Origin: Dehalococcoidia bacterium
GTDB taxonomy: Bacteria; Chloroflexota; Dehalococcoidia; UBA2979
NCBI GenBank assembly: GCA_963667465.2
Contig: CAXXDN010000002.1
Span: 1,536,001-1,600,000 of the forward strand
Reading direction: 5' to 3'
Length of the DNA: 64,000 nt
The notes under the pieces are model-generated. The model did no database searches, was not told the origin of the DNA, and saw only the letters and a list, made by a program, of their open reading frames with translations. The translations under genes and the position numbers were made by a program. Below are positions 1 to 64,000 of the stretch, piece after piece; positions within the stretch are counted from its first letter, which is position 1; each line of letters starts with the position of its first letter.

Positions 1-554
1 TGGTTGATGATCGCGTCGATCGCAATCGCACTCTTGCCGATCGAGCGGTCGCCGATGATCAGCTCGCGCTGCCCGCGGCCGATCGGGATCATCGCGTCGA
101 TCGCCTTGATGCCCGTCTGCACCGGCTCACTCACCGACTCGCGCGCGACCACGTCGGGCGCGACCCGCTCGACGGGGAAGCGCTGACCCGCAGTCACGGG
201 ACCGCGCTCGTCGATCGGATCACCAAGCGGGTTGACGACGCGGCCGATCAGCTCGTCGCCGACCGGCACGGAGGCGACCAGCCCGGTCGTGCGGACCTCG
301 TCGCCCTCCTTGATGTCGGTGTAGTCGCCGAGAATGATCGCGCCGACGGTCTCCTCCTCGAGGTTCAGCGCAAGGCCGCGAGTGCCGTTGCTGAACTCGA
401 CGAGCTCCGAGGCAAGGCACTGGCCAAGACCGTGGATGCGCGCGATACCATCGCTCGCCTCCACGACCGTGCCGACGTTGGCCTCGATGACGTCCGCATC
501 GAAGTTCTCGATCTGCTCCTTGAGGATCGAAGCGATCTCTTCTGCCCGAACCAT
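1..554 (-). CDS. atpA: F0F1 ATP synthase subunit alpha, 5' part (runs off window start)
   Basis: Manual translation [18 protein letters not shown]...DGIARIHGL...[25 protein letters not shown]; follows atpH. Confidence 0.95.
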
Positions 555-606
555 CGCGTCTCCCCCGTGGTCGTGGGCGGGCCGGGCCCGCCGCTCGACC
601 GTGTTC

Positions 607-1152
607 CTACGCCAGTTGCGAGCGCAGCGCGCGCAAGCGCGAGCGCGCCGAACCATCGATCAGCCGGTCGCCGATGCGTACCACGGCGCCGCCGATCAGG
701 TCCGGATCGACCTCTGCACTGATCTCGATCTGCTGCCCCGTGAGCTCGCCGAGCCGGGTGGCGAACCACTGCCGCCGTTCCTCGTCGATCTCGACGGCGG
801 TGCGGACCTCGGCACGGGCGACGCCGCGCCGCTCGTCCAGCAGCTCCCGCACGTACGAGGCAATCGAGGGGCCAAGCGCGAGCCGGCCCTTGCGCCGCAG
901 CAGCCGCAGCAGGTTGAGCTGCAGCTGCCCGATTTCCGGGACGGCACGGCGCGCGACCGACTGGAAGCCCTCGTCCGTCATGCCGTCACCCTGCAGCGCG
1001 GCCACGTAGGCCGGGCGCCCGGTCAGCGCATCGAGGCCGCCAACCGCGTCTTCCCAGGCAGCGGTGCTGTCCGGGTCCGCGGCGACGAACTCCATGATGG
1101 CGAGGGCGTAGCGACGGCCCGCGACGTCTCGTGCGCCTGCTGCCTGGGCCAT
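607..1152 (-). CDS. atpH: ATP synthase subunit delta
   Basis: RRYALA N-terminus; [22 protein letters not shown]-terminus; operon position. Confidence 0.93.
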
Positions 1153-1169
1153 GCCTCGCCCCTCGTTCG

Positions 1170-1802
1170 CTAGTTCTGGTCGCCGAGCTCGCTGTTAACG
1201 AGCACCTCGTCGATCAGCCGTTGGTGCGCCGCGCGGTCAAGCGACTGGCGCATGACCCGCTCGGCGGCGGTGATCGTGAGGTCGGCGAACTCGCGCCTCA
1301 GTTGTTCGATCGCCTGATCGCGTTCGACGCGCACTTCCTCGCGCGCTCGCTCGACGATCTGTTCGGCGTCGGCGCGGGCGCGTTCCTCGAGCTGGGTGCG
1401 CAGTTGCGCGGCGCTCTGCTGCGCCTGCGCAACCAGCTCCCGCGCCTCGCTCTGCGCCTGCTCGATCGCCGCCCGCGATTCCTGCTCGCTGGCCGACGCC
1501 TGCGAGGCCGCCTGGGCGGCTTGATCGAGGCCTTCCTGGATGCGCCGCTTGCGCTCGTCCAGCAGCCTCAGCACCGGCTTGTAGAGGAAGAGCCGGAGCA
1601 CGATCAGCAGGATCGTGAAGTTGATCAGGTTGGAGACGAGCGCGGGCAGGCTGAAGCCCAGGGCGGCAATGCCCGCTGGCCCCTCCTCCGCGGCGAAGGC
1701 CGTGGCGGGCGCCGCCGCAAGCAGCACGCCCGCGGCCACGGCGCCCAGCCGCAGGCCGCGCCGCCGCGCGCTCCCCATCCGGCTGCGTACTCGGTGGATC
1801 AT
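1170..1802 (-). CDS. atpF: ATP synthase subunit b (start approximate)
   Basis: LINFTILLIVLRLFLYKPVLRLLDERKRRI followed by coiled coil. Confidence 0.93.
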   Translation of the reverse strand: MIHRVRSRMGSARRRGLRLGAVAAGVLLAAAPATAFAAEEGPAGIAALGFSLPALVSNLINFTILLIVLRLFLYKPVLRLLDERKRRIQEGLDQAAQAASQASASEQESRAAIEQAQSEARELVAQAQQSAAQLRTQLEERARADAEQIVERAREEVRVERDQAIEQLRREFADLTITAAERVMRQSLDRAAHQRLIDEVLVNSELGDQN

Positions 1803-1849
1803 GCTCGCCCCGCTCGCTGCGGCTCGCCTCGAAGACGAAGCCAACTCGT

Positions 1850-2218
<369 letters not shown>

Positions 2219-3280
2219 TTACTCCCTTACCAGGACTCCGCGTCCTACCTGCTCCGGCCCTGCAGGCCCGAGCTGCTGCTCCGATCTTCCCTCATGCGCG
2301 CCCTCGTGCTCCTCGTGCTCGTCGCCGTGATGGCTGACGGCAGTCTGGGCGAAGACGAGCGTGAGCATTGCGAACACAAATGCCTGGATCAGTCCGACGA
2401 ACAGCTCCAGGCCGTAGAAGACGTTAATCAGCACCAGCGGCACCAGGAAGCTCATCATCAGCAACAGTACCTCGCCGGCGAAAATGTTGCCGAACAGACG
2501 GAAGGTGAACGAGACGATCCGGATCAGCTCCGAGATCAGCTCCAGCAAGCCGACGAAGACGTCGATGATCCCCATCGGTTTGCCTCGCAGCAGGGGGCCG
2601 AAGGCGAAGAACTTCTTGAGGTACCCGAGTCCGAGCGCGGAGAGCCCCCAGTACTCGACGAAGATGAACGACATCAGCGCCAGCGCGAGCGGCGCGTTGA
2701 CATCCGTCATCACCGAGCGGAACAGCGGCGCGAGCAGGCCGGAGAAGGCGCCACCCTCCTCGTGCGGCTCCAGCGCAGCCGCCTCCGAGGTGTCGACGGT
2801 GTCCGCCTGCAGCGGGATGTAGGCGAGGTCGACGCCGGCGATGCTGGTCTGCTCGAAGACGGCCTGGATCTCGCCGTGGTCGGGTTCGGTGACGCCGACC
2901 GCGAAGTTGATGGGCAGCAGGCCGACGTAGTTGGAGACCAGCACGTAGAAGAAGATCGTCGCGACCACCGGGAAGAAGCGCCGCGCGTTGGCCTCGCCGA
3001 CGACGTTCTCGATGAAGCCGTAGAAGCCGCCGACGAACGCCTCGATCGCCCCGCTCAGCCCGGAGGGCACGAGGGTCATGGAGCGGCTGGCGTACACGGC
3101 GGTGACGATCAGCAGGGCGACGACCACCCAGGAGGTGAACATCGTGTTGGTGACCTCGAGCGAGCCGATGTCGAAGACGTGTTCGGGGGCAAGAATGATC
3201 GCCGGGGTGGGCGGCTTGATCAGGAAGAAGCCGCCGACGATCAGGACCACCACGACGATGGCGACGAGCCAGCCCCGCAT
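2219..3280 (-). CDS. atpB: ATP synthase subunit a
   Basis: SFTFRLFGNIFAGE and LIQAFVFAMLT motifs. Confidence 0.95.
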   Translation of the reverse strand: MRGWLVAIVVVVLIVGGFFLIKPPTPAIILAPEHVFDIGSLEVTNTMFTSWVVVALLIVTAVYASRSMTLVPSGLSGAIEAFVGGFYGFIENVVGEANARRFFPVVATIFFYVLVSNYVGLLPINFAVGVTEPDHGEIQAVFEQTSIAGVDLAYIPLQADTVDTSEAAALEPHEEGGAFSGLLAPLFRSVMTDVNAPLALALMSFIFVEYWGLSALGLGYLKKFFAFGPLLRGKPMGIIDVFVGLLELISELIRIVSFTFRLFGNIFAGEVLLLMMSFLVPLVLINVFYGLELFVGLIQAFVFAMLTLVFAQTAVSHHGDEHEEHEGAHEGRSEQQLGPAGPEQVGRGVLVRE

Positions 3281-3553
3281 CTAGCGACCCTTCCGCCCGT
3301 CCGCCTCGGCGGCGCTGTCCAGCAGCCGCCGCAACTGACGATAGGCACCGAGAAATCCCGCCAACAGGCCCAGCACCAGGAACAGGAGCGTCAGCAGCGG
3401 ATCCGTTCCGAAGTGACGATCGAGCAGACTCCCGATGATGGCCATTCCGGCAATCGACACCGCCAGATACGAGCCGATGCCGACCAGTCCGAGGGCGGGC
3501 GACCTCCAGACGGATACACCCCGTCCGGGCCGTGGCCGTCGGGAGCCTAGCAC
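3281..3553 (-). CDS. AtpZ/AtpI family membrane protein
   Basis: IGSLLDRHFGTDPLLTLLFLVLGLLAGF; first gene of atp operon. Confidence 0.85.
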   Translation of the reverse strand: MLGSRRPRPGRGVSVWRSPALGLVGIGSYLAVSIAGMAIIGSLLDRHFGTDPLLTLLFLVLGLLAGFLGAYRQLRRLLDSAAEADGRKGR

Positions 3554-3577
3554 GGGCCGATCACGTGATCAAACCGA

Positions 3578-3595
3578 TTGTGAGAAGTGGCACGA
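3578..3595. promoter_or_regulatory. Possible Rex-like operator upstream of atp operon
   Basis: TTGTGAGAAGTGGCACGA vs consensus TTGTGAA-N4-TTCACAA (4 mismatches). Confidence 0.35.
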
Positions 3596-3620
3596 ATGAA
3601 CTTCGGACGCCGTCACGGTC

Positions 3621-4160
3621 TCACTCGTCCCTGGTCTCGCCTTCGCCAAGGTCGTCGAGATCGAGCTCCCCGATGAACTCGCTGAAGGCGGAGAGTTTCT
3701 CCAGCTCCTCCTCCGTCACGGAGGAGGCCCGGCTGTCGCCGACCACCACCTCGCCCTCGGCGCTGAGCAGCACCCCGGCGCGGTCCAGCACGGACTCCTC
3801 GGCGTAGATCGGCGCCTCGGCGCGCACGGCCAGCGCGATCGCGTCCGAGGGGCGCGAGTCGATCTCTACCGTGCCTCCCGGATGCTCGACGGTGATGCGG
3901 GCGTAGAAGGTGTCGTTCTCGAGGTCGTTGACGACGACGTGCTTCACGGCGCCGCCGAATTCGCCGATCACGTTGCTGAGCAGATCATGGGTCAGGGGGC
4001 GTGCGACGGAGTGGTTTTGCAGTCGCACCGCGATCGCGTCCGCCTCGGCGGCGCCGATCCAGATCGGCAGGTAGCGGTCCGATCCCTTCTCGCGCAGGAT
4101 CACGACCCGCTGGTAGTTGCGGAGACTGACGCGAATGCTCTCGATGGTCATCTCGATCAT
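3621..4160 (-). CDS. Bifunctional nuclease family protein (DUF151)
   Basis: LPIWIGAAEADAI, RPLTHDL, IDSRPSDAIALA. Confidence 0.92.
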   Translation of the reverse strand: MIEMTIESIRVSLRNYQRVVILREKGSDRYLPIWIGAAEADAIAVRLQNHSVARPLTHDLLSNVIGEFGGAVKHVVVNDLENDTFYARITVEHPGGTVEIDSRPSDAIALAVRAEAPIYAEESVLDRAGVLLSAEGEVVVGDSRASSVTEEELEKLSAFSEFIGELDLDDLGEGETRDE

Positions 4161-4243
4161 GACGCGATGCCCCACGTCCCCGCGATCGAATCGAGTCTAG
4201 GTACGGCCTCCGCGAGGCGTCAACGAAACGCCCCGCGAGGCGG

Positions 4244-4507
4244 TCAGTCTACTCCGGCAGCGCCCGGAGGGGGTGATCCGCGACCCTCGAGCGCGGCTTC
4301 GATCGCCGGATCGAGCGCCGGACCGCGCTCCAGCAGCTCCTTCGCGCGGCGGCGCAGCGTCGGGCGGTCCATCAGCACACGCCGCCCGCACTCGCGGCAG
4401 CACAGCCCGATGTCCGCGCCGACGCGCACGACATCCCAGTCGAAACCGCCGCAGGGATGCTTGCGCCGCAGCCGCAGCACGTCGCCGACGCGCAGATCGA
4501 GGGCCAT
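4244..4507 (-). CDS. DUF951 family protein
   Basis: LRVGDVLRLRRKHPCG...VRVGADIGLCCRECGRRVLM. Confidence 0.88.
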   Translation of the reverse strand: MALDLRVGDVLRLRRKHPCGGFDWDVVRVGADIGLCCRECGRRVLMDRPTLRRRAKELLERGPALDPAIEAALEGRGSPPPGAAGVD

Positions 4508-4513
4508 CGCCGC

Positions 4514-5356
4514 TCAGTCCGCTTGCCCTGCGTGGCCGGCGTTGTGGCCCGCCGTCCGTACCGTCTCGCGGATCGCGTCTCGCAGGTGCTGCGCCGCAGC
4601 GCGCGAGGCCGCGGCGCCGCCCGCCTCGGGGTAGAGCACGCTGCGCGAGGCGTTGACGATGATCCCGCCGCCACGCGCGTCGAGCGCGGCGTGCACGGCG
4701 GCCTCCAGCTCTCCGGCCTGCGCCCCGACGCCGGGCATCAGGAACAGCAGCTCCGGACACAGCTCGCGGATCGCGCGCGCCTCCTCCGGGTACGTCGCGC
4801 CGACGACCAGTCCGACGTTGCCGCGCGTGTTCCACTCGTTCGCGCGCGCCGCCACCTCCAGGTAGAGCGGCCGGCCTCCGCCGACCGCTCGGTCCTGCAG
4901 CTCGCCGGCCCCGGCGTTCGAGGTGCGGCAGAGCACGAACGCATGGCGATCCTCGTAGGCCAGGAACGGCTCGACCGCGTCCCCGCCGAGGTAGGAGTTG
5001 ACCGTCACGGCGTCGGCGCCCAGCACCTCGAAGACGGCGCGCGCGTAGAACTCTGCCGAGTGGCCGACATCGCCGCGCTTCGCGTCGAGCAGCACCGGGA
5101 TCTCATTCGGGATGCCCTCGATCAGCTGCAGCAGGGCCTCCATGCCGACCGAGCCGCGCGCCTCGAAGAAGGCAGCGTTGGGCTTATAGCAGCACACCAG
5201 ATCCGAGGTCGCCTCGATCACCTCGCGCAGCCAGGCGTCGATGTCAGCGCCCGGGGCGAGGCGCGAGGGGTCGGGATCGAGGCCGACGCAGAGCAGCGAG
5301 TCGTTCGCCGCGGCGGCGGCCTCGTACTTCTCGCGGAAGCTCGCCCGCGCGCTCAT
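4514..5356 (-). CDS. pyrF: Orotidine-5'-phosphate decarboxylase
   Basis: LCVGLDP, YKPNAAFFE, LDAKRGD, PGVGAQ, NASRSV. Confidence 0.95.
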   Translation of the reverse strand: MSARASFREKYEAAAAANDSLLCVGLDPDPSRLAPGADIDAWLREVIEATSDLVCCYKPNAAFFEARGSVGMEALLQLIEGIPNEIPVLLDAKRGDVGHSAEFYARAVFEVLGADAVTVNSYLGGDAVEPFLAYEDRHAFVLCRTSNAGAGELQDRAVGGGRPLYLEVAARANEWNTRGNVGLVVGATYPEEARAIRELCPELLFLMPGVGAQAGELEAAVHAALDARGGGIIVNASRSVLYPEAGGAAASRAAAQHLRDAIRETVRTAGHNAGHAGQAD

Positions 5357-6165
5357 GCCGCCACCCCCCGGGAGACTCGCAGCGGCGGCAGCGTAACGCC
5401 CGAGGCGCGCAGCCGCTCGACGGCCGCCTCGAAGGCGCTCGGGTCTCCGCTGACGGCGCACGGCACGGTCCCGTCGCCGTCCTGGGCAATCGTGATCGCG
5501 TGCTCCTCGAGCTGCTGCAGCACGCGCCGCGCGACCGGCTCCGCCGTGTCGATCAGCTCGACGCCCTCGCCGAGCAGCGCGCGCAGCGCCGGCCGCACGA
5601 AGCCGTAGTGCGTGCAGCCGAGCGCGACCTCGTCGACGCCCTCCGAGGGCAGCCCGGCGAGCGCATCACCGAGCAGCGCCTCGACGCGCGGCCCGGAGAC
5701 CTCGCCGCCTTCAACGAGGTCAGCGAGGCCGGGCATCGGGATCGTGAGCACGTGGCTGTCCCCGGCGTAGCTGTGGTGCAGGCGCGCCAGGCGCGCGCCC
5801 TCGGCCGTGGCGGGCGTGACGAGCAGCGCGACGCGGCCGCTGCGGCTGCGCTCGACGGCCGGCTTGAGCGGCGGCTCCATGCCTACCAGCGGCACGCCGA
5901 ACCGCTCCCGCAACGCCTCGAGCGCCGCCGAGGAGGCGGTGTTGCAGGCGACCACCAGCAGCCGCGCTCCGGCCTCGATCAGCTCACCACCGATCGCGAG
6001 GGAGCGCTCGGCGATCTCCCCAGGCGGACGTTCGCCGTAGGGGAAGCACGCCGTGTCGGCGACGTAGCGCAACGACAGGCCGGGACGGAGCTGGTGGATG
6101 GCGGCGACGACGGAGAGCCCGCCGACACCCGAGTCGAAGATTCCGACCGATGCGGGGGCGCTCAC
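5353..6165 (-). CDS. murI: Glutamate racemase (start approximate)
   Basis: GIFDSGVGGLSV, VACNTAS, LGCTHY. Confidence 0.95.
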   Translation of the reverse strand: MSAPASVGIFDSGVGGLSVVAAIHQLRPGLSLRYVADTACFPYGERPPGEIAERSLAIGGELIEAGARLLVVACNTASSAALEALRERFGVPLVGMEPPLKPAVERSRSGRVALLVTPATAEGARLARLHHSYAGDSHVLTIPMPGLADLVEGGEVSGPRVEALLGDALAGLPSEGVDEVALGCTHYGFVRPALRALLGEGVELIDTAEPVARRVLQQLEEHAITIAQDGDGTVPCAVSGDPSAFEAAVERLRASGVTLPPLRVSRGVAA

Positions 6166-6268
6166 GGGAGCGCTGGAGGGATGATCGGCAAGGCGGCCTA
6201 CCACCCATCGAGAGTAGGCGGCGGCGGCGTGCGCAGGCAAGCGCGGCGGCCCGGGGTAGGCGGCTCCG

Positions 6269-7849
6269 CTACGACTCACCCTCCTCGCTGTCCTCCGCGT
6301 CTTCGGGCAGCGGGTTCGCCAGCTCCCAGGCCGCGAACTCGCGCTCGAGGTCGTCGAGGCGGCCGGGCAGGGGCTCGTGGCGCCCGTAGCGGAGGCCGTC
6401 GAACGCATCGGCGATGCGGGCGAAGAGCGGCGTGTCGAGGCGCTGGCCGGCGACGATGCCGAACTCCAGCGCCGTCTGCCCGGGCCGGCGCTCGACGCCG
6501 CGCAGCCGCGAGGCAACGAGCATTCGGCCGAAGAGCCGGTAGGCGCGGTTGAGCGCCAGCCAGCGCGAGTCGGCCGCCTGCCTGCGATGTGTACCCGGGA
6601 TCAGCGAGCGCAACATCGAGCCAAGGCCGCCGCCGCCCTGGTCCTCTTCGCGAAGCTCGGCGTACTGCTCGGTTGTCTCGCGCTGGGAGCGCGAGAACAG
6701 CCAGCGCGACACGCGGTAGGCGACCCAGAGGGCGCCGGCGACGGCGAAGGCGCGTGCGGCGTCACCGATCCAGCCGGGAATCCTGACGCGCGCCTCACGC
6801 TCCTCGTCTGGTTCCAGCGGCCCGTCCGCCACCTCGATGCGCACCTCCTGGAACTCGAAGTCGCTGGCGAACTGCCCGATCAACCACTCGACCACCCAGA
6901 AGATGGGCGTGACGATGATGATCAGCACCCACGCGAGCACCGCGACCAGGCCTCGGCCGATCGGCTCCAGCAAGCGCTGCGCGTCGAACAGTGCGAGCAG
7001 GATGAAGAGCGCCATCACCGCGCTGAGCGCGGCGACGGTGCCGAGCACCGAGAACACCCACGGCGCATCGCGGCGCGCGGCGGTTGGGTCCTCCGGCGCG
7101 CGAGCGGCGTGTGCGGTCGCGAGCGAGAGTGCGCCGAGCAGGAAGTAGGGCAGCACGAGCCAGCCCGCCACGTCCGCGTCCGAGACGGCCGCGATGAAGG
7201 CGACGGCGACCGCGACCGCGAACCCCACCCCGAAGCTGCGCAGGCTGCGCTCGAAGTTGACGGGACTGCGTCCCGCAAAGAGAAAGCGCAGCCAGATCAG
7301 GACGAGGCCGCCGACCGTCACCGCCCTCGAGGCGCCGAGCACGCGATCGGGGTCCGGGTCGGCCACGAACGCCTGAGGGTCGATCGCGCCGCTGAACGTG
7401 CTCCCGCCCTGGCCTCGCAAGTCCGCGAGGATCCCGTCATTCCAGGGCGCCGCGCCCCACAGTGGCGCATCGGCGAGCGCGAGTTGCAGCACCACACTGA
7501 GCGCGACGATAGAGACGAGCAGCCCGGCTGCGGCGCGCGAGGAGACCGGCAGCTTGCTCCGCCCGAGCACGCGCATCAGCGTGTACCCGCCGACCGCGAC
7601 CAGCACGATCAACGGCAGCGCGGGTCCCCCGATCGCACTCTCACCCGCCTGCTCCGCGATCTGGCGCGCGGCCTCCGCACGGTCGGGCTCCAGGAAGTCG
7701 CCTTTGCCGATACCGGACCGGATCTCGCGGGCCAGGTCGCGGAAGGCGTCGCGCTCCAGCCCCGTTGCGAAGGAACGCAGCACGACGAACCAGAGCAGCG
7801 CCTCTGCCGCCAGGAAGAAGAACGCCGCGAGCGGCGCGCGCCAGCTCAT
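6269..7849 (-). CDS. Multi-pass membrane protein with C-terminal DUF4129-like domain
   Basis: Start MSWRAP overlaps DUF58 stop; many TM segments; RRPGQTALEF...FDGLRYG. Confidence 0.75.
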   Translation of the reverse strand: MSWRAPLAAFFFLAAEALLWFVVLRSFATGLERDAFRDLAREIRSGIGKGDFLEPDRAEAARQIAEQAGESAIGGPALPLIVLVAVGGYTLMRVLGRSKLPVSSRAAAGLLVSIVALSVVLQLALADAPLWGAAPWNDGILADLRGQGGSTFSGAIDPQAFVADPDPDRVLGASRAVTVGGLVLIWLRFLFAGRSPVNFERSLRSFGVGFAVAVAVAFIAAVSDADVAGWLVLPYFLLGALSLATAHAARAPEDPTAARRDAPWVFSVLGTVAALSAVMALFILLALFDAQRLLEPIGRGLVAVLAWVLIIIVTPIFWVVEWLIGQFASDFEFQEVRIEVADGPLEPDEEREARVRIPGWIGDAARAFAVAGALWVAYRVSRWLFSRSQRETTEQYAELREEDQGGGGLGSMLRSLIPGTHRRQAADSRWLALNRAYRLFGRMLVASRLRGVERRPGQTALEFGIVAGQRLDTPLFARIADAFDGLRYGRHEPLPGRLDDLEREFAAWELANPLPEDAEDSEEGES

Positions 7850-9150
7850 CGCGCGGGGCCTTCCCGCCGCGGCGCCGTGCGCGACAGCACCTCCCGCGCC
7901 CGCGGCGGCCCCAGGGAAGCCTCGGCCTCCGCCAGCGCTTCCTGCTCGAGCCGCTCCATGTAGAGGGCGACCTCCGTCACGCGGATCGAGCCGGTGTCCA
8001 CCGTCCACGGTGCGGACGAGGTCTTCACAACGTGCACCTCGTGGCGTTCGCGGCGCAGCCGCTCCAGCGAGGCGACCAGGTCGTCGGTCATCAACGCCGC
8101 CACGACGACGACGCTCGCGCCGATCGGCAGCGCCTCGCCGCGGCGTTCCAGCTCCAGCGCCAGCGGCGCCATCGCGAACGGGTTCGCGCCCGCCAGCGCC
8201 TCGAGGACCCGCGCGAGCTGGTCCGGGCGGCGCCCCGCGCCCAGCCGGATCGGGCGGTCCGCCTCCGGCAGCGCGCCGTTCGTCAGCAGGCCGAGCGCGG
8301 CGTGCGACTCGAAGGCGGCGCGAGCGAGCGAGGCGGCGACCGTCACGCCGCGCTCCAGCAGCACCGGGTCCGTGCCCTCCCAGGTGTGCGGCAGCGTCAT
8401 CACGTCCAGCGCGACGACGACCGCGAGCGCCCTCGATGGCTCGTAGAGCCGGGATTGCAGCCGCTGCGCGCGCGCCGTCGCCTTCCAATCGACCTGCTTG
8501 AGCGGATCGCCGGGGACGTAGTCGCGCACGCCGATCACCTTGACCGGGTCGGGGAAGATGCGCCGGCCGCCGCGCAACTCGCCGAACGGGCGGTCGCTGC
8601 CAATTCCCAGGTCCGGCAGCGGGTAGGTGCGGGGATAGACGATGAGCGTGTCTACGCCTCCTGCAGCCAGTTCGCGATCGAACAGCCCGAACAGGTCGCC
8701 CGAGGAAAGCCGCGCCGGGCCGAGGCGGTGGTAGCCGCGCTGCACGGCGTGCAGCGTGAGCGGCCACTCGAGGCGGTCCCCGGAACGCAGCGAGGTCGTG
8801 CGCGTGAGGTAGACCGCGCCGTGCTGCCCGGTGGGCGTGGTGTGGCCCTCGGTGAGCGGGGCGGCCTCGGGCAGACGCTCGCGCAACTCGATCCAGGGCA
8901 CGGGCAGCAGCTTGCGGTTGGCGAGGTGGAGCCGCAGGCCCACCTGCTCGCCGGTGAAGGCGCGCCGCTCGGACAGCTCCCGGCGGTACTCGACGCCCTC
9001 GAGCGCGAGGCGCGCCCAGAGCCGCGCCGCGCCGCCCGCGCCGAGCACCAGCGCGCCCAGGCCGATAAGCGGCGCGGAGCCGGCCAGCACGCCGGCGAAG
9101 ACGAGCGCCAGGCAGCAACCGATCCAGGCCTCGGTCAGCAGCGACCGCAC
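7846..9150 (-). CDS. DUF58 domain protein
   Basis: GVRDYVPGDPLKQVDWKATAR. Confidence 0.9.
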   Translation of the reverse strand: MRSLLTEAWIGCCLALVFAGVLAGSAPLIGLGALVLGAGGAARLWARLALEGVEYRRELSERRAFTGEQVGLRLHLANRKLLPVPWIELRERLPEAAPLTEGHTTPTGQHGAVYLTRTTSLRSGDRLEWPLTLHAVQRGYHRLGPARLSSGDLFGLFDRELAAGGVDTLIVYPRTYPLPDLGIGSDRPFGELRGGRRIFPDPVKVIGVRDYVPGDPLKQVDWKATARAQRLQSRLYEPSRALAVVVALDVMTLPHTWEGTDPVLLERGVTVAASLARAAFESHAALGLLTNGALPEADRPIRLGAGRRPDQLARVLEALAGANPFAMAPLALELERRGEALPIGASVVVVAALMTDDLVASLERLRRERHEVHVVKTSSAPWTVDTGSIRVTEVALYMERLEQEALAEAEASLGPPRAREVLSRTAPRREGPAR

Positions 9151-9168
9151 GGGGGCTGCCCTTCGGGC

Positions 9169-10194
9169 CTAGCCGGCCGCTGCGGGGCGGCTGTCGACGA
9201 CGGGCACGGGCAACTCGCGCAGGATCTCGTCGATCAGGTCGTCCGCCGTGCGCCCTCGCAGCTGCGTCTGCGAGCTGAGCACGAGGCGGTGCGCGAGCAC
9301 GGCGGGCGCGAGCCGCTTCACGTCGTCCGGGCGCACGTAGTCGCGGCCCTCGATCGCGGCGAGGGCGCGCAGCGCCCGGAACAGCGCGAGCGAGGCGCGG
9401 GGGCTGCAGCCCAGGTCGAACGCCGCGTGCTCGCGCGTCGCGCGCACCACCTGCACCAGGTAGCGCGCCACGTCGTCCTCGACATGCACCTGCGGCAGCG
9501 AGGCCGAGAGCGCCGTCAACTCGCTCGCCGAGACCACCGGCTCGAGGCGATCGAGCGGGGACTCGCCCTCGAAGCGGCGCAGCACGGCGACCTCGTCGGA
9601 CTCGCCGGGGTAGCCCATGCGCAGCCGCAGCAGGAAGCGGTCGAGCTGCGCCTCGGGGAGCGGGAAGGTGCCTTCGAGTTCGATCGGGTTCTGGGTCGCG
9701 AGCACGAGGAACGGGTCCGGCAGCACGCGTGTCTCGCCCTCCACGGTGACGGTGCGCTCCTCCATCGCCTCCAACAGCGCGGACTGGGTGCGTGGGGTGG
9801 CGCGGTTGACCTCGTCGACAAGCACGACCGGGGCCATGATCGGCCCCTCACGGAACTCGAACTCGCCGCTCTTCTGGGAGTAGTAGTGGACGCCGACGAT
9901 GTCCGAGGGCATCAGGTCCGGGGTGCACTGGATGCGGTGGAAGTCCGCGCCGATCGAGCGCGCGAAGGCGCGTGCCGCCATCGTCTTGCCGGTGCCCGGC
10001 ACGTCCTCCAGCAGGACGTGTCCGCGCGCGAGCAGCGCGACCAGCAGCAGCTGCAGCGGCTCCTCGGCGCCGACGATGACCTGCGCGACGTTCTCGCGAA
10101 TCGCCGCCGCCGCCTCGGCGAGCGCGCGCACGGCCTCCGCCGACGGCGCGTCCGCACCGGGCATTGCTGCTCCGACTGCTGCATCTCCAACCAC
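9169..10194 (-). CDS. MoxR family AAA ATPase
   Basis: HVLLEDVPGTGKT, DEVNRATPRTQSALLEAM, LPEAQLDRF. Confidence 0.95.
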   Translation of the reverse strand: MVGDAAVGAAMPGADAPSAEAVRALAEAAAAIRENVAQVIVGAEEPLQLLLVALLARGHVLLEDVPGTGKTMAARAFARSIGADFHRIQCTPDLMPSDIVGVHYYSQKSGEFEFREGPIMAPVVLVDEVNRATPRTQSALLEAMEERTVTVEGETRVLPDPFLVLATQNPIELEGTFPLPEAQLDRFLLRLRMGYPGESDEVAVLRRFEGESPLDRLEPVVSASELTALSASLPQVHVEDDVARYLVQVVRATREHAAFDLGCSPRASLALFRALRALAAIEGRDYVRPDDVKRLAPAVLAHRLVLSSQTQLRGRTADDLIDEILRELPVPVVDSRPAAAG

Positions 10195-10287
10195 GTGGCC
10201 CCCTCGCCGCGCGGCGCCGCCCGTGGCGGACGCCAGAGGAGGAGGATACCAGCCGCCCGCCGTGGAACGGGGCGGCGCCGCCCGGCG

Positions 10288-11457
10288 CTACCAGCCGGGC
10301 AGCCCCGACGGCAGGCCGAGGAAGACGCGGCCCGCGCCCTCGTAGTTGCCGGGCGCCGCGGCAGCGTGCTGCACCGCGACGTGCACGTCGCGGAAGTAGC
10401 GTTCGAGGCGGTTGGCGGTGTGGGCGGCGTTCGTGCCCGCAGCCGAGAAGGCGAGATCGACGGCGCGCGCCGACTCGTGGCCCGCGTGCGTGATCGCCAA
10501 CCGGACGTTCGCGATCTCGCGCGTCGGGTTGGCGATGCGCTGCTCCGATGCCTCCCAGGCCTCGGCGACAGCGTCGAGGAGGTAGGCGCGCGCCGAGCGG
10601 ACGATCGCCTCGGCTTCGCCCACCATCCGCTGGACGCGCTCGCGGTCGCGCAGCAGCGTGCGCGATCCGGTGGACCCGCGCCCCGAGGCGAGGTCGCGCA
10701 GCTCGTCGATCGCGCCGCGCGCGATGCCGAGCGCGCAGCCGGCGTGCACGGTGTGGCTCCAGATGCCGTAGAAGCGCGCACGGTAGAGCGGGCTCTCGAT
10801 CGCGGGCGGCTCCAGGCGCGAGACCGTGTGCTCGGCGGGTACGTAGAGGTTGTCGATCTCGAAGTCGAAGCTGCCCGTCCCACGCAGCCCGACGACGTGC
10901 CAGGTGTCGATGATCTCGCCGTCGCACACGGGTACGGCAGCGGCGCGGGTGCGCGGCACGCCGTTCTCGTCGCGCAGCGGCTCGGCGCCGTCCATCAGCA
11001 CGCAGTTGCCGAACATCCAGCTGGAGTGCTCGACGCCGCTCTGGAAGTCCCAGCGCCCGTTGACCCGGTAGCCCGCGCCCTCGCGTTGCGCGCGGCCGAG
11101 GGCGCGGTTGGAGCCGGCCGCCCGCAGCGAGCCGGTCATGGCCTTCATCGCGTGCACGGTCTCCGGGTCCATCCAGGCGAAGCGGCGGCTCAGTACCGAG
11201 CCGATCATGCAGACCCAGCCCGTGGAGCCGTCGGCGCTCGAGATCTCCTCGATGGCGCTCGCGGCGGAGCGAGGGTCGGCCTGGGGGCCGCCGTAGGCCT
11301 CCGGCAGGTAGAGCTGGTAGAGGCCGGCCGCCTCGAGCGTGGCGTCCAGCTCCTCGGGGACGCGGCGGGTCTTCTCGATCTCGTCGGAGGCGGCGCGCAC
11401 GAGTGGCGAGAGTTCGCGCGCGCGCTCGACGATCGGGTGCAGCTCGGGCAGGGTCAT
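10288..11457 (-). CDS. Acyl-CoA dehydrogenase-fold flavin-dependent monooxygenase (HsaA-like)
   Basis: GYRVNGRWDFQSG, DTWHVVGLRGTGS, LERYFRDVH. Confidence 0.85.
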   Translation of the reverse strand: MTLPELHPIVERARELSPLVRAASDEIEKTRRVPEELDATLEAAGLYQLYLPEAYGGPQADPRSAASAIEEISSADGSTGWVCMIGSVLSRRFAWMDPETVHAMKAMTGSLRAAGSNRALGRAQREGAGYRVNGRWDFQSGVEHSSWMFGNCVLMDGAEPLRDENGVPRTRAAAVPVCDGEIIDTWHVVGLRGTGSFDFEIDNLYVPAEHTVSRLEPPAIESPLYRARFYGIWSHTVHAGCALGIARGAIDELRDLASGRGSTGSRTLLRDRERVQRMVGEAEAIVRSARAYLLDAVAEAWEASEQRIANPTREIANVRLAITHAGHESARAVDLAFSAAGTNAAHTANRLERYFRDVHVAVQHAAAAPGNYEGAGRVFLGLPSGLPGW

Positions 11458-11557
11458 GCGGCGTCCCTCCGCCGCGATCATAGCGGCGCGGGGCCCTACT
11501 CGCGGGCGCGCTATCATCGCCGCGTCACGCCGGGTCCGTGCCGAAGGGAGCGTCGCG

Positions 11558-12679
11558 ATGTCCGAAGCCGGAGGATCGAGGCTGTGGGAGGACGTGAACG
11601 AGGGCGATCGCCTGCCCGATCTTGAGCTGCCGATCACCTTCCGGACGGGCATCCTCGCCGTGGTCGGGATGCGCGACTTCAACCCCGTGCACCACTACAC
11701 GGACTACGCGCAGCGCACCAGCGGCAACCGCGACAGCTGGATGAACACGATGTGGCATCAGGGCCTGTTCGCGCGCTTCGCCACGGACTGGCTCGGCCCC
11801 GACAGCGACTTCCGCAGCACCTGGCTGCACATGACCGGCTTCATCCACCCCGGCGACACCGTCACCGTCGAGGGCGAGGTCACCCGCCGCTTCGAGGAGG
11901 ACGGCGAGCCCCGCGTCGAGCTCGCGCTCGCCGCGCGCACGGAGAGCGGCGGCTACGTCGCGCGGGCCGGCGCGGACCTCGCGCTGCCCTCACGGAAGGG
12001 TGGCGCGGTGCGCCTCCGCGAGGGCTTCACGAAGCCCTCGGTAGAGATCGACCCGGAGCTGCCGGAATTCGCGAAGCCCTGGATCGGCCAGCAGACGGAC
12101 CCGCTGTGGGGCGGCTACCCGGTGAGCGAGGCGCAGATCATGTACTGGGCGGACATGGTCGAGGACGCCAACCCGCTCTACTACGACAGCGAGTACGCCC
12201 GCGGCAGCCGCCACGGCGGCGTGATCGCGCCGCTGCCCTCGCTCTTCACCTGGATGATGGGCCGCCCCAGCCACTTCGGAGAGCCGTTCGAGCTGGCGGA
12301 CCCGGACGCGCCGAGCGTGAAGCCGTGGCCGCCCTCGCGCGAGCTGGAGGGCGGACGGGTGCTCGCGAACCGGCTGATCACGACGCTGCTCTCGGGTGAC
12401 TGGCGGCCGCCGGGCACGACGCGCTACGCGGCGCAGCGCGTCCGGCAGGACTACGGCGCACCGCTACGCCCCGGCGATTGGCTCTACACCCGCTCCGAGG
12501 TCGCGAACTGCACCGCGCGCAAGCGCACCCGCCTCGGCGAGGGCCACTTCCTGACGCTGCTGACGTCCTTCTACCGTCACCCGCCGGAGGGCGAGGACGA
12601 GCTGATCGGCGCGAGCCAGTACGCCTTCTTCTTCTACGAGGCGGAGCAGGGCATCGGCACCCCGGCGGCGCGCCCTTAG
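11558..12679 (+). CDS. MaoC-like double hotdog dehydratase
   Basis: RDFNPVHH, IHPGDTVTVEGEV; second domain VEDANPLYYDSEYA...GGVIAP. Confidence 0.8.
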   Translation: MSEAGGSRLWEDVNEGDRLPDLELPITFRTGILAVVGMRDFNPVHHYTDYAQRTSGNRDSWMNTMWHQGLFARFATDWLGPDSDFRSTWLHMTGFIHPGDTVTVEGEVTRRFEEDGEPRVELALAARTESGGYVARAGADLALPSRKGGAVRLREGFTKPSVEIDPELPEFAKPWIGQQTDPLWGGYPVSEAQIMYWADMVEDANPLYYDSEYARGSRHGGVIAPLPSLFTWMMGRPSHFGEPFELADPDAPSVKPWPPSRELEGGRVLANRLITTLLSGDWRPPGTTRYAAQRVRQDYGAPLRPGDWLYTRSEVANCTARKRTRLGEGHFLTLLTSFYRHPPEGEDELIGASQYAFFFYEAEQGIGTPAARP

Positions 12680-12759
12680 GGGGCTCAGCGCGGGGGCTCA
12701 GCGCGCCTGCTGCCGCTGCGCGGCGGGCAGGAATTGCCGTGCAGCGGCGGCGTGCGTTC

Positions 12760-13770
12760 CTATTCGACGATGAACTCGACTCTCATGCCTTCCAGGTAGT
12801 GGCTTTCCCACTCGCCCTCTTCGAGTTCGACGATGTTGCAGATCAGCAAGTACCTGCCCGGTGTCAGGTTGAACACAATAGACGCCGAACTCGCGGGCAG
12901 GAACGGCTCAATCTCACCCACCACATCGATGGCGTCTTCAGGGACGAACCCGGTGTCGTCCGTCGGCAACCCGTCGACCGGGAGGTCCGAGCGAATCACC
13001 ACGAACTCGTGCGGGTCTACCGGTCCCAGGTTGTCCACGAGGAAGTAGATGTCCCCCGCGGCAACGCTGGCCACGGACGACGTGACCGCCCACTCGGAGA
13101 GGAAGACGCGGACCTCGGTCGACCCCTCGGGCTGCGGTTCGACGACGCCCTCCACGGCGCTCTCGGCCTCGGAGGCCTCGGAGGCGGCGGACTCCGGCTC
13201 CTCAACGATGAACTCGGCCCGCATGCCCTCGAGGTAGTGGCTCTCCCACTCGCCCTCTTCGAGCTCGACGATGTTGCAGATCAGGATGTAGCGGCCTGGC
13301 GTCAGGTTGAACACCCCGGACGCCGAAGTCGCCGGCGTGAACGGTTCGATCTCACCGACCAGGTCGATCTGGTCCTCGGGCACGAACCCGGTGTCGTCCG
13401 TCGGCAACTGGTCGATCGGGAGATCCGAACGGACTATCACGAACTCGTGCGGGTCTACCGGTCCCAGGTTGTCCACGAGGAAGTAGACGTCCCCCGCGTC
13501 AACGCTGGCGACGGCCGGCGTGACCGCCCATTCGGAGAGGGAGACGCGAACCTCCCTGGCCCCCTCGGGCCTTGGTTCAACGACGCCCGCCGTGGCTTCC
13601 TCCGCCTCGGACGCCTCGACCGGCGCGGCAGTCGCCGGCGCGGCGGTGGCCACCGGGGCCGGCTCGTCGTCGTCGCCACAGGCTGAGAGCAGGAGCGCGA
13701 GCGCCGCCACTGCTGCCAGTAAGGCGAACATCCTGCGGCGGTTCAGGATCGATTCCATTACGAGAGTCAT
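12760..13770 (-). CDS. Lipoprotein with two tandem cupredoxin (type-1 copper) domains
   Basis: Lipobox LSAC; two copies of HEF...CNI...SHYLEGM, 438 nt apart. Confidence 0.8.
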   Translation of the reverse strand: MTLVMESILNRRRMFALLAAVAALALLLSACGDDDEPAPVATAAPATAAPVEASEAEEATAGVVEPRPEGAREVRVSLSEWAVTPAVASVDAGDVYFLVDNLGPVDPHEFVIVRSDLPIDQLPTDDTGFVPEDQIDLVGEIEPFTPATSASGVFNLTPGRYILICNIVELEEGEWESHYLEGMRAEFIVEEPESAASEASEAESAVEGVVEPQPEGSTEVRVFLSEWAVTSSVASVAAGDIYFLVDNLGPVDPHEFVVIRSDLPVDGLPTDDTGFVPEDAIDVVGEIEPFLPASSASIVFNLTPGRYLLICNIVELEEGEWESHYLEGMRVEFIVE

Positions 13771-13929
13771 ACCCCCCCCATCCAGACCAGAGTGCGAAAG
13801 TGAGGGGCCACCTTAGACTGTCGGCGTGCATAGGGGAACCCCATACATCCCGCTGAGGCCCCGCTACCTGATGGCTCCTCGAAGTTGGGCAGGAGCTCAC
13901 GCAGGCCGACACTGCCACGCGCTTCGCCG

Positions 13930-14925
13930 CTACTGCGCGCCGATCGCGGCGACGAGGGCGGCGCGCACCTCCTCGAGCGAGGCGACGCCCTCGAACCTGG
14001 CGATGATGACGCCGCCCGGGGCGGCGATGAAGACCCACGGCTCGGTCTGGAGCTGCCAGTCCCGGAGCAGCGGGATCGGGACGAGGCGGCCCGTCGTGCG
14101 CACCGCCTCGAGGATGAACGGTTCGATGTGCACGAACTGCACCTCGTCGCCGAACTCCTCCCAGAGCGGGACGACGACCGCCTCCATCAGCGGGCCGCAG
14201 AAGCGGCTCTGGCAGTACGCCGGCGTCGCGATCGCGACGAGCACCGGCTTCCCGGTCGCGACCGCCTCGGGCACGGTCAGCTCGTTCATCTCGATGACCG
14301 GCCTGACCATGCTACTGACCAGCGTGATGTCCGCGCCGTGGCGCAGCGTCAGGTGCGGGCTCTCCGGCAGCGGGTCGCCCACCTGCGGCTCGGGCGTGCG
14401 CTCCAGCACGTTGAACGGCTGCACGAGCAGGCCACGATAGCGCTCGCCCTCGATCTCGACGTCCAGCGAGGCGGCCCAGTCGCCCGTGCGGTCGAACTCG
14501 ACGGTCGCGTAGAAGACGGCGGCGAATGCGTCGTCGTGGACGTGCGTCGAGCCGTCCGCGTGCTCGTGGTCGAGTTGCTGGCTGAACGCGGCGCGATCCA
14601 GGTCATAGCTCGTAACGAAGGAACCCTGCCGGGACTCGTCGAGCCGGTAGAGCCGCACGCTGCCGCTCGCCTCGAGGATCAGCGAGGCGTCGGATCGGAA
14701 GAACCCGAAGGCGAGGCGGTTGGGGCCGACGCCCAGCGCCGAGTTGAGTACGACGGGTTGCACCTCCGGGTCGAACGCCTCGCCCACGGCGCGCGCGGAG
14801 AAGTCGAGCGACTGCGGCGGGGCGTCCTCGCCCGATCCGCAGGCCGCTGCGAGCGCGGCGAGGATCGCAACGCCGACGGCCGCGACGGCGGCCCTGGCGG
14901 ACGGTAGCCGTGGGCTGCGTCTCAT
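13930..14925 (-). CDS. Lipoprotein with C-terminal thioredoxin-like domain
   Basis: Lipobox LAAAC; ATPAYCQSRFCGP, QFVHIEP, TEPWVF. Confidence 0.75.
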   Translation of the reverse strand: MRRSPRLPSARAAVAAVGVAILAALAAACGSGEDAPPQSLDFSARAVGEAFDPEVQPVVLNSALGVGPNRLAFGFFRSDASLILEASGSVRLYRLDESRQGSFVTSYDLDRAAFSQQLDHEHADGSTHVHDDAFAAVFYATVEFDRTGDWAASLDVEIEGERYRGLLVQPFNVLERTPEPQVGDPLPESPHLTLRHGADITLVSSMVRPVIEMNELTVPEAVATGKPVLVAIATPAYCQSRFCGPLMEAVVVPLWEEFGDEVQFVHIEPFILEAVRTTGRLVPIPLLRDWQLQTEPWVFIAAPGGVIIARFEGVASLEEVRAALVAAIGAQ

Positions 14926-15058
14926 TGTTGTCACCTGCGGTCCCGGGCGCCTTGCCGGTCCTCGAACCACGGTCGCACGACGCCGATCATACGACGAGCC
15001 GCTGCATCCGTAGTCCCCTCCCTTGCGGATTGCTTGGCTGCGCTCGCAGAATCAGTGC

Positions 15059-15155
15059 GGGAGTGGATGGTGTCCGGTGGCGCCCGCGGTCTTCAAAACC
15101 GTTGTGGGGCTACGTGGTAGTCCCGGGTGGGTTCGACTCCCACGCACTCCCGCCA
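15059..15155 (+). tRNA. selC: tRNA-Sec (anticodon TCA at 15093-15095)
   Basis: Extended acceptor stem GGGAGTG/CACTCCC, 6-bp D stem GGTGTC/GGCGCC, CT-TCA-AA loop, long variable arm, GGTTCGACTCC, encoded GCCA end. Confidence 0.95.
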
Positions 15156-15632
15156 TCCGGCGCCGCCCCCGGACGCGCCCCCGCTACGGCACCGTGACCC
15201 TCGCCAATGCCTCGATCGCCTTCCCGCCGCGCGCGTAGGCGGTCGCCGCCGTGGGTGAACACGATCGCGCCGCCCTCGGTCGCCGCGGCCCGCGGACGGC
15301 CGAGGTCGGCAGCCAGGTCGTGCGCCGCCTGCGAGGCGCGCTGCTGGGCCGCGACGCCGCGGTGCAGGGCGCCGAAGCAGGTCAGCGACGCTGACCCTTC
15401 GACTCGGCCCTGTGAGGCGTCGTGGTCTCCGTAGGGGTGCCCGTGCGGCGGGACGACGCCGCCGGCCACGAGGTGACCGTGATCCGGGTGGTAGGCGGCG
15501 AGCTCGTCGCCGATCAGCGGCGCCGTCCGGCACAGCGCGAGCGCGCCCTCGCGGGCCGCGAGGGCTAGACTCCGCCGAGCGGTGCGGGCCTGCCCGGCCA
15601 CTCGCCCGGCTCTCGAAGGTGACGGACCGGCC

Positions 15633-17114
15633 TTGCGCGTTCCCCGAGGCCCCGGCAGCTCCCTGAGGCCGCACGCGCCCGGCTCCGGCGACAACTACAA
15701 GTGGTGGGCCTTCAGCGCGATCGGGATCTCCTTCTTCACGCAGGTGATGAGCATCTCGATGGTCTTCGTCGCGCTCGCCGCGATCGCCGACGACTTCGGG
15801 GTCACGCTGCGCGAGGTCTCCTGGGTCGTGATCGCGCAGGCGCTGACGATCAGCGCGCTGATGATGCCGCTGGGGCGGCTCGCCGACATCGTCGGCCGGA
15901 GGCGCGTCCACCTGCTGGGATTGCTGGTGTATGGCGGCGGCGCGATCGCCACCGTGTTCGCGCCGACGTTCGGCGCCTTGATCGCCGCGCGCGTGCTGAT
16001 GGCCACCGGTAACTCGATGGGGCAGTCGGTCGGCACCGCGATGGTGGTCTCGGTGTTCCCGCCGGAAGAGCGCGGCAAGGCGATCGGCGCGCAGACGACC
16101 GCGGTCGCGATCGGCGGCGCATCGGGGCCGATCGTGGGCGGCCTCGTGCTCCAGTGGCTGCCCTGGGAGGCGCTGTTCGTACTGGTGCTGATCCCGACGA
16201 GCATCGCGCTCGTCTGGGGCTACCTGATCCTCGACGACGCGCGCATGAACCAGCCGCGCGACGAGCGCGCGCCGTTCGACTACGCCGGCGCGCTGCTCTC
16301 CGCGGCGGCGATTGCGCTGCTGGTGCTGACGATCAACAACCCGCTCAATCTTGGCTGGACGTCACTGCCGATGCTCGCCAGCCTCGCCGCCGTGGTGCTG
16401 CTGTTCGTGGCGTTCGCGCGCCACGAGCTGCGCACCAAGGCGCCGATGCTGGAGCTGCGGCTGTTCGAGAACCCCGTGTTCAGCATGGCCGTGCTCGCGC
16501 GCCTCGGCGGTTTCATGTCGATGACCATCTCGCGCTTCCTGATCCCGATCTACCTGATCAGCGTGCGGGAGCTGGAAGAGGCCGCCGCCGGAGGGTTAAT
16601 CTTCCTCACCTCGCTCGGCATGGGCATCGCCGCCCAGGGCTCGGGGCGGCTCTCAGACCGCTTCGGCACGCGCCCCTTCGCGATCCTGGGCTTCGGGATC
16701 TTGCTGCTCGTCACCCTGCCGATGGCGCTCTTCGACGGCGGCACGCCGATCCTCATCGTGGCGCTGCTGCTGCTCGGGACCGGTCTCGGGATGGGAACCT
16801 GGAACGTGCCCAACAACAGCGCGATCATGGGTTCCGTCGCCGCCTCGCGCCTCGGCGTCGTCGGCGCGCTGACCAACCTCACGAGGAACGCCGGCAACGT
16901 CCTCGGACAGGCGATCGCCGCCGGCGTCGTCGCCGCGATCATGGCCGCCGGTGGCTTCGACATCCCGCTCAGCGAGATCGCGGAGACTCCTGGCGCCGCC
17001 GCCTCCTTCATCGACGGCTGGCGCGCCGCCTACGCCCTCGCCGTCGCGTTCGCGATCGTGAGCCTGGTGCTCGCCGTACGCACGAGGCCTGCGTTTGATC
17101 GCGCCCTGCGCTAG
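15633..17114 (+). CDS. MFS transporter, DHA2/EmrB-like (start approximate)
   Basis: GRLADIVGRRR, FPPEERGKAIG, GRLSDRFGTR, PNNSAIM. Confidence 0.9.
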   Translation: MRVPRGPGSSLRPHAPGSGDNYKWWAFSAIGISFFTQVMSISMVFVALAAIADDFGVTLREVSWVVIAQALTISALMMPLGRLADIVGRRRVHLLGLLVYGGGAIATVFAPTFGALIAARVLMATGNSMGQSVGTAMVVSVFPPEERGKAIGAQTTAVAIGGASGPIVGGLVLQWLPWEALFVLVLIPTSIALVWGYLILDDARMNQPRDERAPFDYAGALLSAAAIALLVLTINNPLNLGWTSLPMLASLAAVVLLFVAFARHELRTKAPMLELRLFENPVFSMAVLARLGGFMSMTISRFLIPIYLISVRELEEAAAGGLIFLTSLGMGIAAQGSGRLSDRFGTRPFAILGFGILLLVTLPMALFDGGTPILIVALLLLGTGLGMGTWNVPNNSAIMGSVAASRLGVVGALTNLTRNAGNVLGQAIAAGVVAAIMAAGGFDIPLSEIAETPGAAASFIDGWRAAYALAVAFAIVSLVLAVRTRPAFDRALR

Positions 17115-17211
17115 CAGCGGTCGGGGCCGCCGCGGCCCAGCGCGAGCGCGGTGTTTGGCAGAATGCGGGCAGGCCACGCCCCGAGGTGGCCGGATTGTGG
17201 GGAGGATGCCG

Positions 17212-18492
17212 ATGGACGCAGGAGCACTGGCGGGAATCCGCGTGCTGGAGTTCTCGCAGATCGTGGCCGGACCATACCTCGGCTGCATCCTCTCCGACCT
17301 CGGCGCCGAGGTGGTGAAGGTGGAGCGGCCGGGCGGCGACTTCCACCGCAACTGGGGCGCGGTCGTCCCCCACGAGGGCAAGCGCTTCCAGTCGCTCAAC
17401 CGCGGCAAGCGCAGCATCGTCATCGACATCGGCGAGCCGCGGGGCCGCGAGCTGATCCGCGAGCTCGTGAGCGGCTTCGACGTGGTGACCAACAATTTCC
17501 GCGCCAATATCGCCGAGCGCCTCGGCATCGACTTCGAGACGCTGCGCGAGGCGCGGCCGGACCTGATCTACTGCCAGATCAGCGGCTGGGGCACGACCGG
17601 ACCGATGCGCGACCTCGGCGCGAACGACCCCGTGATCTGCGCCTACTCCGGGCTCACCGTCGGCGACGGCAAGGTGTCCCCGGAGGGGGTGCCGCAAACC
17701 GTCTCCTGCTCGGTGATCGCGGACCATGGAGCCGGCCTCGCCGCCGCCGTCGGCATCGTCTCCGCCCTCTACCACCGCGAGCGCACGGGCGAGGGCCAGC
17801 GCATCGACACGGCGCTGCTGCAGGCCGCGCTCTCGATCCAGCCGACGCAGGTGATGCGCGAGCCCGTCGAGGACGCGACGTTCCGCGACCCGATGGTGGA
17901 GCGCATCCGCGAGGCGCGCGCCGCCGGCAAGCCGTACCCCGCCGTCCTGGAGGCGCGGCGCAACTCGCGACGCTCGGAGGCGGCCTGGCGCGGCTTCTCG
18001 CGCGCCTTCGCCACCAGCGACGGCGTCATCCAGCTCGGTGCGATCACCCCGCGCATCCGCGACACCGTGCGGCGCATCGCCGGCATCGAGGGCGATCGCA
18101 GCGACGACCCGGACTTCGACGTCGACGACCCCGCCAGCGCGGCATTCAACGACTACCGCGAGCAGACGATCGCCGCCTACCTCGCGGCGCGCAGCACGGC
18201 GGAACTGATCGAGGAGTTCAGCGCGGCCGGCGTGCCGATCGCGCCCGTCCAGGCGCCGGAGGAGCTCTCCGACGACCCACAGGTGCAGGCGGCCGGATTC
18301 ATGGCGCACCTCGATCACCCGTTGACCGGACCGCAGCAGGTGATGGGGCCGGTGCTGGACATGAGCGGCACGCCGACCCGCGTGCAGGGGCCCGCGCCAA
18401 TCCTCGGGGCGGACAGCGACGAGGTGCTGGCGGAGGCCGGCCTGACGCCCGCCGCGATCGAGTCGCTGCGCGCCGGCGGCGTGATCGAGTAG
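17212..18492 (+). CDS. CoA-transferase family III (CaiB/BaiF)
   Basis: LAGIRVLEFSQIVAGP, LGAEVVKVERP, LNRGKRS. Confidence 0.93.
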   Translation: MDAGALAGIRVLEFSQIVAGPYLGCILSDLGAEVVKVERPGGDFHRNWGAVVPHEGKRFQSLNRGKRSIVIDIGEPRGRELIRELVSGFDVVTNNFRANIAERLGIDFETLREARPDLIYCQISGWGTTGPMRDLGANDPVICAYSGLTVGDGKVSPEGVPQTVSCSVIADHGAGLAAAVGIVSALYHRERTGEGQRIDTALLQAALSIQPTQVMREPVEDATFRDPMVERIREARAAGKPYPAVLEARRNSRRSEAAWRGFSRAFATSDGVIQLGAITPRIRDTVRRIAGIEGDRSDDPDFDVDDPASAAFNDYREQTIAAYLAARSTAELIEEFSAAGVPIAPVQAPEELSDDPQVQAAGFMAHLDHPLTGPQQVMGPVLDMSGTPTRVQGPAPILGADSDEVLAEAGLTPAAIESLRAGGVIE

Positions 18493-18505
18493 CGGGAGCG
18501 GCACG

Positions 18506-19303
18506 ATGAGCGAGCAGGACATCGCGTACGAGCTGCGCGACCGCATCGCCTGGATCACGATCAACCGCCCGGAGCGGCGCAACGCGCTGACCCGGCGCAA
18601 CATGAGTATCGACCTCCCGGACACCTGGCTGCGCTTCGAGGCCGACGAGGAGGCGCGCATCGCGATCATCAGCGGCGCCGGCGAGTTCGCCTTCTGCGCC
18701 GGGATGGACGTGAAGGAGCGCGCCGGGGCCTTCGCGCGCAGCGCCGACGGCGGGGCCTCCGAGCAGACCCGCGAGACGCGTGTCTCGCCGCGCGCGAATG
18801 GCGTCACGAAGCCAGTGATCGGCGCCGTCAACGGCGTCTGCACCGGCGTCGGCATGCAGATCGTCGCCGACTGCGACCTGCTGATCGCCTCGGAGAACGC
18901 CTGGTTCAGCGACGCGCGCACGAGCGTTGGCCTGGTGCCGGCGCTGGGCGCGGCGGAGCTGGCGCGGGCGATGCCGCTGCACGAGGCGCTGCGCCTGATC
19001 TTCCTCGGACGCCACGGGCGGATGACGGCGGAGCGCGCCTACCAGGTCGGCTTCGTCGGCGAGCTGGTCCCGCCCGGCGAGCTGCGCGAGGCGGCCGGGC
19101 AGCTGGCGCGCACGGTGCTGCGCAACGCGCCGCACGCCGTGCGGCTGGCGAAGCAGGCGGTCTGGGAGAGCCTCGACCGCGGCCTCGCCGACGGCATGGC
19201 AAACGCCCGCGCGATCTCCGCGGCCAACCCGACGATCGAGGACGTGCGCGAGGGCGCGCGCTCCTTCGTCGAGCGCCGCGATCCGGACTGGAAGCTGCGC
19301 TGA
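18506..19303 (+). CDS. Enoyl-CoA hydratase/isomerase family protein
   Basis: ITINRPERRNAL, FCAGMD, KPVIGAVNG. Confidence 0.92.
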   Translation: MSEQDIAYELRDRIAWITINRPERRNALTRRNMSIDLPDTWLRFEADEEARIAIISGAGEFAFCAGMDVKERAGAFARSADGGASEQTRETRVSPRANGVTKPVIGAVNGVCTGVGMQIVADCDLLIASENAWFSDARTSVGLVPALGAAELARAMPLHEALRLIFLGRHGRMTAERAYQVGFVGELVPPGELREAAGQLARTVLRNAPHAVRLAKQAVWESLDRGLADGMANARAISAANPTIEDVREGARSFVERRDPDWKLR

Positions 19304-19306
19304 GGG

Positions 19307-19585
19307 CTACGCAGCCGGGGCGGCCTCGCGGCGGGCGGTGGCGAGCGCATCCGCTTCGTCCCAGCCGGTGGCCGGGTCGATCGGCTCCGGGATCTCGTAG
19401 CCGTGCTCGAGCTGGAACTCGATCCAGAGGCTCATCGCCTCGCTGAGGCTGCGGTTCGCCTCGTCGGGCGTGTCACCCCCGCTGAAGCACCCTTCGAGTT
19501 CGAGCACGCGCGCGGACCAGCAGCCATTCTCGTCCGACTCGAGGATGCGGGCGTACGGCCGCTGCATGTAGTCGTCGACGTTCAT
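19307..19585 (-). CDS. Short HicB-like antitoxin (N-terminal domain only)
   Basis: MNVDDYMQRPY...ELEGCFSGGDTPDEA...EAMSLWIE...IPEP. Confidence 0.8.
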   Translation of the reverse strand: MNVDDYMQRPYARILESDENGCWSARVLELEGCFSGGDTPDEANRSLSEAMSLWIEFQLEHGYEIPEPIDPATGWDEADALATARREAAPAA

Positions 19586-19593
19586 GTCAGCAC

Positions 19594-20682
19594 TCACGCC
19601 TTGCCGAGATGCTGGAGCAGAGCGTCCTCCCAGCGGAAATCGAACTCGCGGGTCTCGTGCAGGCCCTCGCGGCGGTACCACTCGTAGGTGTGCTCCACGG
19701 CGCGTGGGAACGTGTACTCCGGCTCGAAGCCGACGTCGCGGCGCAGCCTGTCGATGCTGAAGACGGCGCCCTGGTTCCAGCGATGGATGTACGGCGCGAG
19801 GCGCTGGATCAGCTGCTGCAGGAAGCGCAGGTTCTGGTGCGCGTCGGGGGTGCTCGAGCTCGCCGTGCGGATACTGCGATAGCTCGCCACGTCCGTCACG
19901 TCGAGGATCAGCTCGTCGTCGTAGAGCTGGTCCATGACGGCGGGCGGGATGAAGACCTTGCGCGCCTCGACGCCGGTGACCTCGGCGAAGGTGTCGACGT
20001 AGCCCTCGTCCGTCCAGGAGTCGCGGCCGGTGAGGTTGTAGCGCTTGCCGTAGGTGATCGGGCGCTGCATCAGCATGCGCAGTGCGCGTGCCTCGTCGTC
20101 GACGTGGCCGATCTGGCTGACGGTCGATCCGTCGCCGGGGATCAGCACCGGTCGCCCGGCGAGCAGGCGGCTGAACATGCGCTGCTCGCGCTCCGGGATG
20201 ATGTTGTTCGGCCCGAACACCATCGAGAACGGCACGATCGTCGCGGGGAAGCCGTTGCGGCGGTGCTCGTCCAGCAGCATCGCCTCGCACTCCAGCTTGT
20301 CGAGGCCGTACTGGCCCTGCTTCGAGGAGCGGTCGACAGGGAAGTCCTCGGTGATCGGGAGCACGCTGCTGGTCGCGTAGATCACGGTCGAGCTGGCGAA
20401 CACGTAGTGGCCGGTGCGGCCCCGGAAGATCTCGATCATCCCGCGCACGTCGTCCGGCGTGTAGGCGGAGATGTCGTAGATGCAGTCGAAGTCCTCGTTG
20501 GCGAAGACCTCGGCCATGCCGGCGTGGTCCGTGCGGTCGCCGAGCAGCCTGCGCACGCCGAGGGGGATCTCCGCCTCGGTGCGGCCGCGGTTGAAGATCG
20601 TCACCTCGTGGCCGTGCCGGGCCAGCTCGCGGACGAGCGCGAGCCCATTGAAGCGCGTGCCGCCCATGACCAGAACCCTCAT
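19594..20682 (-). CDS. NAD-dependent epimerase/dehydratase family protein
   Basis: MRVLVMGGTRFNG, YGLDKLECE (YxxxK). Confidence 0.9.
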   Translation of the reverse strand: MRVLVMGGTRFNGLALVRELARHGHEVTIFNRGRTEAEIPLGVRRLLGDRTDHAGMAEVFANEDFDCIYDISAYTPDDVRGMIEIFRGRTGHYVFASSTVIYATSSVLPITEDFPVDRSSKQGQYGLDKLECEAMLLDEHRRNGFPATIVPFSMVFGPNNIIPEREQRMFSRLLAGRPVLIPGDGSTVSQIGHVDDEARALRMLMQRPITYGKRYNLTGRDSWTDEGYVDTFAEVTGVEARKVFIPPAVMDQLYDDELILDVTDVASYRSIRTASSSTPDAHQNLRFLQQLIQRLAPYIHRWNQGAVFSIDRLRRDVGFEPEYTFPRAVEHTYEWYRREGLHETREFDFRWEDALLQHLGKA

Positions 20683-20791
20683 TGCCCGCCCCTTCCGGCG
20701 CCCCGTTCGCGCAGCGGGCCGCACGCTACCACGGACGGCGGGCGGAGGCGCAGCGGGTGTACGCTCGCGCCGAGGCGAGGGGAGGCCCCCG

Positions 20792-21832
20792 GTGAGTTCG
20801 CGCGCCGTGAACCTCACGATCCTCGCCCTGCTGCTAGTCGAACTCGCGTCCGGGCTCGGCAGCTTCCTCGTCGGCAGGCCCGAGGGAGCCTGGGTGTTCT
20901 GGCTGCACGGCATCGGCGGGCTCTCGCTGGTCGTGCTGCTGATCTGGAAGTGGCGCATCGTGATGCGCTCGTTCGCGCGGCGCGGCGCGGGGCCGTGGTC
21001 GGTCGCGCCGGGCGCGCTGGGCGTGCTCTTCGTCGGCACGCTCGCGACGGGCAGCTGGTGGGCCGTGGCCGGACGGGGCAGCCTGCCCGCGCCGTTCTAC
21101 GGCGACATGCGCCCGCTGGTGCTGCACGCGATTCTCGCCTCCCTGCTCGTGCCGCCGTTCGCCCTCCACGCCGCGCTGCGCTGGCCGCGCGTGCGACACA
21201 CCGACTTCACCAGCCGCCGCGCCGTGCTGCGCCTGCTCGCCGTCGGCGCGGGAGGTTTCGTGTTCTGGCGCGGCCTCGCCCTCGCCTCGACGGTCTCGGC
21301 CGGCCCCGACCGGCGCTTCACCGGCTCGCGCGAGGAGGCAAGCTTCGAGGGCAACGCATACCCGGTCACCAACTGGCTCAGCGACTCGCGGCAGCGCATC
21401 GCCGCCGACGCCTGGCGGCTCGAGCTGCGCGGCGCGGTCTCCGCACCGTACGTGCTCGGCTATCGTGAGCTGGGCGAGCTGCCGCAGCAGTCGCTGCGCG
21501 CCACGCTGGACTGCACCGGCGGCTGGTACACCCGGCAGGACTGGAGCGGCGTCCCGCTTTCCTCGCTGCTCGCGCGCGCCGGTGTCTCCGGGGAGGCGCA
21601 GAGCGTCCGGGCGATCTCCGCCACCGGCTACAGCCGGCGCTTCGGCCTCGGCGAGGCGGAGAGGCTGCTGCTGGCGACGCACGTGGGCGGCGATCGGCTG
21701 AGCACGGGGCATGGCTTCCCCGTGCGGCTGGTCGCCCCGGGACGGCGCGGCTATCACTGGGTGAAGTGGGTCGAGCGCATCGAGGTGAGCGAGCGCCCCG
21801 CCTGGTGGCAGCCGCCGCTGCCGCTGCAGTAG
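20792..21832 (+). CDS. Membrane-anchored molybdopterin oxidoreductase (sulfite oxidase/MsrP-like)
   Basis: N-terminal TM helices; LDCTGGW, GHGFPVRLVAPGRRGYHWVKW. Confidence 0.88.
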   Translation: MSSRAVNLTILALLLVELASGLGSFLVGRPEGAWVFWLHGIGGLSLVVLLIWKWRIVMRSFARRGAGPWSVAPGALGVLFVGTLATGSWWAVAGRGSLPAPFYGDMRPLVLHAILASLLVPPFALHAALRWPRVRHTDFTSRRAVLRLLAVGAGGFVFWRGLALASTVSAGPDRRFTGSREEASFEGNAYPVTNWLSDSRQRIAADAWRLELRGAVSAPYVLGYRELGELPQQSLRATLDCTGGWYTRQDWSGVPLSSLLARAGVSGEAQSVRAISATGYSRRFGLGEAERLLLATHVGGDRLSTGHGFPVRLVAPGRRGYHWVKWVERIEVSERPAWWQPPLPLQ

Positions 21833-21848
21833 CGAGGGGAGGGCCCGC

Positions 21849-22406
21849 ATGCACGCAGCACGCAGCCGCACTGCCCTCAGCCTGGCCGCCCTCAGCCGGA
21901 CCGCCCTCAGCCGGACCGCCCTCAGCCGGACCGCCCTCAGCCGGACCGCCCTCACCCGCGCTGCCCTCAGCCGGACCGCCCTCAGCCTGGCTGCCCTCAG
22001 CCGGACCGCCCTCAGCCGAACCGCACTGGCCCTCGCATGTCTCGCGCTGCTGTTCGGCGCGTGCGGGGACGGCGGGGAGCAGGCGGCGCGGGACGGCAAC
22101 GGCGGATCGGGGGCGAGCAGCTCCGAGCTCGCGGAGCTGGAGCTGGCACTCGCCACGCTCAATGCCCGCCTCACGCGCCTCGAGGACGCCGTTGAGGAGC
22201 TGACGCTCCTCCTCGGGGGCGACACTACGCTGCTCGGCGACCTGCCAGAGCTGCTGGAGGAGCTGCGACTGAGCAGCGCCCTCTTCAAGGTCGCCTTCCG
22301 GCGGCTCGACGCCCTCGAATCCACCGAGTCGGACGAGGATCCCTGCGAGGCCATCGGGTACGCCTTCTGCCCCGAGGATCCCCAGCGCCTCCCCTACGCG
22401 CAGTAG
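21849..22406 (+). CDS. Hypothetical lipoprotein with repeat-expanded signal peptide
   Basis: (TALSR)n then LACLALLFGAC lipobox, coiled-coil-like body. Confidence 0.65.
   Translation: MHAARSRTALSLAALSRTALSRTALSRTALSRTALTRAALSRTALSLAALSRTALSRTALALACLALLFGACGDGGEQAARDGNGGSGASSSELAELELALATLNARLTRLEDAVEELTLLLGGDTTLLGDLPELLEELRLSSALFKVAFRRLDALESTESDEDPCEAIGYAFCPEDPQRLPYAQ
21870..22034 (+). repeat. 15-bp tandem repeat, about 10-11 units (consensus ACCGCCCTCAGCCGG)
   Basis: Read directly from sequence. Confidence 0.95.
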
Positions 22407-22456
22407 CCAAACCGGCCTCGCAGGTCCGTAGCGCAGGCCGCGGCTAGACTCGCCGG

Positions 22457-23389
22457 ATGGCAAGCGATGCGGCGATCACGGTGCACGGCCTGCGCAAGGA
22501 CTACGGCGCGATCGAGGCCGTGCGCGGGGTCGATCTCGAGATCGCACGCGGTGAGGTCTACGCGCTGCTCGGTCCGAACGGCGCCGGCAAGACGACGACC
22601 GTCGAGATCCTCGAGGGCCACCGCGACCGAGACGGCGGCGAGGTCAGCGTGCTGGGCCACGACCCGGCGCGGCACGAGCAGACGCTGCGCGAGCGCATCG
22701 GCATCGTGCTGCAGACCACGGGCGTCGAGCCGTACCTCAAGGTGGCCGAGGCGATCGAGCAGTACCGCGGCTACTACCCGCAGCCCCGCCCGCTCGACGA
22801 GATCATCGAGATCGTCGGGCTCGGCGAGCAGCGCGACCAGCGCGTACGCAGGCTCTCCGGCGGCCAGCAGCGCCGCCTCGATGTCGCGATCGCCCTCGCC
22901 GGCGACCCGGAGCTGCTGTTCCTGGACGAGCCAACGACGGGCTTCGACCCGGCCGCGCGCCGCCAAGCCTGGGACATGGTGCGCAACCTGCGCTCCTCCG
23001 GCGCAACGGTGCTGCTGACCACGCACTACATGGATGAGGCCGAGCACCTGGCCGACCGCGTCGGCGTGATCGTCAACGGCGCGATCGTCGCCGAGGGCTC
23101 GCCCGCCGAGTTGATGGGGCAGGGCGCCGCCGCCGCCATTTCCTTCCACCTGCCCGAGGGCCACGCCGCCATCCTCGACGGCATCGAGGGCGCGCGCGAC
23201 GACGGCCACGGCGGATACGAACTGCGCGGCGACTCACCCACCGAGCTGCTGCACGAGCTGACCGGGCGGGCGCTCGCCGCCGGCATCGAGCTCGCCGATC
23301 TGCGCGTGGAGCGCGCGACGCTGGAGGACGTGTACCTCGGTCTGACCTCGGGCGTTGGCCCGGACGACGAGACCGGAGCGCCGGTGTGA
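22457..23389 (+). CDS. ABC-2 type exporter ATP-binding protein
   Basis: GPNGAGKTT, LSGGQQRR, FLDEPTTG. Confidence 0.95.
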   Translation: MASDAAITVHGLRKDYGAIEAVRGVDLEIARGEVYALLGPNGAGKTTTVEILEGHRDRDGGEVSVLGHDPARHEQTLRERIGIVLQTTGVEPYLKVAEAIEQYRGYYPQPRPLDEIIEIVGLGEQRDQRVRRLSGGQQRRLDVAIALAGDPELLFLDEPTTGFDPAARRQAWDMVRNLRSSGATVLLTTHYMDEAEHLADRVGVIVNGAIVAEGSPAELMGQGAAAAISFHLPEGHAAILDGIEGARDDGHGGYELRGDSPTELLHELTGRALAAGIELADLRVERATLEDVYLGLTSGVGPDDETGAPV

Positions 23390-24162
23390 CCGGCGCGCGG
23401 CTCCTGATCCGCCAGCTCCGCTACGAGCGGCTGGCCTTCACGCGCAACCCGGCGGCCGCCTTCTTCACATTCTTTTTCCCGCTGATCTTCCTCGTGATCT
23501 TCAACCTGATCTTCGGCAACGAGCCGATCGACCTCGAAGGCGGCACCACGAACACCTCGACCTTCTACATCCCGGCGATCGCCGCGTTCAGCGTGATCAA
23601 CGCCTGCTACACGGGACTCGCAATGTCGATCTCGTTCGCGCGCGACCAGGGGCAGCTCAAGCGAATCGCCGGCACGCCGCTGCCGAAGGCCGCGTACCTC
23701 GGGGCGAAGGTGCTGTTCATGACAGTGATCGCGATGCTGCTCGTGATCGTCGTGACCGCGTTCGGCCTCGTCTTCTACAGCGTCGACGCGCCGACCAGCA
23801 CGCTGCCGGCGTTCCTGCTCTCGCTCGTCATCGGCGCGGCCGCCTTCGCCGCGCTCGGGCTCGCGACGACGGCGTTCATCCCCAACAGCGAGGCCGCCCC
23901 GGCCGTCGTCAATGCGATCATCCTGCCGCTGCTGTTCGTCTCGGACGTGTTCATCCCGCTGCGGGACAACGCCCCGGCCTGGCTCGGCCTGGCCGGCGAT
24001 GTGTTCCCCGTGAAGCATCTCTCGATCGCGCTCCAGACGGCGTTCAACCCGTTCGAGGAGGGGTCCGGTCTGGAGCTCGGGAACCTCGCGGTGATCGCCG
24101 CCTGGGGCATCGCGGGGGCGATTGTGGCCGTGCGGCGCTTCCGCTGGGAGCCCTCACGCTAG
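23386..24162 (+). CDS. ABC-2 type permease
   Basis: RNPAAAFFTFFFP, six TM segments, RRFRWEP end; overlaps ATPase stop. Confidence 0.92.
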   Translation: MTGARLLIRQLRYERLAFTRNPAAAFFTFFFPLIFLVIFNLIFGNEPIDLEGGTTNTSTFYIPAIAAFSVINACYTGLAMSISFARDQGQLKRIAGTPLPKAAYLGAKVLFMTVIAMLLVIVVTAFGLVFYSVDAPTSTLPAFLLSLVIGAAAFAALGLATTAFIPNSEAAPAVVNAIILPLLFVSDVFIPLRDNAPAWLGLAGDVFPVKHLSIALQTAFNPFEEGSGLELGNLAVIAAWGIAGAIVAVRRFRWEPSR

Positions 24163-24233
24163 CCACACCCGGCGCCGGACGCCGCTACACTGCGCCGCGA
24201 GGCCGCTCTGCCTCGCGTGTCAGGGGGTGACCG

Positions 24234-24644
24234 ATGGCGACACCGGACGAACTGCGGGAACAGATCGCGGAGGGGCGCGCCGCCTTCCGGGCCGCCCTCG
24301 AGGGCGCCGCCGACGCCTGGGAGGGCCAGCCCGAGGGCGACGAGTGGACGCGGCGCGAGACCGCCGAGCACACGATCAGCGTCGACTACGCCTTCGCCAA
24401 CTGGGGCGTCAGCCTCAGCTCCGGCGAGCAGGCGAGCATCGAGCGCGCTGAGCTGTCGCTCGCCAGCGCCGCCGAGGCCCTCGAGGCGTTCGCCGCCTCC
24501 AGCGCGCACTCGGACGCCGCCTGGGCGGACGTGACGGCCGAGCAGCTCGAGCAGGAGCTGCGGCCGGGCATGAACGGCGAGCGCGGGATGAGCCTCGTGG
24601 GACTGCACCTTCAGGAGCACGCCCAGCAGATCGCCGCAAGCTGA
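24234..24644 (+). CDS. DinB family protein
   Basis: EWTRRETAEH ... HLQEHAQQI. Confidence 0.75.
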   Translation: MATPDELREQIAEGRAAFRAALEGAADAWEGQPEGDEWTRRETAEHTISVDYAFANWGVSLSSGEQASIERAELSLASAAEALEAFAASSAHSDAAWADVTAEQLEQELRPGMNGERGMSLVGLHLQEHAQQIAAS

Positions 24645-24763
24645 GCGAGTAGCCGGGGCCGATGGCGCTCGTTCGCCGCTCTCCCGCTACCATGGCGGCG
24701 GCGACGCGGCGAGGGAGCCCGCGCGCCCGACTGGTACGTACGGATTGGTAGAGGAGCAGGCGC

Positions 24764-25975
24764 ATGCGCGAGGCCGTGATCTGTAACCCGCTGCGAACCC
24801 CCGTGGGGCGCTACGGCGGCGTCTTCCGGGACATCGACGTGACGACGCTGGCGGCGACCGTCATCGAGGCGCTGCTTGAGCGCACCGAGCTCGACCCCGC
24901 GGCGATCGACGACGTGGTGTTCGGGCAGTGCTACCCGAGCGGTGAGGCGCCCGCGGTGGGCCGCGTCGCGGCGCTGCACGCCGGGCTGCCCGTCGAGACG
25001 CCGGGCCTGCAACTCGATCGCCGCTGCGGCTCCGGCCTGCAGGCGATCTGCTACGCCGCGATGCAGGTCCAGACCGGCGTCTCGGACGTCGTCCTCGCGG
25101 GCGGCGCGGAGAGCATGAGCACCGTCGAGTTCTACTCGAGCGCGCCGCGCTGGGGCCCGAACAACGGCGCGATCGAACTGCACGACCGCCTCGCGCGGGC
25201 GCGCGTGACCGCGGGCAGCTACCGCCACCCGGTGCCCGGCGGCATGATCGAGACCGCCGAGAACGTGCGCCGCGAGTACGGCATCCCGCGCGAGGAGCAG
25301 GACGCCCTCGCGCTGCGCTCGCACCAGCGCGCCGTCGCCGCGCAGGACGAGGGCCGCTTCGACGCGGAGATCGTGCCCGTGGCCGTCCCGCAGCGCCGCG
25401 GCGACCCGGTGATCGTCGGCACGGACGAGCACCCGCGGCGCGACACCTCGCTGGAATCGCTCGCGCGGCTGCGCGCCGTCTACTCCGCGGACGACCCCGA
25501 GTCGACCGTGACAGCGGGCAACGCGAGCGGCCAGAACGACGCCGCCGCGGTCTGCATCGTGACCACGCCCGAGCGGGCCGCCGACCTCGGCCTCACGGCG
25601 ATGGGCAAGCTGCGCGGCTGGTCGGTCGCCGGCGTGCCGCCGAAGCTGATGGGCATGGGCCCTGTCCCGGCCGCTAAGAAGGCCTTCGATCAGGTCGGCA
25701 TGGACTTCGGCGACATGGACCTCATCGAGCTCAACGAGGCGTTCGCAGCCCAGGTGCTCGGCGTCACGCGCGAGTGGGGCCTGAGCGACTCCGACTGGGA
25801 CCGCGTCAACGTGAACGGCTCCGGGATCTCCATCGGCCACCCCGTCGGCGCGACCGGCGTGCGGATCATGGCGACGCTGCTCCACGAGATGGAGCGCAAC
25901 GACGCCGAGATCGGCCTCGAGACGATGTGCATCGGCGGCGGCCAGGGCATGGCCGCCGTGATCGAGCGCTGCTAG
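24764..25975 (+). CDS. Acetyl-CoA acyltransferase (thiolase)
   Basis: RRCGSGLQA, ELNEAFA, GHPVGATG, CIGGGQG. Confidence 0.95.
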   Translation: MREAVICNPLRTPVGRYGGVFRDIDVTTLAATVIEALLERTELDPAAIDDVVFGQCYPSGEAPAVGRVAALHAGLPVETPGLQLDRRCGSGLQAICYAAMQVQTGVSDVVLAGGAESMSTVEFYSSAPRWGPNNGAIELHDRLARARVTAGSYRHPVPGGMIETAENVRREYGIPREEQDALALRSHQRAVAAQDEGRFDAEIVPVAVPQRRGDPVIVGTDEHPRRDTSLESLARLRAVYSADDPESTVTAGNASGQNDAAAVCIVTTPERAADLGLTAMGKLRGWSVAGVPPKLMGMGPVPAAKKAFDQVGMDFGDMDLIELNEAFAAQVLGVTREWGLSDSDWDRVNVNGSGISIGHPVGATGVRIMATLLHEMERNDAEIGLETMCIGGGQGMAAVIERC

Positions 25976-25979
25976 CACG

Positions 25980-27218
25980 ATGGCCGTCGAACAGGTCGCA
26001 ATCTTCGGCGCCGGCACGATGGGCGCAGGCATCGCCCAGGTGGCGGTGACGCACGGCTGCACCGTGCGGCTGATCGACACGCAGCCCGGCGCCGTCGAGC
26101 GCGCCCGCGAGTCCGTGGGCGCGCGCCTCCAGCGCCAGGTCGACCGCGGCGCGATGTCCGCGGAGGAGCACGCCGCCGTCCTCGCACGCCTTGTCGAGGG
26201 CTCCATCGACGACCTCGAGGGCGTCGAACTCATCGTCGAGGCGGTGGTCGAGGAGCTCGACGCCAAGCAGGCGCTGTTCGCGCAGCTCGACGCGGCCGCC
26301 CCCGCCGACGCGGTGCTGGCGACCAATACCTCGTCGCTCGCCGTCGGCGCGATCGCGAGCCCGCTGCGCAACCCCTCGCGCGTGGTCGGGATGCACTTCT
26401 TCAACCCCGCGCCGGTGATGGCGCTCGTGGAGGTCGTGGCCGCCGAGGCGACGAGCGACGCCGCCGCCGGCCTGGTGGCGGAGACGGCGAGCGCCTGGGG
26501 CAAGGTGGCCGCCCGCACTGCGGACGCGCCCGGCTTCATCGTCAACCGCGTCGCCCGCAGCTCCTACGTCGAGGCCTTCCGGATGCTCGACGAGGGCGTC
26601 GGCGGGCCGGACGTGATCGACGGCGCGATGCGCAAGCTGGGGCAGTTCCGCATGGGCCCGATGCAGGTCGCCGACCTCGTCGGACTCGAGGTCAACTACG
26701 CGGTCACGGTCTCCGTCTTCGAGCGCTCCGGCCAGCCCGCCCGCTTCGAGCCGCCGGCCGCGCAGGCCCGCCTCGTCGAGGACGGCCAGCTCGGCCGCAA
26801 GACCGGCAGCGGCGTCTACGACTACGGCAGCGACCCGCCCGGCGAGAACGCCGGCGGCGAGGGCTCGCCGCTGGATCTCTCACCGGAGCTCACGGCCGCC
26901 GTCGACGCCTTCGTCGAGGCGGCCGCGCTGTGCGACCCCGAGGCGCTCGCGCAGGCGAGCGCGGCGGAGCGCTACGCCTTCGCGCGGATCCTCGGCTCGG
27001 TGCTGAACGAGGCCGCGCGCGCCCTCGGCGACGGCGCGGCCAGCGCCGAGGACATCGACGCGGCAATGCAGCACGCGACGAACTACCCGCGCGGCCCGGT
27101 GACGTGGGGGCAAGACGTCGGCTACGCAACGCTGGCGCGGCTGCTCTCCGCCCTCGACGCCGCCCGCGACGACGACAGCTACGCGCCCGCGCCGCTGATC
27201 GCGGAGGCGGGCGAGTAG
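25980..27218 (+). CDS. 3-hydroxyacyl-CoA dehydrogenase (PaaH-like)
   Basis: GAGTMGAGIA, TNTSSL, GMHFFNP, PGFIVNR. Confidence 0.93.
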   Translation: MAVEQVAIFGAGTMGAGIAQVAVTHGCTVRLIDTQPGAVERARESVGARLQRQVDRGAMSAEEHAAVLARLVEGSIDDLEGVELIVEAVVEELDAKQALFAQLDAAAPADAVLATNTSSLAVGAIASPLRNPSRVVGMHFFNPAPVMALVEVVAAEATSDAAAGLVAETASAWGKVAARTADAPGFIVNRVARSSYVEAFRMLDEGVGGPDVIDGAMRKLGQFRMGPMQVADLVGLEVNYAVTVSVFERSGQPARFEPPAAQARLVEDGQLGRKTGSGVYDYGSDPPGENAGGEGSPLDLSPELTAAVDAFVEAAALCDPEALAQASAAERYAFARILGSVLNEAARALGDGAASAEDIDAAMQHATNYPRGPVTWGQDVGYATLARLLSALDAARDDDSYAPAPLIAEAGE

Positions 27219-27273
27219 GGGACGCGCGTGACGGCTCGACCCAGCCCGCAGGGCCGCCGGGAAGGGAACGGCG

Positions 27274-27483
27274 ATGGACCGCCAGCAGTGGAGCACCCGG
27301 CGGCTTCTGGGTGGGGGAGTGCGCTTCCTGGTCTATAACGCCGTCGCCATCCTTGGCGGCATCGCCGTGCTCCGGCTCACGCCTGGTCCCGCGGCAGTCG
27401 CGATTGCGGCCGGGGTTGCCTGCGTAGTCACGGTCTGGATCGCTGCACACCTCATAGACAAGCGCTGGCCGCCTCGCGGCTGA
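27274..27483 (+). CDS. Small hypothetical membrane protein
   Basis: 69 aa, two hydrophobic segments, purine-rich upstream. Confidence 0.5.
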   Translation: MDRQQWSTRRLLGGGVRFLVYNAVAILGGIAVLRLTPGPAAVAIAAGVACVVTVWIAAHLIDKRWPPRG

Positions 27484-27561
27484 TGCGCCACGTGCCGCGC
27501 AGCACCATGGTGACGTTCGGTTGCACCATCCGCACGATCACGCCGGCAGATCGGTCACCGC

Positions 27562-28134
27562 GTGGCTGACGGCCGCACCCGCTGCGAGTGGGCGGCGGGC
27601 GGTGACGCGCTGATGCGCGACTACCACGACCGCGAGTGGGGCGTGGCCGTCCACGACGATCGCACCCACTTCGAGTTCCTGATCCTCGAGGGGGCACAGG
27701 CCGGGCTAAGCTGGCGCACCGTGCTCGCACGCCGCGAGGGCTACCGCGCCGCCTTCGCCGGCTTCGACCCGGCCGCCGTCGCCCGCTTCGGCGACGAGGA
27801 TCGCGAGCGCCTGCTCGGGGACGCCGGGATCATCCGCAACCGCGCGAAGATCGCTTCCGCAGTGCGCAATGCCGCCGCCTTCCTCGAGGTGCAGGCCGAG
27901 CACGGCTCGTTCGACACCTATGTCTGGGCATTCGCCGGCGGGGCGCCCCGGCGTAACGCCTTCGCGGCGCTCGCTGAGCTTCCGGCCGAGACGGAGCAGT
28001 CGAGGGCGCTGAGCCGCGATCTGCGGGCGCGCGGGTTCAACTTCGTCGGCCCGACGATCTGCTACGCCTACCTGCAGGCGACTGGCCTCGTGAACGACCA
28101 CGTGACCGGCTGCTTCCGCTACTCCGAGGTCTGA
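27562..28134 (+). CDS. tag: DNA-3-methyladenine glycosylase I
   Basis: YHDREWG, LEGAQAGLSW, IIRNRAKI, FVGPTICY, NDHVTGC. Confidence 0.95.
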   Translation: MADGRTRCEWAAGGDALMRDYHDREWGVAVHDDRTHFEFLILEGAQAGLSWRTVLARREGYRAAFAGFDPAAVARFGDEDRERLLGDAGIIRNRAKIASAVRNAAAFLEVQAEHGSFDTYVWAFAGGAPRRNAFAALAELPAETEQSRALSRDLRARGFNFVGPTICYAYLQATGLVNDHVTGCFRYSEV

Positions 28135-28174
28135 GCGCGCGCGACCCCCCTCGCGACGGTCAGTCTCGCGACGG

Positions 28175-29551
28175 TCAGTCGATTGCGCTCACGAACAGCG
28201 CGGCGAGGCTGAGGAAGCCGGCGAAGCCGAGCACGTCCGTCGCCGTCGTGAGCCAGATCCCCGCCGAAAGGGCGGGGTCGGAACGGAAGCGCTGCAGTCC
28301 CATCGGGATCAACACCCCGGCGACGACGCCGACGAGCATGTTCGCGGCGAGGGCAAGGCCGACGATCAGGCCGAGCGCGGCGCTCCCCTGCCAGAGCCAC
28401 GCCACGAGGCCGACCGCCACGCCGATCACGAGGCCATTGAGCAGCCCCGTCGCCGCCTCGTGCAGCACCACCTGCCAGACGTTGCGCCCCTGGAGGCGTC
28501 CGACGGCGAGCGAACGGATCACAACGGTCAGCGTCTGGATGCCGGCGTTGCCGCCCTGCCCCGCGACCACCGGCAGGAACGCCGCAAGCACCGCGACGCG
28601 GGCGATCGTGCTCTCGAACAGCGCGACGACGAACCCCGCGAGCAGCACCGTCAGCAGGTTCACCAGCAGCCACGGCAGCCGGAACCGGACCGAGCGCGCT
28701 ATCGATCGCAGGTCCTCGTCCTCGTGGACGCCAACCTGCCGGAACATGTCCTCGGTGGCCTCGTCCTCGAGCACGTCGATCAGGTCGTCGGCGGTGATCG
28801 CGCCGAGCAGGCGCCCGTCGTCATCGACGACAGGCAGGGAGAGCAGCTTGTACTGCTTGAGCACGCGCGCCGCCTCCTCCTGGTCGGTGGCGGCGGTCAC
28901 GGATACCACGTCACGCGCGGCGAGTTCGGCGATCGGCGTTTCGGGAGGAGCGATCAGCAGGGAGCGCAGGTTGACGACGCCCGCGAGGCGGCCGTCCGCG
29001 TCGGTGACGTAGATATAGAAGGGCTGCGTCGCGTCGGGGCGGAGCGCGCGCAGCTCGTCGATCGCCTCGCCGGCGAGCAGCTCGGGCGGCATCGCGATGC
29101 GCTGCCCGGTCATGCGGCCGCCGGCGCTCTCCTCCTCGTGCGCCATGAGGTGGTCGATCGCGTGCTGCTGCCGCTCGGAGAGCGCAGCCAGCACTTGCTG
29201 GCCCATCTCCTCCGGGAGGTCCTGGACGATGTCCGTTGCCACATCGTCGGCGACGCCGTCCAGCACCTGCGCGATGCGTTCCGGTGCGAGGCCGACGAGC
29301 AGGTCCTCGCGGTAGTGCGGCTCCAGGTAGGCAATCGCGGCGCCCAGCTCGCGCGGCGCCAGGCGCTGCACCAGCAGCGCGCTGACCTCGAGATCGATGC
29401 CGGCGAAAGCATCCGCCAGCTGCGCGGGGTGCAGCTCGCGGGCGAGCGTGAGCGCGGCGAGCTGGTCCCCGGCCTCGATGTGCCGCGCCATCGCCCCGGC
29501 AGCGTCGAACGCAGGGGAACCCCCGGCGCGGCCGGCGGTCTCGGTGGTCAT
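28175..29551 (-). CDS. mgtE: Magnesium transporter MgtE
   Basis: CBS pair; RLPWL, GGNAGIQT, DPAL...TTATD. Confidence 0.95.
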   Translation of the reverse strand: MTTETAGRAGGSPAFDAAGAMARHIEAGDQLAALTLARELHPAQLADAFAGIDLEVSALLVQRLAPRELGAAIAYLEPHYREDLLVGLAPERIAQVLDGVADDVATDIVQDLPEEMGQQVLAALSERQQHAIDHLMAHEEESAGGRMTGQRIAMPPELLAGEAIDELRALRPDATQPFYIYVTDADGRLAGVVNLRSLLIAPPETPIAELAARDVVSVTAATDQEEAARVLKQYKLLSLPVVDDDGRLLGAITADDLIDVLEDEATEDMFRQVGVHEDEDLRSIARSVRFRLPWLLVNLLTVLLAGFVVALFESTIARVAVLAAFLPVVAGQGGNAGIQTLTVVIRSLAVGRLQGRNVWQVVLHEAATGLLNGLVIGVAVGLVAWLWQGSAALGLIVGLALAANMLVGVVAGVLIPMGLQRFRSDPALSAGIWLTTATDVLGFAGFLSLAALFVSAID

Positions 29552-29608
29552 GCGAGCGCCCTCATGCGGCGATTGTATGCAGCGGGCTGCGCCGGGCCGG
29601 GCGCGTCG

Positions 29609-30079
29609 TCAGCGGCGTCCGCCGAAGAAGCGGCGCACGGAGCCCCAGGCCCCGCCTCCGCCCCGCCCCCCGAGGCCGTCGAGGAAGTCGCCCCACGCTG
29701 CCTCGGCGGAGAGGGAGCGCTCCAGGCCACGCACACGCTCGTCGATGATGTCGCGTACGCGGCCTTCCTCGCCGGCGTCGAGCCAGAAGCCATGCTCTTC
29801 GCGGCACGTGTCGAGTTCCAGGTCGTAGGCGCGGTAGTTGAAGGCGGCCATCCGCTCGCCGCAGACGGGACAGTCCAGGTCCGAGTCGCGTTCCGAGTAG
29901 CGGATCGTGCCGCGGCGCTCGTCCTCGTCCGCCCTTGTCGCCTCGAGTTCGTCGAGCTCGTGATGGTCCAGCCAGCGCCCGTTGCAGGCGCCACAGTGGT
30001 CGACCTCGATGCCGTGCATGTGCTCGACGATCAGGTCGGACCCGTCACGCGGGCATTGCAGGGCGGGGTTCGGCGACAT
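29609..30079 (-). CDS. Double zf-TFIIB zinc-ribbon protein
   Basis: CPRD...VDHCGACNGRWLDHHEL; CPVC...LDTCREEHGFWLDAGE. Confidence 0.8.
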   Translation of the reverse strand: MSPNPALQCPRDGSDLIVEHMHGIEVDHCGACNGRWLDHHELDELEATRADEDERRGTIRYSERDSDLDCPVCGERMAAFNYRAYDLELDTCREEHGFWLDAGEEGRVRDIIDERVRGLERSLSAEAAWGDFLDGLGGRGGGGAWGSVRRFFGGRR

Positions 30080-30220
30080 GCTTGGCCTCGATTCGGAGAG
30101 CGTCCCGAGGGGCTCCGGCCGCCCCCGCCGGGGTGGCGCTCGGCGGCGCGGTCCGGTATCTCTCAGTCTACCAGTGCGGCCGGCCAACCTCCGCCGCAGC
30201 GCCTCTGAGAGGATGCGACC

Positions 30221-30724
30221 ATGACGACCAGTTCCTCCGGCGTCGATACCCGCATGTTCCGCAATGTCTGCGGCAACTTCGCGACCGGCGTCTCCGTGAT
30301 CACGATGATCGGCGACGATGGTCCGCGCGGCCTGACGGCGAACGCGATCTCCGCGCTCTCGCTGGAGCCGACGCTCTTCCTCGTTTGCGTCGACCTCAAG
30401 GCCACCTCCTACCCGGTGATCGACCAGGCGGGCAAGTTCGCGATCAACATCCTGGCCGACGACCAGGAGTCCGTCTGCAACTTCTTCGCCGGCACCACCT
30501 CGCCCGACAACCCGATGGGCGACACGGCGTACCACCTGAGCGACCTCGGCTCGCCGCTGATCGAGGGGTCCATCGCCTGGCTGGACTGCCGCACGCACAA
30601 CATCCTCGACGGCGGCGACCACAAGATCTTCGTCGGCGAGGTCGCCAGTTGCGAGATCGTCCGCCCGGACGCGGACCCGCTGCTCTTCTTCCGCGGCAAG
30701 TACCGCGCCATCGCCCCGCAGTAG
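30221..30724 (+). CDS. Flavin reductase family protein
   Basis: FATGVSVIT, SLEPTL, GGDHKIFVGEV. Confidence 0.93.
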   Translation: MTTSSSGVDTRMFRNVCGNFATGVSVITMIGDDGPRGLTANAISALSLEPTLFLVCVDLKATSYPVIDQAGKFAINILADDQESVCNFFAGTTSPDNPMGDTAYHLSDLGSPLIEGSIAWLDCRTHNILDGGDHKIFVGEVASCEIVRPDADPLLFFRGKYRAIAPQ

Positions 30725-30823
30725 CCGTCGCGGCAGGGACCAAACCGGCTCCTGCGTCCCTCGCCGGTGAGTGCGGGGCGCTGATACACTCGATCTGCGC
30801 GGCCCGTGGCCGCGGCGCGGCGT

Positions 30824-30901
30824 GGTGGGTGTCGCCTAGCGGTCAAAGGCGCCAGGTTGTGGCCCTGGAGATCGGGGGTTCAAATCCCCTCACCCACCCC
30901 A
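30824..30901 (+). tRNA. tRNA-His (GTG at 30859-30861)
   Basis: G-1 plus GTGGGTG/CACCCAC acceptor, CCAGG/CCTGG anticodon stem, GGTTCAAATCC, encoded CCA. Confidence 0.95.
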
Positions 30902-30961
30902 TCCATCGCACTGCTCGGGCTTGCGGTGACTGGCGTTCCGCTCGCATGGACAGGACTCCTG

Positions 30962-32170
30962 ATGCGACGAGCGCGCACCGCCGGCGCGGCCATACTTGCC
31001 CTGCTGTTCGCCGTGCTGATCGCCGCCTGCCAGGACGGCGAGGGGCCGGCGGCCGAGCCGTCCGCGACCGACGCCGAGGTGGGCGCCGCCGTCGCCGCCC
31101 GGCTGATGACCGTCGGCGAGCCGCTCGGCACCATCGTCGAGTCGCGGGCCGCGGCCATCGTCCCCGGCCTCCAGGTGGCGCTAAACCCGACCGTCGTCGC
31201 GGTCATCTCCAGCGCCGTCGAGGCCGCCGACGAGCGCCTCAGCTCCATCGCCGAGGTCGCGGGCATGGAACCCGCGGCCTTCGCCGAGCTCTGGGACGCC
31301 GACCGCAACGACGCCTTCGCGCGCTTCGCCGCGGGCATCGCAGCGGCCGAAGACCCGAGCGCCATCGCCGACGATCTGTTCATCGACCTGCCCGTCGCGC
31401 TGCCGGTGCACCCCGAGGGTGAACTCCTCGGATCAGTCTTGACGCGGCGGACGAACGGCGAGCTCGAGTTCTTCATCGTCTACGACACGCCCGGCGCGCA
31501 AATCGATGCCGAGCGGCTCGTCGGCGAGCAGGTGGACCAGTCGCCGTGGCAGGTGACGGGCGCCAGCTCGAACGAGGACCTCGGCGTCTTCCAGTTCCAG
31601 AACACGATCAGCGCCGACGTCACCGGCCTCGCCTGGATCCTGCCGCGCACGCCCGATCCGGACGCGCCGGACGATGCAACCGAGGCAGAGGGGAACGGCG
31701 ACGGCGACGCTGCCGGGGATGGCGCCGCTGTCACGGCGGAGCCGGACCCCAGCTCGACGGTCATCTACCTGATCCAGACCCAGCCCGCGATCCCGCCGGA
31801 GGAGCCCGAGTACGAACTGCCGGAGTATGGACGGACGCTGCCCGACCGGTTCCCCGCCGCCTCCCTGATCGAGGGCGACCAGATCGTGACGGAGCTGTTC
31901 TGGAGCAGCCAGCCCGGCGCCTCCGGGTACCAGCTGACGGTACTCGCGGCAGGATCATCGTTCGAGATCGCGGACCTCTACCGCGAGCGGATCGAAGCCG
32001 AGGGCTGGGAGATCATCGAGGATCAGGCAGTGGGCTTCTCGACGATCCTCGAATTCGCCTCGGAGGACAGGGCACTGCAGGGCTCGGCCTCGTTCGACAC
32101 GTTCGAGGAAAACGAGGACTACACGCAGATCAGACTGCAGATCCAGAGCGCGGGAACGTCGCCGAACTGA
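30962..32170 (+). CDS. Acidic hypothetical lipoprotein
   Basis: Lipobox LIAAC; coding-like codon usage. Confidence 0.7.
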   Translation: MRRARTAGAAILALLFAVLIAACQDGEGPAAEPSATDAEVGAAVAARLMTVGEPLGTIVESRAAAIVPGLQVALNPTVVAVISSAVEAADERLSSIAEVAGMEPAAFAELWDADRNDAFARFAAGIAAAEDPSAIADDLFIDLPVALPVHPEGELLGSVLTRRTNGELEFFIVYDTPGAQIDAERLVGEQVDQSPWQVTGASSNEDLGVFQFQNTISADVTGLAWILPRTPDPDAPDDATEAEGNGDGDAAGDGAAVTAEPDPSSTVIYLIQTQPAIPPEEPEYELPEYGRTLPDRFPAASLIEGDQIVTELFWSSQPGASGYQLTVLAAGSSFEIADLYRERIEAEGWEIIEDQAVGFSTILEFASEDRALQGSASFDTFEENEDYTQIRLQIQSAGTSPN

Positions 32171-32279
32171 TCCCGACAGGCGCGCGGGGCGGCGTGCCTG
32201 TGCAAGAATGCCAATCGGTCCCGCCCTCGCCGTCCCGAAGCGACCCCGAGGCGCGGCGCCGGGAAACGGCGGCGTCGCC

Positions 32280-32687
32280 GTGAACGCACAGACCTGCGGA
32301 TTCGGATCGGGCTTCCTGCGGCGCGGCTGCAGTCGCGACGCCATCACCGACTGCGTCTACTGCGGCCGCCCGTTCTGCGAGGAGCACGGCGAGCGCGCCG
32401 AGGACTACATGGACGTCTGCGCCGGCAAGCGCTGCAGCGAGAAGCTGCACGACCTGCGAGCGCACGCGGAGTGGCGCAGCCGCGTGTCCGCGGCGAATCG
32501 CATGAGCGTGTGCGCGGTGGAGAACTGCGCGGAGCGGATGCGTCACCAGTGCTCGCGCTGCCGGATGCTGTTCTGTCGCGAGCACATCCGCGAACGAGAG
32601 ATCGCGGACCACTCGGTGCAGCCGCCCGCGAAGGTGCTGGCTGTCGTCTGCACCCACTGCCAGGAGCGCCGCAAGCTCTGGGACTGA
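32280..32687 (+). CDS. Cys/His-rich zinc-finger protein (AN1/B-box-like motifs; start approximate)
   Basis: Two CxxC-x4-CxxH motifs (CVYCGRPFCEEH, CSRCRMLFCREH) and terminal CTHC. Confidence 0.7.
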   Translation: MNAQTCGFGSGFLRRGCSRDAITDCVYCGRPFCEEHGERAEDYMDVCAGKRCSEKLHDLRAHAEWRSRVSAANRMSVCAVENCAERMRHQCSRCRMLFCREHIREREIADHSVQPPAKVLAVVCTHCQERRKLWD

Positions 32688-32841
32688 CCGCCGGACCTCG
32701 CCGAGGTGGCGCGAGGGCGTGCAGCCGCCGAACACGTGCCACAGTGCGGACCCCACCCTCATCTGCACCCACTGCGCGGAGCGGCCTCGGAGCTGGAGCT
32801 GAGCGAGGAGTACCGCCCGGTGCGAGGGCGCGGCTCTTCGC

Positions 32842-34524
32842 TCAGGACTCGCCGCTTGTGAGGTAGCTCGCCGGCCGGTGCTCCGCGATCGGGTCGGTGT
32901 CCGGCGCGAGCCGACTCGAGCGCACCAGCCCGCGCTGCACGTCCGCCGCGACCGCGAGTGGGCGTCCGGCCAGCGCCTCGGCGGCGACTGCGCCCGAGGG
33001 GTCGACAACGTACGCGCCGCCTGCTTCCTCGGAACCTGCGGACGCCGCGAGCCACACACGGTTCTCCGCGGCCCGTGACCGCGCGAGGGCGCGCACCGCC
33101 TCGGGCGCGAAACCGGGCAGCGGCTGCGCGCACCAGACCAGCAACTCCGCGCCCTGTAGCCGCAGCCCGCGCGCCGGCTCCGGCGCGAGCGCGTCGCCGG
33201 CGAGCAGCAGCCCGATCCGTCCGAGGCGCGTCTCCACCAGCGGCGGCGGGTCGGCGCCGGGGCTGTAGCCGGCCGCCCGCTCCGCCTCGTCGAGGTGCGC
33301 CTGCCGGCAGGACGCGATCACCTCGCCGCCGTCGAGCAGCGAGAGCCGCTTGCAGGTGGCCGCGCCGTCGCGCTCGGCGAGGCCGACGGCGAGCATCACG
33401 CCGGCGTCCGCGCTGAGCGTCCGCAGCAACGGCAGCAGCTCACCCTCGTCCAGCGCGTGCGCGTCCGTCCTCGCGAGATCCGGCAACACGACGAGCTCCG
33501 CGCCCTGCGTGGCGAGCGTGGTGACGAGGGCGCGCAGCCGCTCCATCAGCGCCACGGCCGACGGCGAGACCTCGATGGCCGCAGCAGCCACCCGGACGAC
33601 CTGCGCGTCCGCGGGCGCGGCCGGCTCGGTCAGCGAGTCACCGGAGACCGCCGCCGCGCCGTACAGCTCGATGCGCGGGGCGACGGGCGGCCCGTTCGCC
33701 TCGTCGAGGTCGATGACAGCGTGCACGATCCCCGGGCTATCGCTCGGCGCCTGCGCGCGCCAGCGTCCGCTCGGGTCGACGACACCGCTGCGTCCGGCAT
33801 AGACGATGCTGTCCGCCTCGACGCCGACCTTGTCGGCGGCGGCGATCCAGGCGCCGTTCTCGATTGCCCGCGCCGCCAGCATGTAGTCGACCTGCGGGTT
33901 GGAGAGCGCCGCCGGGTCGCGGCCCGAGGAGACCCACGCCGTGCAGTCCAGGAGCAGCTCGGCGCCGCCAAGGGCAAGCTCGCGCGTGATCTCCGGCAGG
34001 CGGCCGTCCGAGCAGATGAACAGCCCGGCCTGGCCCACCGCCTCGGCAGTTCCCGCACCGGCCGCCTTGACGGCGATCGGTGCTCCCGCCTCGCCGGGCG
34101 CGAACCAGTGGCGATCGAAGTGCCAGAGGAAGCGCTTGGGCTGTCGGGCCGCCACGCGTCCGTCGCGCCCGAACAGCACCGCCACGTTGCGCAGCAGGCC
34201 GTCGCTCGCCGCGTCGTCGCCGCCCCGCTGCACGAGGCCGACCGCGATCGCGCAGCCGTGGCGCGCCGCGTGCTCCCCGAGGACGTCCTCGACCTCCTCG
34301 TCGGCGTAGACGTTGGCCGCCTCGTAGGCCTCACGCGAGTGCAGGTAGTAGGCCGGATAGCTCGCTTCGGGGAGCACGATCAGGTCTGGCGCTCCGCCCG
34401 AGGAGCCGGCCGCGGCCTCGTCGATGCGGCGCAGCAGTTCCTCCCAGGCCGCCTCGTGGTCGGCCAGCTCGAAGGCGGGGAGTTGCAACAGGGCGAGGCG
34501 CAGCGTGCGGCCGCCGTCGGTCAT
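32842..34524 (-). CDS. Two-domain carbon-nitrogen hydrolase (nitrilase superfamily)
   Basis: LIVLPE, ICSDGRLPE, ARAIENG; second copy LVVLPD, RAAENRV. Confidence 0.88.
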   Translation of the reverse strand: MTDGGRTLRLALLQLPAFELADHEAAWEELLRRIDEAAAGSSGGAPDLIVLPEASYPAYYLHSREAYEAANVYADEEVEDVLGEHAARHGCAIAVGLVQRGGDDAASDGLLRNVAVLFGRDGRVAARQPKRFLWHFDRHWFAPGEAGAPIAVKAAGAGTAEAVGQAGLFICSDGRLPEITRELALGGAELLLDCTAWVSSGRDPAALSNPQVDYMLAARAIENGAWIAAADKVGVEADSIVYAGRSGVVDPSGRWRAQAPSDSPGIVHAVIDLDEANGPPVAPRIELYGAAAVSGDSLTEPAAPADAQVVRVAAAAIEVSPSAVALMERLRALVTTLATQGAELVVLPDLARTDAHALDEGELLPLLRTLSADAGVMLAVGLAERDGAATCKRLSLLDGGEVIASCRQAHLDEAERAAGYSPGADPPPLVETRLGRIGLLLAGDALAPEPARGLRLQGAELLVWCAQPLPGFAPEAVRALARSRAAENRVWLAASAGSEEAGGAYVVDPSGAVAAEALAGRPLAVAADVQRGLVRSSRLAPDTDPIAEHRPASYLTSGES

Positions 34525-34575
34525 CGCGCCCTCTCCTCCAACCGACCGGGCCGGCCGGTCAGACCGCGCGGGCGC

Positions 34576-35352
34576 TCAGCCCTCGACCACCGGGTTGCGC
34601 AGCACCCCGACGCCGCCGACCTCGACCGCGACGATGTCGCCGTCGGCGAGTTGGTGCGTCTCGCCGGGTGTGCCGGTGAAGATCAGGTCACCACGCTCGA
34701 GCGTCATCGCGCTCGAGATCTGCGCGATGCAGCGCCGGATCGAGTGGATCAGGTCGGCCGTCGTTGCGTTCTGGATCTCCTCGCCGTTGAGTCGCACCGC
34801 AATCGGGATCGTCTCCGGGTCGAGGTCGGTCGCGATCCAGGGGCCGACGGCGGTGAAGGTGTCGGCGGACTTGGCGCGCCACCACTGGAGATCGCCACGC
34901 TGCCACGGGCGCGCGGAGACGTCGTTGCCGCAGGTGTAGCCGAGGACGTAGTCGTCCACGCGCTCCTCGGGGATGTTGCGCCCGCGGCGGCCGATCACCG
35001 CAACCACTTCGCCCTCCTCGTCGACGCGGCCGGCGCCGGGCGGCAGCACGATCGCCTCGCCGGGGCCGATCACGGAGCTCGGCGTCTTGATGAACGGTTC
35101 CGGCTGCGCGGGCGCCGGGCGCGCGCCCGCCGATTGCGCCGCGCCGGAATCGAGGTGGCTGCGATAGTTGAGGCCGATCGCGAGCACCTTCGATGGGCGC
35201 GTCGGCGCGAGCAGGCGCGCCTCCTCGAGCGGCACGACCTCCCCGCTGCGCTCGCGCCGGCCGAAGAGGCCGCCGCGGATCAGGTGCAGCGCGCCGTCCT
35301 CGACGATCGCATGCACCACCCTGCCCCGAACCCGTGCCCGTGCAAGCAGCAC
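34576..35352 (-). CDS. Fumarylacetoacetate hydrolase family protein
   Basis: IGLNY, GYTCGNDVSAR, GDLIFTGTP. Confidence 0.93.
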   Translation of the reverse strand: MLLARARVRGRVVHAIVEDGALHLIRGGLFGRRERSGEVVPLEEARLLAPTRPSKVLAIGLNYRSHLDSGAAQSAGARPAPAQPEPFIKTPSSVIGPGEAIVLPPGAGRVDEEGEVVAVIGRRGRNIPEERVDDYVLGYTCGNDVSARPWQRGDLQWWRAKSADTFTAVGPWIATDLDPETIPIAVRLNGEEIQNATTADLIHSIRRCIAQISSAMTLERGDLIFTGTPGETHQLADGDIVAVEVGGVGVLRNPVVEG

Positions 35353-35518
35353 CGCGCCCTCCTCCGGCTACGCCGCGCGCGGCTTCGCGCGGCCTCGATC
35401 ACGCCGGTGCTCATGCTACGATGCGCGGCGCCGCTCGCGGGTCACCAGCGGCGAGATCGCAGGGGATCGCGCGGCGACACAAGCCCGGCGACCCGGTCCG
35501 CACGACGAGGAGCCGCTG

Positions 35519-36721
35519 CTGCTCGGGATCCACCACACGCTCTCCCGCCGCACGGAGCCGTTCCGACCGATCGAGGATCGCCGCGTCCTCATGTATGTCT
35601 GCGGCATCACGCCCTACGACGCCGGGCACCTCGGACACGCGCTCACCTACGTCGTCTTCGACGTCGTGCGCCGCTACCTCGAGTTCCAGTCCTTCGAGGT
35701 GCGGCACATCCAGAACATCACCGACATCGACGACGACATGGTGCGCGTCTCCGCCCAGCGCGGCCTCTCCATCGCGGAGCTGACCGAGGAGACACACACC
35801 CGGTTCCTGGAGGACATGGACGCGCTCAACGTGCTGCGCCCGGACGCCTACCCAAGCGTCTCCGGAAGCATCCCCGAGATCGTCGAGCTGATCTCGCTGC
35901 TGCTGGAGCGCGGCCACGCCTACGAGGCCGCGGGCCACGTCTTCTTCGACGCACGGAGCGCGCCCGCCTTCGGCGCGCTCAGCGGCATGACGCCGGACCA
36001 GCTGCGCAACGCCCCCCGCACGGACACGATGCCCGAGGAGCCCGAGCACCTGAAGCGCGACTCGCTCGACTTCCTGCTCTGGCAGCCCTCGGACTACCCG
36101 GGCGCAGCATTCGATGCGCCCTGGGGGCGTGGCCGCCCCGGCTGGCACATCGAGTGCTCCGCGATGGCGCGCGCGAACCTCGGCGACCGGATCGACATCC
36201 ACGGCGGCGGGAGCGACCTGGTCTACCCGCACCACGAGTCCGAGATCGTGCAGTCGGAGCATGCGACGGGGGTGGCGCCGTTCGTCGGCTGCTGGATGCA
36301 TATCGGCACGCTCACGCTGGACGGCGTGAAGATGTCCAAGTCGCTCGGCAACCTCGTCAAGGTCGGCGAGCTGCTGGAGGCAGGCCACGCGCCGGACGCG
36401 ATCCGCCTCGCGCTGCTCGGCACGCACTACCGCGAAGAGCACCCCTGGATCGATGCCGTCCTCGCGCGCGCCGAGGAGCAAGCAGCGCTCCTCCGCCGCG
36501 CGGCCACGAGCACCGGAGGCCCGCCGGACCAGCTACGCGTGCAGCCGCTGCGCAACGAGTTCATGGACGCCATGGACGACGACTTCGACACCCCTCGCGC
36601 CATCGAAACCCTGCTCACCATCGCCCGCGCCCTCGAGGCCGGCGCCCTCCACGGCGCGACGGCGATTCCCGCGCTGGTCGAGCTTGCGGATGTGCTGGGG
36701 CTGCGGCTGGGCCGGGAGTAG
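35519..36721 (+). CDS. Cysteine ligase, short CysRS paralog resembling MshC (probable CTG start)
   Basis: [49 protein letters not shown]; about 400 aa; GAGGAG at 35507-35512. Confidence 0.8.
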
Positions 36722-36722
36722 G

Positions 36723-37541
36723 TTAGAACCCGGGCAGCCGCGCGCGGCCCACATCGTCTCGCTCGCTAATCTTCTGCCAGAAGTCCCCGCCTCGCGGGTC
36801 CTTACTGGCGAAGACCATGTGGTAGATGCTCGCTCCAGCTCGATTTCGCGCCTGTTGGCGATCATCAAAGACTGAATATCCGATCGAGCGAAGTTGTGTC
36901 TCGTAGAGATCGAGCAGAGCGCGGTACGTCAACCTTCCCCGATGGATGCCGGGAATGAGATCGCGCCACTCAGGTGTCCCGAAGAAGCGATCGAGCCTTC
37001 CCTCCAGTGACGGCTCGCCAATGAAGCGAAGAATGTACCCGGTCATGAATGTAATGATGAGATCGACCCGCAGGTCCGCGGTCATCTCCCGAATGGCATC
37101 GAAGGAGACTTGGAACGCCGTCGGGTCAATGACGGCCAGACCCAGAGTTCCGCTTGCGGATGTCGGCGGAAAGAGGTGCTCGCGGGCGGCAACTGCAGCT
37201 TCGTTGCAATCCAACGCAGTCAATCGGACCTTCCGCGTATCTTTCTCACCGACGCGCTGCCTCAGCGCCGCGACTGCCTCAGCACTGACGTCGTTCAAGA
37301 AGAGCGCGTCGAACTCCCCTCGCCGCGCAGCCAACAGAGCTGAGCCGGGACGTTCCTCTCTACTTGCCTCATCCACACAGAGGCCCGGACCGGAGAAGAG
37401 ATCGGCATAGACCAATCTCCACCTTCTGCGCATACCTACCGTGAAGATGTCGAGGTAGCGTTCGATCAGAAAGAGCTTCGTCCGAGTCCATGGTTGCAGC
37501 GGAAAGGCAGGCAGGCCGTCACCTGCTATGAGGTCAGTCAC
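36723..37541 (-). CDS. tcmP: Three-Cys-motif partner protein (SAM-methyltransferase-like)
   Basis: WTRTKL..ERYL, YADLFSGPG, PGSAL, IDP, FFGTPEW, YHMVFASK; adjacent to DUF5131. Confidence 0.85.
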   Translation of the reverse strand: MTDLIAGDGLPAFPLQPWTRTKLFLIERYLDIFTVGMRRRWRLVYADLFSGPGLCVDEASREERPGSALLAARRGEFDALFLNDVSAEAVAALRQRVGEKDTRKVRLTALDCNEAAVAAREHLFPPTSASGTLGLAVIDPTAFQVSFDAIREMTADLRVDLIITFMTGYILRFIGEPSLEGRLDRFFGTPEWRDLIPGIHRGRLTYRALLDLYETQLRSIGYSVFDDRQQARNRAGASIYHMVFASKDPRGGDFWQKISERDDVGRARLPGF

Positions 37542-37554
37542 TGCACGATCCGCA

Positions 37555-38280
37555 TTAGGCCGGCACGCCGTCCCATGTCCGCCCGTCGAGCAGGCGGCCC
37601 GCGGCCTTCTTGCTCATCCGCATCCCCGAGGCGTCGTGGGCGCCCCATTGCTTGAAGAAGAAGGGGACGCGGGCGGCGCGGCACTGGTCGCGGATGGAGC
37701 GGGCCCACTCTGGCCGCATTGGACGGGATCGGGGTCCGCTCTCACCGCCTGCGATCACCCAGTGGATGCCATCGAGGTCGAGGTCAAGCGGGCCGAGCAG
37801 CGGCTCGCAGGAGAGGAAGCGGACACTCGCGTCGATCGTCCGCAGTTCGTCGATGCGCGTCGTCCAGCGCTGGTTCTCGACGGAGACGCCGAGCCAGATG
37901 TTGTCCGGCCACGGAAGCGCCGGCGCAAGGTCCGCAGCGCGCTCCGGCCGCTTGGTGAGCACCTGGAACTTGTGCCAGTGCGCTCGCTCCATCACGTCGA
38001 ACACCTCGGCGACGAAGGAATCGGCGACCTCCTCGTGGAACAGGTCGCTCATGCTATTCACGAAGATCGTCCGCGGGCGCTTCCACTTCAGCGGCTGCTC
38101 CAGCCGCTCAGGCCGCAAGACGACGTCGAAGCCTTGCTCGTAGGGGTGCCCCGGCACACCACGGAAGCGCTCCGCGAAGCGCTTCGCGTAGCAGTTGGCG
38201 CAGCCGGGTGAGAGCTGCGTGCAACCCGTCACCGGGTTCCACGTCGCCTCGGTCCACTCAATCGCGCTGCGGTCGGCCAT
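37555..38280 (-). CDS. DUF5131 / phage Gp37-Gp68 family three-Cys protein
   Basis: IEWTEATWNPVTGCTQLSPGCANCYA, FVNSMSDLFH, GGESG, FFKQWG. Confidence 0.93.
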   Translation of the reverse strand: MADRSAIEWTEATWNPVTGCTQLSPGCANCYAKRFAERFRGVPGHPYEQGFDVVLRPERLEQPLKWKRPRTIFVNSMSDLFHEEVADSFVAEVFDVMERAHWHKFQVLTKRPERAADLAPALPWPDNIWLGVSVENQRWTTRIDELRTIDASVRFLSCEPLLGPLDLDLDGIHWVIAGGESGPRSRPMRPEWARSIRDQCRAARVPFFFKQWGAHDASGMRMSKKAAGRLLDGRTWDGVPA

Positions 38281-38291
38281 GGCACCATCCT

Positions 38292-38305
38292 AGAACGTTT
38301 GTTCC
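38292..38305. promoter_or_regulatory. LexA (SOS) box upstream of DUF5131
   Basis: AGAACGTTTGTTCC = GAAC-N4-GTTC, 12 nt from start codon. Confidence 0.75.
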
Positions 38306-38404
38306 GCACACTGTACCCCGCGACACCCGCCGAATGCTACACCCCGCGCCGCTCCGCGCGCGCTGTAGTACGCTCGATAACCTGCTAGGGCCTGGGAGGG
38401 CACT

Positions 38405-39742
38405 GTGCTCGAAATCGGCGGCGGTCTGCTCGCCGTCCTTTTCCTTGTGTTGCTCAACGGCTTCTTCGTCGCTGCCGAGTTCGCGCTCGTCACCGTGCGA
38501 AGCACGCGCGTGCAGCAGCTCCTCGCCGAGGGGGCGCCCGGCTCGCGCAATGTCGACGACGGCATCCGCAACCTCGACAGCTACATCGCCGCCTGCCAGT
38601 TCGGCATCACCCTCGCCAGCCTCGCCCTCGGCTGGATCGGCGAGCCCGCGCTGGCCGGCCTGGTCGAGCCCGTCGTCGGCCCGATCGGCGGGCACGCCGT
38701 CGCCGTGGCGATCGCCTTCACCATCATCACCGCGCTGCACGTGATCGCCGGCGAGCTGGCGCCGAAGGGCGTCGCGCTGCAGTACCCGGAGCGCGTCGCG
38801 CTGCTCATCGCCGGCCCGCTGCGGCTCTTCCGCGCCGCGTTCCGCCCCGCGATCTGGATCCTCAACGAGAGCGGCTGGGCTGCCTCGAAGCTGCTCGGCG
38901 TGAGCCGCGACGTCGAATCCGAGAAGCACCTCGGCTCCGAGGAGCTGCGCCTCGTGGTGCGCGCGAGCCACGATGCGGGCGAGCTCAACGCACAGCAGGA
39001 GTTCATGCTGCAGCGCGTGATCCGCTTCTCCAGCCTCAACGTGGAGAGCGTGATGACCCCCCGCCCCGAGGTGATCGCGATCCCCGCCGGGACGCCCGTC
39101 GCCGAGGCGACGGCCTTCGCGAAGGAGCACCGCCACTCGCGATACCCCGTCTACCGCGACGATCTCGACAACGTGATCGGCGTGCTGCACGCGCGCGACC
39201 TCTTGCTCGTCGAGGGCGACGCCTCGCTGGACTCGCTGACCCGTGAGCCGCTGATGGTCCCGGCGCAGATGAGCGTGCAGGAGCTGCTGCGCCTGATGCG
39301 CGTGCGCCGCACGCAGATCGCCATCGCCGTCGACGAGTACGGCGGCACCGACGGCATCGTCACCCTCGAGAACGTGCTCGAGGAGATCGTCGGCGAGTTG
39401 CAAGACGAGTTCGAGGTTCCCGAGGAGGCCGCCGTGCGCCGCCCCGGCGGCATCGTGCGCATCGACGCCGCCGAGAGCGTGGACGCGCTCGGCGAGCTGC
39501 TCGGCATCGAGGTCGAGCCCGGTCCCTACAAGACGGTGGCGGGCCTGCTGCTGGAGCACCTGCGCGAGATCCCGCAAGTCGGCGACACGATCGACCTCGG
39601 CGGCTACGAGTTCGCGATCGCCGAGATGGACGACCTGCGCATCGCGGCCGTCGAGGCGCGACAGCTCGCCGAGGACGAGGCGCCGGAGGGCGCGGACGGT
39701 TCGGCAGGGGCTGCCGCGACGACTCGCGAGACCGTCCCCTGA
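38405..39742 (+). CDS. Hemolysin/CorC (DUF21-CBS-CorC) family protein
   Basis: NGFFVAAEFAL, GELAPK, HSRYPV, VDEYGGTDGIVTLE. Confidence 0.93.
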   Translation: MLEIGGGLLAVLFLVLLNGFFVAAEFALVTVRSTRVQQLLAEGAPGSRNVDDGIRNLDSYIAACQFGITLASLALGWIGEPALAGLVEPVVGPIGGHAVAVAIAFTIITALHVIAGELAPKGVALQYPERVALLIAGPLRLFRAAFRPAIWILNESGWAASKLLGVSRDVESEKHLGSEELRLVVRASHDAGELNAQQEFMLQRVIRFSSLNVESVMTPRPEVIAIPAGTPVAEATAFAKEHRHSRYPVYRDDLDNVIGVLHARDLLLVEGDASLDSLTREPLMVPAQMSVQELLRLMRVRRTQIAIAVDEYGGTDGIVTLENVLEEIVGELQDEFEVPEEAAVRRPGGIVRIDAAESVDALGELLGIEVEPGPYKTVAGLLLEHLREIPQVGDTIDLGGYEFAIAEMDDLRIAAVEARQLAEDEAPEGADGSAGAAATTRETVP

Positions 39743-41054
39743 GACGCGCCATCGCACTCCGCAGTCCGGTCTACTACGGATGGGTGATCCTCGTCCTGGG
39801 GATCCTCTGCTCGAGCATCGCGGCCGCCACGATGTTCTGGACGATCACGATCTACATCCCGGCGCTCGCCGAGGAGTTCGCCGTGGACGGCGAGGCCCGG
39901 CGCTTCCCGGTGGTCGTCGCGTTCATGCTGGGCTCACTGGTTTCCGCGGTCTCCGGGCCGCTGGCCGGCCGCTGGATGGACACGCGCGGTGCGCGCGAGA
40001 CGATCCTCGTCGGATCCGCGATGTCCGCCGTGGCGCTGCTGGCGACCTCCCAGGCGAATGAGCTGTGGCAGATCGGCGTCGGCTGGGGCGTCGTCAGCGT
40101 CGGGCGTTCGATGATCTTCCCGGTCGCCTACAGCTGGCTGGTAACGCGCTGGTTCCAGCGGCGCCGCCAGATGGCGCTCGGCGTGCTCACCATCGGCTTC
40201 GGCATCGCCGGCATCGGGGTGCTGCCGCTCTCGATGGTCGAGGAGCGCTGGGACTGGTCGGCGGTGATGATCACCAGCGCGCTGCTGCTCGTGCTCATCA
40301 ACGGGCTGATCGCGCTGCTGCTGGTCTACGACCGTCCCGCCGAGATCGGCTCGCAGGTCGAGGGCATGACGGAGAGCGAGGCGCGGGCGAGCTCCTCCGA
40401 GACCGCCGGATTCTCGATCGGAGAAGCGCTGCGGTCGCCTGCCTCTGGCTGCTCGCCGGCGCGTTCATGACCTTCTTCATCGCGCCCGCTACGTTCTCCA
40501 CCCTGCAGCTGGACTTCTTCGAAACGAGCGGGGTCGAGCAGGCGGCGCTCGTCGTCGCCATCGGCGCCGCCGTGCGCGGCTTTTCGAGGTTGCCGTTCGG
40601 GTTGCTGGTGCTGGGGCGGATCCGCCGCGTCTTCCTGCTCGCGATCGTGGTCGCGCTGACACAGGTCGCGGCGCTCATGACGGTGGTGATCTCCACGTCC
40701 ACGCCAAGCCTCGCCGTCTTCGTCATGATGTGGGGCCTCGGCGGCGCCTTCGTGCCGATGCTGGAGCCGACGCTGATCAATCGTGCGTTCGGCGTCCGCC
40801 ACTTCGGGACGATCACCGGCGCGATGATGATGCTCGCGTTCCCGGGTACGGCGCTCGGCCCGATCGCCGCCGGCGCGCTGTTCGACGCGACGGGCTCGTA
40901 CCGCCTCGCGCTCACGATCATGGTGGGCGTGGTGGCGATCTCGATCCTCTTCTTCGCGCTCGCCTCGCTGGTGGTGAACGGGGCGCGCCACCGCCAGGCC
41001 GCCGCCGCACGCGGGATGAGCAACTGGCCGCCCGACACGGCGGACGCGCGCTAG
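39739..41054 (+). pseudogene. MFS transporter with frameshift near 40445 (pseudogene or sequencing error)
   Basis: N half (VYYGW...RWFQRRR) and C half (WLLAG...FGVRHFG...FDATGSY) in different frames. Confidence 0.75.
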
Positions 41055-41099
41055 GATGGCGCACGCGACCACGAGCGCAGCACCCGAAACGGAGCCCCG

Positions 41100-41852
41100 A
41101 TGAGCGCGAGCCTGGAAGACCTCTTCGGCGGCCAGCCGCCCGGCGAGCCGGATCCGGACGAGGGCGAGCTCCGCCGCGCCCTCGTGGTGGCGGCTCACCC
41201 GGACGACGCCGACTTCGGCGCGGGCGGGACGGCGGCGCTGCTCGCCGGGGCGGGCTGGGAGGTCCGCTACCTCGTCGTCACCGACGGCTCGAAGGGGTCC
41301 GACGACCCGGCCTTCACTCCGGAGACGCTCGTCGCCGCGCGCGAGCGCGAGCAGCGCGAGGCGGCGCGCATCCTCGGCGTCGGCTCGGTCGTCTTCCTCG
41401 GCTATACGGACGGGGAGCTGGTCTACTCACGGGAGCTGCTGGGGGCGGTCACGCGCGAGATCCGCGCGTTCCAGCCGTTCGCCGTCTACACCCACGACCC
41501 GGAGCCGGTGATCATCAACAACTCCTTCGTGAACCACAACGACCACCGCATCAGCGGCCTCGCCGCCGTCGACGCCGTCTACCCCACCGCCCGCGACCGC
41601 CTCAACTTCCCCGAGCAGGTCGAGGGCGGCCTGCCCACCCACAAGGTGCGCGAGCTCTACCTCTGGGGCGCGAACGAGCCGACCGTCGAGGTCGACATCT
41701 CGAGCGTGGCCGACACGAAGATCGAGGGGCTGCTCGCGCACGTCAGCCAATTCGGCGGGCGCGCGGACTTCGCCGAAATGGTGCGCGAGCGCTGGCGCGA
41801 GGAGGACGGCCGCTACCTCGAGCGCTTCCGCCGCGTCGGCCTCTTCCGCTGA
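41100..41852 (+). CDS. PIG-L family deacetylase
   Basis: AHPDDADF, HNDH motifs. Confidence 0.92.
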   Translation: MSASLEDLFGGQPPGEPDPDEGELRRALVVAAHPDDADFGAGGTAALLAGAGWEVRYLVVTDGSKGSDDPAFTPETLVAAREREQREAARILGVGSVVFLGYTDGELVYSRELLGAVTREIRAFQPFAVYTHDPEPVIINNSFVNHNDHRISGLAAVDAVYPTARDRLNFPEQVEGGLPTHKVRELYLWGANEPTVEVDISSVADTKIEGLLAHVSQFGGRADFAEMVRERWREEDGRYLERFRRVGLFR

Positions 41853-41887
41853 CGGTGCGCTGACGGCCGTCCAGTGACAGATCCGCC

Positions 41888-42433
41888 ATGACAGCCGACC
41901 ACGGCCACGGTCACGAGACGGTCGCGGGGCCCGGCTACTGCCCGAACTGCGGGACCGCCCTCGAAGCGGCCTCGGAGACCGCGCCCGTTGCGGCCTCCGG
42001 TCGCCGGCCGCCGGCCTGCCCGAGCTGCGACTTCGTGCGCTGGGAGAACCCCAAGCTCGCCACCGGCGTCGTGATCGAGCACGAGGGCGCGATCCTGCTC
42101 GTGCGCCGCAACCACGACCCGATGTACGGCTTCTGGTCGTTCCCCTCCGGCTTCGTCGACCGCGGCGAGTCGGTCGAGGAGGCCGCGCGGCGCGAAACCC
42201 TCGAGGAGGCCGCGGTCGAGATCGAGATCGAGCGCCTGCTCGGCGTCTACAGCAGCTCGGGCGACCCGGTGGTGTTCATCGCCTGGGCCGGGCGGATCAG
42301 CGGCGGCACGCCGCGGCCCGGGCCGGAGGCGCTGGAGGTCGGCTTCTTCCCGCCCGACGCGCTCCCCGACCTCGCCTTCCCCCACGACCCGGAGATCGTC
42401 GAGACGTGGCGGCGTGCGCGGGGCGAGGGATGA
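41888..42433 (+). CDS. NUDIX hydrolase with N-terminal zinc ribbon
   Basis: YCPNCG, CPSC, GFVDRGESVEEAARRETLEE. Confidence 0.92.
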   Translation: MTADHGHGHETVAGPGYCPNCGTALEAASETAPVAASGRRPPACPSCDFVRWENPKLATGVVIEHEGAILLVRRNHDPMYGFWSFPSGFVDRGESVEEAARRETLEEAAVEIEIERLLGVYSSSGDPVVFIAWAGRISGGTPRPGPEALEVGFFPPDALPDLAFPHDPEIVETWRRARGEG

Positions 42434-42461
42434 CGTTGCAGACTCGCCTGCGCCAGTCGCG

Positions 42462-42857
42462 TCAGGACGCTCGCGCCCCGACTTCCTCGCCAACCTCCCA
42501 CCAGCCCGAGGCCGCGGCGAGCGAGGTGCTGACGTACTGGTTGAGGCTCACGCCCTCGCGTTCGGCCGCCCGAACGAGCGCGGTATGGAGCGACGATGGC
42601 AGTCGCACCTGGAAGCGGCCGCTGTGGGCCGGATCGGGGCGTGGGAATGGCACTGCGTCACCATCCTCGAGGGCGATCTCGATCCAGAGCTCCATCGCCT
42701 CGTAGATCATCGACGCCGCCTCGGCGGGCGTGTCTCCCTGGGAGATGCAGCCGTCCAACTCCTCCACCCACGAGACCCATCCGGCATCGCCGTCGGCCGT
42801 CTCGCTGCGTATCATCCCGACGTGATACGGGAGCCTCAGATAGTCCTGCACATCCAT
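42462..42857 (-). CDS. hicB: HicB family antitoxin
   Basis: ELDGCISQGDT; RHH tail SGRFQVRLPSSLH...EGVSLNQY; RBS AAAGGAG. Confidence 0.92.
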   Translation of the reverse strand: MDVQDYLRLPYHVGMIRSETADGDAGWVSWVEELDGCISQGDTPAEAASMIYEAMELWIEIALEDGDAVPFPRPDPAHSGRFQVRLPSSLHTALVRAAEREGVSLNQYVSTSLAAASGWWEVGEEVGARAS

Positions 42858-42875
42858 TGCGCGCTCCTTTGGCGC

Positions 42876-42889
42876 TACTGTATATGGTA
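42876..42889. promoter_or_regulatory. Imperfect palindrome between divergent hicB and hicA (candidate operator)
   Basis: TACTGTATATGGTA, AT-rich island in 43-nt gap. Confidence 0.5.
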
Positions 42890-42900
42890 CTACTCCGTCC

Positions 42901-43134
42901 GTGAGAGACGCAAAGCGCATCGAGCGACTACGTCGGAGTCCCCATGGTGTCAGGCTGGACGAACTGCGAGCGGTTCTTGAGTCCGCGGGCTTCACGCTCG
43001 TCCGCACGAAGGGGAGCCATCACATCTTCACGCACCCGCAGCGACGTGCCCGGCTCGTCGTCCCTTACCGGCGCCCGTTGCTGCCGGTCTACGTTCGCAA
43101 GGCACTGGAAGCGATCGACGAGCTTGCCGGCTGA
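42901..43134 (+). CDS. hicA: HicA family toxin
   Basis: LESAGFTLVRTKGSHHIFTHP; PVYVRK. Confidence 0.9.
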   Translation: MRDAKRIERLRRSPHGVRLDELRAVLESAGFTLVRTKGSHHIFTHPQRRARLVVPYRRPLLPVYVRKALEAIDELAG

Positions 43135-43204
43135 CGCTCGTCGAGACGTGGCGGCGTGCGCGGCGCGGACGCGAGCCGTAGGCTAGGTGGCGCAGGGAGT
43201 ACGC

Positions 43205-43540
43205 ATGAACATCGATCTCTACATCGCCCGCGGCGACGCGATCGCCGGGGAGGCGCTGACCGTGATAGCCGAGGGTAGCGCCGCCGCCGGGCTCGACGAC
43301 GCCGCCATCGAGACGATCGAGGTCTCCTCGGACGACGAGGCGCGCGCGCTACGCTGCCTCGGCTCACCGACGATCCGCATCGAGGGCCTGGACATTGAGT
43401 ACGGCGAGCGTGAGCCGCCGGAGACGACCTCCGGCGAGCGCTACTACAGCACGCCCGAGGGCTGGAACCGCCTGCCCACCGCAGGCATGGTCGCCTTCGC
43501 GATTCGCGAGGCGCGGGCACGCCTCGGAGGCGGCTCGTGA
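43205..43540 (+). CDS. Thioredoxin-fold small protein lacking the usual N-terminal Cys
   Basis: LGSPTIRIEGLDI core; no CP/CxxC at N-terminus. Confidence 0.6.
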   Translation: MNIDLYIARGDAIAGEALTVIAEGSAAAGLDDAAIETIEVSSDDEARALRCLGSPTIRIEGLDIEYGEREPPETTSGERYYSTPEGWNRLPTAGMVAFAIREARARLGGGS

Positions 43541-44169
43541 GCGGCGCCGGCCGCCCGGAAGAGCAGGACAGCGCCGACGCCCCCGCCGACGCCCCCAAGA
43601 GGCGGAAGCGGCTGCGCGGACGCGGCGCCGCGCTCGGCGCGGGTGGCCTCGCCGCGCAGCTCAAGCGACGCGCCGAGGCGGCAGCGGCCGACGCCGCGCC
43701 GCACGTGCGCGCGCTGGCCGAGCAGGCGCAACGCCTCGCCGCCGAGGGAGCGGCGAGCGCTCGCGAGGAAGCCGAGCGGCGACGTCCGGCAGCGGAGCAG
43801 GCCGCGAAGGACGCCCTCGGAACGGTGCGCGAAGCTGCCGAACGCGCGAAGCCGGAGGCGGAGCGCCTCGCTCGCGAAGCAGTGCACAAGGGCGAGGTCA
43901 TCGGCAAGGCGCTGAAGCCGCAGGTCTCGCGCGTCGCGCAGGACACCGCGGAGTTCGCACGCGAGCACGAGGACGAGCTGCGCGGCGCGGCCGGCAGCGC
44001 CGCGCGCGCTGCCGCGCGGACCGCCGCGCGCGGCGCCACCCCGGCCCCACTGCGCCCCGCCGTCGACGCCTTCGAACGCGAGCTGCAGCGCAAGGAAAGC
44101 CATGCCACCCGCGAGGACACAGCCGAAGCGACCGACGGCACGGAGGACACCACCACCCCGTCCGCCTGA
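43537..44169 (+). CDS. Ala/Glu/Arg-rich helical hypothetical protein
   Basis: GTGA overlap with upstream stop; repeated amphipathic helices. Confidence 0.6.
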   Translation: MSGAGRPEEQDSADAPADAPKRRKRLRGRGAALGAGGLAAQLKRRAEAAAADAAPHVRALAEQAQRLAAEGAASAREEAERRRPAAEQAAKDALGTVREAAERAKPEAERLAREAVHKGEVIGKALKPQVSRVAQDTAEFAREHEDELRGAAGSAARAAARTAARGATPAPLRPAVDAFERELQRKESHATREDTAEATDGTEDTTTPSA

Positions 44170-44179
44170 ACGCCAGCCC

Positions 44180-44254
44180 GCCCACTATTGGCGCGCCCAC
44201 TACGGGCGCGCCCACTATTGGCGCGCCCACTACTGGCGCGCCCACTACTGGCGC
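44180..44254. repeat. 15-bp tandem repeat x5 (GCCCACTAYKGGCGC)
   Basis: Read directly; intergenic upstream of lexA. Confidence 0.95.
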
Positions 44255-44295
44255 GACTACCTCGTGTCCGCCCCGGCCGGGGTGACGGGCGGCGC

Positions 44296-44344
44296 TTGAC
44301 GCAAGACCGCAGCAGGGGATACGTTTGTTGCGAACATATGTACC
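44296..44344 (+). promoter_or_regulatory. lexA promoter and LexA box
   Basis: TTGACG (44296) N18 TACGTT (44320); CGAACATATGTACC at 44331-44344. Confidence 0.75.
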
Positions 44345-44392
44345 CGGCAGGCGCACGGGGGCGAATTGCCGGGCGGGAGCGAGGTGACAGTG

Positions 44393-45064
44393 ATGACGGA
44401 GATGCAAGAGGGACGGGACTCGGCGCGCGACCGCAGCTCCGGACTGTCAGACAAGCAGCAGCGCATCCTCGACTTCCTGCGCTCCTTCCTGCTCGAGAAG
44501 GACTATCCACCCTCGATCCGTGACATCCAGCAGGGCTGCGAGATCTCCTCCACCTCGGTCGTGGACTACAACCTCAAGCGCCTCGAAGAGCGCGGCTACA
44601 TCCGGCGCGACCGCGAGGTCTCGCGCGCGATCGAGCTGCTCGACGGCACCGGACGGCGGCGCGGCAGCATGACCGTCCCGCTCGTCGGCGCGATCGCCGC
44701 CGGCTCGCCGATCCCGATGCCGCCGGACACGCTGCCACCCGGTTACGAGGAGGTCCCCGTCACCGAGGCACAGACCCGCGGCCGCTCGAACGCCTTCGCG
44801 CTGACAGTCCAGGGAACCTCGATGATCGACGCGCTGATCGACGATGGGGACATCGTGATCCTCGAGCCGACGCAGAGCTGCGACGACGGCGACATGGTGG
44901 CCGTCTGGCTGCACGACGAGAACGAGACCACGCTCAAGAAGTTCTTCCACGAGGGCAGCCGCATCCGGCTACAGCCGATGAACTCGGCGATGGATCCGAT
45001 CTACACCGCGCCCGAGAACGTCAAGGTGCAGGGCCGCGTCCTCTCCTCGATCCGCCTCTCGTAG
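44393..45064 (+). CDS. lexA: Transcriptional repressor LexA
   Basis: YPPSIRDI wHTH, IAAG cleavage site, GTSM Ser, TLKK Lys. Confidence 0.96.
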   Translation: MTEMQEGRDSARDRSSGLSDKQQRILDFLRSFLLEKDYPPSIRDIQQGCEISSTSVVDYNLKRLEERGYIRRDREVSRAIELLDGTGRRRGSMTVPLVGAIAAGSPIPMPPDTLPPGYEEVPVTEAQTRGRSNAFALTVQGTSMIDALIDDGDIVILEPTQSCDDGDMVAVWLHDENETTLKKFFHEGSRIRLQPMNSAMDPIYTAPENVKVQGRVLSSIRLS

Positions 45065-45149
45065 GACGCCGCTCGCCGCACCGCGCCTCCGGCGAGTGGC
45101 TTGGGCAAGAGTCCGGCGCGCCTCGGCTCTCCGCCGCAACCCGTGTGTC

Positions 45150-45545
45150 GCCTGTGGGGGCTGCGCCCCCACACCCCATCCCGGACGAGCATGCGCAAGG
45201 CGATCCCGAAGATGCGAGGGATACCTCGCGGGGCCGCTCGAACCCACCCACCCGCCCTCGGATGTTCCTTCTGTCGGGGCTGTGCCCCCACGCCCCCCTC
45301 GGAACCAGCGAGGGCGCTCGCGACGTGCGAGGGCGAATCCGGTCCCCTCTCTCCCCGAGGGGGAGGGCGGGGGTGCGGGCGCTCGCCGAACCTCCAGGCG
45401 GCAACGAACGTCTGGAGCCTCGCGCCGGTCTCTCGTGGGGGGCCCCCCGGCGGCGCTGCAACCGCGGCCAGCGGCGGCCAGTCCGGCTATCCCTGCCGGA
45501 CTGGAGCCGGGGCGTAGCCCCCGGCAGGCGGGGCGCGGGCTTGCG
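45150..45545. repeat. REP-like hairpin cluster; 45285-45382 is an inverted copy of 49939-50036
   Basis: GGGGGCTGCGCCCCC-type hairpins and a CCCCTCTC...GAGGG hairpin; aligned by eye to the reverse complement of 49939-50036. Confidence 0.75.
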
Positions 45546-45570
45546 CCCTGCGCGGCGCCTGCCGTGATCC

Positions 45571-46647
45571 CTAGCGCGCCGGCGCGGCGCCGGGCCTCGC
45601 CCTGCCGCGCACTCCTCGCGCCGATCGCGGGAGGCTGGTGAGCAGCAGCTCGAGGGCGAGCACGTCCGCATAGCGGCCCGTCTTGACCGCATGGTCCGCC
45701 GCCTCCACCGCGCGCAGCGCGCGCTCGGCAGCGGGGCGGCCGATCGTCTCCGCCTGCGTGACGAGGCGGCCGAGCGGGTAGGGGTGCGTCACGCCGGTGG
45801 CGCGGCCGATCTCCTCGCGGCTCGCGCCCTGCTCGATCAGCTCGGCGGCGCGGATCAGATTGCGCAGCTGGCGCGCGATCAGCGCCTGGAGGCGGCCGGG
45901 ATGCTCGGCGCCACCCTCGATCAGCCCGCGCAGCCGCAGCAACGCGCTCGCGGTCCGGCCCTCGACGGCGTCGTCGACGAGCGCGAACACGTCCTCGTCG
46001 CGCGCGGCCGTGGTGAGCAGCTCGACGTCGGCGACGCTGACGGGCCGCTCCCCGGCGAGGCGCGCGAGCTTGTCCAGCTCGTTGCTGAGCGCCCAGAGGT
46101 CCGCGCCGAGCAGCTGGCTGAGGCGTTCGGCGGCGGCAGGCTCGATCTCCGCGCCGATCCGCCGCGCGCGCTCGATCAGCCAGGCGGCCACCTCGTTGCC
46201 GCCGCGGCCGTAGAGGCGCATCGCCTCGAACTGCTGCACGTCGGCGCCCTCGAGGGCGCGCAGCGCGCGCAGCAGCGGCGAGCGGCCGAGCGTCGTCCGC
46301 GCCTCGCGGGTGGGGGCTGGCTCCAGCAGCACGAGGTGGTTGGTGTCCGGCAGCACCGGCAGTGCGTCGAGCAGCGGCTGCCATTCGTCGGCGACGCCGC
46401 GGCCCGCGCCGAGCGAGACGATCAAACCTTCGACCACGATCACGCGCGCGTTGGCGAGGAACGGCACCGTCGAGGCCTGCCCGGCGAGCGCCCCGGCCGT
46501 GAGACCGCGGACGGGCAGCTCCGCGGTGTTGAGATCGAGCATCCCGTCTGTGTCGAGGCGTGCGCGCAGGGCGCGGTAGGCCTCGCGCAGGCGGAAGTCG
46601 TCCGAGTCGCGGTTGGCCTGCGTCGATCCGAGGTAGAGATGCAGCAT
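45571..46647 (-). CDS. holA: DNA polymerase III subunit delta
   Basis: TVPFLANARVIVVE, LGADLWALSNELDKL, DVFALVD, DHAVKTG. Confidence 0.9.
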   Translation of the reverse strand: MLHLYLGSTQANRDSDDFRLREAYRALRARLDTDGMLDLNTAELPVRGLTAGALAGQASTVPFLANARVIVVEGLIVSLGAGRGVADEWQPLLDALPVLPDTNHLVLLEPAPTREARTTLGRSPLLRALRALEGADVQQFEAMRLYGRGGNEVAAWLIERARRIGAEIEPAAAERLSQLLGADLWALSNELDKLARLAGERPVSVADVELLTTAARDEDVFALVDDAVEGRTASALLRLRGLIEGGAEHPGRLQALIARQLRNLIRAAELIEQGASREEIGRATGVTHPYPLGRLVTQAETIGRPAAERALRAVEAADHAVKTGRYADVLALELLLTSLPRSARGVRGRARPGAAPAR

Positions 46648-46662
46648 CGCGTCCGTCCCGGC

Positions 46663-46947
46663 CTAGTCGAGATCCAGCCGCCAGCCGAGCCAGGCGGCGA
46701 TCGTGGTGACCACGAGGACCACGGGGCCCGGCCAGAGCAGCTGCGCGACGAACTCGCCGGTTCCGCCCTCGTCCGCCGTGACCCCGCGATAGAGCGCCCA
46801 GAGCAGCGCGACCGCGATGCCGGGCAGCAGCAGCCACCAGTGGAAGGCGGGCTGGCCGTCGTCGAGTAGCGGCGAGCGCAGCCGTCCGGGCTGCTCCTGC
46901 TGCTCGTCCTCCTCGCCCGCGAGGTCAGCCTGCTGCTCGTCGGCCAT
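46663..46947 (-). CDS. Small two-TM membrane protein
   Basis: Acidic N-terminus, two hydrophobic helices. Confidence 0.65.
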   Translation of the reverse strand: MADEQQADLAGEEDEQQEQPGRLRSPLLDDGQPAFHWWLLLPGIAVALLWALYRGVTADEGGTGEFVAQLLWPGPVVLVVTTIAAWLGWRLDLD

Positions 46948-47131
46948 CGTTCGAGGCGTCCTCGCCGGGGAGCGGCGTGCGCGCGCCCGATGCTACGTGC
47001 GTCGCGGCCCGCTTGCCACTGCGGAGCGCCGCCGAGCGCCGGGCCCTCACCCGTGAGGGGAGCGAGCCGGACCACCCTCGAGCGCTGCGCCTCGAGCGCC
47101 GCAACCGGCACGCGCGCGGGCTGCGGGCGAG

Positions 47132-47212
47132 CCCCCTCACCCCCCCTCTCCCGCCGGGGGAGAGGGGGCCGGACTTCCAACTCGCGCGTCGCGTGCGCCC
47201 CCACCCCGCCCT
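47132..47212 (+). repeat. REP-like tandem array, unit 1 and left part of unit 2
   Basis: CCCTCTCCCGCCGGGGGAGAGGG hairpin followed by GGCCGGACTTCCAACTCGCGCGTCGCGTGCGCCC, repeated at 49897-50005. Confidence 0.85.
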
Positions 47213-47219
47213 AATGGGG

Positions 47220-47425
47220 TTCGACCGGACCCTGGAGCGATCTGGGAGACTGGTCTTGGACCGGCCGGCCGGTGAGCACTGCCCCTCCCCGAGACACTGC
47301 GATCTCCAGGGAGAGACCGTGCCCCGGCTGGTGCGTCCGGGTGGTCCACAGCACTCCTGGGGTGTCGTGCCCGAGAGCACTGGTCCATTAGGCCGTCGCA
47401 GGACCAGCCCGGCAGGTCGCAAACA
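47220..47425 (+). ncRNA. Putative IS110 bridge RNA (ends approximate)
   Basis: Target loop CCCCTCCC (47282-89)/GGGAGAG (47309-15); donor loop CCTGGGGTGTC (47356-66)/CCATTAG (47385-91); each pair separated by a short hairpin. Confidence 0.8.
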
Positions 47426-47455
47426 GCAGCACGAAGCGCAGGAAAGCGAGGCACG

Positions 47456-48679
47456 ATGACCCTCTACGTCGGTGACGACTGGTCCGAAGACCACCACGAT
47501 GTCCAGCTCATGAACGAGGCCGGCGAACGGCTCGCCGCCAGGCGGCTGCCCGAGGGCGTCGCGGGCGTCGCCGTGCTGCACGAACTGGTTGCCGAGCACG
47601 CCTCAGACCCGGGCGCGGTCGTGGTCGGCATCGAGACCGACCGCGGACCCTGGGTCACGGCCCTGCTCGCGGCCGGCTACCGCGTCTACGCGATCAACCC
47701 CCGCTCGGCGGCGCGCTACCGTGAGCGTCACCACCTGGGCGGCGCCAAGTCCGACGCCGCCGACGCGAAGCTGCTCGCCGACCTCGTGCGCACCGACCGC
47801 CACAACCACCGTCCGCTGGCCGGCGACAGCGACGAGGCTGCCGCGGTGCGCATCCTCGCCCGCGCCCACCAGCAGCTGATCTGGGACCGCGTGCGCCAGA
47901 CCAACCGGCTGCGCAACGCCCTCAGGGAGTATTTCCCGGCTGCCCTGCAGGCCTTCCCCAGCCTCGCGCACGGCGACGCCCTGGGCGTGCTGGCGCGGGC
48001 GAGCGAGCCGCGCGAGGCGGCGCGCCTGAGCACGTCGAAGATCCGCTCGGCGCTGCGCCGCGGCGGACGTCAGCGCAACCTCGAGCGGCGCGCCGCCGCG
48101 GTGCGCGACGCGCTGCGCTCCCCGCAACTCGAGGCGCCGCCTGCCGTGAGCCGGGCGTTCGCCGCGAGCACCCGCGCGGCGGTCGCGCAGATCAGCGAGA
48201 TCAACCGTCAGCTTACGGAGCTCGAGGCCGCGCTCACGAGCCATTTTGAGCAGCACCCGGACGCCGCAATCTACCGTTCCCTGCCCGGTCTCGGTGTCGT
48301 GCTCGGCGCCCGGGTGCTCGGCGAGTTCGGGGACGACCCCGAACGCTACGAGTCGGCGAAGTCCCGCAGGAACTACGCCGGCACCTCGCCGCTCACCGTA
48401 GCATCGGGCCGCAAGCGCAGCGTGCGCGCCCGCTTCGTGCGCAACCGCCGGCTCGCCGACGCCGTGGACCGCTGGGCGCTCTGCTCGCTGCAGGCGAGCC
48501 CCGGCTGCCATGACTTCTACCACCGCCGCCGCGCCGCGGGCGACCTCCACCACCAGGCGCTGCGCGCTCTCGGCAACCGCCTCGTCGGCTACCTCCACGG
48601 CTGCCTGAAGGCACGTCGCCCCTACGACGAGGCCACCGCCTGGGCGCACCGCCACGACCGCGAACAGCTCGCCGCTTGA
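47456..48679 (+). CDS. IS110 family transposase/recombinase
   Basis: YVGDDWSEDHHD, GIET, AINP, AKSDAADA (DEDD RuvC-like); SLPGLG, YAGTSPLTVASG. Confidence 0.95.
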   Translation: MTLYVGDDWSEDHHDVQLMNEAGERLAARRLPEGVAGVAVLHELVAEHASDPGAVVVGIETDRGPWVTALLAAGYRVYAINPRSAARYRERHHLGGAKSDAADAKLLADLVRTDRHNHRPLAGDSDEAAAVRILARAHQQLIWDRVRQTNRLRNALREYFPAALQAFPSLAHGDALGVLARASEPREAARLSTSKIRSALRRGGRQRNLERRAAAVRDALRSPQLEAPPAVSRAFAASTRAAVAQISEINRQLTELEAALTSHFEQHPDAAIYRSLPGLGVVLGARVLGEFGDDPERYESAKSRRNYAGTSPLTVASGRKRSVRARFVRNRRLADAVDRWALCSLQASPGCHDFYHRRRAAGDLHHQALRALGNRLVGYLHGCLKARRPYDEATAWAHRHDREQLAA

Positions 48680-48713
48680 CGCCTTAGCACCCTGGGGTGT
48701 CTAACCCGCCGGG

Positions 48714-49896
48714 GAGACCTTTGCGTAATGCCGCCGCGAGGGGCAAAGTGCGGGGGCGGGGGCGAAGCAGCGTGGGGAGTGGCGCCATGCATCGGCGAAC
48801 CGGTCAGCGGTCGCTCGCGGAGGGGTGGATCCCCGAGGAGCTCGGACGCAACGATACCCTCGAGCGGATCGGCGCCGCGCTGGACTGGGAGCGCATCGGG
48901 GCGGTCGTCGACGGGGTGCATGCCGCGCCCCGGGGCAGGCCCGCGTACCCGCCGCTGACGATGCTCAAGGTAATGCTCCTGCAGCAGTGGTACGCGGCCT
49001 CTGACCCGGCGATCGAGGAGGCGCTGCGCGACCGCATCTCGTTCCGCAGGTTCGCCGGCCTGGGCTGGGACGACGGCACACCCGACCACTCGACGATCAG
49101 CCGCTTCCGCAAGCAACTCAGCAGGCACGGCCTCGCGGAGCGCGTGTTCGCCGAGCTGGGCCGTCAACTGGAAGAGCGGGGGCTGCTGGTCAAGCAGGGG
49201 ACGCTGGTCGACGCCACCATCATCGAGGCACAGGCGCGGCGGCCGCCGCTGGGGCGAGGCCCGGGCGCGAGCAGCGAGACCGACCCCGACGCGGCCTGGA
49301 CGCGCAAGGGCGGCGCGGCGCACTTCGGCTACAAGGCGCACATCGGGATGGACGCCGGCTCCGGGCTGATCCGGCAGGCGCTGCTGACGCCGGCGAACGT
49401 GAACGACACGGAGCCGGCGGACCGTCTGCTGGCCGGCGATGAGGCGGCCGTCTACGCCGACAAGGCGTACGACACGAAGGCGCGGCGCGCGCGGCTGAAG
49501 TCGCGGGGGGTCAAGGACCGGATCATGCACCGCCCGAACAAGCACCACCCGGAGCTGCCGCGCTGGCGGCGGCGGCGCAACGCGCTGATCTCGCGCGTGC
49601 GCGCGCCGGTCGAGCAGGTCTTCGGGACGCTGAAGCGCAGCTACGGCTACCGCCGGGTGCGCTACATGGGGCTGGAACCGAACGCAACCGAGCTATGGCT
49701 GAAGTGCACGGCCTACAACCTGAAACGGGCGGTCCGTCTGCCCCCCGCCTGAGGCCTGTCCCGGGGCGGAGTGCGCCCCGGGCACGGTCTGAGGCCTCCG
49801 CCGCGCCCCGCCCCAGGCCGCCAACGGCCCTCGCAGGGCCGCCCGTCGCCCCGGCTTCCCCGGATCTGCCGATTTCGCCAGTTACGCAAGGGTCCC
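48714..49896 (+). mobile_element. IS5 family insertion sequence
   Basis: IRs GAGACCTTTGCGTAA / TTACGCAAGGGTCCC (13/15); direct repeat GCCGGG at 48708-13 and 49897-902. Confidence 0.9.
48787..49752 (+). CDS. IS5 family transposase
   Basis: GRPAYP, PDHSTISRFR, LVDATI, FGYKAH, YADKAY, RAPVEQVFG. Confidence 0.95.
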   Translation: MHRRTGQRSLAEGWIPEELGRNDTLERIGAALDWERIGAVVDGVHAAPRGRPAYPPLTMLKVMLLQQWYAASDPAIEEALRDRISFRRFAGLGWDDGTPDHSTISRFRKQLSRHGLAERVFAELGRQLEERGLLVKQGTLVDATIIEAQARRPPLGRGPGASSETDPDAAWTRKGGAAHFGYKAHIGMDAGSGLIRQALLTPANVNDTEPADRLLAGDEAAVYADKAYDTKARRARLKSRGVKDRIMHRPNKHHPELPRWRRRRNALISRVRAPVEQVFGTLKRSYGYRRVRYMGLEPNATELWLKCTAYNLKRAVRLPPA

Positions 49897-50036
49897 GCCG
49901 GGGGAGAGGGGGCCGGCCTTCCAACTCGCAAGTCGCGTGCGCCCTCACCCCCCGCCCTCTCCCGCCGGGGGAGAGGGGCCGGATCCGCCCTCGCGCGTCG
50001 CGTGCGCCCTCGATGGTTCCGAGGGGGCGTGGGGGA
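49897..50036 (+). repeat. REP-like tandem array, right part of unit 2 and unit 3
   Basis: Continuation of the interrupted unit, then intact CCCGCCCTCTCCCGCCGGGGGAGAGGGG. Confidence 0.85.
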
Positions 50037-50072
50037 CGAGGGGCGCAGCTCCCGGCAGCAGAGGCGCGCGTA

Positions 50073-50840
50073 CTACGGGAAGAGGTCGTCCTCGACGCCA
50101 CGCACGATCTCGCGGGCCGATCCCTCGCCGCGCTCGTAGGGGTAGCCGCGCACGATGACGACCGGGACGCCCTCGCTCTTCGGCATCGAGAGGCCGGCGG
50201 CTCCGGCGATCTCGTCGGCGGGGCAGGGCGTGCTCACGCGCATGATGCGGCCGTCGAGGTCCGGCAGACCCTCCAGCGGGCGCAGCGGGCGCAGGCCCGC
50301 GAGGCCAATCGCGATGTTCGTCTGGCCCGTCCGCCAAGCCCGCCCGAAGGTGTCGCTCACGATCACCGCCAGTCCGATGCCGAGTCGCTCGCGCACGCTG
50401 TCGCGGAAGGCGCGGGCCGAGGCGTCCGGGTCGACCGGCAGCAGCGAGATCAGGTCCGTGCCGCCGACGTTCGAGGCGTCGACGCCGCTGTTGGCGCAGA
50501 CGAAGCCGTGGCGCGTCTCCGTAATCAGCACGCCCTTCAGCTGCCGCACGACGCGCACGGACTCGCGCAACACCGCCTCTGTCTGGCGCGGGTCCTTGTC
50601 CCACGCCTCGGACCACTCGAGCGCGAAGGGCGAGGGCTCGAACTCGTCGAGCGGCAGCACGCGGCCCTCGGCCTTGGAGACGATGCGCTGCGCGACCACG
50701 ATCGCGTCGCCATCGAGGAACGGCGTGCACTGGGCAGCGGCGGCCTCGATCGCGAGGGCGGCGATGTCGTCGCCTTCCTCGACGAGCGGCATCCCGGCGA
50801 CGCCGATCACGCGTACGTCCGGGTAGGAAGGGGCGCTCAC
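50073..50840 (-). CDS. cofE: Coenzyme F420-0:L-glutamate ligase
   Basis: IVSKAEGR, ETRHGFVCANSGVDASN, SDTFGRAWR. Confidence 0.95.
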   Translation of the reverse strand: MSAPSYPDVRVIGVAGMPLVEEGDDIAALAIEAAAAQCTPFLDGDAIVVAQRIVSKAEGRVLPLDEFEPSPFALEWSEAWDKDPRQTEAVLRESVRVVRQLKGVLITETRHGFVCANSGVDASNVGGTDLISLLPVDPDASARAFRDSVRERLGIGLAVIVSDTFGRAWRTGQTNIAIGLAGLRPLRPLEGLPDLDGRIMRVSTPCPADEIAGAAGLSMPKSEGVPVVIVRGYPYERGEGSAREIVRGVEDDLFP

Positions 50841-51505
50841 TCGGGCAGTCCGGAGATCTCCACGTGGGTCTGGGCGCGGTGACGGATGTTGATGCCGATC
50901 AGCAGGATCGTCAGGCCCTCGACGAAGCGCGAGTAGCGCAGCGGGCCGGCGTCGACGGCGCGCACGCCCTCGATCTCCTCGGCGAGGGCGAACACCGTGC
51001 GCTTCGCCTCCTCGTTACCGCCGGTCACCAGCACGTCGGCGTGCACAGGCTGGTCGGGGTCGAGCAGGATCTCGGCGGAGAGGTTGTGGAACGCGCCGAT
51101 CACGCGCGAGTCCGGCAGCAGTGCGGCCGCCTCCTCGGTGGCGGAGCCGGCCTCGACCTCGACCGGGCGAGGGCCGCGCTCGAAGCGCACCGGCACCACC
51201 GCGTCGACGACGATCTTGCCGGCGAGTGCCCCGGCGAGGTCGGCGAGCGTGGCGGCGTGGCCGTCGTAGGGGACGGTGACGACGACGAGATCCGCCTGCG
51301 CGACAGCGTCCGCGTTCGCCGCGCCGCGTACGTCACCGACGCCCTCGCGGCCCTCGATGCTCGCGCGCAGCTCCGCGGCGATGCTCTCGCCGCGAGCGGC
51401 GTCGCGGCTGCCGATCACAACGTCGCGGCCGGCGAGCGCGAAGCGTACGGCGAGGCCGCGGCCCTCTGGCCCGGTGCCGCCGATCAGGGCGATGGTGCGA
51501 GACAT
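50837..51505 (-). CDS. npdG: NADPH-dependent F420 reductase
   Basis: GGTGPEGRGLA, IGSRD, GAFHNLSA, VDAGPL. Confidence 0.92.
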   Translation of the reverse strand: MSRTIALIGGTGPEGRGLAVRFALAGRDVVIGSRDAARGESIAAELRASIEGREGVGDVRGAANADAVAQADLVVVTVPYDGHAATLADLAGALAGKIVVDAVVPVRFERGPRPVEVEAGSATEEAAALLPDSRVIGAFHNLSAEILLDPDQPVHADVLVTGGNEEAKRTVFALAEEIEGVRAVDAGPLRYSRFVEGLTILLIGINIRHRAQTHVEISGLPE

Positions 51506-51669
51506 CCGCAGTCCTCGATTCCTTGGTGGTCAGCCCGCCGGCGACGCCCGCCGGATCGGCGCGAGCAGCCCGGTGCAACCCGCCGCCTGTCCGTACAATG
51601 AGCCGCGCGAAGCCTACCGGCGGGCGGCGGACAGCAGCAACCGGCCGCCGCAAGACTGGAGCAGCGAAG

Positions 51670-52467
51670 ATGAGCGAGCAGGCTGCGACGGTGGAGGTGG
51701 CTTCGCCCGCCCTCGAGCTGCGCGCGATCGCGCATCGCTACCCCGGGCGGCGCGGCGCCGCGCCGCTGCGCTCGCTGGACAACGTGACGATCGAGGTCGG
51801 CGCCGGCGAATTCGTCTCGCTTGTCGGGCCGAGCGGTTGCGGCAAGACGACGCTGCTGCGCATCGCGGCGGGGCTGCTGACGCCCTCCAGCGGCTCGGTG
51901 CAGGTGCTGGGGGAGGATCCGGGGCGGCGCCGGGGCGCGCCCGCGGTCGGGCTTGTTACGCAGGAGCCCGGCCTGCTGCCGTGGCGCACGGCGGCGGGCA
52001 ACGTCGCGCTGACGCACGAGCTGGCCGGCGGGCGCGCCTCGCGCGCCGACGTGCTCGCGCAGCTCGGGCGGGTCGGCATCCGCGCCTTCGCCGACTTCCA
52101 CCCGCGCGAGCTCTCCGGAGGCATGCGCCAGCGCGTCGCGCTCGCGCGGGCGCTGGCGCACGAGCCGCGGCTCCTGCTGATGGACGAGCCGTTCGGCGCG
52201 CTCGACGAGCTCTCTCGCGAGGAGCTGCGGCGCGAGCTGCTGCGGATCTGGGAGCGCGAGCGCATCTCCGTGCTGTTCGTTACGCACTCGATCCGCGAGG
52301 CGGTGCTGCTCTCCGACCGCGTGGTCGTGATGAGCCCCGGGCCCGGGCGCATCGTCGCCAACCTGTCGGTCGAGCTGCCGCGGCCGCGCGCCGAGGACAT
52401 CGAGGAGACACCGCCGTTCGCGGCGCACGTCGCGCGCATCCGCGCCGCGCTCGAGGGCGACGCCTGA
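51670..52467 (+). CDS. NitT/TauT ABC transporter ATP-binding protein
   Basis: GPSGCGKTT, LSGGMRQR, MDEPFGALD. Confidence 0.93.
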   Translation: MSEQAATVEVASPALELRAIAHRYPGRRGAAPLRSLDNVTIEVGAGEFVSLVGPSGCGKTTLLRIAAGLLTPSSGSVQVLGEDPGRRRGAPAVGLVTQEPGLLPWRTAAGNVALTHELAGGRASRADVLAQLGRVGIRAFADFHPRELSGGMRQRVALARALAHEPRLLLMDEPFGALDELSREELRRELLRIWERERISVLFVTHSIREAVLLSDRVVVMSPGPGRIVANLSVELPRPRAEDIEETPPFAAHVARIRAALEGDA

Positions 52468-53432
52468 TGCGCCCCGCAACCACCTCGGACGTCGCGGACC
52501 TGCTCGACGGCATCCCCGGCGAGGCCGCCGCCGGCGAGGCCGGCACGGGCGTCTCGCTGCGGCGGCTCCCCCCGCCGCGCGAGACCTCGCGCGACGAGGC
52601 GGATCTGCTGGACGCGACGCTCTACGTCGCGCAGCCACCGCCCGCCCGAGGCTGGGCGCTACCCTCGCGCCGCGAGCTGCTCCTGACCGCAGCCCCGCCG
52701 CTGGCTGCCGCGCTGCTGCTGGTGCTGGTCTGGGAGCTCTGGATCCGCGTCCGCGAGGTGCCGATCTACCTCGCGCCCGCACCGTCGCAGGTGATCGAGA
52801 CACTGAGCGAGGACCCCTCGCGCTTCATCGAGGCGGGCAGCGTCTCCGCACAGCACGCGCTCGGCGGGCTGCTGCTGGGCGCTGGCAGCGCCTTCCTGCT
52901 CGGCGTGCTGATGGCGCACTCGCGGGTGATCGAGCGCTCGATCTACCCGTTCGCCATCCTCGTCAAGGTGACCCCGATCGTCGCGGTCGCGCCGCTGATC
53001 GTGATCTGGTTCGGCTTCGGCGTCTGGCCCAAGTTCATCGTCGCCGCGCTGATCACGTTCTTCCCGATGCTCGTGAACACGATCACCGGCCTGCGAACGA
53101 TCGACGCGGCGACGCACGACTTCTTCCTCGCGCTCGGCGCCTCGCGCTGGCAGGTGCTGTGGCGGCTGCGGCTGCCCTCCGCTCTGCCTTACCTCTTCGC
53201 CGGGCTGAGGATCTCGATTCCGCTGGCGCTGATCGGGGCCGTGATCGCCGAGTGGATCCGGGCCGACTCCGGCGTCGGCCAGATGATCGTGATCGCGCAC
53301 GGGGACTTCGACACGCCGACGCTGTTCGGCGCGATCATCGTGCTCGCGGTGATCGGCGTGGCGTTCACCGCCGCGCTCGCCCTGATCGAGCGGCGACTGC
53401 TCTTCTGGCACGACTCCTCGGCGGGACCGTAA
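52467..53432 (+). CDS. NitT/TauT ABC transporter permease
   Basis: PAPSQV, LGASRWQ, LPSALPYLFAGL. Confidence 0.92.
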   Translation: MRPATTSDVADLLDGIPGEAAAGEAGTGVSLRRLPPPRETSRDEADLLDATLYVAQPPPARGWALPSRRELLLTAAPPLAAALLLVLVWELWIRVREVPIYLAPAPSQVIETLSEDPSRFIEAGSVSAQHALGGLLLGAGSAFLLGVLMAHSRVIERSIYPFAILVKVTPIVAVAPLIVIWFGFGVWPKFIVAALITFFPMLVNTITGLRTIDAATHDFFLALGASRWQVLWRLRLPSALPYLFAGLRISIPLALIGAVIAEWIRADSGVGQMIVIAHGDFDTPTLFGAIIVLAVIGVAFTAALALIERRLLFWHDSSAGP

Positions 53433-53491
53433 GGCCGCCAGCGCCGATGCTGGCGAGCGCCGATGCTGGCGAGCGCGAGAGCGGCCGAGGG

Positions 53492-54535
53492 ATGGCGCGA
53501 CGAATGAGCCGAGCGAGACTACGCACGCGCAACGTCACGACGGCGGGACTGCTCGCGCTGCTGCTGCTCGGCGGGCTCCTCGCCGCGGCCTGCGGCGATG
53601 ACGAGGGCGAGGCCGAACTGCGCGAGGTCACGTTCATGGCCGGCTTCCGGCCGCAGGCCACGCTGCCCTTCACCGCCGTCTACGTCGCCGCCGCGCAGGG
53701 CTATTTCGCCGAGGAGGGCCTCGCCGTCGCGATCCAGCACTCCACGCAGGGCGAGCACCTGCAGCTGCTGCTCGCCGGTGACGTCCACTTCACCACGGGC
53801 ACCGCGGCGCAACTCATGCGGCGCCGCGCGGCCGAGACCCCCGTGCGCGCGGTCGCGCTGTTCGGGCAGCGCGGCGACCAGGGCTTCGTCGCGCACGCCA
53901 CCTCCGGCATCGACACCCCTGCCGACTTCGCCGGCCGCAGCGTCGGCTTCAAGGCCGGCGTCGTGCCGGCCGAGCTGCTCGCCCTGCTCGCCACGGCGGG
54001 CCTCGAGGCGGACGACGTCGACCTGATCGGCGTGCCCTTCGATGAGCGCGTCTTCATCGAGGGCGGCGTCGACGTCTTCCCCGTCTTCCTCAGCAACGAG
54101 CCGAACCGGATCCGCAACGCCGGTTTCGAGGTCAACGTCTTCGACCCGGCCGACCACGGCGTCGCCACGCTCGGCCTGACGCTCCTCGCGCACGCGGACA
54201 CGATCGCCGACGACCGCGACCTCGTGCAGGCGTTCGTGCGCGCCGCGATGCGTGGCGCCAACTACGCCGCGGCCAACGTCGAGCGCGCGATCGAGATCGT
54301 GCTGACTCACGCCGAGGGCGCCGACGCGTCGCACCAGCGCTACCTGCTGGAGACCGACCTGCGCAACGCGCAGCGCGCCAACGGCATGGGCCGCGCCACG
54401 CTCGACCAGTGGGAGGCGCTGCAGGCCGTCCTGATCGGGTTCGACCCGGCCTTCGACGGTCCGGTCGATGTCTCGACGGTCTTCGACGGCTCGTTCGTGG
54501 ACGCGATCTACAACGACGACGGCACGCTCAAGTGA
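53492..54535 (+). CDS. NMT1/THI5-like substrate-binding lipoprotein
   Basis: Lipobox LAAAC; YVAAAQGYFAEEGL; SNEP. Confidence 0.88.
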   Translation: MARRMSRARLRTRNVTTAGLLALLLLGGLLAAACGDDEGEAELREVTFMAGFRPQATLPFTAVYVAAAQGYFAEEGLAVAIQHSTQGEHLQLLLAGDVHFTTGTAAQLMRRRAAETPVRAVALFGQRGDQGFVAHATSGIDTPADFAGRSVGFKAGVVPAELLALLATAGLEADDVDLIGVPFDERVFIEGGVDVFPVFLSNEPNRIRNAGFEVNVFDPADHGVATLGLTLLAHADTIADDRDLVQAFVRAAMRGANYAAANVERAIEIVLTHAEGADASHQRYLLETDLRNAQRANGMGRATLDQWEALQAVLIGFDPAFDGPVDVSTVFDGSFVDAIYNDDGTLK

Positions 54536-54675
54536 GCCCGCGCGAGCCCGAGGCGCCGCCGGGCACCGAGGAGATCCGGCAGGCCGCCGAGGCGCTCGCC
54601 GGCCTGCTGCCGCTGCCGACACCGCTGGTCTACTCGCCCGCGCTCTCCGAACGCCTCGAGGCGCACGTTTCGCTG
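54532..54675 (+). pseudogene. 5' remnant of a threonine/serine dehydratase-like PLP enzyme
   Basis: EIRQAAEAL...PTPLVYSPALSERLEAHVSL, then similarity stops before the expected KxE...SFK motif. Confidence 0.6.
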
Positions 54676-54699
54676 GCAAGCCGGGACGCCGCCGGACAG

Positions 54700-56547
54700 C
54701 TAGCGCCAGATCGAGATGCGTCCGCTGGCGCGCTCGACGTCGTCGAACATGATCTCGAACGTCCAGCGCCCTGCCTGGAGGCCGTCCTCGAACGGCAGGC
54801 CGACCCACCAGGTCCCGCTCTCGCCGCCCCGCCAGGGAACCTGCGGCGACTCGTAGGCAAGTTCGCCATCGCGGAAGACGCGCCAGCGCAGGTGCTCCGC
54901 CGTCGAGGCGCCCTGGTACTCGAAGAACGCCAGCAGCTGGGGTGAGCCTACCTCGGGCGGCTCGGCCTTGCCGGGCTCGATCCGGCTCATCGTCGAGCCG
55001 AAGCGCAACTGGCCAACCCACGGCGTGGGCGTCCACACCCCGACGTAAGCGCGGCCCGAGGCGCGCAGCTGGCCGTCGACCCATACCTCGAGCGTCCACC
55101 GGCCGTCGGGAATGCCGGAGCGGTTGGGCGAGGAGAGCCGGTCCGACACCACGGCGAAGGGACCGCTCGTCCAGCGGTAGGTGGAGGAGAGGTGGTCCTG
55201 GAAGGAGTCGTAGTAGTACCAGAACTCCTGCACGATCGCGCCGTTCGGGATGCCCTGCGCGACGAACTCGTACTGCAGCTCCGTCGTCCGCCAGGAGAAA
55301 GCCCGGCCGTAGTCGAAGAGGTTCCGCTCCCCGTCCTCCTCGATCACCTCGGCCGCGAATTGCGGCGCGCCGATCACAATGCCGTCTTCAGGAGCGGCGA
55401 GCGAGGTACCCGGCACGCCGCCGGGGTGCGAGAGCGGCGGCACATAGGGCGCGCCCCTGCTTGACTCGCGCGCCTGATCGAGCACCGCTGCCGCCAGCTC
55501 CAGCGGGCGGACGTGAACGATCGGCACGGTAGCGTTGTAGCTGGATTGCGCGGCGATGCCGATCAGATCGCCGGCGCTGTTGTAGACGGCGGCCCCGCCG
55601 TAGCCGTGCGGCAGCAACGCGTCCGTCTTCAGCCAGGCGCGATCGCCGAGCGCCGAGTCACCGCGACCGCCGGACAGCGTGGCCTCGGTCACCGTGACCG
55701 CCTGCGGCGTCTCGGCGCCCGAGGGATGCAGCCCCGGGTGCCCGAGGATCAGCAGCGAATCACCGTTCGTGAGGGTGCTCGAGTCGCCGATCCCGGCCGC
55801 CGGCAGCACGAGCAGCGCCCCGCCCGTGTCGCCGGAGCCGTCCGCCACGTCCTCGCTCGCGACAACCTCGCTTGCGGCGGCGGCAGGCGCGCCGCCGATC
55901 TCATCAAGCAGCGCCACGACACGCAGCACCGCGAGCTCCGAGACCGGATCGAGCGCCGCGAGAACGGCGCGGTAGGCGACCACCGGCTCCTCGCCGGGAA
56001 TCGGACTGACGGCGATGGCGATCTCCGAGTAGCGCCTCGTACCGTCCGCCTCGAACGGGTCGACGACGTGAGAGCTCGTCAGGATCAGCCCGTGAGCGAC
56101 ATCAATCACGACGCCGCTGCCATCGCGCACGATCGGCGGGCTCCGTTCCGGATCGGTGACCAGCACCTGCACGACGCTGCGCGCGAGCTTCGCGCGGAAC
56201 TCATCCGGATCCGGCTCGGCGTCCTGCACGGCAGTCACCGCGGCCTCGTCGTTCTGGGCGTCGGCGTCGGCCGCGTCTTCCGCAGCGCCGGCGGGCCGCA
56301 AGTCTATCGGGAGCAGCAGGAGCGCCGGCGTCGAGTCGGGAGCCGGAGCGGAGGCGGGCGCCTGCGCGTCGGCGGGAGCGGCGGGAGTGATGGCGGATCC
56401 GGCGGCGGCCGTGGCGGCAGGCGCCGACGGAGCGGGGGTGGGTTCCTCGCCCGGGATCAGATCGGCCGCCTGCTCGCAGCCGACGGCCGCGACGGCCGCG
56501 ACGGCCAGCGCGAACAGGGCGAGCAACAACAGCGTCCGACGACGCAC
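54700..56547 (-). CDS. Lipoprotein with trypsin-like domain lacking the catalytic serine
   Basis: Lipobox VGC; GSGVVI, ILTSSHVV; HGYGGA where GNSGG is expected. Confidence 0.75.
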   Translation of the reverse strand: MRRRTLLLLALFALAVAAVAAVGCEQAADLIPGEEPTPAPSAPAATAAAGSAITPAAPADAQAPASAPAPDSTPALLLLPIDLRPAGAAEDAADADAQNDEAAVTAVQDAEPDPDEFRAKLARSVVQVLVTDPERSPPIVRDGSGVVIDVAHGLILTSSHVVDPFEADGTRRYSEIAIAVSPIPGEEPVVAYRAVLAALDPVSELAVLRVVALLDEIGGAPAAAASEVVASEDVADGSGDTGGALLVLPAAGIGDSSTLTNGDSLLILGHPGLHPSGAETPQAVTVTEATLSGGRGDSALGDRAWLKTDALLPHGYGGAAVYNSAGDLIGIAAQSSYNATVPIVHVRPLELAAAVLDQARESSRGAPYVPPLSHPGGVPGTSLAAPEDGIVIGAPQFAAEVIEEDGERNLFDYGRAFSWRTTELQYEFVAQGIPNGAIVQEFWYYYDSFQDHLSSTYRWTSGPFAVVSDRLSSPNRSGIPDGRWTLEVWVDGQLRASGRAYVGVWTPTPWVGQLRFGSTMSRIEPGKAEPPEVGSPQLLAFFEYQGASTAEHLRWRVFRDGELAYESPQVPWRGGESGTWWVGLPFEDGLQAGRWTFEIMFDDVERASGRISIWR

Positions 56548-56702
56548 AACGCCTCCCTCGGCGATTGTCTCCGTCCCCCGCCCGGCAGCCGGACAACCCC
56601 AACCTAGCGCTCAGGCCGCTCCATGTCATCTGTAAACCGGCCACGGCGCGGTTGAACGAGCCGGTTGTCGTACACTCCCCGGGCAGCGGGGAGGTCCCTT
56701 TC

Positions 56703-57518
56703 GTGCAGTGGCTGGACCGGATGCGGCCCCCGGCGGTGGCCGTCGTAGACCTGCAGGGCATGATCGGACCGGCAGTCCGTCCGATGGACTTCACGCGCTT
56801 GCTCGCGCAGCTGCGCGAGGACCAGTCGGTCCGCGCGGTGGTCCTCAACATCGACTCACCCGGCGGCACGGCGGTTGGCTCGGAGATGATCGCGCGGGCC
56901 GTGCGGCGGCTGCGCGAGGAGAAGCCGACCGCCGCGTTCATCGGCGGGATCGGCGCCTCCGGCGGTTACATGATCGCCGCCTCGTGCGAGCGGATCGTCG
57001 CCCTGCCCTCGGCGATCGTCGGTGCGATCGGCGTCATCTCCTACCGCCCGATCGTGCACGAGGCGCTCGACCGCCTCGGCGTGCAGATGCACGTCGGCAA
57101 ATCCGGCCGCCTCAAGGACATGCTCTCCCCCTTCCGCGAGCCCACCGAGGAGGAACGCGAGAAGGAGCAACGCCTGCTCGACTCGCTCTACGAGCTGTTC
57201 GTCGAAAGCGTCGCCGCCGGGCGTGGCCTCGACAGCGACCACGTCCGCGAGTTCGCCACCGGCGAGGTCTTCGCCGCCGCCGACGCGATCGAGCGCCAAC
57301 TGATCGACGCCACCGGTGACCTCGACGACGTGATCGACTGGGCGGCGGAGCAGGCGCAGACGCCGCGGCGCGTGCGGTTGGTCCGCCCTCGCAAGGGCCT
57401 GCGCGGACTGCTGCTCGGCCGCGCCTCGGCGGCGCTGGTCGCCGGCCTGCTCACGGAGTTGGACGCCTCGGCGCCCACGGGGGGCGGCTACGCGCTCTAC
57501 ACGGGCGGCCGGTCGTGA
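56703..57518 (+). CDS. sppA: Signal peptide peptidase SppA (short S49 form)
   Basis: NIDSPGG, ASGGYMIA, GAIGV, KSGRLKD. Confidence 0.92.
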   Translation: MQWLDRMRPPAVAVVDLQGMIGPAVRPMDFTRLLAQLREDQSVRAVVLNIDSPGGTAVGSEMIARAVRRLREEKPTAAFIGGIGASGGYMIAASCERIVALPSAIVGAIGVISYRPIVHEALDRLGVQMHVGKSGRLKDMLSPFREPTEEEREKEQRLLDSLYELFVESVAAGRGLDSDHVREFATGEVFAAADAIERQLIDATGDLDDVIDWAAEQAQTPRRVRLVRPRKGLRGLLLGRASAALVAGLLTELDASAPTGGGYALYTGGRS

Positions 57519-58081
57519 TCATCCCCTTCGACGGCAAGACGCCGCAGATCGCGGCCAGCGCCTGGATCGCGCCGGGCGCGACAATCATCGGCGACGTGGT
57601 GATCGGCGAGCGCAGCTCCGTCTGGCCGGGCGCGGTGATCCGCGGCGACTACGCGTCGATCCGCATCGGCGCGGACGTGAGCGTGCAAGACAACGTCGTG
57701 ATCCACAACGACGAGCCGCTGACGATTGGCGACGACGTCACGATCGGCCACGCCGTCGTCATCCACTGCAAGGAGATCGGCGACGGCGTGCTGGTCGGCA
57801 ACAACTCCACGGTAATGCCCGGCGCGGTGGTCGGCGCGAACTCGATCGTCGGCGCCGGCGCGCTGGTGCCTCCGAGGATGGAGACGCCGCCCTACTCGCT
57901 CGTGCTCGGCGTGCCGGGCAAGGTGCGGGAGGCCGCGCCGGACCGCATCGAGCGCCTCAAGCGCGAGGCCGAGGGTCCGATGCCCTACTCCGAGAACGCG
58001 GCGCGCTACCGCGCCGAGGGCATCGAGGATCGCACGGTCTGGACCCCTCCCGCGGACGCTCCGGAGCACGAAGCCACTTAA
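57515..58081 (+). CDS. Gamma-carbonic anhydrase family protein
   Basis: IIGDVVIG, IRGD, VQDNVVIH, TIGHAVVIH. Confidence 0.92.
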   Translation: MIIPFDGKTPQIAASAWIAPGATIIGDVVIGERSSVWPGAVIRGDYASIRIGADVSVQDNVVIHNDEPLTIGDDVTIGHAVVIHCKEIGDGVLVGNNSTVMPGAVVGANSIVGAGALVPPRMETPPYSLVLGVPGKVREAAPDRIERLKREAEGPMPYSENAARYRAEGIEDRTVWTPPADAPEHEAT

Positions 58082-58170
58082 CGCTCCGGTTACGGTGCGC
58101 CGCCGTACGGTGGATCTGCGGCGCGCAGGGCTCCAGCCGCTGTCCTCCCGGCACACCACGGAGGTGCACA

Positions 58171-59484
58171 GTGCGGCGAAGCACCTGGATCAACACCATC
58201 GGGATGGCCGTCATCATCGTTGCCTCGATGACGCTCGGCGGTCTGCTGGCCGTCAATGTCGCGGGCGACGGCGAGCGCGGAGCGCCGGAGACGAGCGTCG
58301 CCGTCGCGACCGCCACTCTTGCGACCGCCCCAGCGGAGCCGCCCGCCCCCTCGCCAACGGCGCGGCCTGCGCCAACATCCAGCCCAGCGGCCACCTCGAC
58401 CCCGACCGCCGTGACCCCGACCGCCGTGACCCCGACCGCCGTGACCCCGGCCGCGACGGCGACGGCGACCGCGCGGCCCAGCGCGACCCCCGAGGCCACC
58501 CCGACGCCGGCTCTGGCCGGGGAACCGGCGGTGGCGCTCCCCGACCTGCCGGACCTGGTCGATCGGGTGATGCCGTCGATCGTGCAGATCCGCGTGGGCG
58601 CAGCAGGCACGGGGAGCGGGATGGTGATCGACCGCGACGGGCACATCCTCACGAACCGCCACGTGATCGAGAACGCCACGAGCATCGTCGTCGAATTGCC
58701 CGACGGCACGACGGCGACGGCGGAAGTGATGGGGTCCGACGCCGGGAACGACCTGGCGGTGATCCGCGCCGAGCTGCCCGCCGAATCGCTCACTCCCGCC
58801 ACGTTCGGGGACTCCGGCACGGTCCGCGTCGGCGAGCCGGTCTTCGCCATCGGCAACCCCTTCGGGCTCGGCTTCACCGTGACGTCCGGCATCATCAGCG
58901 GCCTGGGGCGGGAGTCCGACGGCGAACCGGGCGGGCACCGCATCCGCGGCGTGCTGCAGACCGACGCCGCCGTGAACCCCGGCAACTCGGGCGGTCCGCT
59001 CTTCAACGCCGACGGCGAGGTGATCGGCATCAACACAGCGCTCGAGAACCCCTCCGGCCAGCGTGTATTCGTGGGCGTCGGCTACGCGGTGCCCTCGAAC
59101 ACGGCGCGGCGCTTCATCCCCGCACTGATCGCGGGCGAGGAGATCGAGCACCCGCAGCTCGGCATCGCAGGCATCGGGCTGGACGTGATCAGCGCCGGGG
59201 ACGCCGGTGTCGACAATGAGCGAGGCGTCTACGTCACCCACGTCGTGCCGGACAGCGCCGCCGCCGCCGCCGGCCTGGTCGCCGCCTCGACCCCGGATGG
59301 CTCCGGCCTCGACCGTGGCGGCGACGTGATCACCGCGATCGACGGCGTCGCGGTGAACGACGTCCAGGAGCTCGCCCGGATCATCGACAGCCACGACGTG
59401 GGCGACACGGTCACGCTGACCGTGGTCCGCGACGGACAGCCGATCACCGTGGAGGCGACACTGCGCGCCTGGATCACCAGCTGA
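58171..59484 (+). CDS. HtrA/DegP-like serine protease with PDZ domain
   Basis: TNRHV, DLAV, QTDAAVNPGNSGGPL, GDVITAIDG. Confidence 0.95.
   Translation: MRRSTWINTIGMAVIIVASMTLGGLLAVNVAGDGERGAPETSVAVATATLATAPAEPPAPSPTARPAPTSSPAATSTPTAVTPTAVTPTAVTPAATATATARPSATPEATPTPALAGEPAVALPDLPDLVDRVMPSIVQIRVGAAGTGSGMVIDRDGHILTNRHVIENATSIVVELPDGTTATAEVMGSDAGNDLAVIRAELPAESLTPATFGDSGTVRVGEPVFAIGNPFGLGFTVTSGIISGLGRESDGEPGGHRIRGVLQTDAAVNPGNSGGPLFNADGEVIGINTALENPSGQRVFVGVGYAVPSNTARRFIPALIAGEEIEHPQLGIAGIGLDVISAGDAGVDNERGVYVTHVVPDSAAAAAGLVAASTPDGSGLDRGGDVITAIDGVAVNDVQELARIIDSHDVGDTVTLTVVRDGQPITVEATLRAWITS
58399..58449 (+). repeat. 15-bp tandem repeat x3 (ACCCCGACCGCCGTG, TPTAV) in HtrA linker
   Basis: Read directly. 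Confidence 0.9.
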
Positions 59485-59503
59485 GCTGACGCCCTCGAGG
59501 GAC

Positions 59504-60058
59504 TCAGGACGCGGGCGGCAGCGGCAGCGGGCGTCCGGCGACCAGCAGCCAGGCGCGATCGGCGGCGGCGGCGACGCGCTGGTTCACGCGGCCCAGCAGA
59601 TCGCGGTAGTGGCGGCCAAGCGGGTACGCCGGCACCAGGCCCGCGCCGACCTCGTTCGTCACCACGATCGTCTCGCCCTCACGCGCGCGTGCGGTGGCGA
59701 TCAGCCGCTCGGCCTCGCCGTCCAGTTCGGCGTCGAGGGCGGCGACCGCCTCGAGGGTCGGCGCCTCGCCGAGCTCGAGCAGGCGGTTGCTCACCCACAG
59801 CGAGAGGCAGTCGAGCAGCACGCACGCAGCGCCGTCCGCCTCCGCGAGGGCGCCCACCGGGTCACGCGGCGCCTCGAGCGTGCGGGCGGCGGCCGGCCGG
59901 TCGCGGCGGTGCGCCTCGATCCGGGCGGCCAGCTCCTCGTCGCTCGCGACCATGGTCACGAGGTAGACGAGCGGGTGGCCGGCGTCGCGTGCCAGCCGTT
60001 CGGCGAAGCGGCTCTTGCCGGAGCGTGCGCCCCCGGTGACGAAGCTGATCTCACCCAT
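59504..60058 (-). CDS. cobU: Adenosylcobinamide kinase/phosphate guanylyltransferase
   Basis: TGGARSGKSRFAE, LDCLSLWVSN, TNEVGAG. Confidence 0.95.
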   Translation of the reverse strand: MGEISFVTGGARSGKSRFAERLARDAGHPLVYLVTMVASDEELAARIEAHRRDRPAAARTLEAPRDPVGALAEADGAACVLLDCLSLWVSNRLLELGEAPTLEAVAALDAELDGEAERLIATARAREGETIVVTNEVGAGLVPAYPLGRHYRDLLGRVNQRVAAAADRAWLLVAGRPLPLPPAS

Positions 60059-60084
60059 GCTGGACGTCCGAGAGCGCAGCTCGG

Positions 60085-60882
60085 CTAGGTAAAGAGGAGC
60101 TGCTCGAGCCAGCCCTCGGACGAGGCGGCCACGAGCGCGATCAGCGTCGTCGCCTGGGCGATCTCGATTGCCGCGCCGTGCGTGTCGCCCGTCACGCCGT
60201 GGAGCATCCTCGCGGCGGCAGCGGAGAGGATCAGCGCGCCCGCGAATGCAACGAGCGGCAGGACCAGCCCTCCCGCGCCGAACAGCGCGAACGCGGCGGC
60301 GAAGGCGATTGCGGCGGAGAGCGGGGCCGCCAGCGGCCAGGCGCCCTGCCGCAGCGCGTAGCCCAGCCCTCGAGGCCGCGCCGGCGGGAACAGCACGACG
60401 ATCGGCGCCACGGACCAGCGCGCCAGCGCCGGCGCGAGCACCAGCCCGGCGGTGCGAATCTCGCCATCGAGGGCAGCGAGCGCGGACCACTGCACGATCA
60501 GCACGATCACCAGCGCCATCACGCCCGCGGGGCCCACGTTGCCGGCGCTCATCACGCCGAGGCGCTGCGCACGATCGCCTTGCAGCGCCATGCCGTCGGC
60601 GGTGTCGGCGACGCCGTCGAGGTGCAGACCAGCGCTGATCACCGCGAGGAAGGCGATCAGTACCGCCGAGACGACGCCCACCGGCAGCAGCTCGCCGAGC
60701 AGTGAATCGATCAGGGCCAGGCACAGGCCGATCAGCAGTCCGATCGCCGGATACCAGCCGAGCGCCCGTCCGAAGCTGCGGTCGTCCCAGGTCCGCACGG
60801 CGCGCAGCCGCAGCGGCGTGATGAACTCGAGGGCGATCAAAAGCGCAGCGAGTTGCGCACGCAGTTCCGCGAAGGCGCCCAT
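60085..60882 (-). CDS. cobS: Adenosylcobinamide-GDP ribazoletransferase
   Basis: GLHLDGVADTADG, GVTGDTHGA. Confidence 0.93.
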   Translation of the reverse strand: MGAFAELRAQLAALLIALEFITPLRLRAVRTWDDRSFGRALGWYPAIGLLIGLCLALIDSLLGELLPVGVVSAVLIAFLAVISAGLHLDGVADTADGMALQGDRAQRLGVMSAGNVGPAGVMALVIVLIVQWSALAALDGEIRTAGLVLAPALARWSVAPIVVLFPPARPRGLGYALRQGAWPLAAPLSAAIAFAAAFALFGAGGLVLPLVAFAGALILSAAAARMLHGVTGDTHGAAIEIAQATTLIALVAASSEGWLEQLLFT

Positions 60883-60925
60883 CAATCCCTCCTGACCTGC
60901 CCGGCTCCTGACCCTACCCGGCTCC

Positions 60926-62047
60926 TCAGCCGCGCGGCGGGGTGTCCGATACCCCAGCCTCGCCGAAGGTCGCCATCTCGTCGAGCACGCGGCAGGCGGC
61001 GACGCAGAGCGAGATGCCAAGCGCGGCGCCGCTCCCCTCACCAAGCCGCAGCCCGAGGTCCAGCAGCGGCTCGGCCTCGAGCGCCTCCAGCACCACCGCG
61101 TGTCCGGGCTCGGGCGAGCGGTGCGAGGCGACGATGTAGTCTCGCACCCCCGGCGCGATCACGGCAGCGACCAGCGCGGCGGCGCCCGAGATCAGGCCGT
61201 CCATCAGCGCGGGGATCCGCGCCGCCGCCGCGCCGAGGTAGACCCCGGCCAGCACGCCGATCTCGTGCCCGCCGAGCGCCGCGAGCAGCGCCACGCCGTC
61301 CGCGCGGTCCGGGCGATTCGCGGCGAGCGCGGCCTCGACGGCCGCGATCTTCGCCCGCAGCGCCGCGCCCTTGACGCCGCTGCCACGCCCGGTCACGGAG
61401 TCGGGAGGCCGTTCGGTCGCGGCCGCGATCAACGCGGCGGCGGCGGTGCTGTTGCCGATGCCCATCTCGCCGCAGCCGACGATGTCGAGCCCCGGCCCCG
61501 CGCACTCCTCCTCGACCAGTGCGATACCGGCGGCAATCGCTCGCTCGGCGGTCTCCCTGCTCATCGCCGGGCCCTCAGTGATGTCGCCGCTGCCGCGCGG
61601 CAGGTCGAGGCACGCGAGCGCCGGGCTGCCGGACCGCTCACGCTCTCCGGCCTCCCTCTCGCCCTCGACCGCGCGCAACACGCCGGCATCGACAATGCGC
61701 ACGTGCGCCCCGGCGTGATCGGCGAGCACGTTGATCGCCGCGCCCCCCGCGAGGAAGTTCGCGACCATCTGCGCCGTCACCTCGGGCGGATAGGCGGAGA
61801 CGCCTCGGGCGGCAACCCCGTGGTCGGCGGCCGCCACCACTACGAGCCGCTGATCGAGCCGCGGGCGTGCGCAGCCGCGCATCCCGGCGATGCGCACTGC
61901 GAGCTCCTCGAGGCGTCCGAGCGCGCCCGGCGGCTTCGTGAGGCGGTCCTGGCGGGCGCGCGCCTCGGCCGCAGCCCGGGCAGCGGGGGGCGCGATCGCG
62001 GCGGCGGCGGCGGCGATCGCGGCGGCGGGGTCGGATCGAGACGGCAT
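60926..62047 (-). CDS. cobT: Nicotinate-nucleotide-dimethylbenzimidazole phosphoribosyltransferase
   Basis: LTKPPGALGRLE, ADHGV, GEMGIGNST, RLGEGSGA, MATFGEA. Confidence 0.95.
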   Translation of the reverse strand: MPSRSDPAAAIAAAAAAIAPPAARAAAEARARQDRLTKPPGALGRLEELAVRIAGMRGCARPRLDQRLVVVAAADHGVAARGVSAYPPEVTAQMVANFLAGGAAINVLADHAGAHVRIVDAGVLRAVEGEREAGERERSGSPALACLDLPRGSGDITEGPAMSRETAERAIAAGIALVEEECAGPGLDIVGCGEMGIGNSTAAAALIAAATERPPDSVTGRGSGVKGAALRAKIAAVEAALAANRPDRADGVALLAALGGHEIGVLAGVYLGAAAARIPALMDGLISGAAALVAAVIAPGVRDYIVASHRSPEPGHAVVLEALEAEPLLDLGLRLGEGSGAALGISLCVAACRVLDEMATFGEAGVSDTPPRG

Positions 62048-62149
62048 TGGCGCTCCAGGGCGCACGCCAGCCGGGGGCGTCCGGCGGTCCGGCGCAGTAT
62101 GCCGTCCGGGCCTCGTAGAGGGCTATCGCGTTCGATTATGGCGACCAAC

Positions 62150-62232
62150 TTGTGCGAAATCGCACGATTTCGGCGGATCATCCCGGAATTCGATTGTGAA
62201 ATACTTGACAAACGAGGATCGGGCCCTATGAT
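62150..62232 (+). promoter_or_regulatory. Sigma70 promoter with two Rex-like operators
   Basis: TTGTGCGAAATCGCACGA (62150-67); TTGTGAAATACTTGACAA (62194-211) overlapping -35 TTGACA (62205); -10 TATGAT (62227). Confidence 0.75.
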
Positions 62233-62295
62233 CCGCCCGTCACAAGCCAAGACAAATGGCTTGTGACGGGGCGCATTGGCACTCAGCCGCCACGT

Positions 62296-62431
62296 GCCCT
62301 GCCGAATTCCCGCAGCTGCGGGGACCGGGGGAACCACCCACTGGGGTTAACCCTCAGCACGGAGCCTACTCCTTGCGAGGGCGGGTCAGCTGGATCGACC
62401 CGAACCCGTCAGCTAACCCCGGAGGCAAGGC
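62296..62431 (+). ncRNA. c-di-AMP riboswitch (ydaO/yuaA class)
   Basis: GCCGAAT...CGGGGGAACC...GGGGTTAA...CCCGAACCCGTCAGCTAACCCCGGAGGC; closing stem GCCCTGCC/GGCAAGGC. Confidence 0.88.
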
Positions 62432-62513
62432 GATCCAGTCTCGGCCGGAGGGATTCCGGCAAGCGCCCGCCGTTGCATCGCACGCAGCGCCGGGTCGAGG
62501 CAGGGGCTGGACC

Positions 62514-62726
62514 ATGATCACGACTGCGCCTCCCAAGCAGTGCCCTCGCTGCAGCGGCCTGATGATCACCGAGGACGACTGGTACGGGAAGTTCGCAAGC
62601 TGCATCGCTTGCGGCCACGTCCACGAGACCGAGGTTGCCGATCCTCAGGAGCTGCTCGAAGAGGAGCGGCTGGCCGCGGGCAAGCAGCGCCGCCGGCAGC
62701 CGTCCCACGGCAAGCTGCGCCTGTAG
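62514..62726 (+). CDS. 70-aa zinc-ribbon protein with basic tail
   Basis: CPRC...CIACG; GKQRRRQPSHGKLRL. Confidence 0.8.
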   Translation: MITTAPPKQCPRCSGLMITEDDWYGKFASCIACGHVHETEVADPQELLEEERLAAGKQRRRQPSHGKLRL

Positions 62727-62801
62727 GCACTCCGAGGACCCAGCGCCTCACGCACTCTCACCGGCTCCACGCGGGCCGGTGAGCCGTCGTGTCGTTCGCG
62801 G

Positions 62802-64000
62802 CTAGCGGGCCGCCACCTGGCCGTGGTGCAGCAGCCAATACTCGTACGAGTCCTGCAGCGCCAGCCATGACGCCTCGACCACGTCCGTGGAGGCGCCAAC
62901 GGTGCGCCAGAGGCGCACGCCGTCGGTAGACTCGATGAGCACGCGCACGGCGGCGTCCGCGCCGCCGTCGGGGTTGATGATCCGCACCTTGTAGTCCACG
63001 AGGTGCACGCGCTCAAGGTCCGGGAAGGACTCCAGCAGCGCGCGCCGGACCGCGGCATCGAGGGCCGAGACGGGCCCGTTGCCGTCGGCGGCGGTCTGGC
63101 TCAGCGTCTCCCCGACCTGCACCTTCACCATCGCCTCGGCCAGCATCTCGTTCTCGCCCTCGCCGCGCTCGTGGTGGCGGCGCTCGACGACAAGGAAGTC
63201 CTCGAGGCTGAAGGGCGCCCGGTAGCCGCCGATCGCGCGGCGCACCAGCAGCTCGAAGGAGGCCTCGGCGGACTCGTACTGGAAGCCCTTCGCCTCCTGC
63301 TCCTTCACCTGCTCGGCGAGATCGCGCGCCTGCGCGTCGCTCAGCTCGATGTCGACGCTGTCCTCGGCCAGCTTGGCGACGATGTTGCGCCGTCCCGACA
63401 GCTCGGAGACGAGCACGCGCTCGATGTTGCCGACCGCTCCGGGATCGACGTGCGTGTAGGACCCGGCGGACTTGGTGATCGCCGCGACGTGCAGCCCCGC
63501 CTTGTGCGCGAACGCGCTGGTCCCGACGTAAGGCTGCTGCGGGTTCGGCGCCAGGTTCGCCAGATCCGAGGCGAAGTGCGCGAGGTCCGTCAGCCGTTCG
63601 AGCTGCTCGTCGCTGACCACGTCGAGGCCGAGCTTGAGCTTGAGGTTGGCGATCACGGAGATGATGTTCGCGTTGCCGCAGCGCTCGCCCCAGCCGTTGA
63701 GGCAAGCCTGCACCTGCGTCGCGCCCGCCTGCACGGCGAGCAGCGTGTTCGCCACCGCGAGGTCGGCGTCGTTATGCACGTGAATGCCGATCGCGCAGTC
63801 GACCGCGCGCAGCGCCTCGCCGACGCCCGCGACGACCGCGCCGGGCATCGAACCACCGTTGGTGTCGCAGAGCGTGACGGTGCCGGCGCCCGCGCCGGCA
63901 GCCGCGCGCAGCGTGGCGATCGCGTAGCGCGGATCGTCGGCGTAGCCGTCGAAGAAATGCTCGGCGTCGAAGACCACCTCGCGGCCCTGCTCGACGAGCA
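62802..64000 (-). CDS. cimA: Citramalate synthase, 3' part (runs off window end)
   Basis: FDAEHFFDGY, LCDTNGG, GERCGNAN, AFAHKAGLH, GNGPVSALD. Confidence 0.92.
   Translation of the reverse strand, partial: LVEQGREVVFDAEHFFDGYADDPRYAIATLRAAAGAGAGTVTLCDTNGGSMPGAVVAGVGEALRAVDCAIGIHVHNDADLAVANTLLAVQAGATQVQACLNGWGERCGNANIISVIANLKLKLGLDVVSDEQLERLTDLAHFASDLANLAPNPQQPYVGTSAFAHKAGLHVAAITKSAGSYTHVDPGAVGNIERVLVSELSGRRNIVAKLAEDSVDIELSDAQARDLAEQVKEQEAKGFQYESAEASFELLVRRAIGGYRAPFSLEDFLVVERRHHERGEGENEMLAEAMVKVQVGETLSQTAADGNGPVSALDAAVRRALLESFPDLERVHLVDYKVRIINPDGGADAAVRVLIESTDGVRLWRTVGASTDVVEASWLALQDSYEYWLLHHGQVAAR

Follow-up and report, generated by a model that had tools for sequence, protein, structure and literature searches.

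Bridge RNAs of the IS110 group of insertion sequences, as described in the portions of PMC11208160 and PMC11208158 available to us, are variable in their first loop and conserved in their second, and their 3'-side guides of 4-7 nt pair with the top strand. The concept of handshake bases comes from the accompanying work on IS621 (PMC11208158, likewise available in part). The window analysed here, a stretch of 64,000 nucleotides from a Dehalococcoidia bacterium, contains an element whose architecture agrees with the accessible parts of both descriptions. This element is a further member of a class that is known already, that of IS110-family elements with a bridge RNA. The papers retrieved for Dehalococcoidia and Chloroflexi make no mention of IS110 or bridge RNA, and the element may still be published.

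The element, its recombinase and its copies

The IS110-group element spans window positions 47211-48702 on the forward strand (1,490 bp). It has a non-coding left end of 245 nt and a right end of 21 nt, between which lies the gene for a DEDD/Ser recombinase of 407 aa; the core at each junction is CT. Its terminal sequences, CTAATGG and GGGGTGT, are not inverted repeats of each other, and long terminal inverted repeats are absent. The parts of the element and its flanks are:

47204-47210, + strand: left target (LT) flank of the window copy, CCCCGCC, pairing at 6/7 positions with the 7-nt left target guide
47211-47212, + strand: left CT core dinucleotide; CT at both junctions in 10/10 copies
47213-47455, + strand: non-coding left end encoding the putative bridge RNA, 245 nt counting the core; variable columns fall on the target guides, with almost no variation in the donor loop
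47456-48679, + strand: recombinase gene, 407 aa
48676-48681, + strand: TTGACG, candidate -35 box of a circle-junction promoter, overlapping the stop codon
48680-48700, + strand: right end, 21 nt, with the left donor (LD) as its final 10 nt, by sequence reading
48701-48702, + strand: right CT core dinucleotide; CT at both junctions in 10/10 copies
48703-48707, + strand: right target flank of the window copy, AACCC, atypical against CTCCC in 9/10 copies; from the junction read and independent contigs

The gene had been read from the letters as that of an IS110 recombinase, and both IS110 Pfam domains were indeed found in its product: the N-terminal RuvC-like DEDD domain matches PF01548 (E = 6.9e-38), and the C-terminal Tnp domain, which holds the Ser-Gly pair S317-G318, matches PF02371 (E = 7.1e-11). 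D8, E60, D100 and D103 are invariant across 16 homologues, as is S317-G318. A phmmer search of the PDB with the single recombinase sequence gave no IS110 match even at E<=10, and a profile was needed; the profile matched IS621 (8wt6_A, 5.7e-18) and, over both domains, ISCro4 (9t56_A, 1.4e-17). In the profile alignment D8, D100 and D103 fall on GxD and KxDxxDA, catalytic motifs of IS621, and S317-G318 on its SG, while the aligner places E60 with a local offset. By these domain and profile matches the recombinase is a member of the IS110 family, IS110 group.

The genome carries 10 full copies of the element at ~100% identity with open frames, together with a partial copy, in keeping with its earlier description as intact. 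The sole difference noted among the full copies is a single left-end substitution in one of them, and copy-and-paste transposition would fit the 10 identical copies. The left flanks of the full copies read CCCC[G/C/A/T]CC, and the right flank is CTCCC in 9/10 full copies and in the partial copy, the window copy being the exception. At the junction of this copy, contigs from 4 independent runs agree with 0 differences: when contigs of runs X2-X5 were compared with positions 46500-50400, the same insertion and both junctions were recovered in 4/4 runs. None of these contigs bridged an empty site at the window insertion, the remaining joints being cross-matches between REP units. A word spanning a circle or tandem junction was absent from the genome and from every fetched locus. 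An IS5-like neighbour is present as a single copy in the genome, its ends being defined by its inverted repeats alone.

The candidate -35 box TTGACG lies 18 nt before the hexamer T-CT-AAT that would form at a circle junction. A matching box was found 17-19 nt before this hexamer in 30/30 distinct right-end/left-end pairs (TTGACN in 28, TTGCCC in 2), although the promoter rules of the host may differ, and in the junction -10 hexamer TCTAAT the second position is not the usual A.

Structure of the left-end RNA

The elements of the structure proposed for the left end are:

47223-47255, + strand: 5' stem-loop SL1, left-end positions 13-45; outer helix 98.6% paired on alignment A1 and 93.3% on A2
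47264-47279, + strand: outer stem of the target-binding loop, 5' strand, including the GCAC of AGCACT; pairs with 47319-47332, 98.6% paired, changes on both sides in 6/14 pairs
47291-47306, + strand: inner hairpin of the target loop, GAGA...UCUC; 99% paired, compensatory in 3/4 pairs
47319-47332, + strand: outer stem of the target-binding loop, 3' strand (GUGC...); pairs with 47264-47279
47337-47347, + strand: outer stem of the donor-binding loop, 5' strand; pairs with 47401-47412, 80.4% paired, 6 compensatory pairs
47351-47354, + strand: closing helix of the donor loop, formed by GCAC in the second AGCACT with GU(C)GC (47395-47399); 100% paired, A-U to G-C in 6 sequences
47367-47380, + strand: inner hairpin of the donor loop, GUGC...GCAC; invariant in 25/25 sequences

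Taken as a whole, this structure (5' hairpin, target loop and donor loop; 43 pairs) is 93.7% paired, as against 28.1-47.2% when the partners are slid. Compensatory changes on both sides were observed in 17/43 pairs and 0/500 shuffles equalled the observed scores; the compared sequences are kin, and the shuffle statistics overstate their independence. The target loop was also recovered independently by RNAalifold, and in the outer stem of the donor loop the position of the bulge shifts between sequences. Covariation within these alignments shows that an RNA from the left end would fold into a 5' hairpin and two further stem-loops, both of which contain an internal loop. Its predicted transcription start, deduced from the junction promoter, lies just upstream of SL1. 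The motifs picked out by the sequence-only reading are present, namely AGCACT before each loop (47275-80 and 47350-55), the GAGA/TCTC hairpin (47291-94 / 47303-06) and the GTGC/GCAC hairpin (47367-70 / 47377-80). Because the latter is invariant in all 25 sequences, it is neither backed nor contradicted by covariation.

Folding of the left end had been proposed as a check; by minimum free energy the native sequence does not stand out from its shuffles (z -0.51; 56/200 shuffles at least as stable). In the minimum-free-energy fold part of the left target guide pairs with the right target guide, because the target is itself quasi-repetitive. Since the guides can thus pair with each other, the folding of guide segments into stems, which the same reading had listed as evidence against itself, is not diagnostic. 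An Rfam scan of positions 46500-50500 at E<=10 returned no bridge-RNA family; the sole match above the gathering score in this interval was Ms_AS-4, antisense within the recombinase gene.

Guides, insertion sites and target repeats

The segments of the two loops read as guides and handshake bases are:

47282-47290, + strand: left target guide (LTG), CCCCUCC, followed by CC over the core; in the sense of the left target top strand, co-varying with left flanks
47309-47315, + strand: right target guide (RTG), GGGAGAG, reverse complement of CT+CTCCC; 7/7 match to the right flank in 9/10 full copies and the partial copy, co-varying in relatives
47316-47317, + strand: target-loop handshake bases AC; complementary to T and G at positions 7 and 6 of the donor, but not to C and C at the same positions of the target
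47356-47366, + strand: left donor guide (LDG), CCUGGGGUGUC; exact copy of 48691-48701
47385-47391, + strand: right donor guide (RDG), CCAUUAG, reverse complement of CT+AATGG; identical in 24/25 left ends
47392-47393, + strand: donor-loop handshake bases GC, the first of which co-varies with target position 7

Four guide-like matches had been noted from the letters of the window, and all four were reproduced. For the target, CCCCTCCC (47282-89) agrees with CCCCGCCC (47204-11) at 7/8 positions, and GGGAGAG (47309-15) is the reverse complement of CTCTCCC; for the donor, CCTGGGGTGTC (47356-66) is an exact copy of 48691-48701, with 2 matches in the window against 0.02 expected from shuffles, and CCATTAG (47385-91) is the reverse complement of CTAATGG (47211-17). 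When left-end positions 8-245 were shuffled 20,000 times, the number of shuffles with a match was 7,964 for the C-rich left-flank 8-mer (<=1 mismatch allowed), 862 for the reverse complement of CTCTCCC, 111 for that of the left end and 11 for a 9-mer of the right end; all four occurred jointly in 0/20,000. Being found in 7,964 shuffles, the left-target match is not significant alone; its weight comes from the other copies and from relatives. The window copy itself has CT-AACCC and not CT-CTCCC on its right, and AACCC matches the right target guide at 3/5 non-core positions.

The covariation set comprises 67 distinct insertions representing 18 guide types, taken from relatives at 67-92% protein identity in Dehalococcoidia and Actinomycetota records. 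The alignment set the guide registers, and a single change was made by hand to accommodate a 2-nt insertion in the L025 type; automatic registers, in which the 3' end of the left target guide was set from the hairpin, were dropped, 3 types having been mis-set. Own guides pair with own flanks at 9.65/12 positions, compared to 4.29 for the guides of other types, and the former value rises to 10.44 of 12 when G-U pairs are allowed. None of 200,000 random guide assignments equalled the observed pairing, and the own guide scores best in 17/18 types. In an earlier set (49 sites, 7 guide types) no other of the 5,040 permutations scored as well as the true assignment. The covariation of target guides with insertion sites, anticipated as a test by the sequence-only reading, is thus found across all 18 types and 67 sites taken together. 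Poor left matches are seen for the L131 type (1-2/7 in the fixed register), for site L032 (1-2/7) and for L025 (4/7). The left core is CT in 66 of the 67 sites and TT in one (L167). In 7/10 sites of the genome the U at position -3 of the guide is opposite a base with which it cannot pair, and across the 67-site specificity set a guide U is often opposite a target C. Judged by these alignments, the first-loop guides are complementary to the target and co-vary with it.

The second-loop guides are, on the same kind of comparison, complementary to the element's own ends. In 5 Actinomycetota relatives the left donor guide carries a G-to-A change that is mirrored by the right end in 5/5 elements; L167 is an exception, with A in the right end and G in the left donor guide. 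The target-loop handshake bases are AC or AU in 25/25 left ends, and the donor-loop handshake base forms G:C with target position 7 in 22 types and C:G in 3 (L158, L160 and L166). Guide-flank and guide-end covariation, along with the compensatory stems, uphold the initial assignment of the first loop to the target and the second to the donor.

As its natural target the element uses the left arm of a palindrome that is REP-like (..CACCCCNCC-CT-CTCCC-loop-GGGAGAG..), and the 10 insertions of the genome lie in such sites, with 40 empty CCCCGCC-CT-CTCCC sites left. This agrees with the proposal that the element is aimed at a repeat family of its high-GC host, whose genome has 70.7% G+C. Among 33 right junctions in four genomes, 8 read CT-AA (GGGGTGT-CT-AACCC) instead of CT-CT, and AACCC occurs in 0/117 empty sites with the same left halves in these genomes. 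The AA next to the core looks derived because it breaks the REP hairpin. One tentative explanation, which we consider possible and rather unlikely, is that CT-AA junctions are the footprint of non-canonical bridge recombination in which two core-adjacent bases were converted to the AA of the donor. Strand exchange or branch migration could have run two bases past the core, or an aborted excision synapse could have been followed by repair. The junctions may also reflect a strong preference for rare CTAA sites, or a longer retention of insertions at such sites. In a search for the orthologous empty site of the window copy, the flanking gene was found in 5 relatives; of two of its loci, G012 is without a REP array there and G009 has a different one. 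Reciprocal CT-CT-TGGGG left ends were not seen with a loose regular expression that returns mostly noise.

Proposed mechanism and comparison with known systems

The evidence assembled above makes it very probable that window positions 47211-48702 are an insertion sequence of the IS110 group that looks active and operates in the manner of IS621. By analogy with IS621, an excised circle would join the right end to the left end and thereby create a promoter from TTGACG, the 18-nt spacer and T-CT-AAT, which would drive a bridge RNA of ~190 nt from the left end. [quoted passage not shown] A tetramer of the 407-aa DEDD/Ser recombinase would then exchange strands at the CT core, presumably assisted by pairing of the handshake bases AC and G with the non-cognate DNA. 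If the analogy with IS621 extends this far, the guide loops may also be reprogrammable.

The donor guides could also be viewed at the level of DNA, given that the left one repeats the right end in direct orientation and the right one the left end in inverted orientation, and that subterminal binding sites are common among insertion sequences; the internal end copies would then be subterminal repeats bound by the transposase, without any guide RNA. We consider this extremely improbable, since binding sites for the element's own ends need no segments that track the flanking target across 18 guide types, no 17 compensatory pairs in the stems between the repeats and no handshake bases that co-vary with the target. 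Very improbable, too, is that the left-end RNA is a mere structured 5' leader or regulatory small RNA and that the protein recognises the REP hairpin as its target. Most sites are indeed REP hairpins, a target-encoded stem-loop adds specificity for ISPpu10 (10.64898/2026.03.19.712850, available in part), and small RNAs were once proposed as regulators of ISPpu9 according to the accessible text of PMC11208160. However, relatives with other guides occupy non-REP sites that match their own guides (CAACAAC-CT-ACGT, CGTCAGC-CT-AGACG and GGCGTCC-CT-ACCGC), and their targets differ completely even though the recombinases are 67-92% identical.

The chance that the element instead belongs to the IS1111 group, with a seekRNA encoded downstream of the gene, is practically negligible, even though the DEDD recombinase superfamily is shared. 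Target choice in that group is reportedly RNA-guided, as found in a seekRNA study. In our element the right end has only 21 nt and the left end 245 nt, and the gene is preceded by both loops, which is the IS110-group layout given in the available part of PMC11208160.

With this element a well-documented natural bridge-RNA system is added from an uncultured Chloroflexota lineage of high G+C, and the understanding of the bridge-RNA class is unchanged by it. Its recombinase is beyond pairwise detection from IS621, yet every RNA hallmark appears to be kept, the handshake bases included. Together the 18 natural guide sets and the 67 sites constitute a small natural specificity table, in which a guide U opposite a target C may let one guide serve several REP variants. 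For genome annotation, IS110 left ends of this kind can be read directly.

Compared with IS621 of Escherichia coli, as far as the available portions of PMC11208160 and PMC11208158 describe it, the element shares the IS110-group layout, the CT core, REP-type targets and the DEDD and Ser-Gly residues. Also in common are the order of 5' hairpin, target loop and donor loop, the handshake bases, and the strands that the guides read, in each loop the bottom strand for the 5' guide and the top strand for the 3' guide. IS621 rebuilds a promoter at its circle junction, to which the candidate promoter of the element may correspond. The differences concern the length of the protein (407 aa here versus 326-328 aa in IS621) and of the left end (245 nt versus 191 nt), the right donor guide, which is a contiguous 7-mer here whereas IS621 pairs discontiguously, the closing of both loops by a conserved (A)GCAC helix, and the host with its 70.7% G+C genome. 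The two proteins show no pairwise phmmer match at E<=10 and are linked by profile only (5.7e-18), residues ~155-248 of the element's recombinase being unaligned to IS621.

Other relatives are compared here from sources that were likewise available in part, with the exception of the ISCro4 transposase (PDB 9t56), which belongs to the same family (profile 1.4e-17 over both domains) and is as distant from the element as IS621. The IS1111 group has a DEDD recombinase and RNA-guided target choice in common with the element, and differs in that its RNA is located in a long right end and its subterminal inverted repeats measure 7-17 bp, neither of which is found here (PMC11208160). IS622 (10.1101/2025.05.14.653916) is of the same family. 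CazIS110-1 (10.1101/2025.10.25.684509) is of the same class as the element, as is the subject of the work on half-matches and copy-out in IS621 (10.64898/2026.08.31.748434). ISPpu9 and ISPpu10 of Pseudomonas putida are also multi-copy IS110-family elements, residing in repeated extragenic palindromes or a conserved intergenic stem-loop. The gate of ISPpu10 is a 5' extension (10.64898/2026.03.19.712850), whereas in our element the left arm of the hairpin serves as the right target, which puts the hairpin 3' of the cut site.

Layout of the element and coding capacity for the recombinase

The IS110-group insertion sequence is 1,490 bp long with a single CT core counted, and has a left end of 245 nt and a right end of 21 nt. 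This is an IS110-group layout as judged from the sequence, since a long left end with a short right end characterizes that group (PMC11208160). The features discussed are the following (window positions).

47282-88, left target guide
47309-15, right target guide, GGGAGAG
47356-66, left donor guide
47385-91, right donor guide, CCAUUAG
47456-48679, recombinase ORF, 407 aa, DEDD_Tnp_IS110 (6.9e-38) and Transposase_20 (7.1e-11)
48703-48704, AA at the right junction (other AA right junctions: loci L169-L175)
48787-49752, ORF of a neighbouring IS5-family element, DDE_Tnp_1 and DUF772

A library search with the recombinase yielded at least 8,000 candidates, all with E<=1e-5, and the few named ones among the matches listed were designated 'IS110 family transposase'. 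No related PDB entry was retrieved with the single recombinase sequence, even at E<=10. A profile of 16 homologues matched the transposases of IS621 (8wt6_A, 5.7e-18) and ISCro4 (9t56_A, 1.4e-17), in both cases in two stretches. In the profile alignment D8, D100 and D103 coincide with IS621 motifs and S317-G318 with the IS621 Ser-Gly; these five residues and E60 are invariant across the recombinase alignment. The Rfam family Ms_AS-4 ('Actinobacteria sRNA') matched at 48280-48361 on the minus strand (65.1 bits versus a gathering score of 50), antisense to a conserved part of the recombinase gene, and the family may represent no more than the antisense strand of IS110-family coding sequence.

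The strings that the sequence-only reading had picked out were all found where it had placed them. Two matches to the 11-mer CCTGGGGTGTC are present in the 64-kb window, one at 47356-66 and the other in the right end of the element (48691-701); 0.02 are expected from shuffles. When left-end positions 8-245 were shuffled 20,000 times, a right-end 9-mer recurred in 11 shuffles, the reverse complement of the left end in 111, that of CTCTCCC in 862, and all four matches jointly in none. With one mismatch allowed, 7,964 shuffles contained the C-rich left-flank 8-mer, so its match is uninformative taken alone.

Proposed bridge RNA structure and covariation of target guides with insertion sites

The minimum-free-energy fold of the left end was no better than those of shuffled sequences (z -0.51). 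It had been proposed that guides folded into stems would speak against a bridge RNA, and parts of the two target guides do pair together in this fold. Because the target CC-CT-CT-CCC is quasi-repetitive, such pairing arises between its guides, so the outcome is not diagnostic and guides in stems cannot serve as a refutation. RNAalifold recovered the target loop from 23 left ends as a stem, an internal loop and a hairpin. The full structure was drawn by analogy between both loops, and its pairs were counted in two sets, one of 23 close left ends and a more diverse one of 25. In the close set the structure was 94.0% paired versus 29.7-44.9% in slid controls, with 5 compensatory pairs; in the diverse set (43 pairs) the values were 93.7% versus 28.1-47.2%, with 17 compensatory pairs, and the percentage, the cell count and the covariation score were each reached by 0 of 500 shuffles. 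The target-loop helices were 98.6% and 99% paired, and in six sequences the closing helix of the donor loop, GCAC/GU(C)GC, has G-C in place of A-U. The outer stem of the donor loop was only 80.4% paired because its bulge position differs among sequences, while the donor hairpin is invariant. The variable alignment columns are the two target guides, the donor loop being almost invariant, a pattern also reported by Durrant et al. (PMC11208160).

Of 18 genomes of the same genus that were searched, 8 contained recombinase relatives with 81-92% identity, as did one other genus of the family; relatives with 67-80% identity came from records titled Dehalococcoidia MAGs, Acidimicrobiales, Pseudonocardiaceae, Smaragdicoccus niigatensis and Mycobacterium MAG. 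The analysis took in 40 further copies, and all loci were parsed by fixed anchors. In a first set of 49 distinct sites and 7 guide types, no other of the 5,040 permutations scored as well as the true guide assignment. The full set comprised 67 distinct sites and 18 guide types, scored at 12 non-core positions. Own guides paired with own flanks at 9.65 of these 12 positions, and guides of other types at 4.29 (10.44 versus 5.77 with G-U pairs allowed). None of 200,000 random assignments reached the observed pairing, and the own guide was the best for 17 of the 18 types (16 with G-U). The proposal that target guides track the flanks of the insertion sites is thus borne out. Examples are:

CAACAAC (left target guide) and GACGTAG (right), site CAACAAC-CT-ACGTG
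TGTCAGC (left target guide) and CGTCTAG (right), site CGTCAGC-CT-AGACG
CACGAAG, ahead of CT-TCGTG

Against the guide reading stand weak left matches at sites L032 (1-2/7) and L025 (4/7), and the L131 guide type, with a left score of 1-2/7 under the fixed register; a shift by one base would restore this match, and the handshake base fits the shifted register. In three copies (L030 in genome G011, L033 in G012, L037 in G022), unrelated sequence has taken the place of the 5' portion of the left end together with its target-binding loop; the donor loop and the gene are kept. The recombinase frames of L154 (Acidimicrobiales record) and L167 (Mycobacterium MAG record) each contain one stop codon, and the left core of L167 is TT, not CT.

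The REP-like target and the CT-AA right junctions

The genome of the window (G000; 2.97 Mb, 2 contigs, 70.7% G+C) contains 10 full copies of about 100% identity, one with a single base difference in the left end, together with a partial copy located at the end of a contig. CT flanks every copy. In 9 of the 10 full copies the right flank is CTCCC, which, core included, matches the right target guide GGGAGAG at 7/7; the left flanks read CCCC[G x5, C x2, A x2, T x1]CC, the guide being CCCCUCC. The copies are inserted into a REP-like palindrome, ..CACCCCNCC-CT-CTCCC-loop-GGGAGAG.., whose left arm is the insertion site; empty sites left in this genome comprise 40 of the type CCCCGCC-CT-CTCCC and 2 of the type CCCCCCC.

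The REP-like family (..CCCTCACCCCNCC CTCTCCC-loop-GGGAGAGGG..) forms arrays at 47040-47210, at 49897-50010 and genome-wide. A variant in which CTAACC replaces CCCGCC one hexamer upstream is found at about 10 places, none of them with an insertion sequence. The orthologous intergenic region of G012 has no REP-like array whatever. An isolated fragment, AATGGGGTTCGACCAG, which corresponds to the start of the left end of a relative, adjoins a REP unit (G000:C2 near 401674, minus strand). Pairs of same-orientation copies lie a few hundred bases apart in neighbouring REP units, with an identical left flank within each pair (L031/L039, G017:C4:1226-4134; L058/L060, G009:C1:2373794-2376649). The partial copy (L011, G000:C2 end) has the same right flank as L009 (G000:C1:3265-4756), near the start of contig 1, and the ends of the two contigs probably overlap or duplicate one locus. 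Three loci (L013-L015; G000:C2:27011, C1:460189, C1:223757) have 71% identity to the recombinase gene over about 125 nt; they probably belong to another, distant member of the IS110 family in this genome. In G014, a relative with 33% protein identity is present in 5 copies.

An IS5-family element (48712-49896), with the imperfect inverted repeats GGGAGACCTTTGCGTAA and TTACGCAAGGGTCCC at its ends, is inserted in the REP unit that holds the window copy, at the loop and right arm. It is present once in this genome, and its terminal sequence also adjoins IS110 copies in G014 (L032) and G004 (L035).

The right flank of the window copy is CT-AACCC, and the left end of the element itself likewise has AA directly 3' of its core. 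Independent contigs confirmed this AA, and contigs of four DNA runs contained the same insertion and junctions and no empty site for it. In a family-wide scan of 99 genomes, the AA junction GGGGTGTCTAACCC was found at 8 places in four genomes (1 in G000, 3 in G011, 1 in G012, 3 in G017), and the normal junction GGGGTGTCTCTCCC at 25 places in the same genomes. Several AA copies are decayed, and two pairs of AA places have common flanks, which suggests a duplication within G011 for one pair and a single locus common to G011 and G017 for the other. Empty sites with matching left halves read CTCCC in 117 cases and AACCC in none; in a smaller count AA stood at 3 of 18 occupied versus 0 of 117 empty sites (Fisher p = 0.002, the genomes being kin and not independent). 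As AA disrupts the REP stem, it looks derived. The cleavage scheme published in PMC11208158, with cuts only either side of CT, does not predict this junction. It may be made by the recombinase itself, it may reflect a preference for rare CTAA sites, or copies at such sites may have been retained longer.

Handshake bases, putative circle junction and comparison with IS621

In the account of Hiraizumi et al. (PMC11208158), each right guide is followed on its 3' side by two 'handshake' bases, which base-pair with the other DNA once the strands have been exchanged. The bases 3' of the right target guide are AC, or AU in Actinomycetota, and complement donor positions 7 and 6 (T, G), not the target C, C. 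The base 3' of the right donor guide is G when target position 7 is C (22 types) and C when it is G (L158, L160, L166). Five elements have the left donor guide GGGAUGU, with right ends GGGATGT or GGGATAT. In 30 of 30 distinct right-end/left-end pairs, TTGACN (28) or TTGCCC (2) lies 17-19 nt ahead of a T-CT-AAT hexamer that forms only when the two ends join. This is a candidate junction promoter as in IS621, for which a promoter at the circle junction has been reported (PMC11208158, PMC11208160); no circle junction was present in the assembled DNA. A transcription start about 7 nt downstream of the hexamer would put the RNA 5' end at the first hairpin and would exclude CTAATGG, which could otherwise pair in cis with the right donor guide.

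Tests of IS110-group membership at the sequence level were positive, the junction promoter is a candidate on sequence evidence only, and the element fails the IS1111 layout. The system probably works like IS621, from which we infer activity, RNA ends and reprogrammability by analogy. As bridge RNAs were predicted in 85.7% of ISfinder IS110s (Durrant et al., PMC11208160), a specialist would expect one here, and the element may already be catalogued. It differs from IS621 in its host, in a longer protein whose link to IS621 is detectable only by profile, in a longer left end, in a contiguous right donor guide, and in the conserved (A)GCAC closing helices of both loops.
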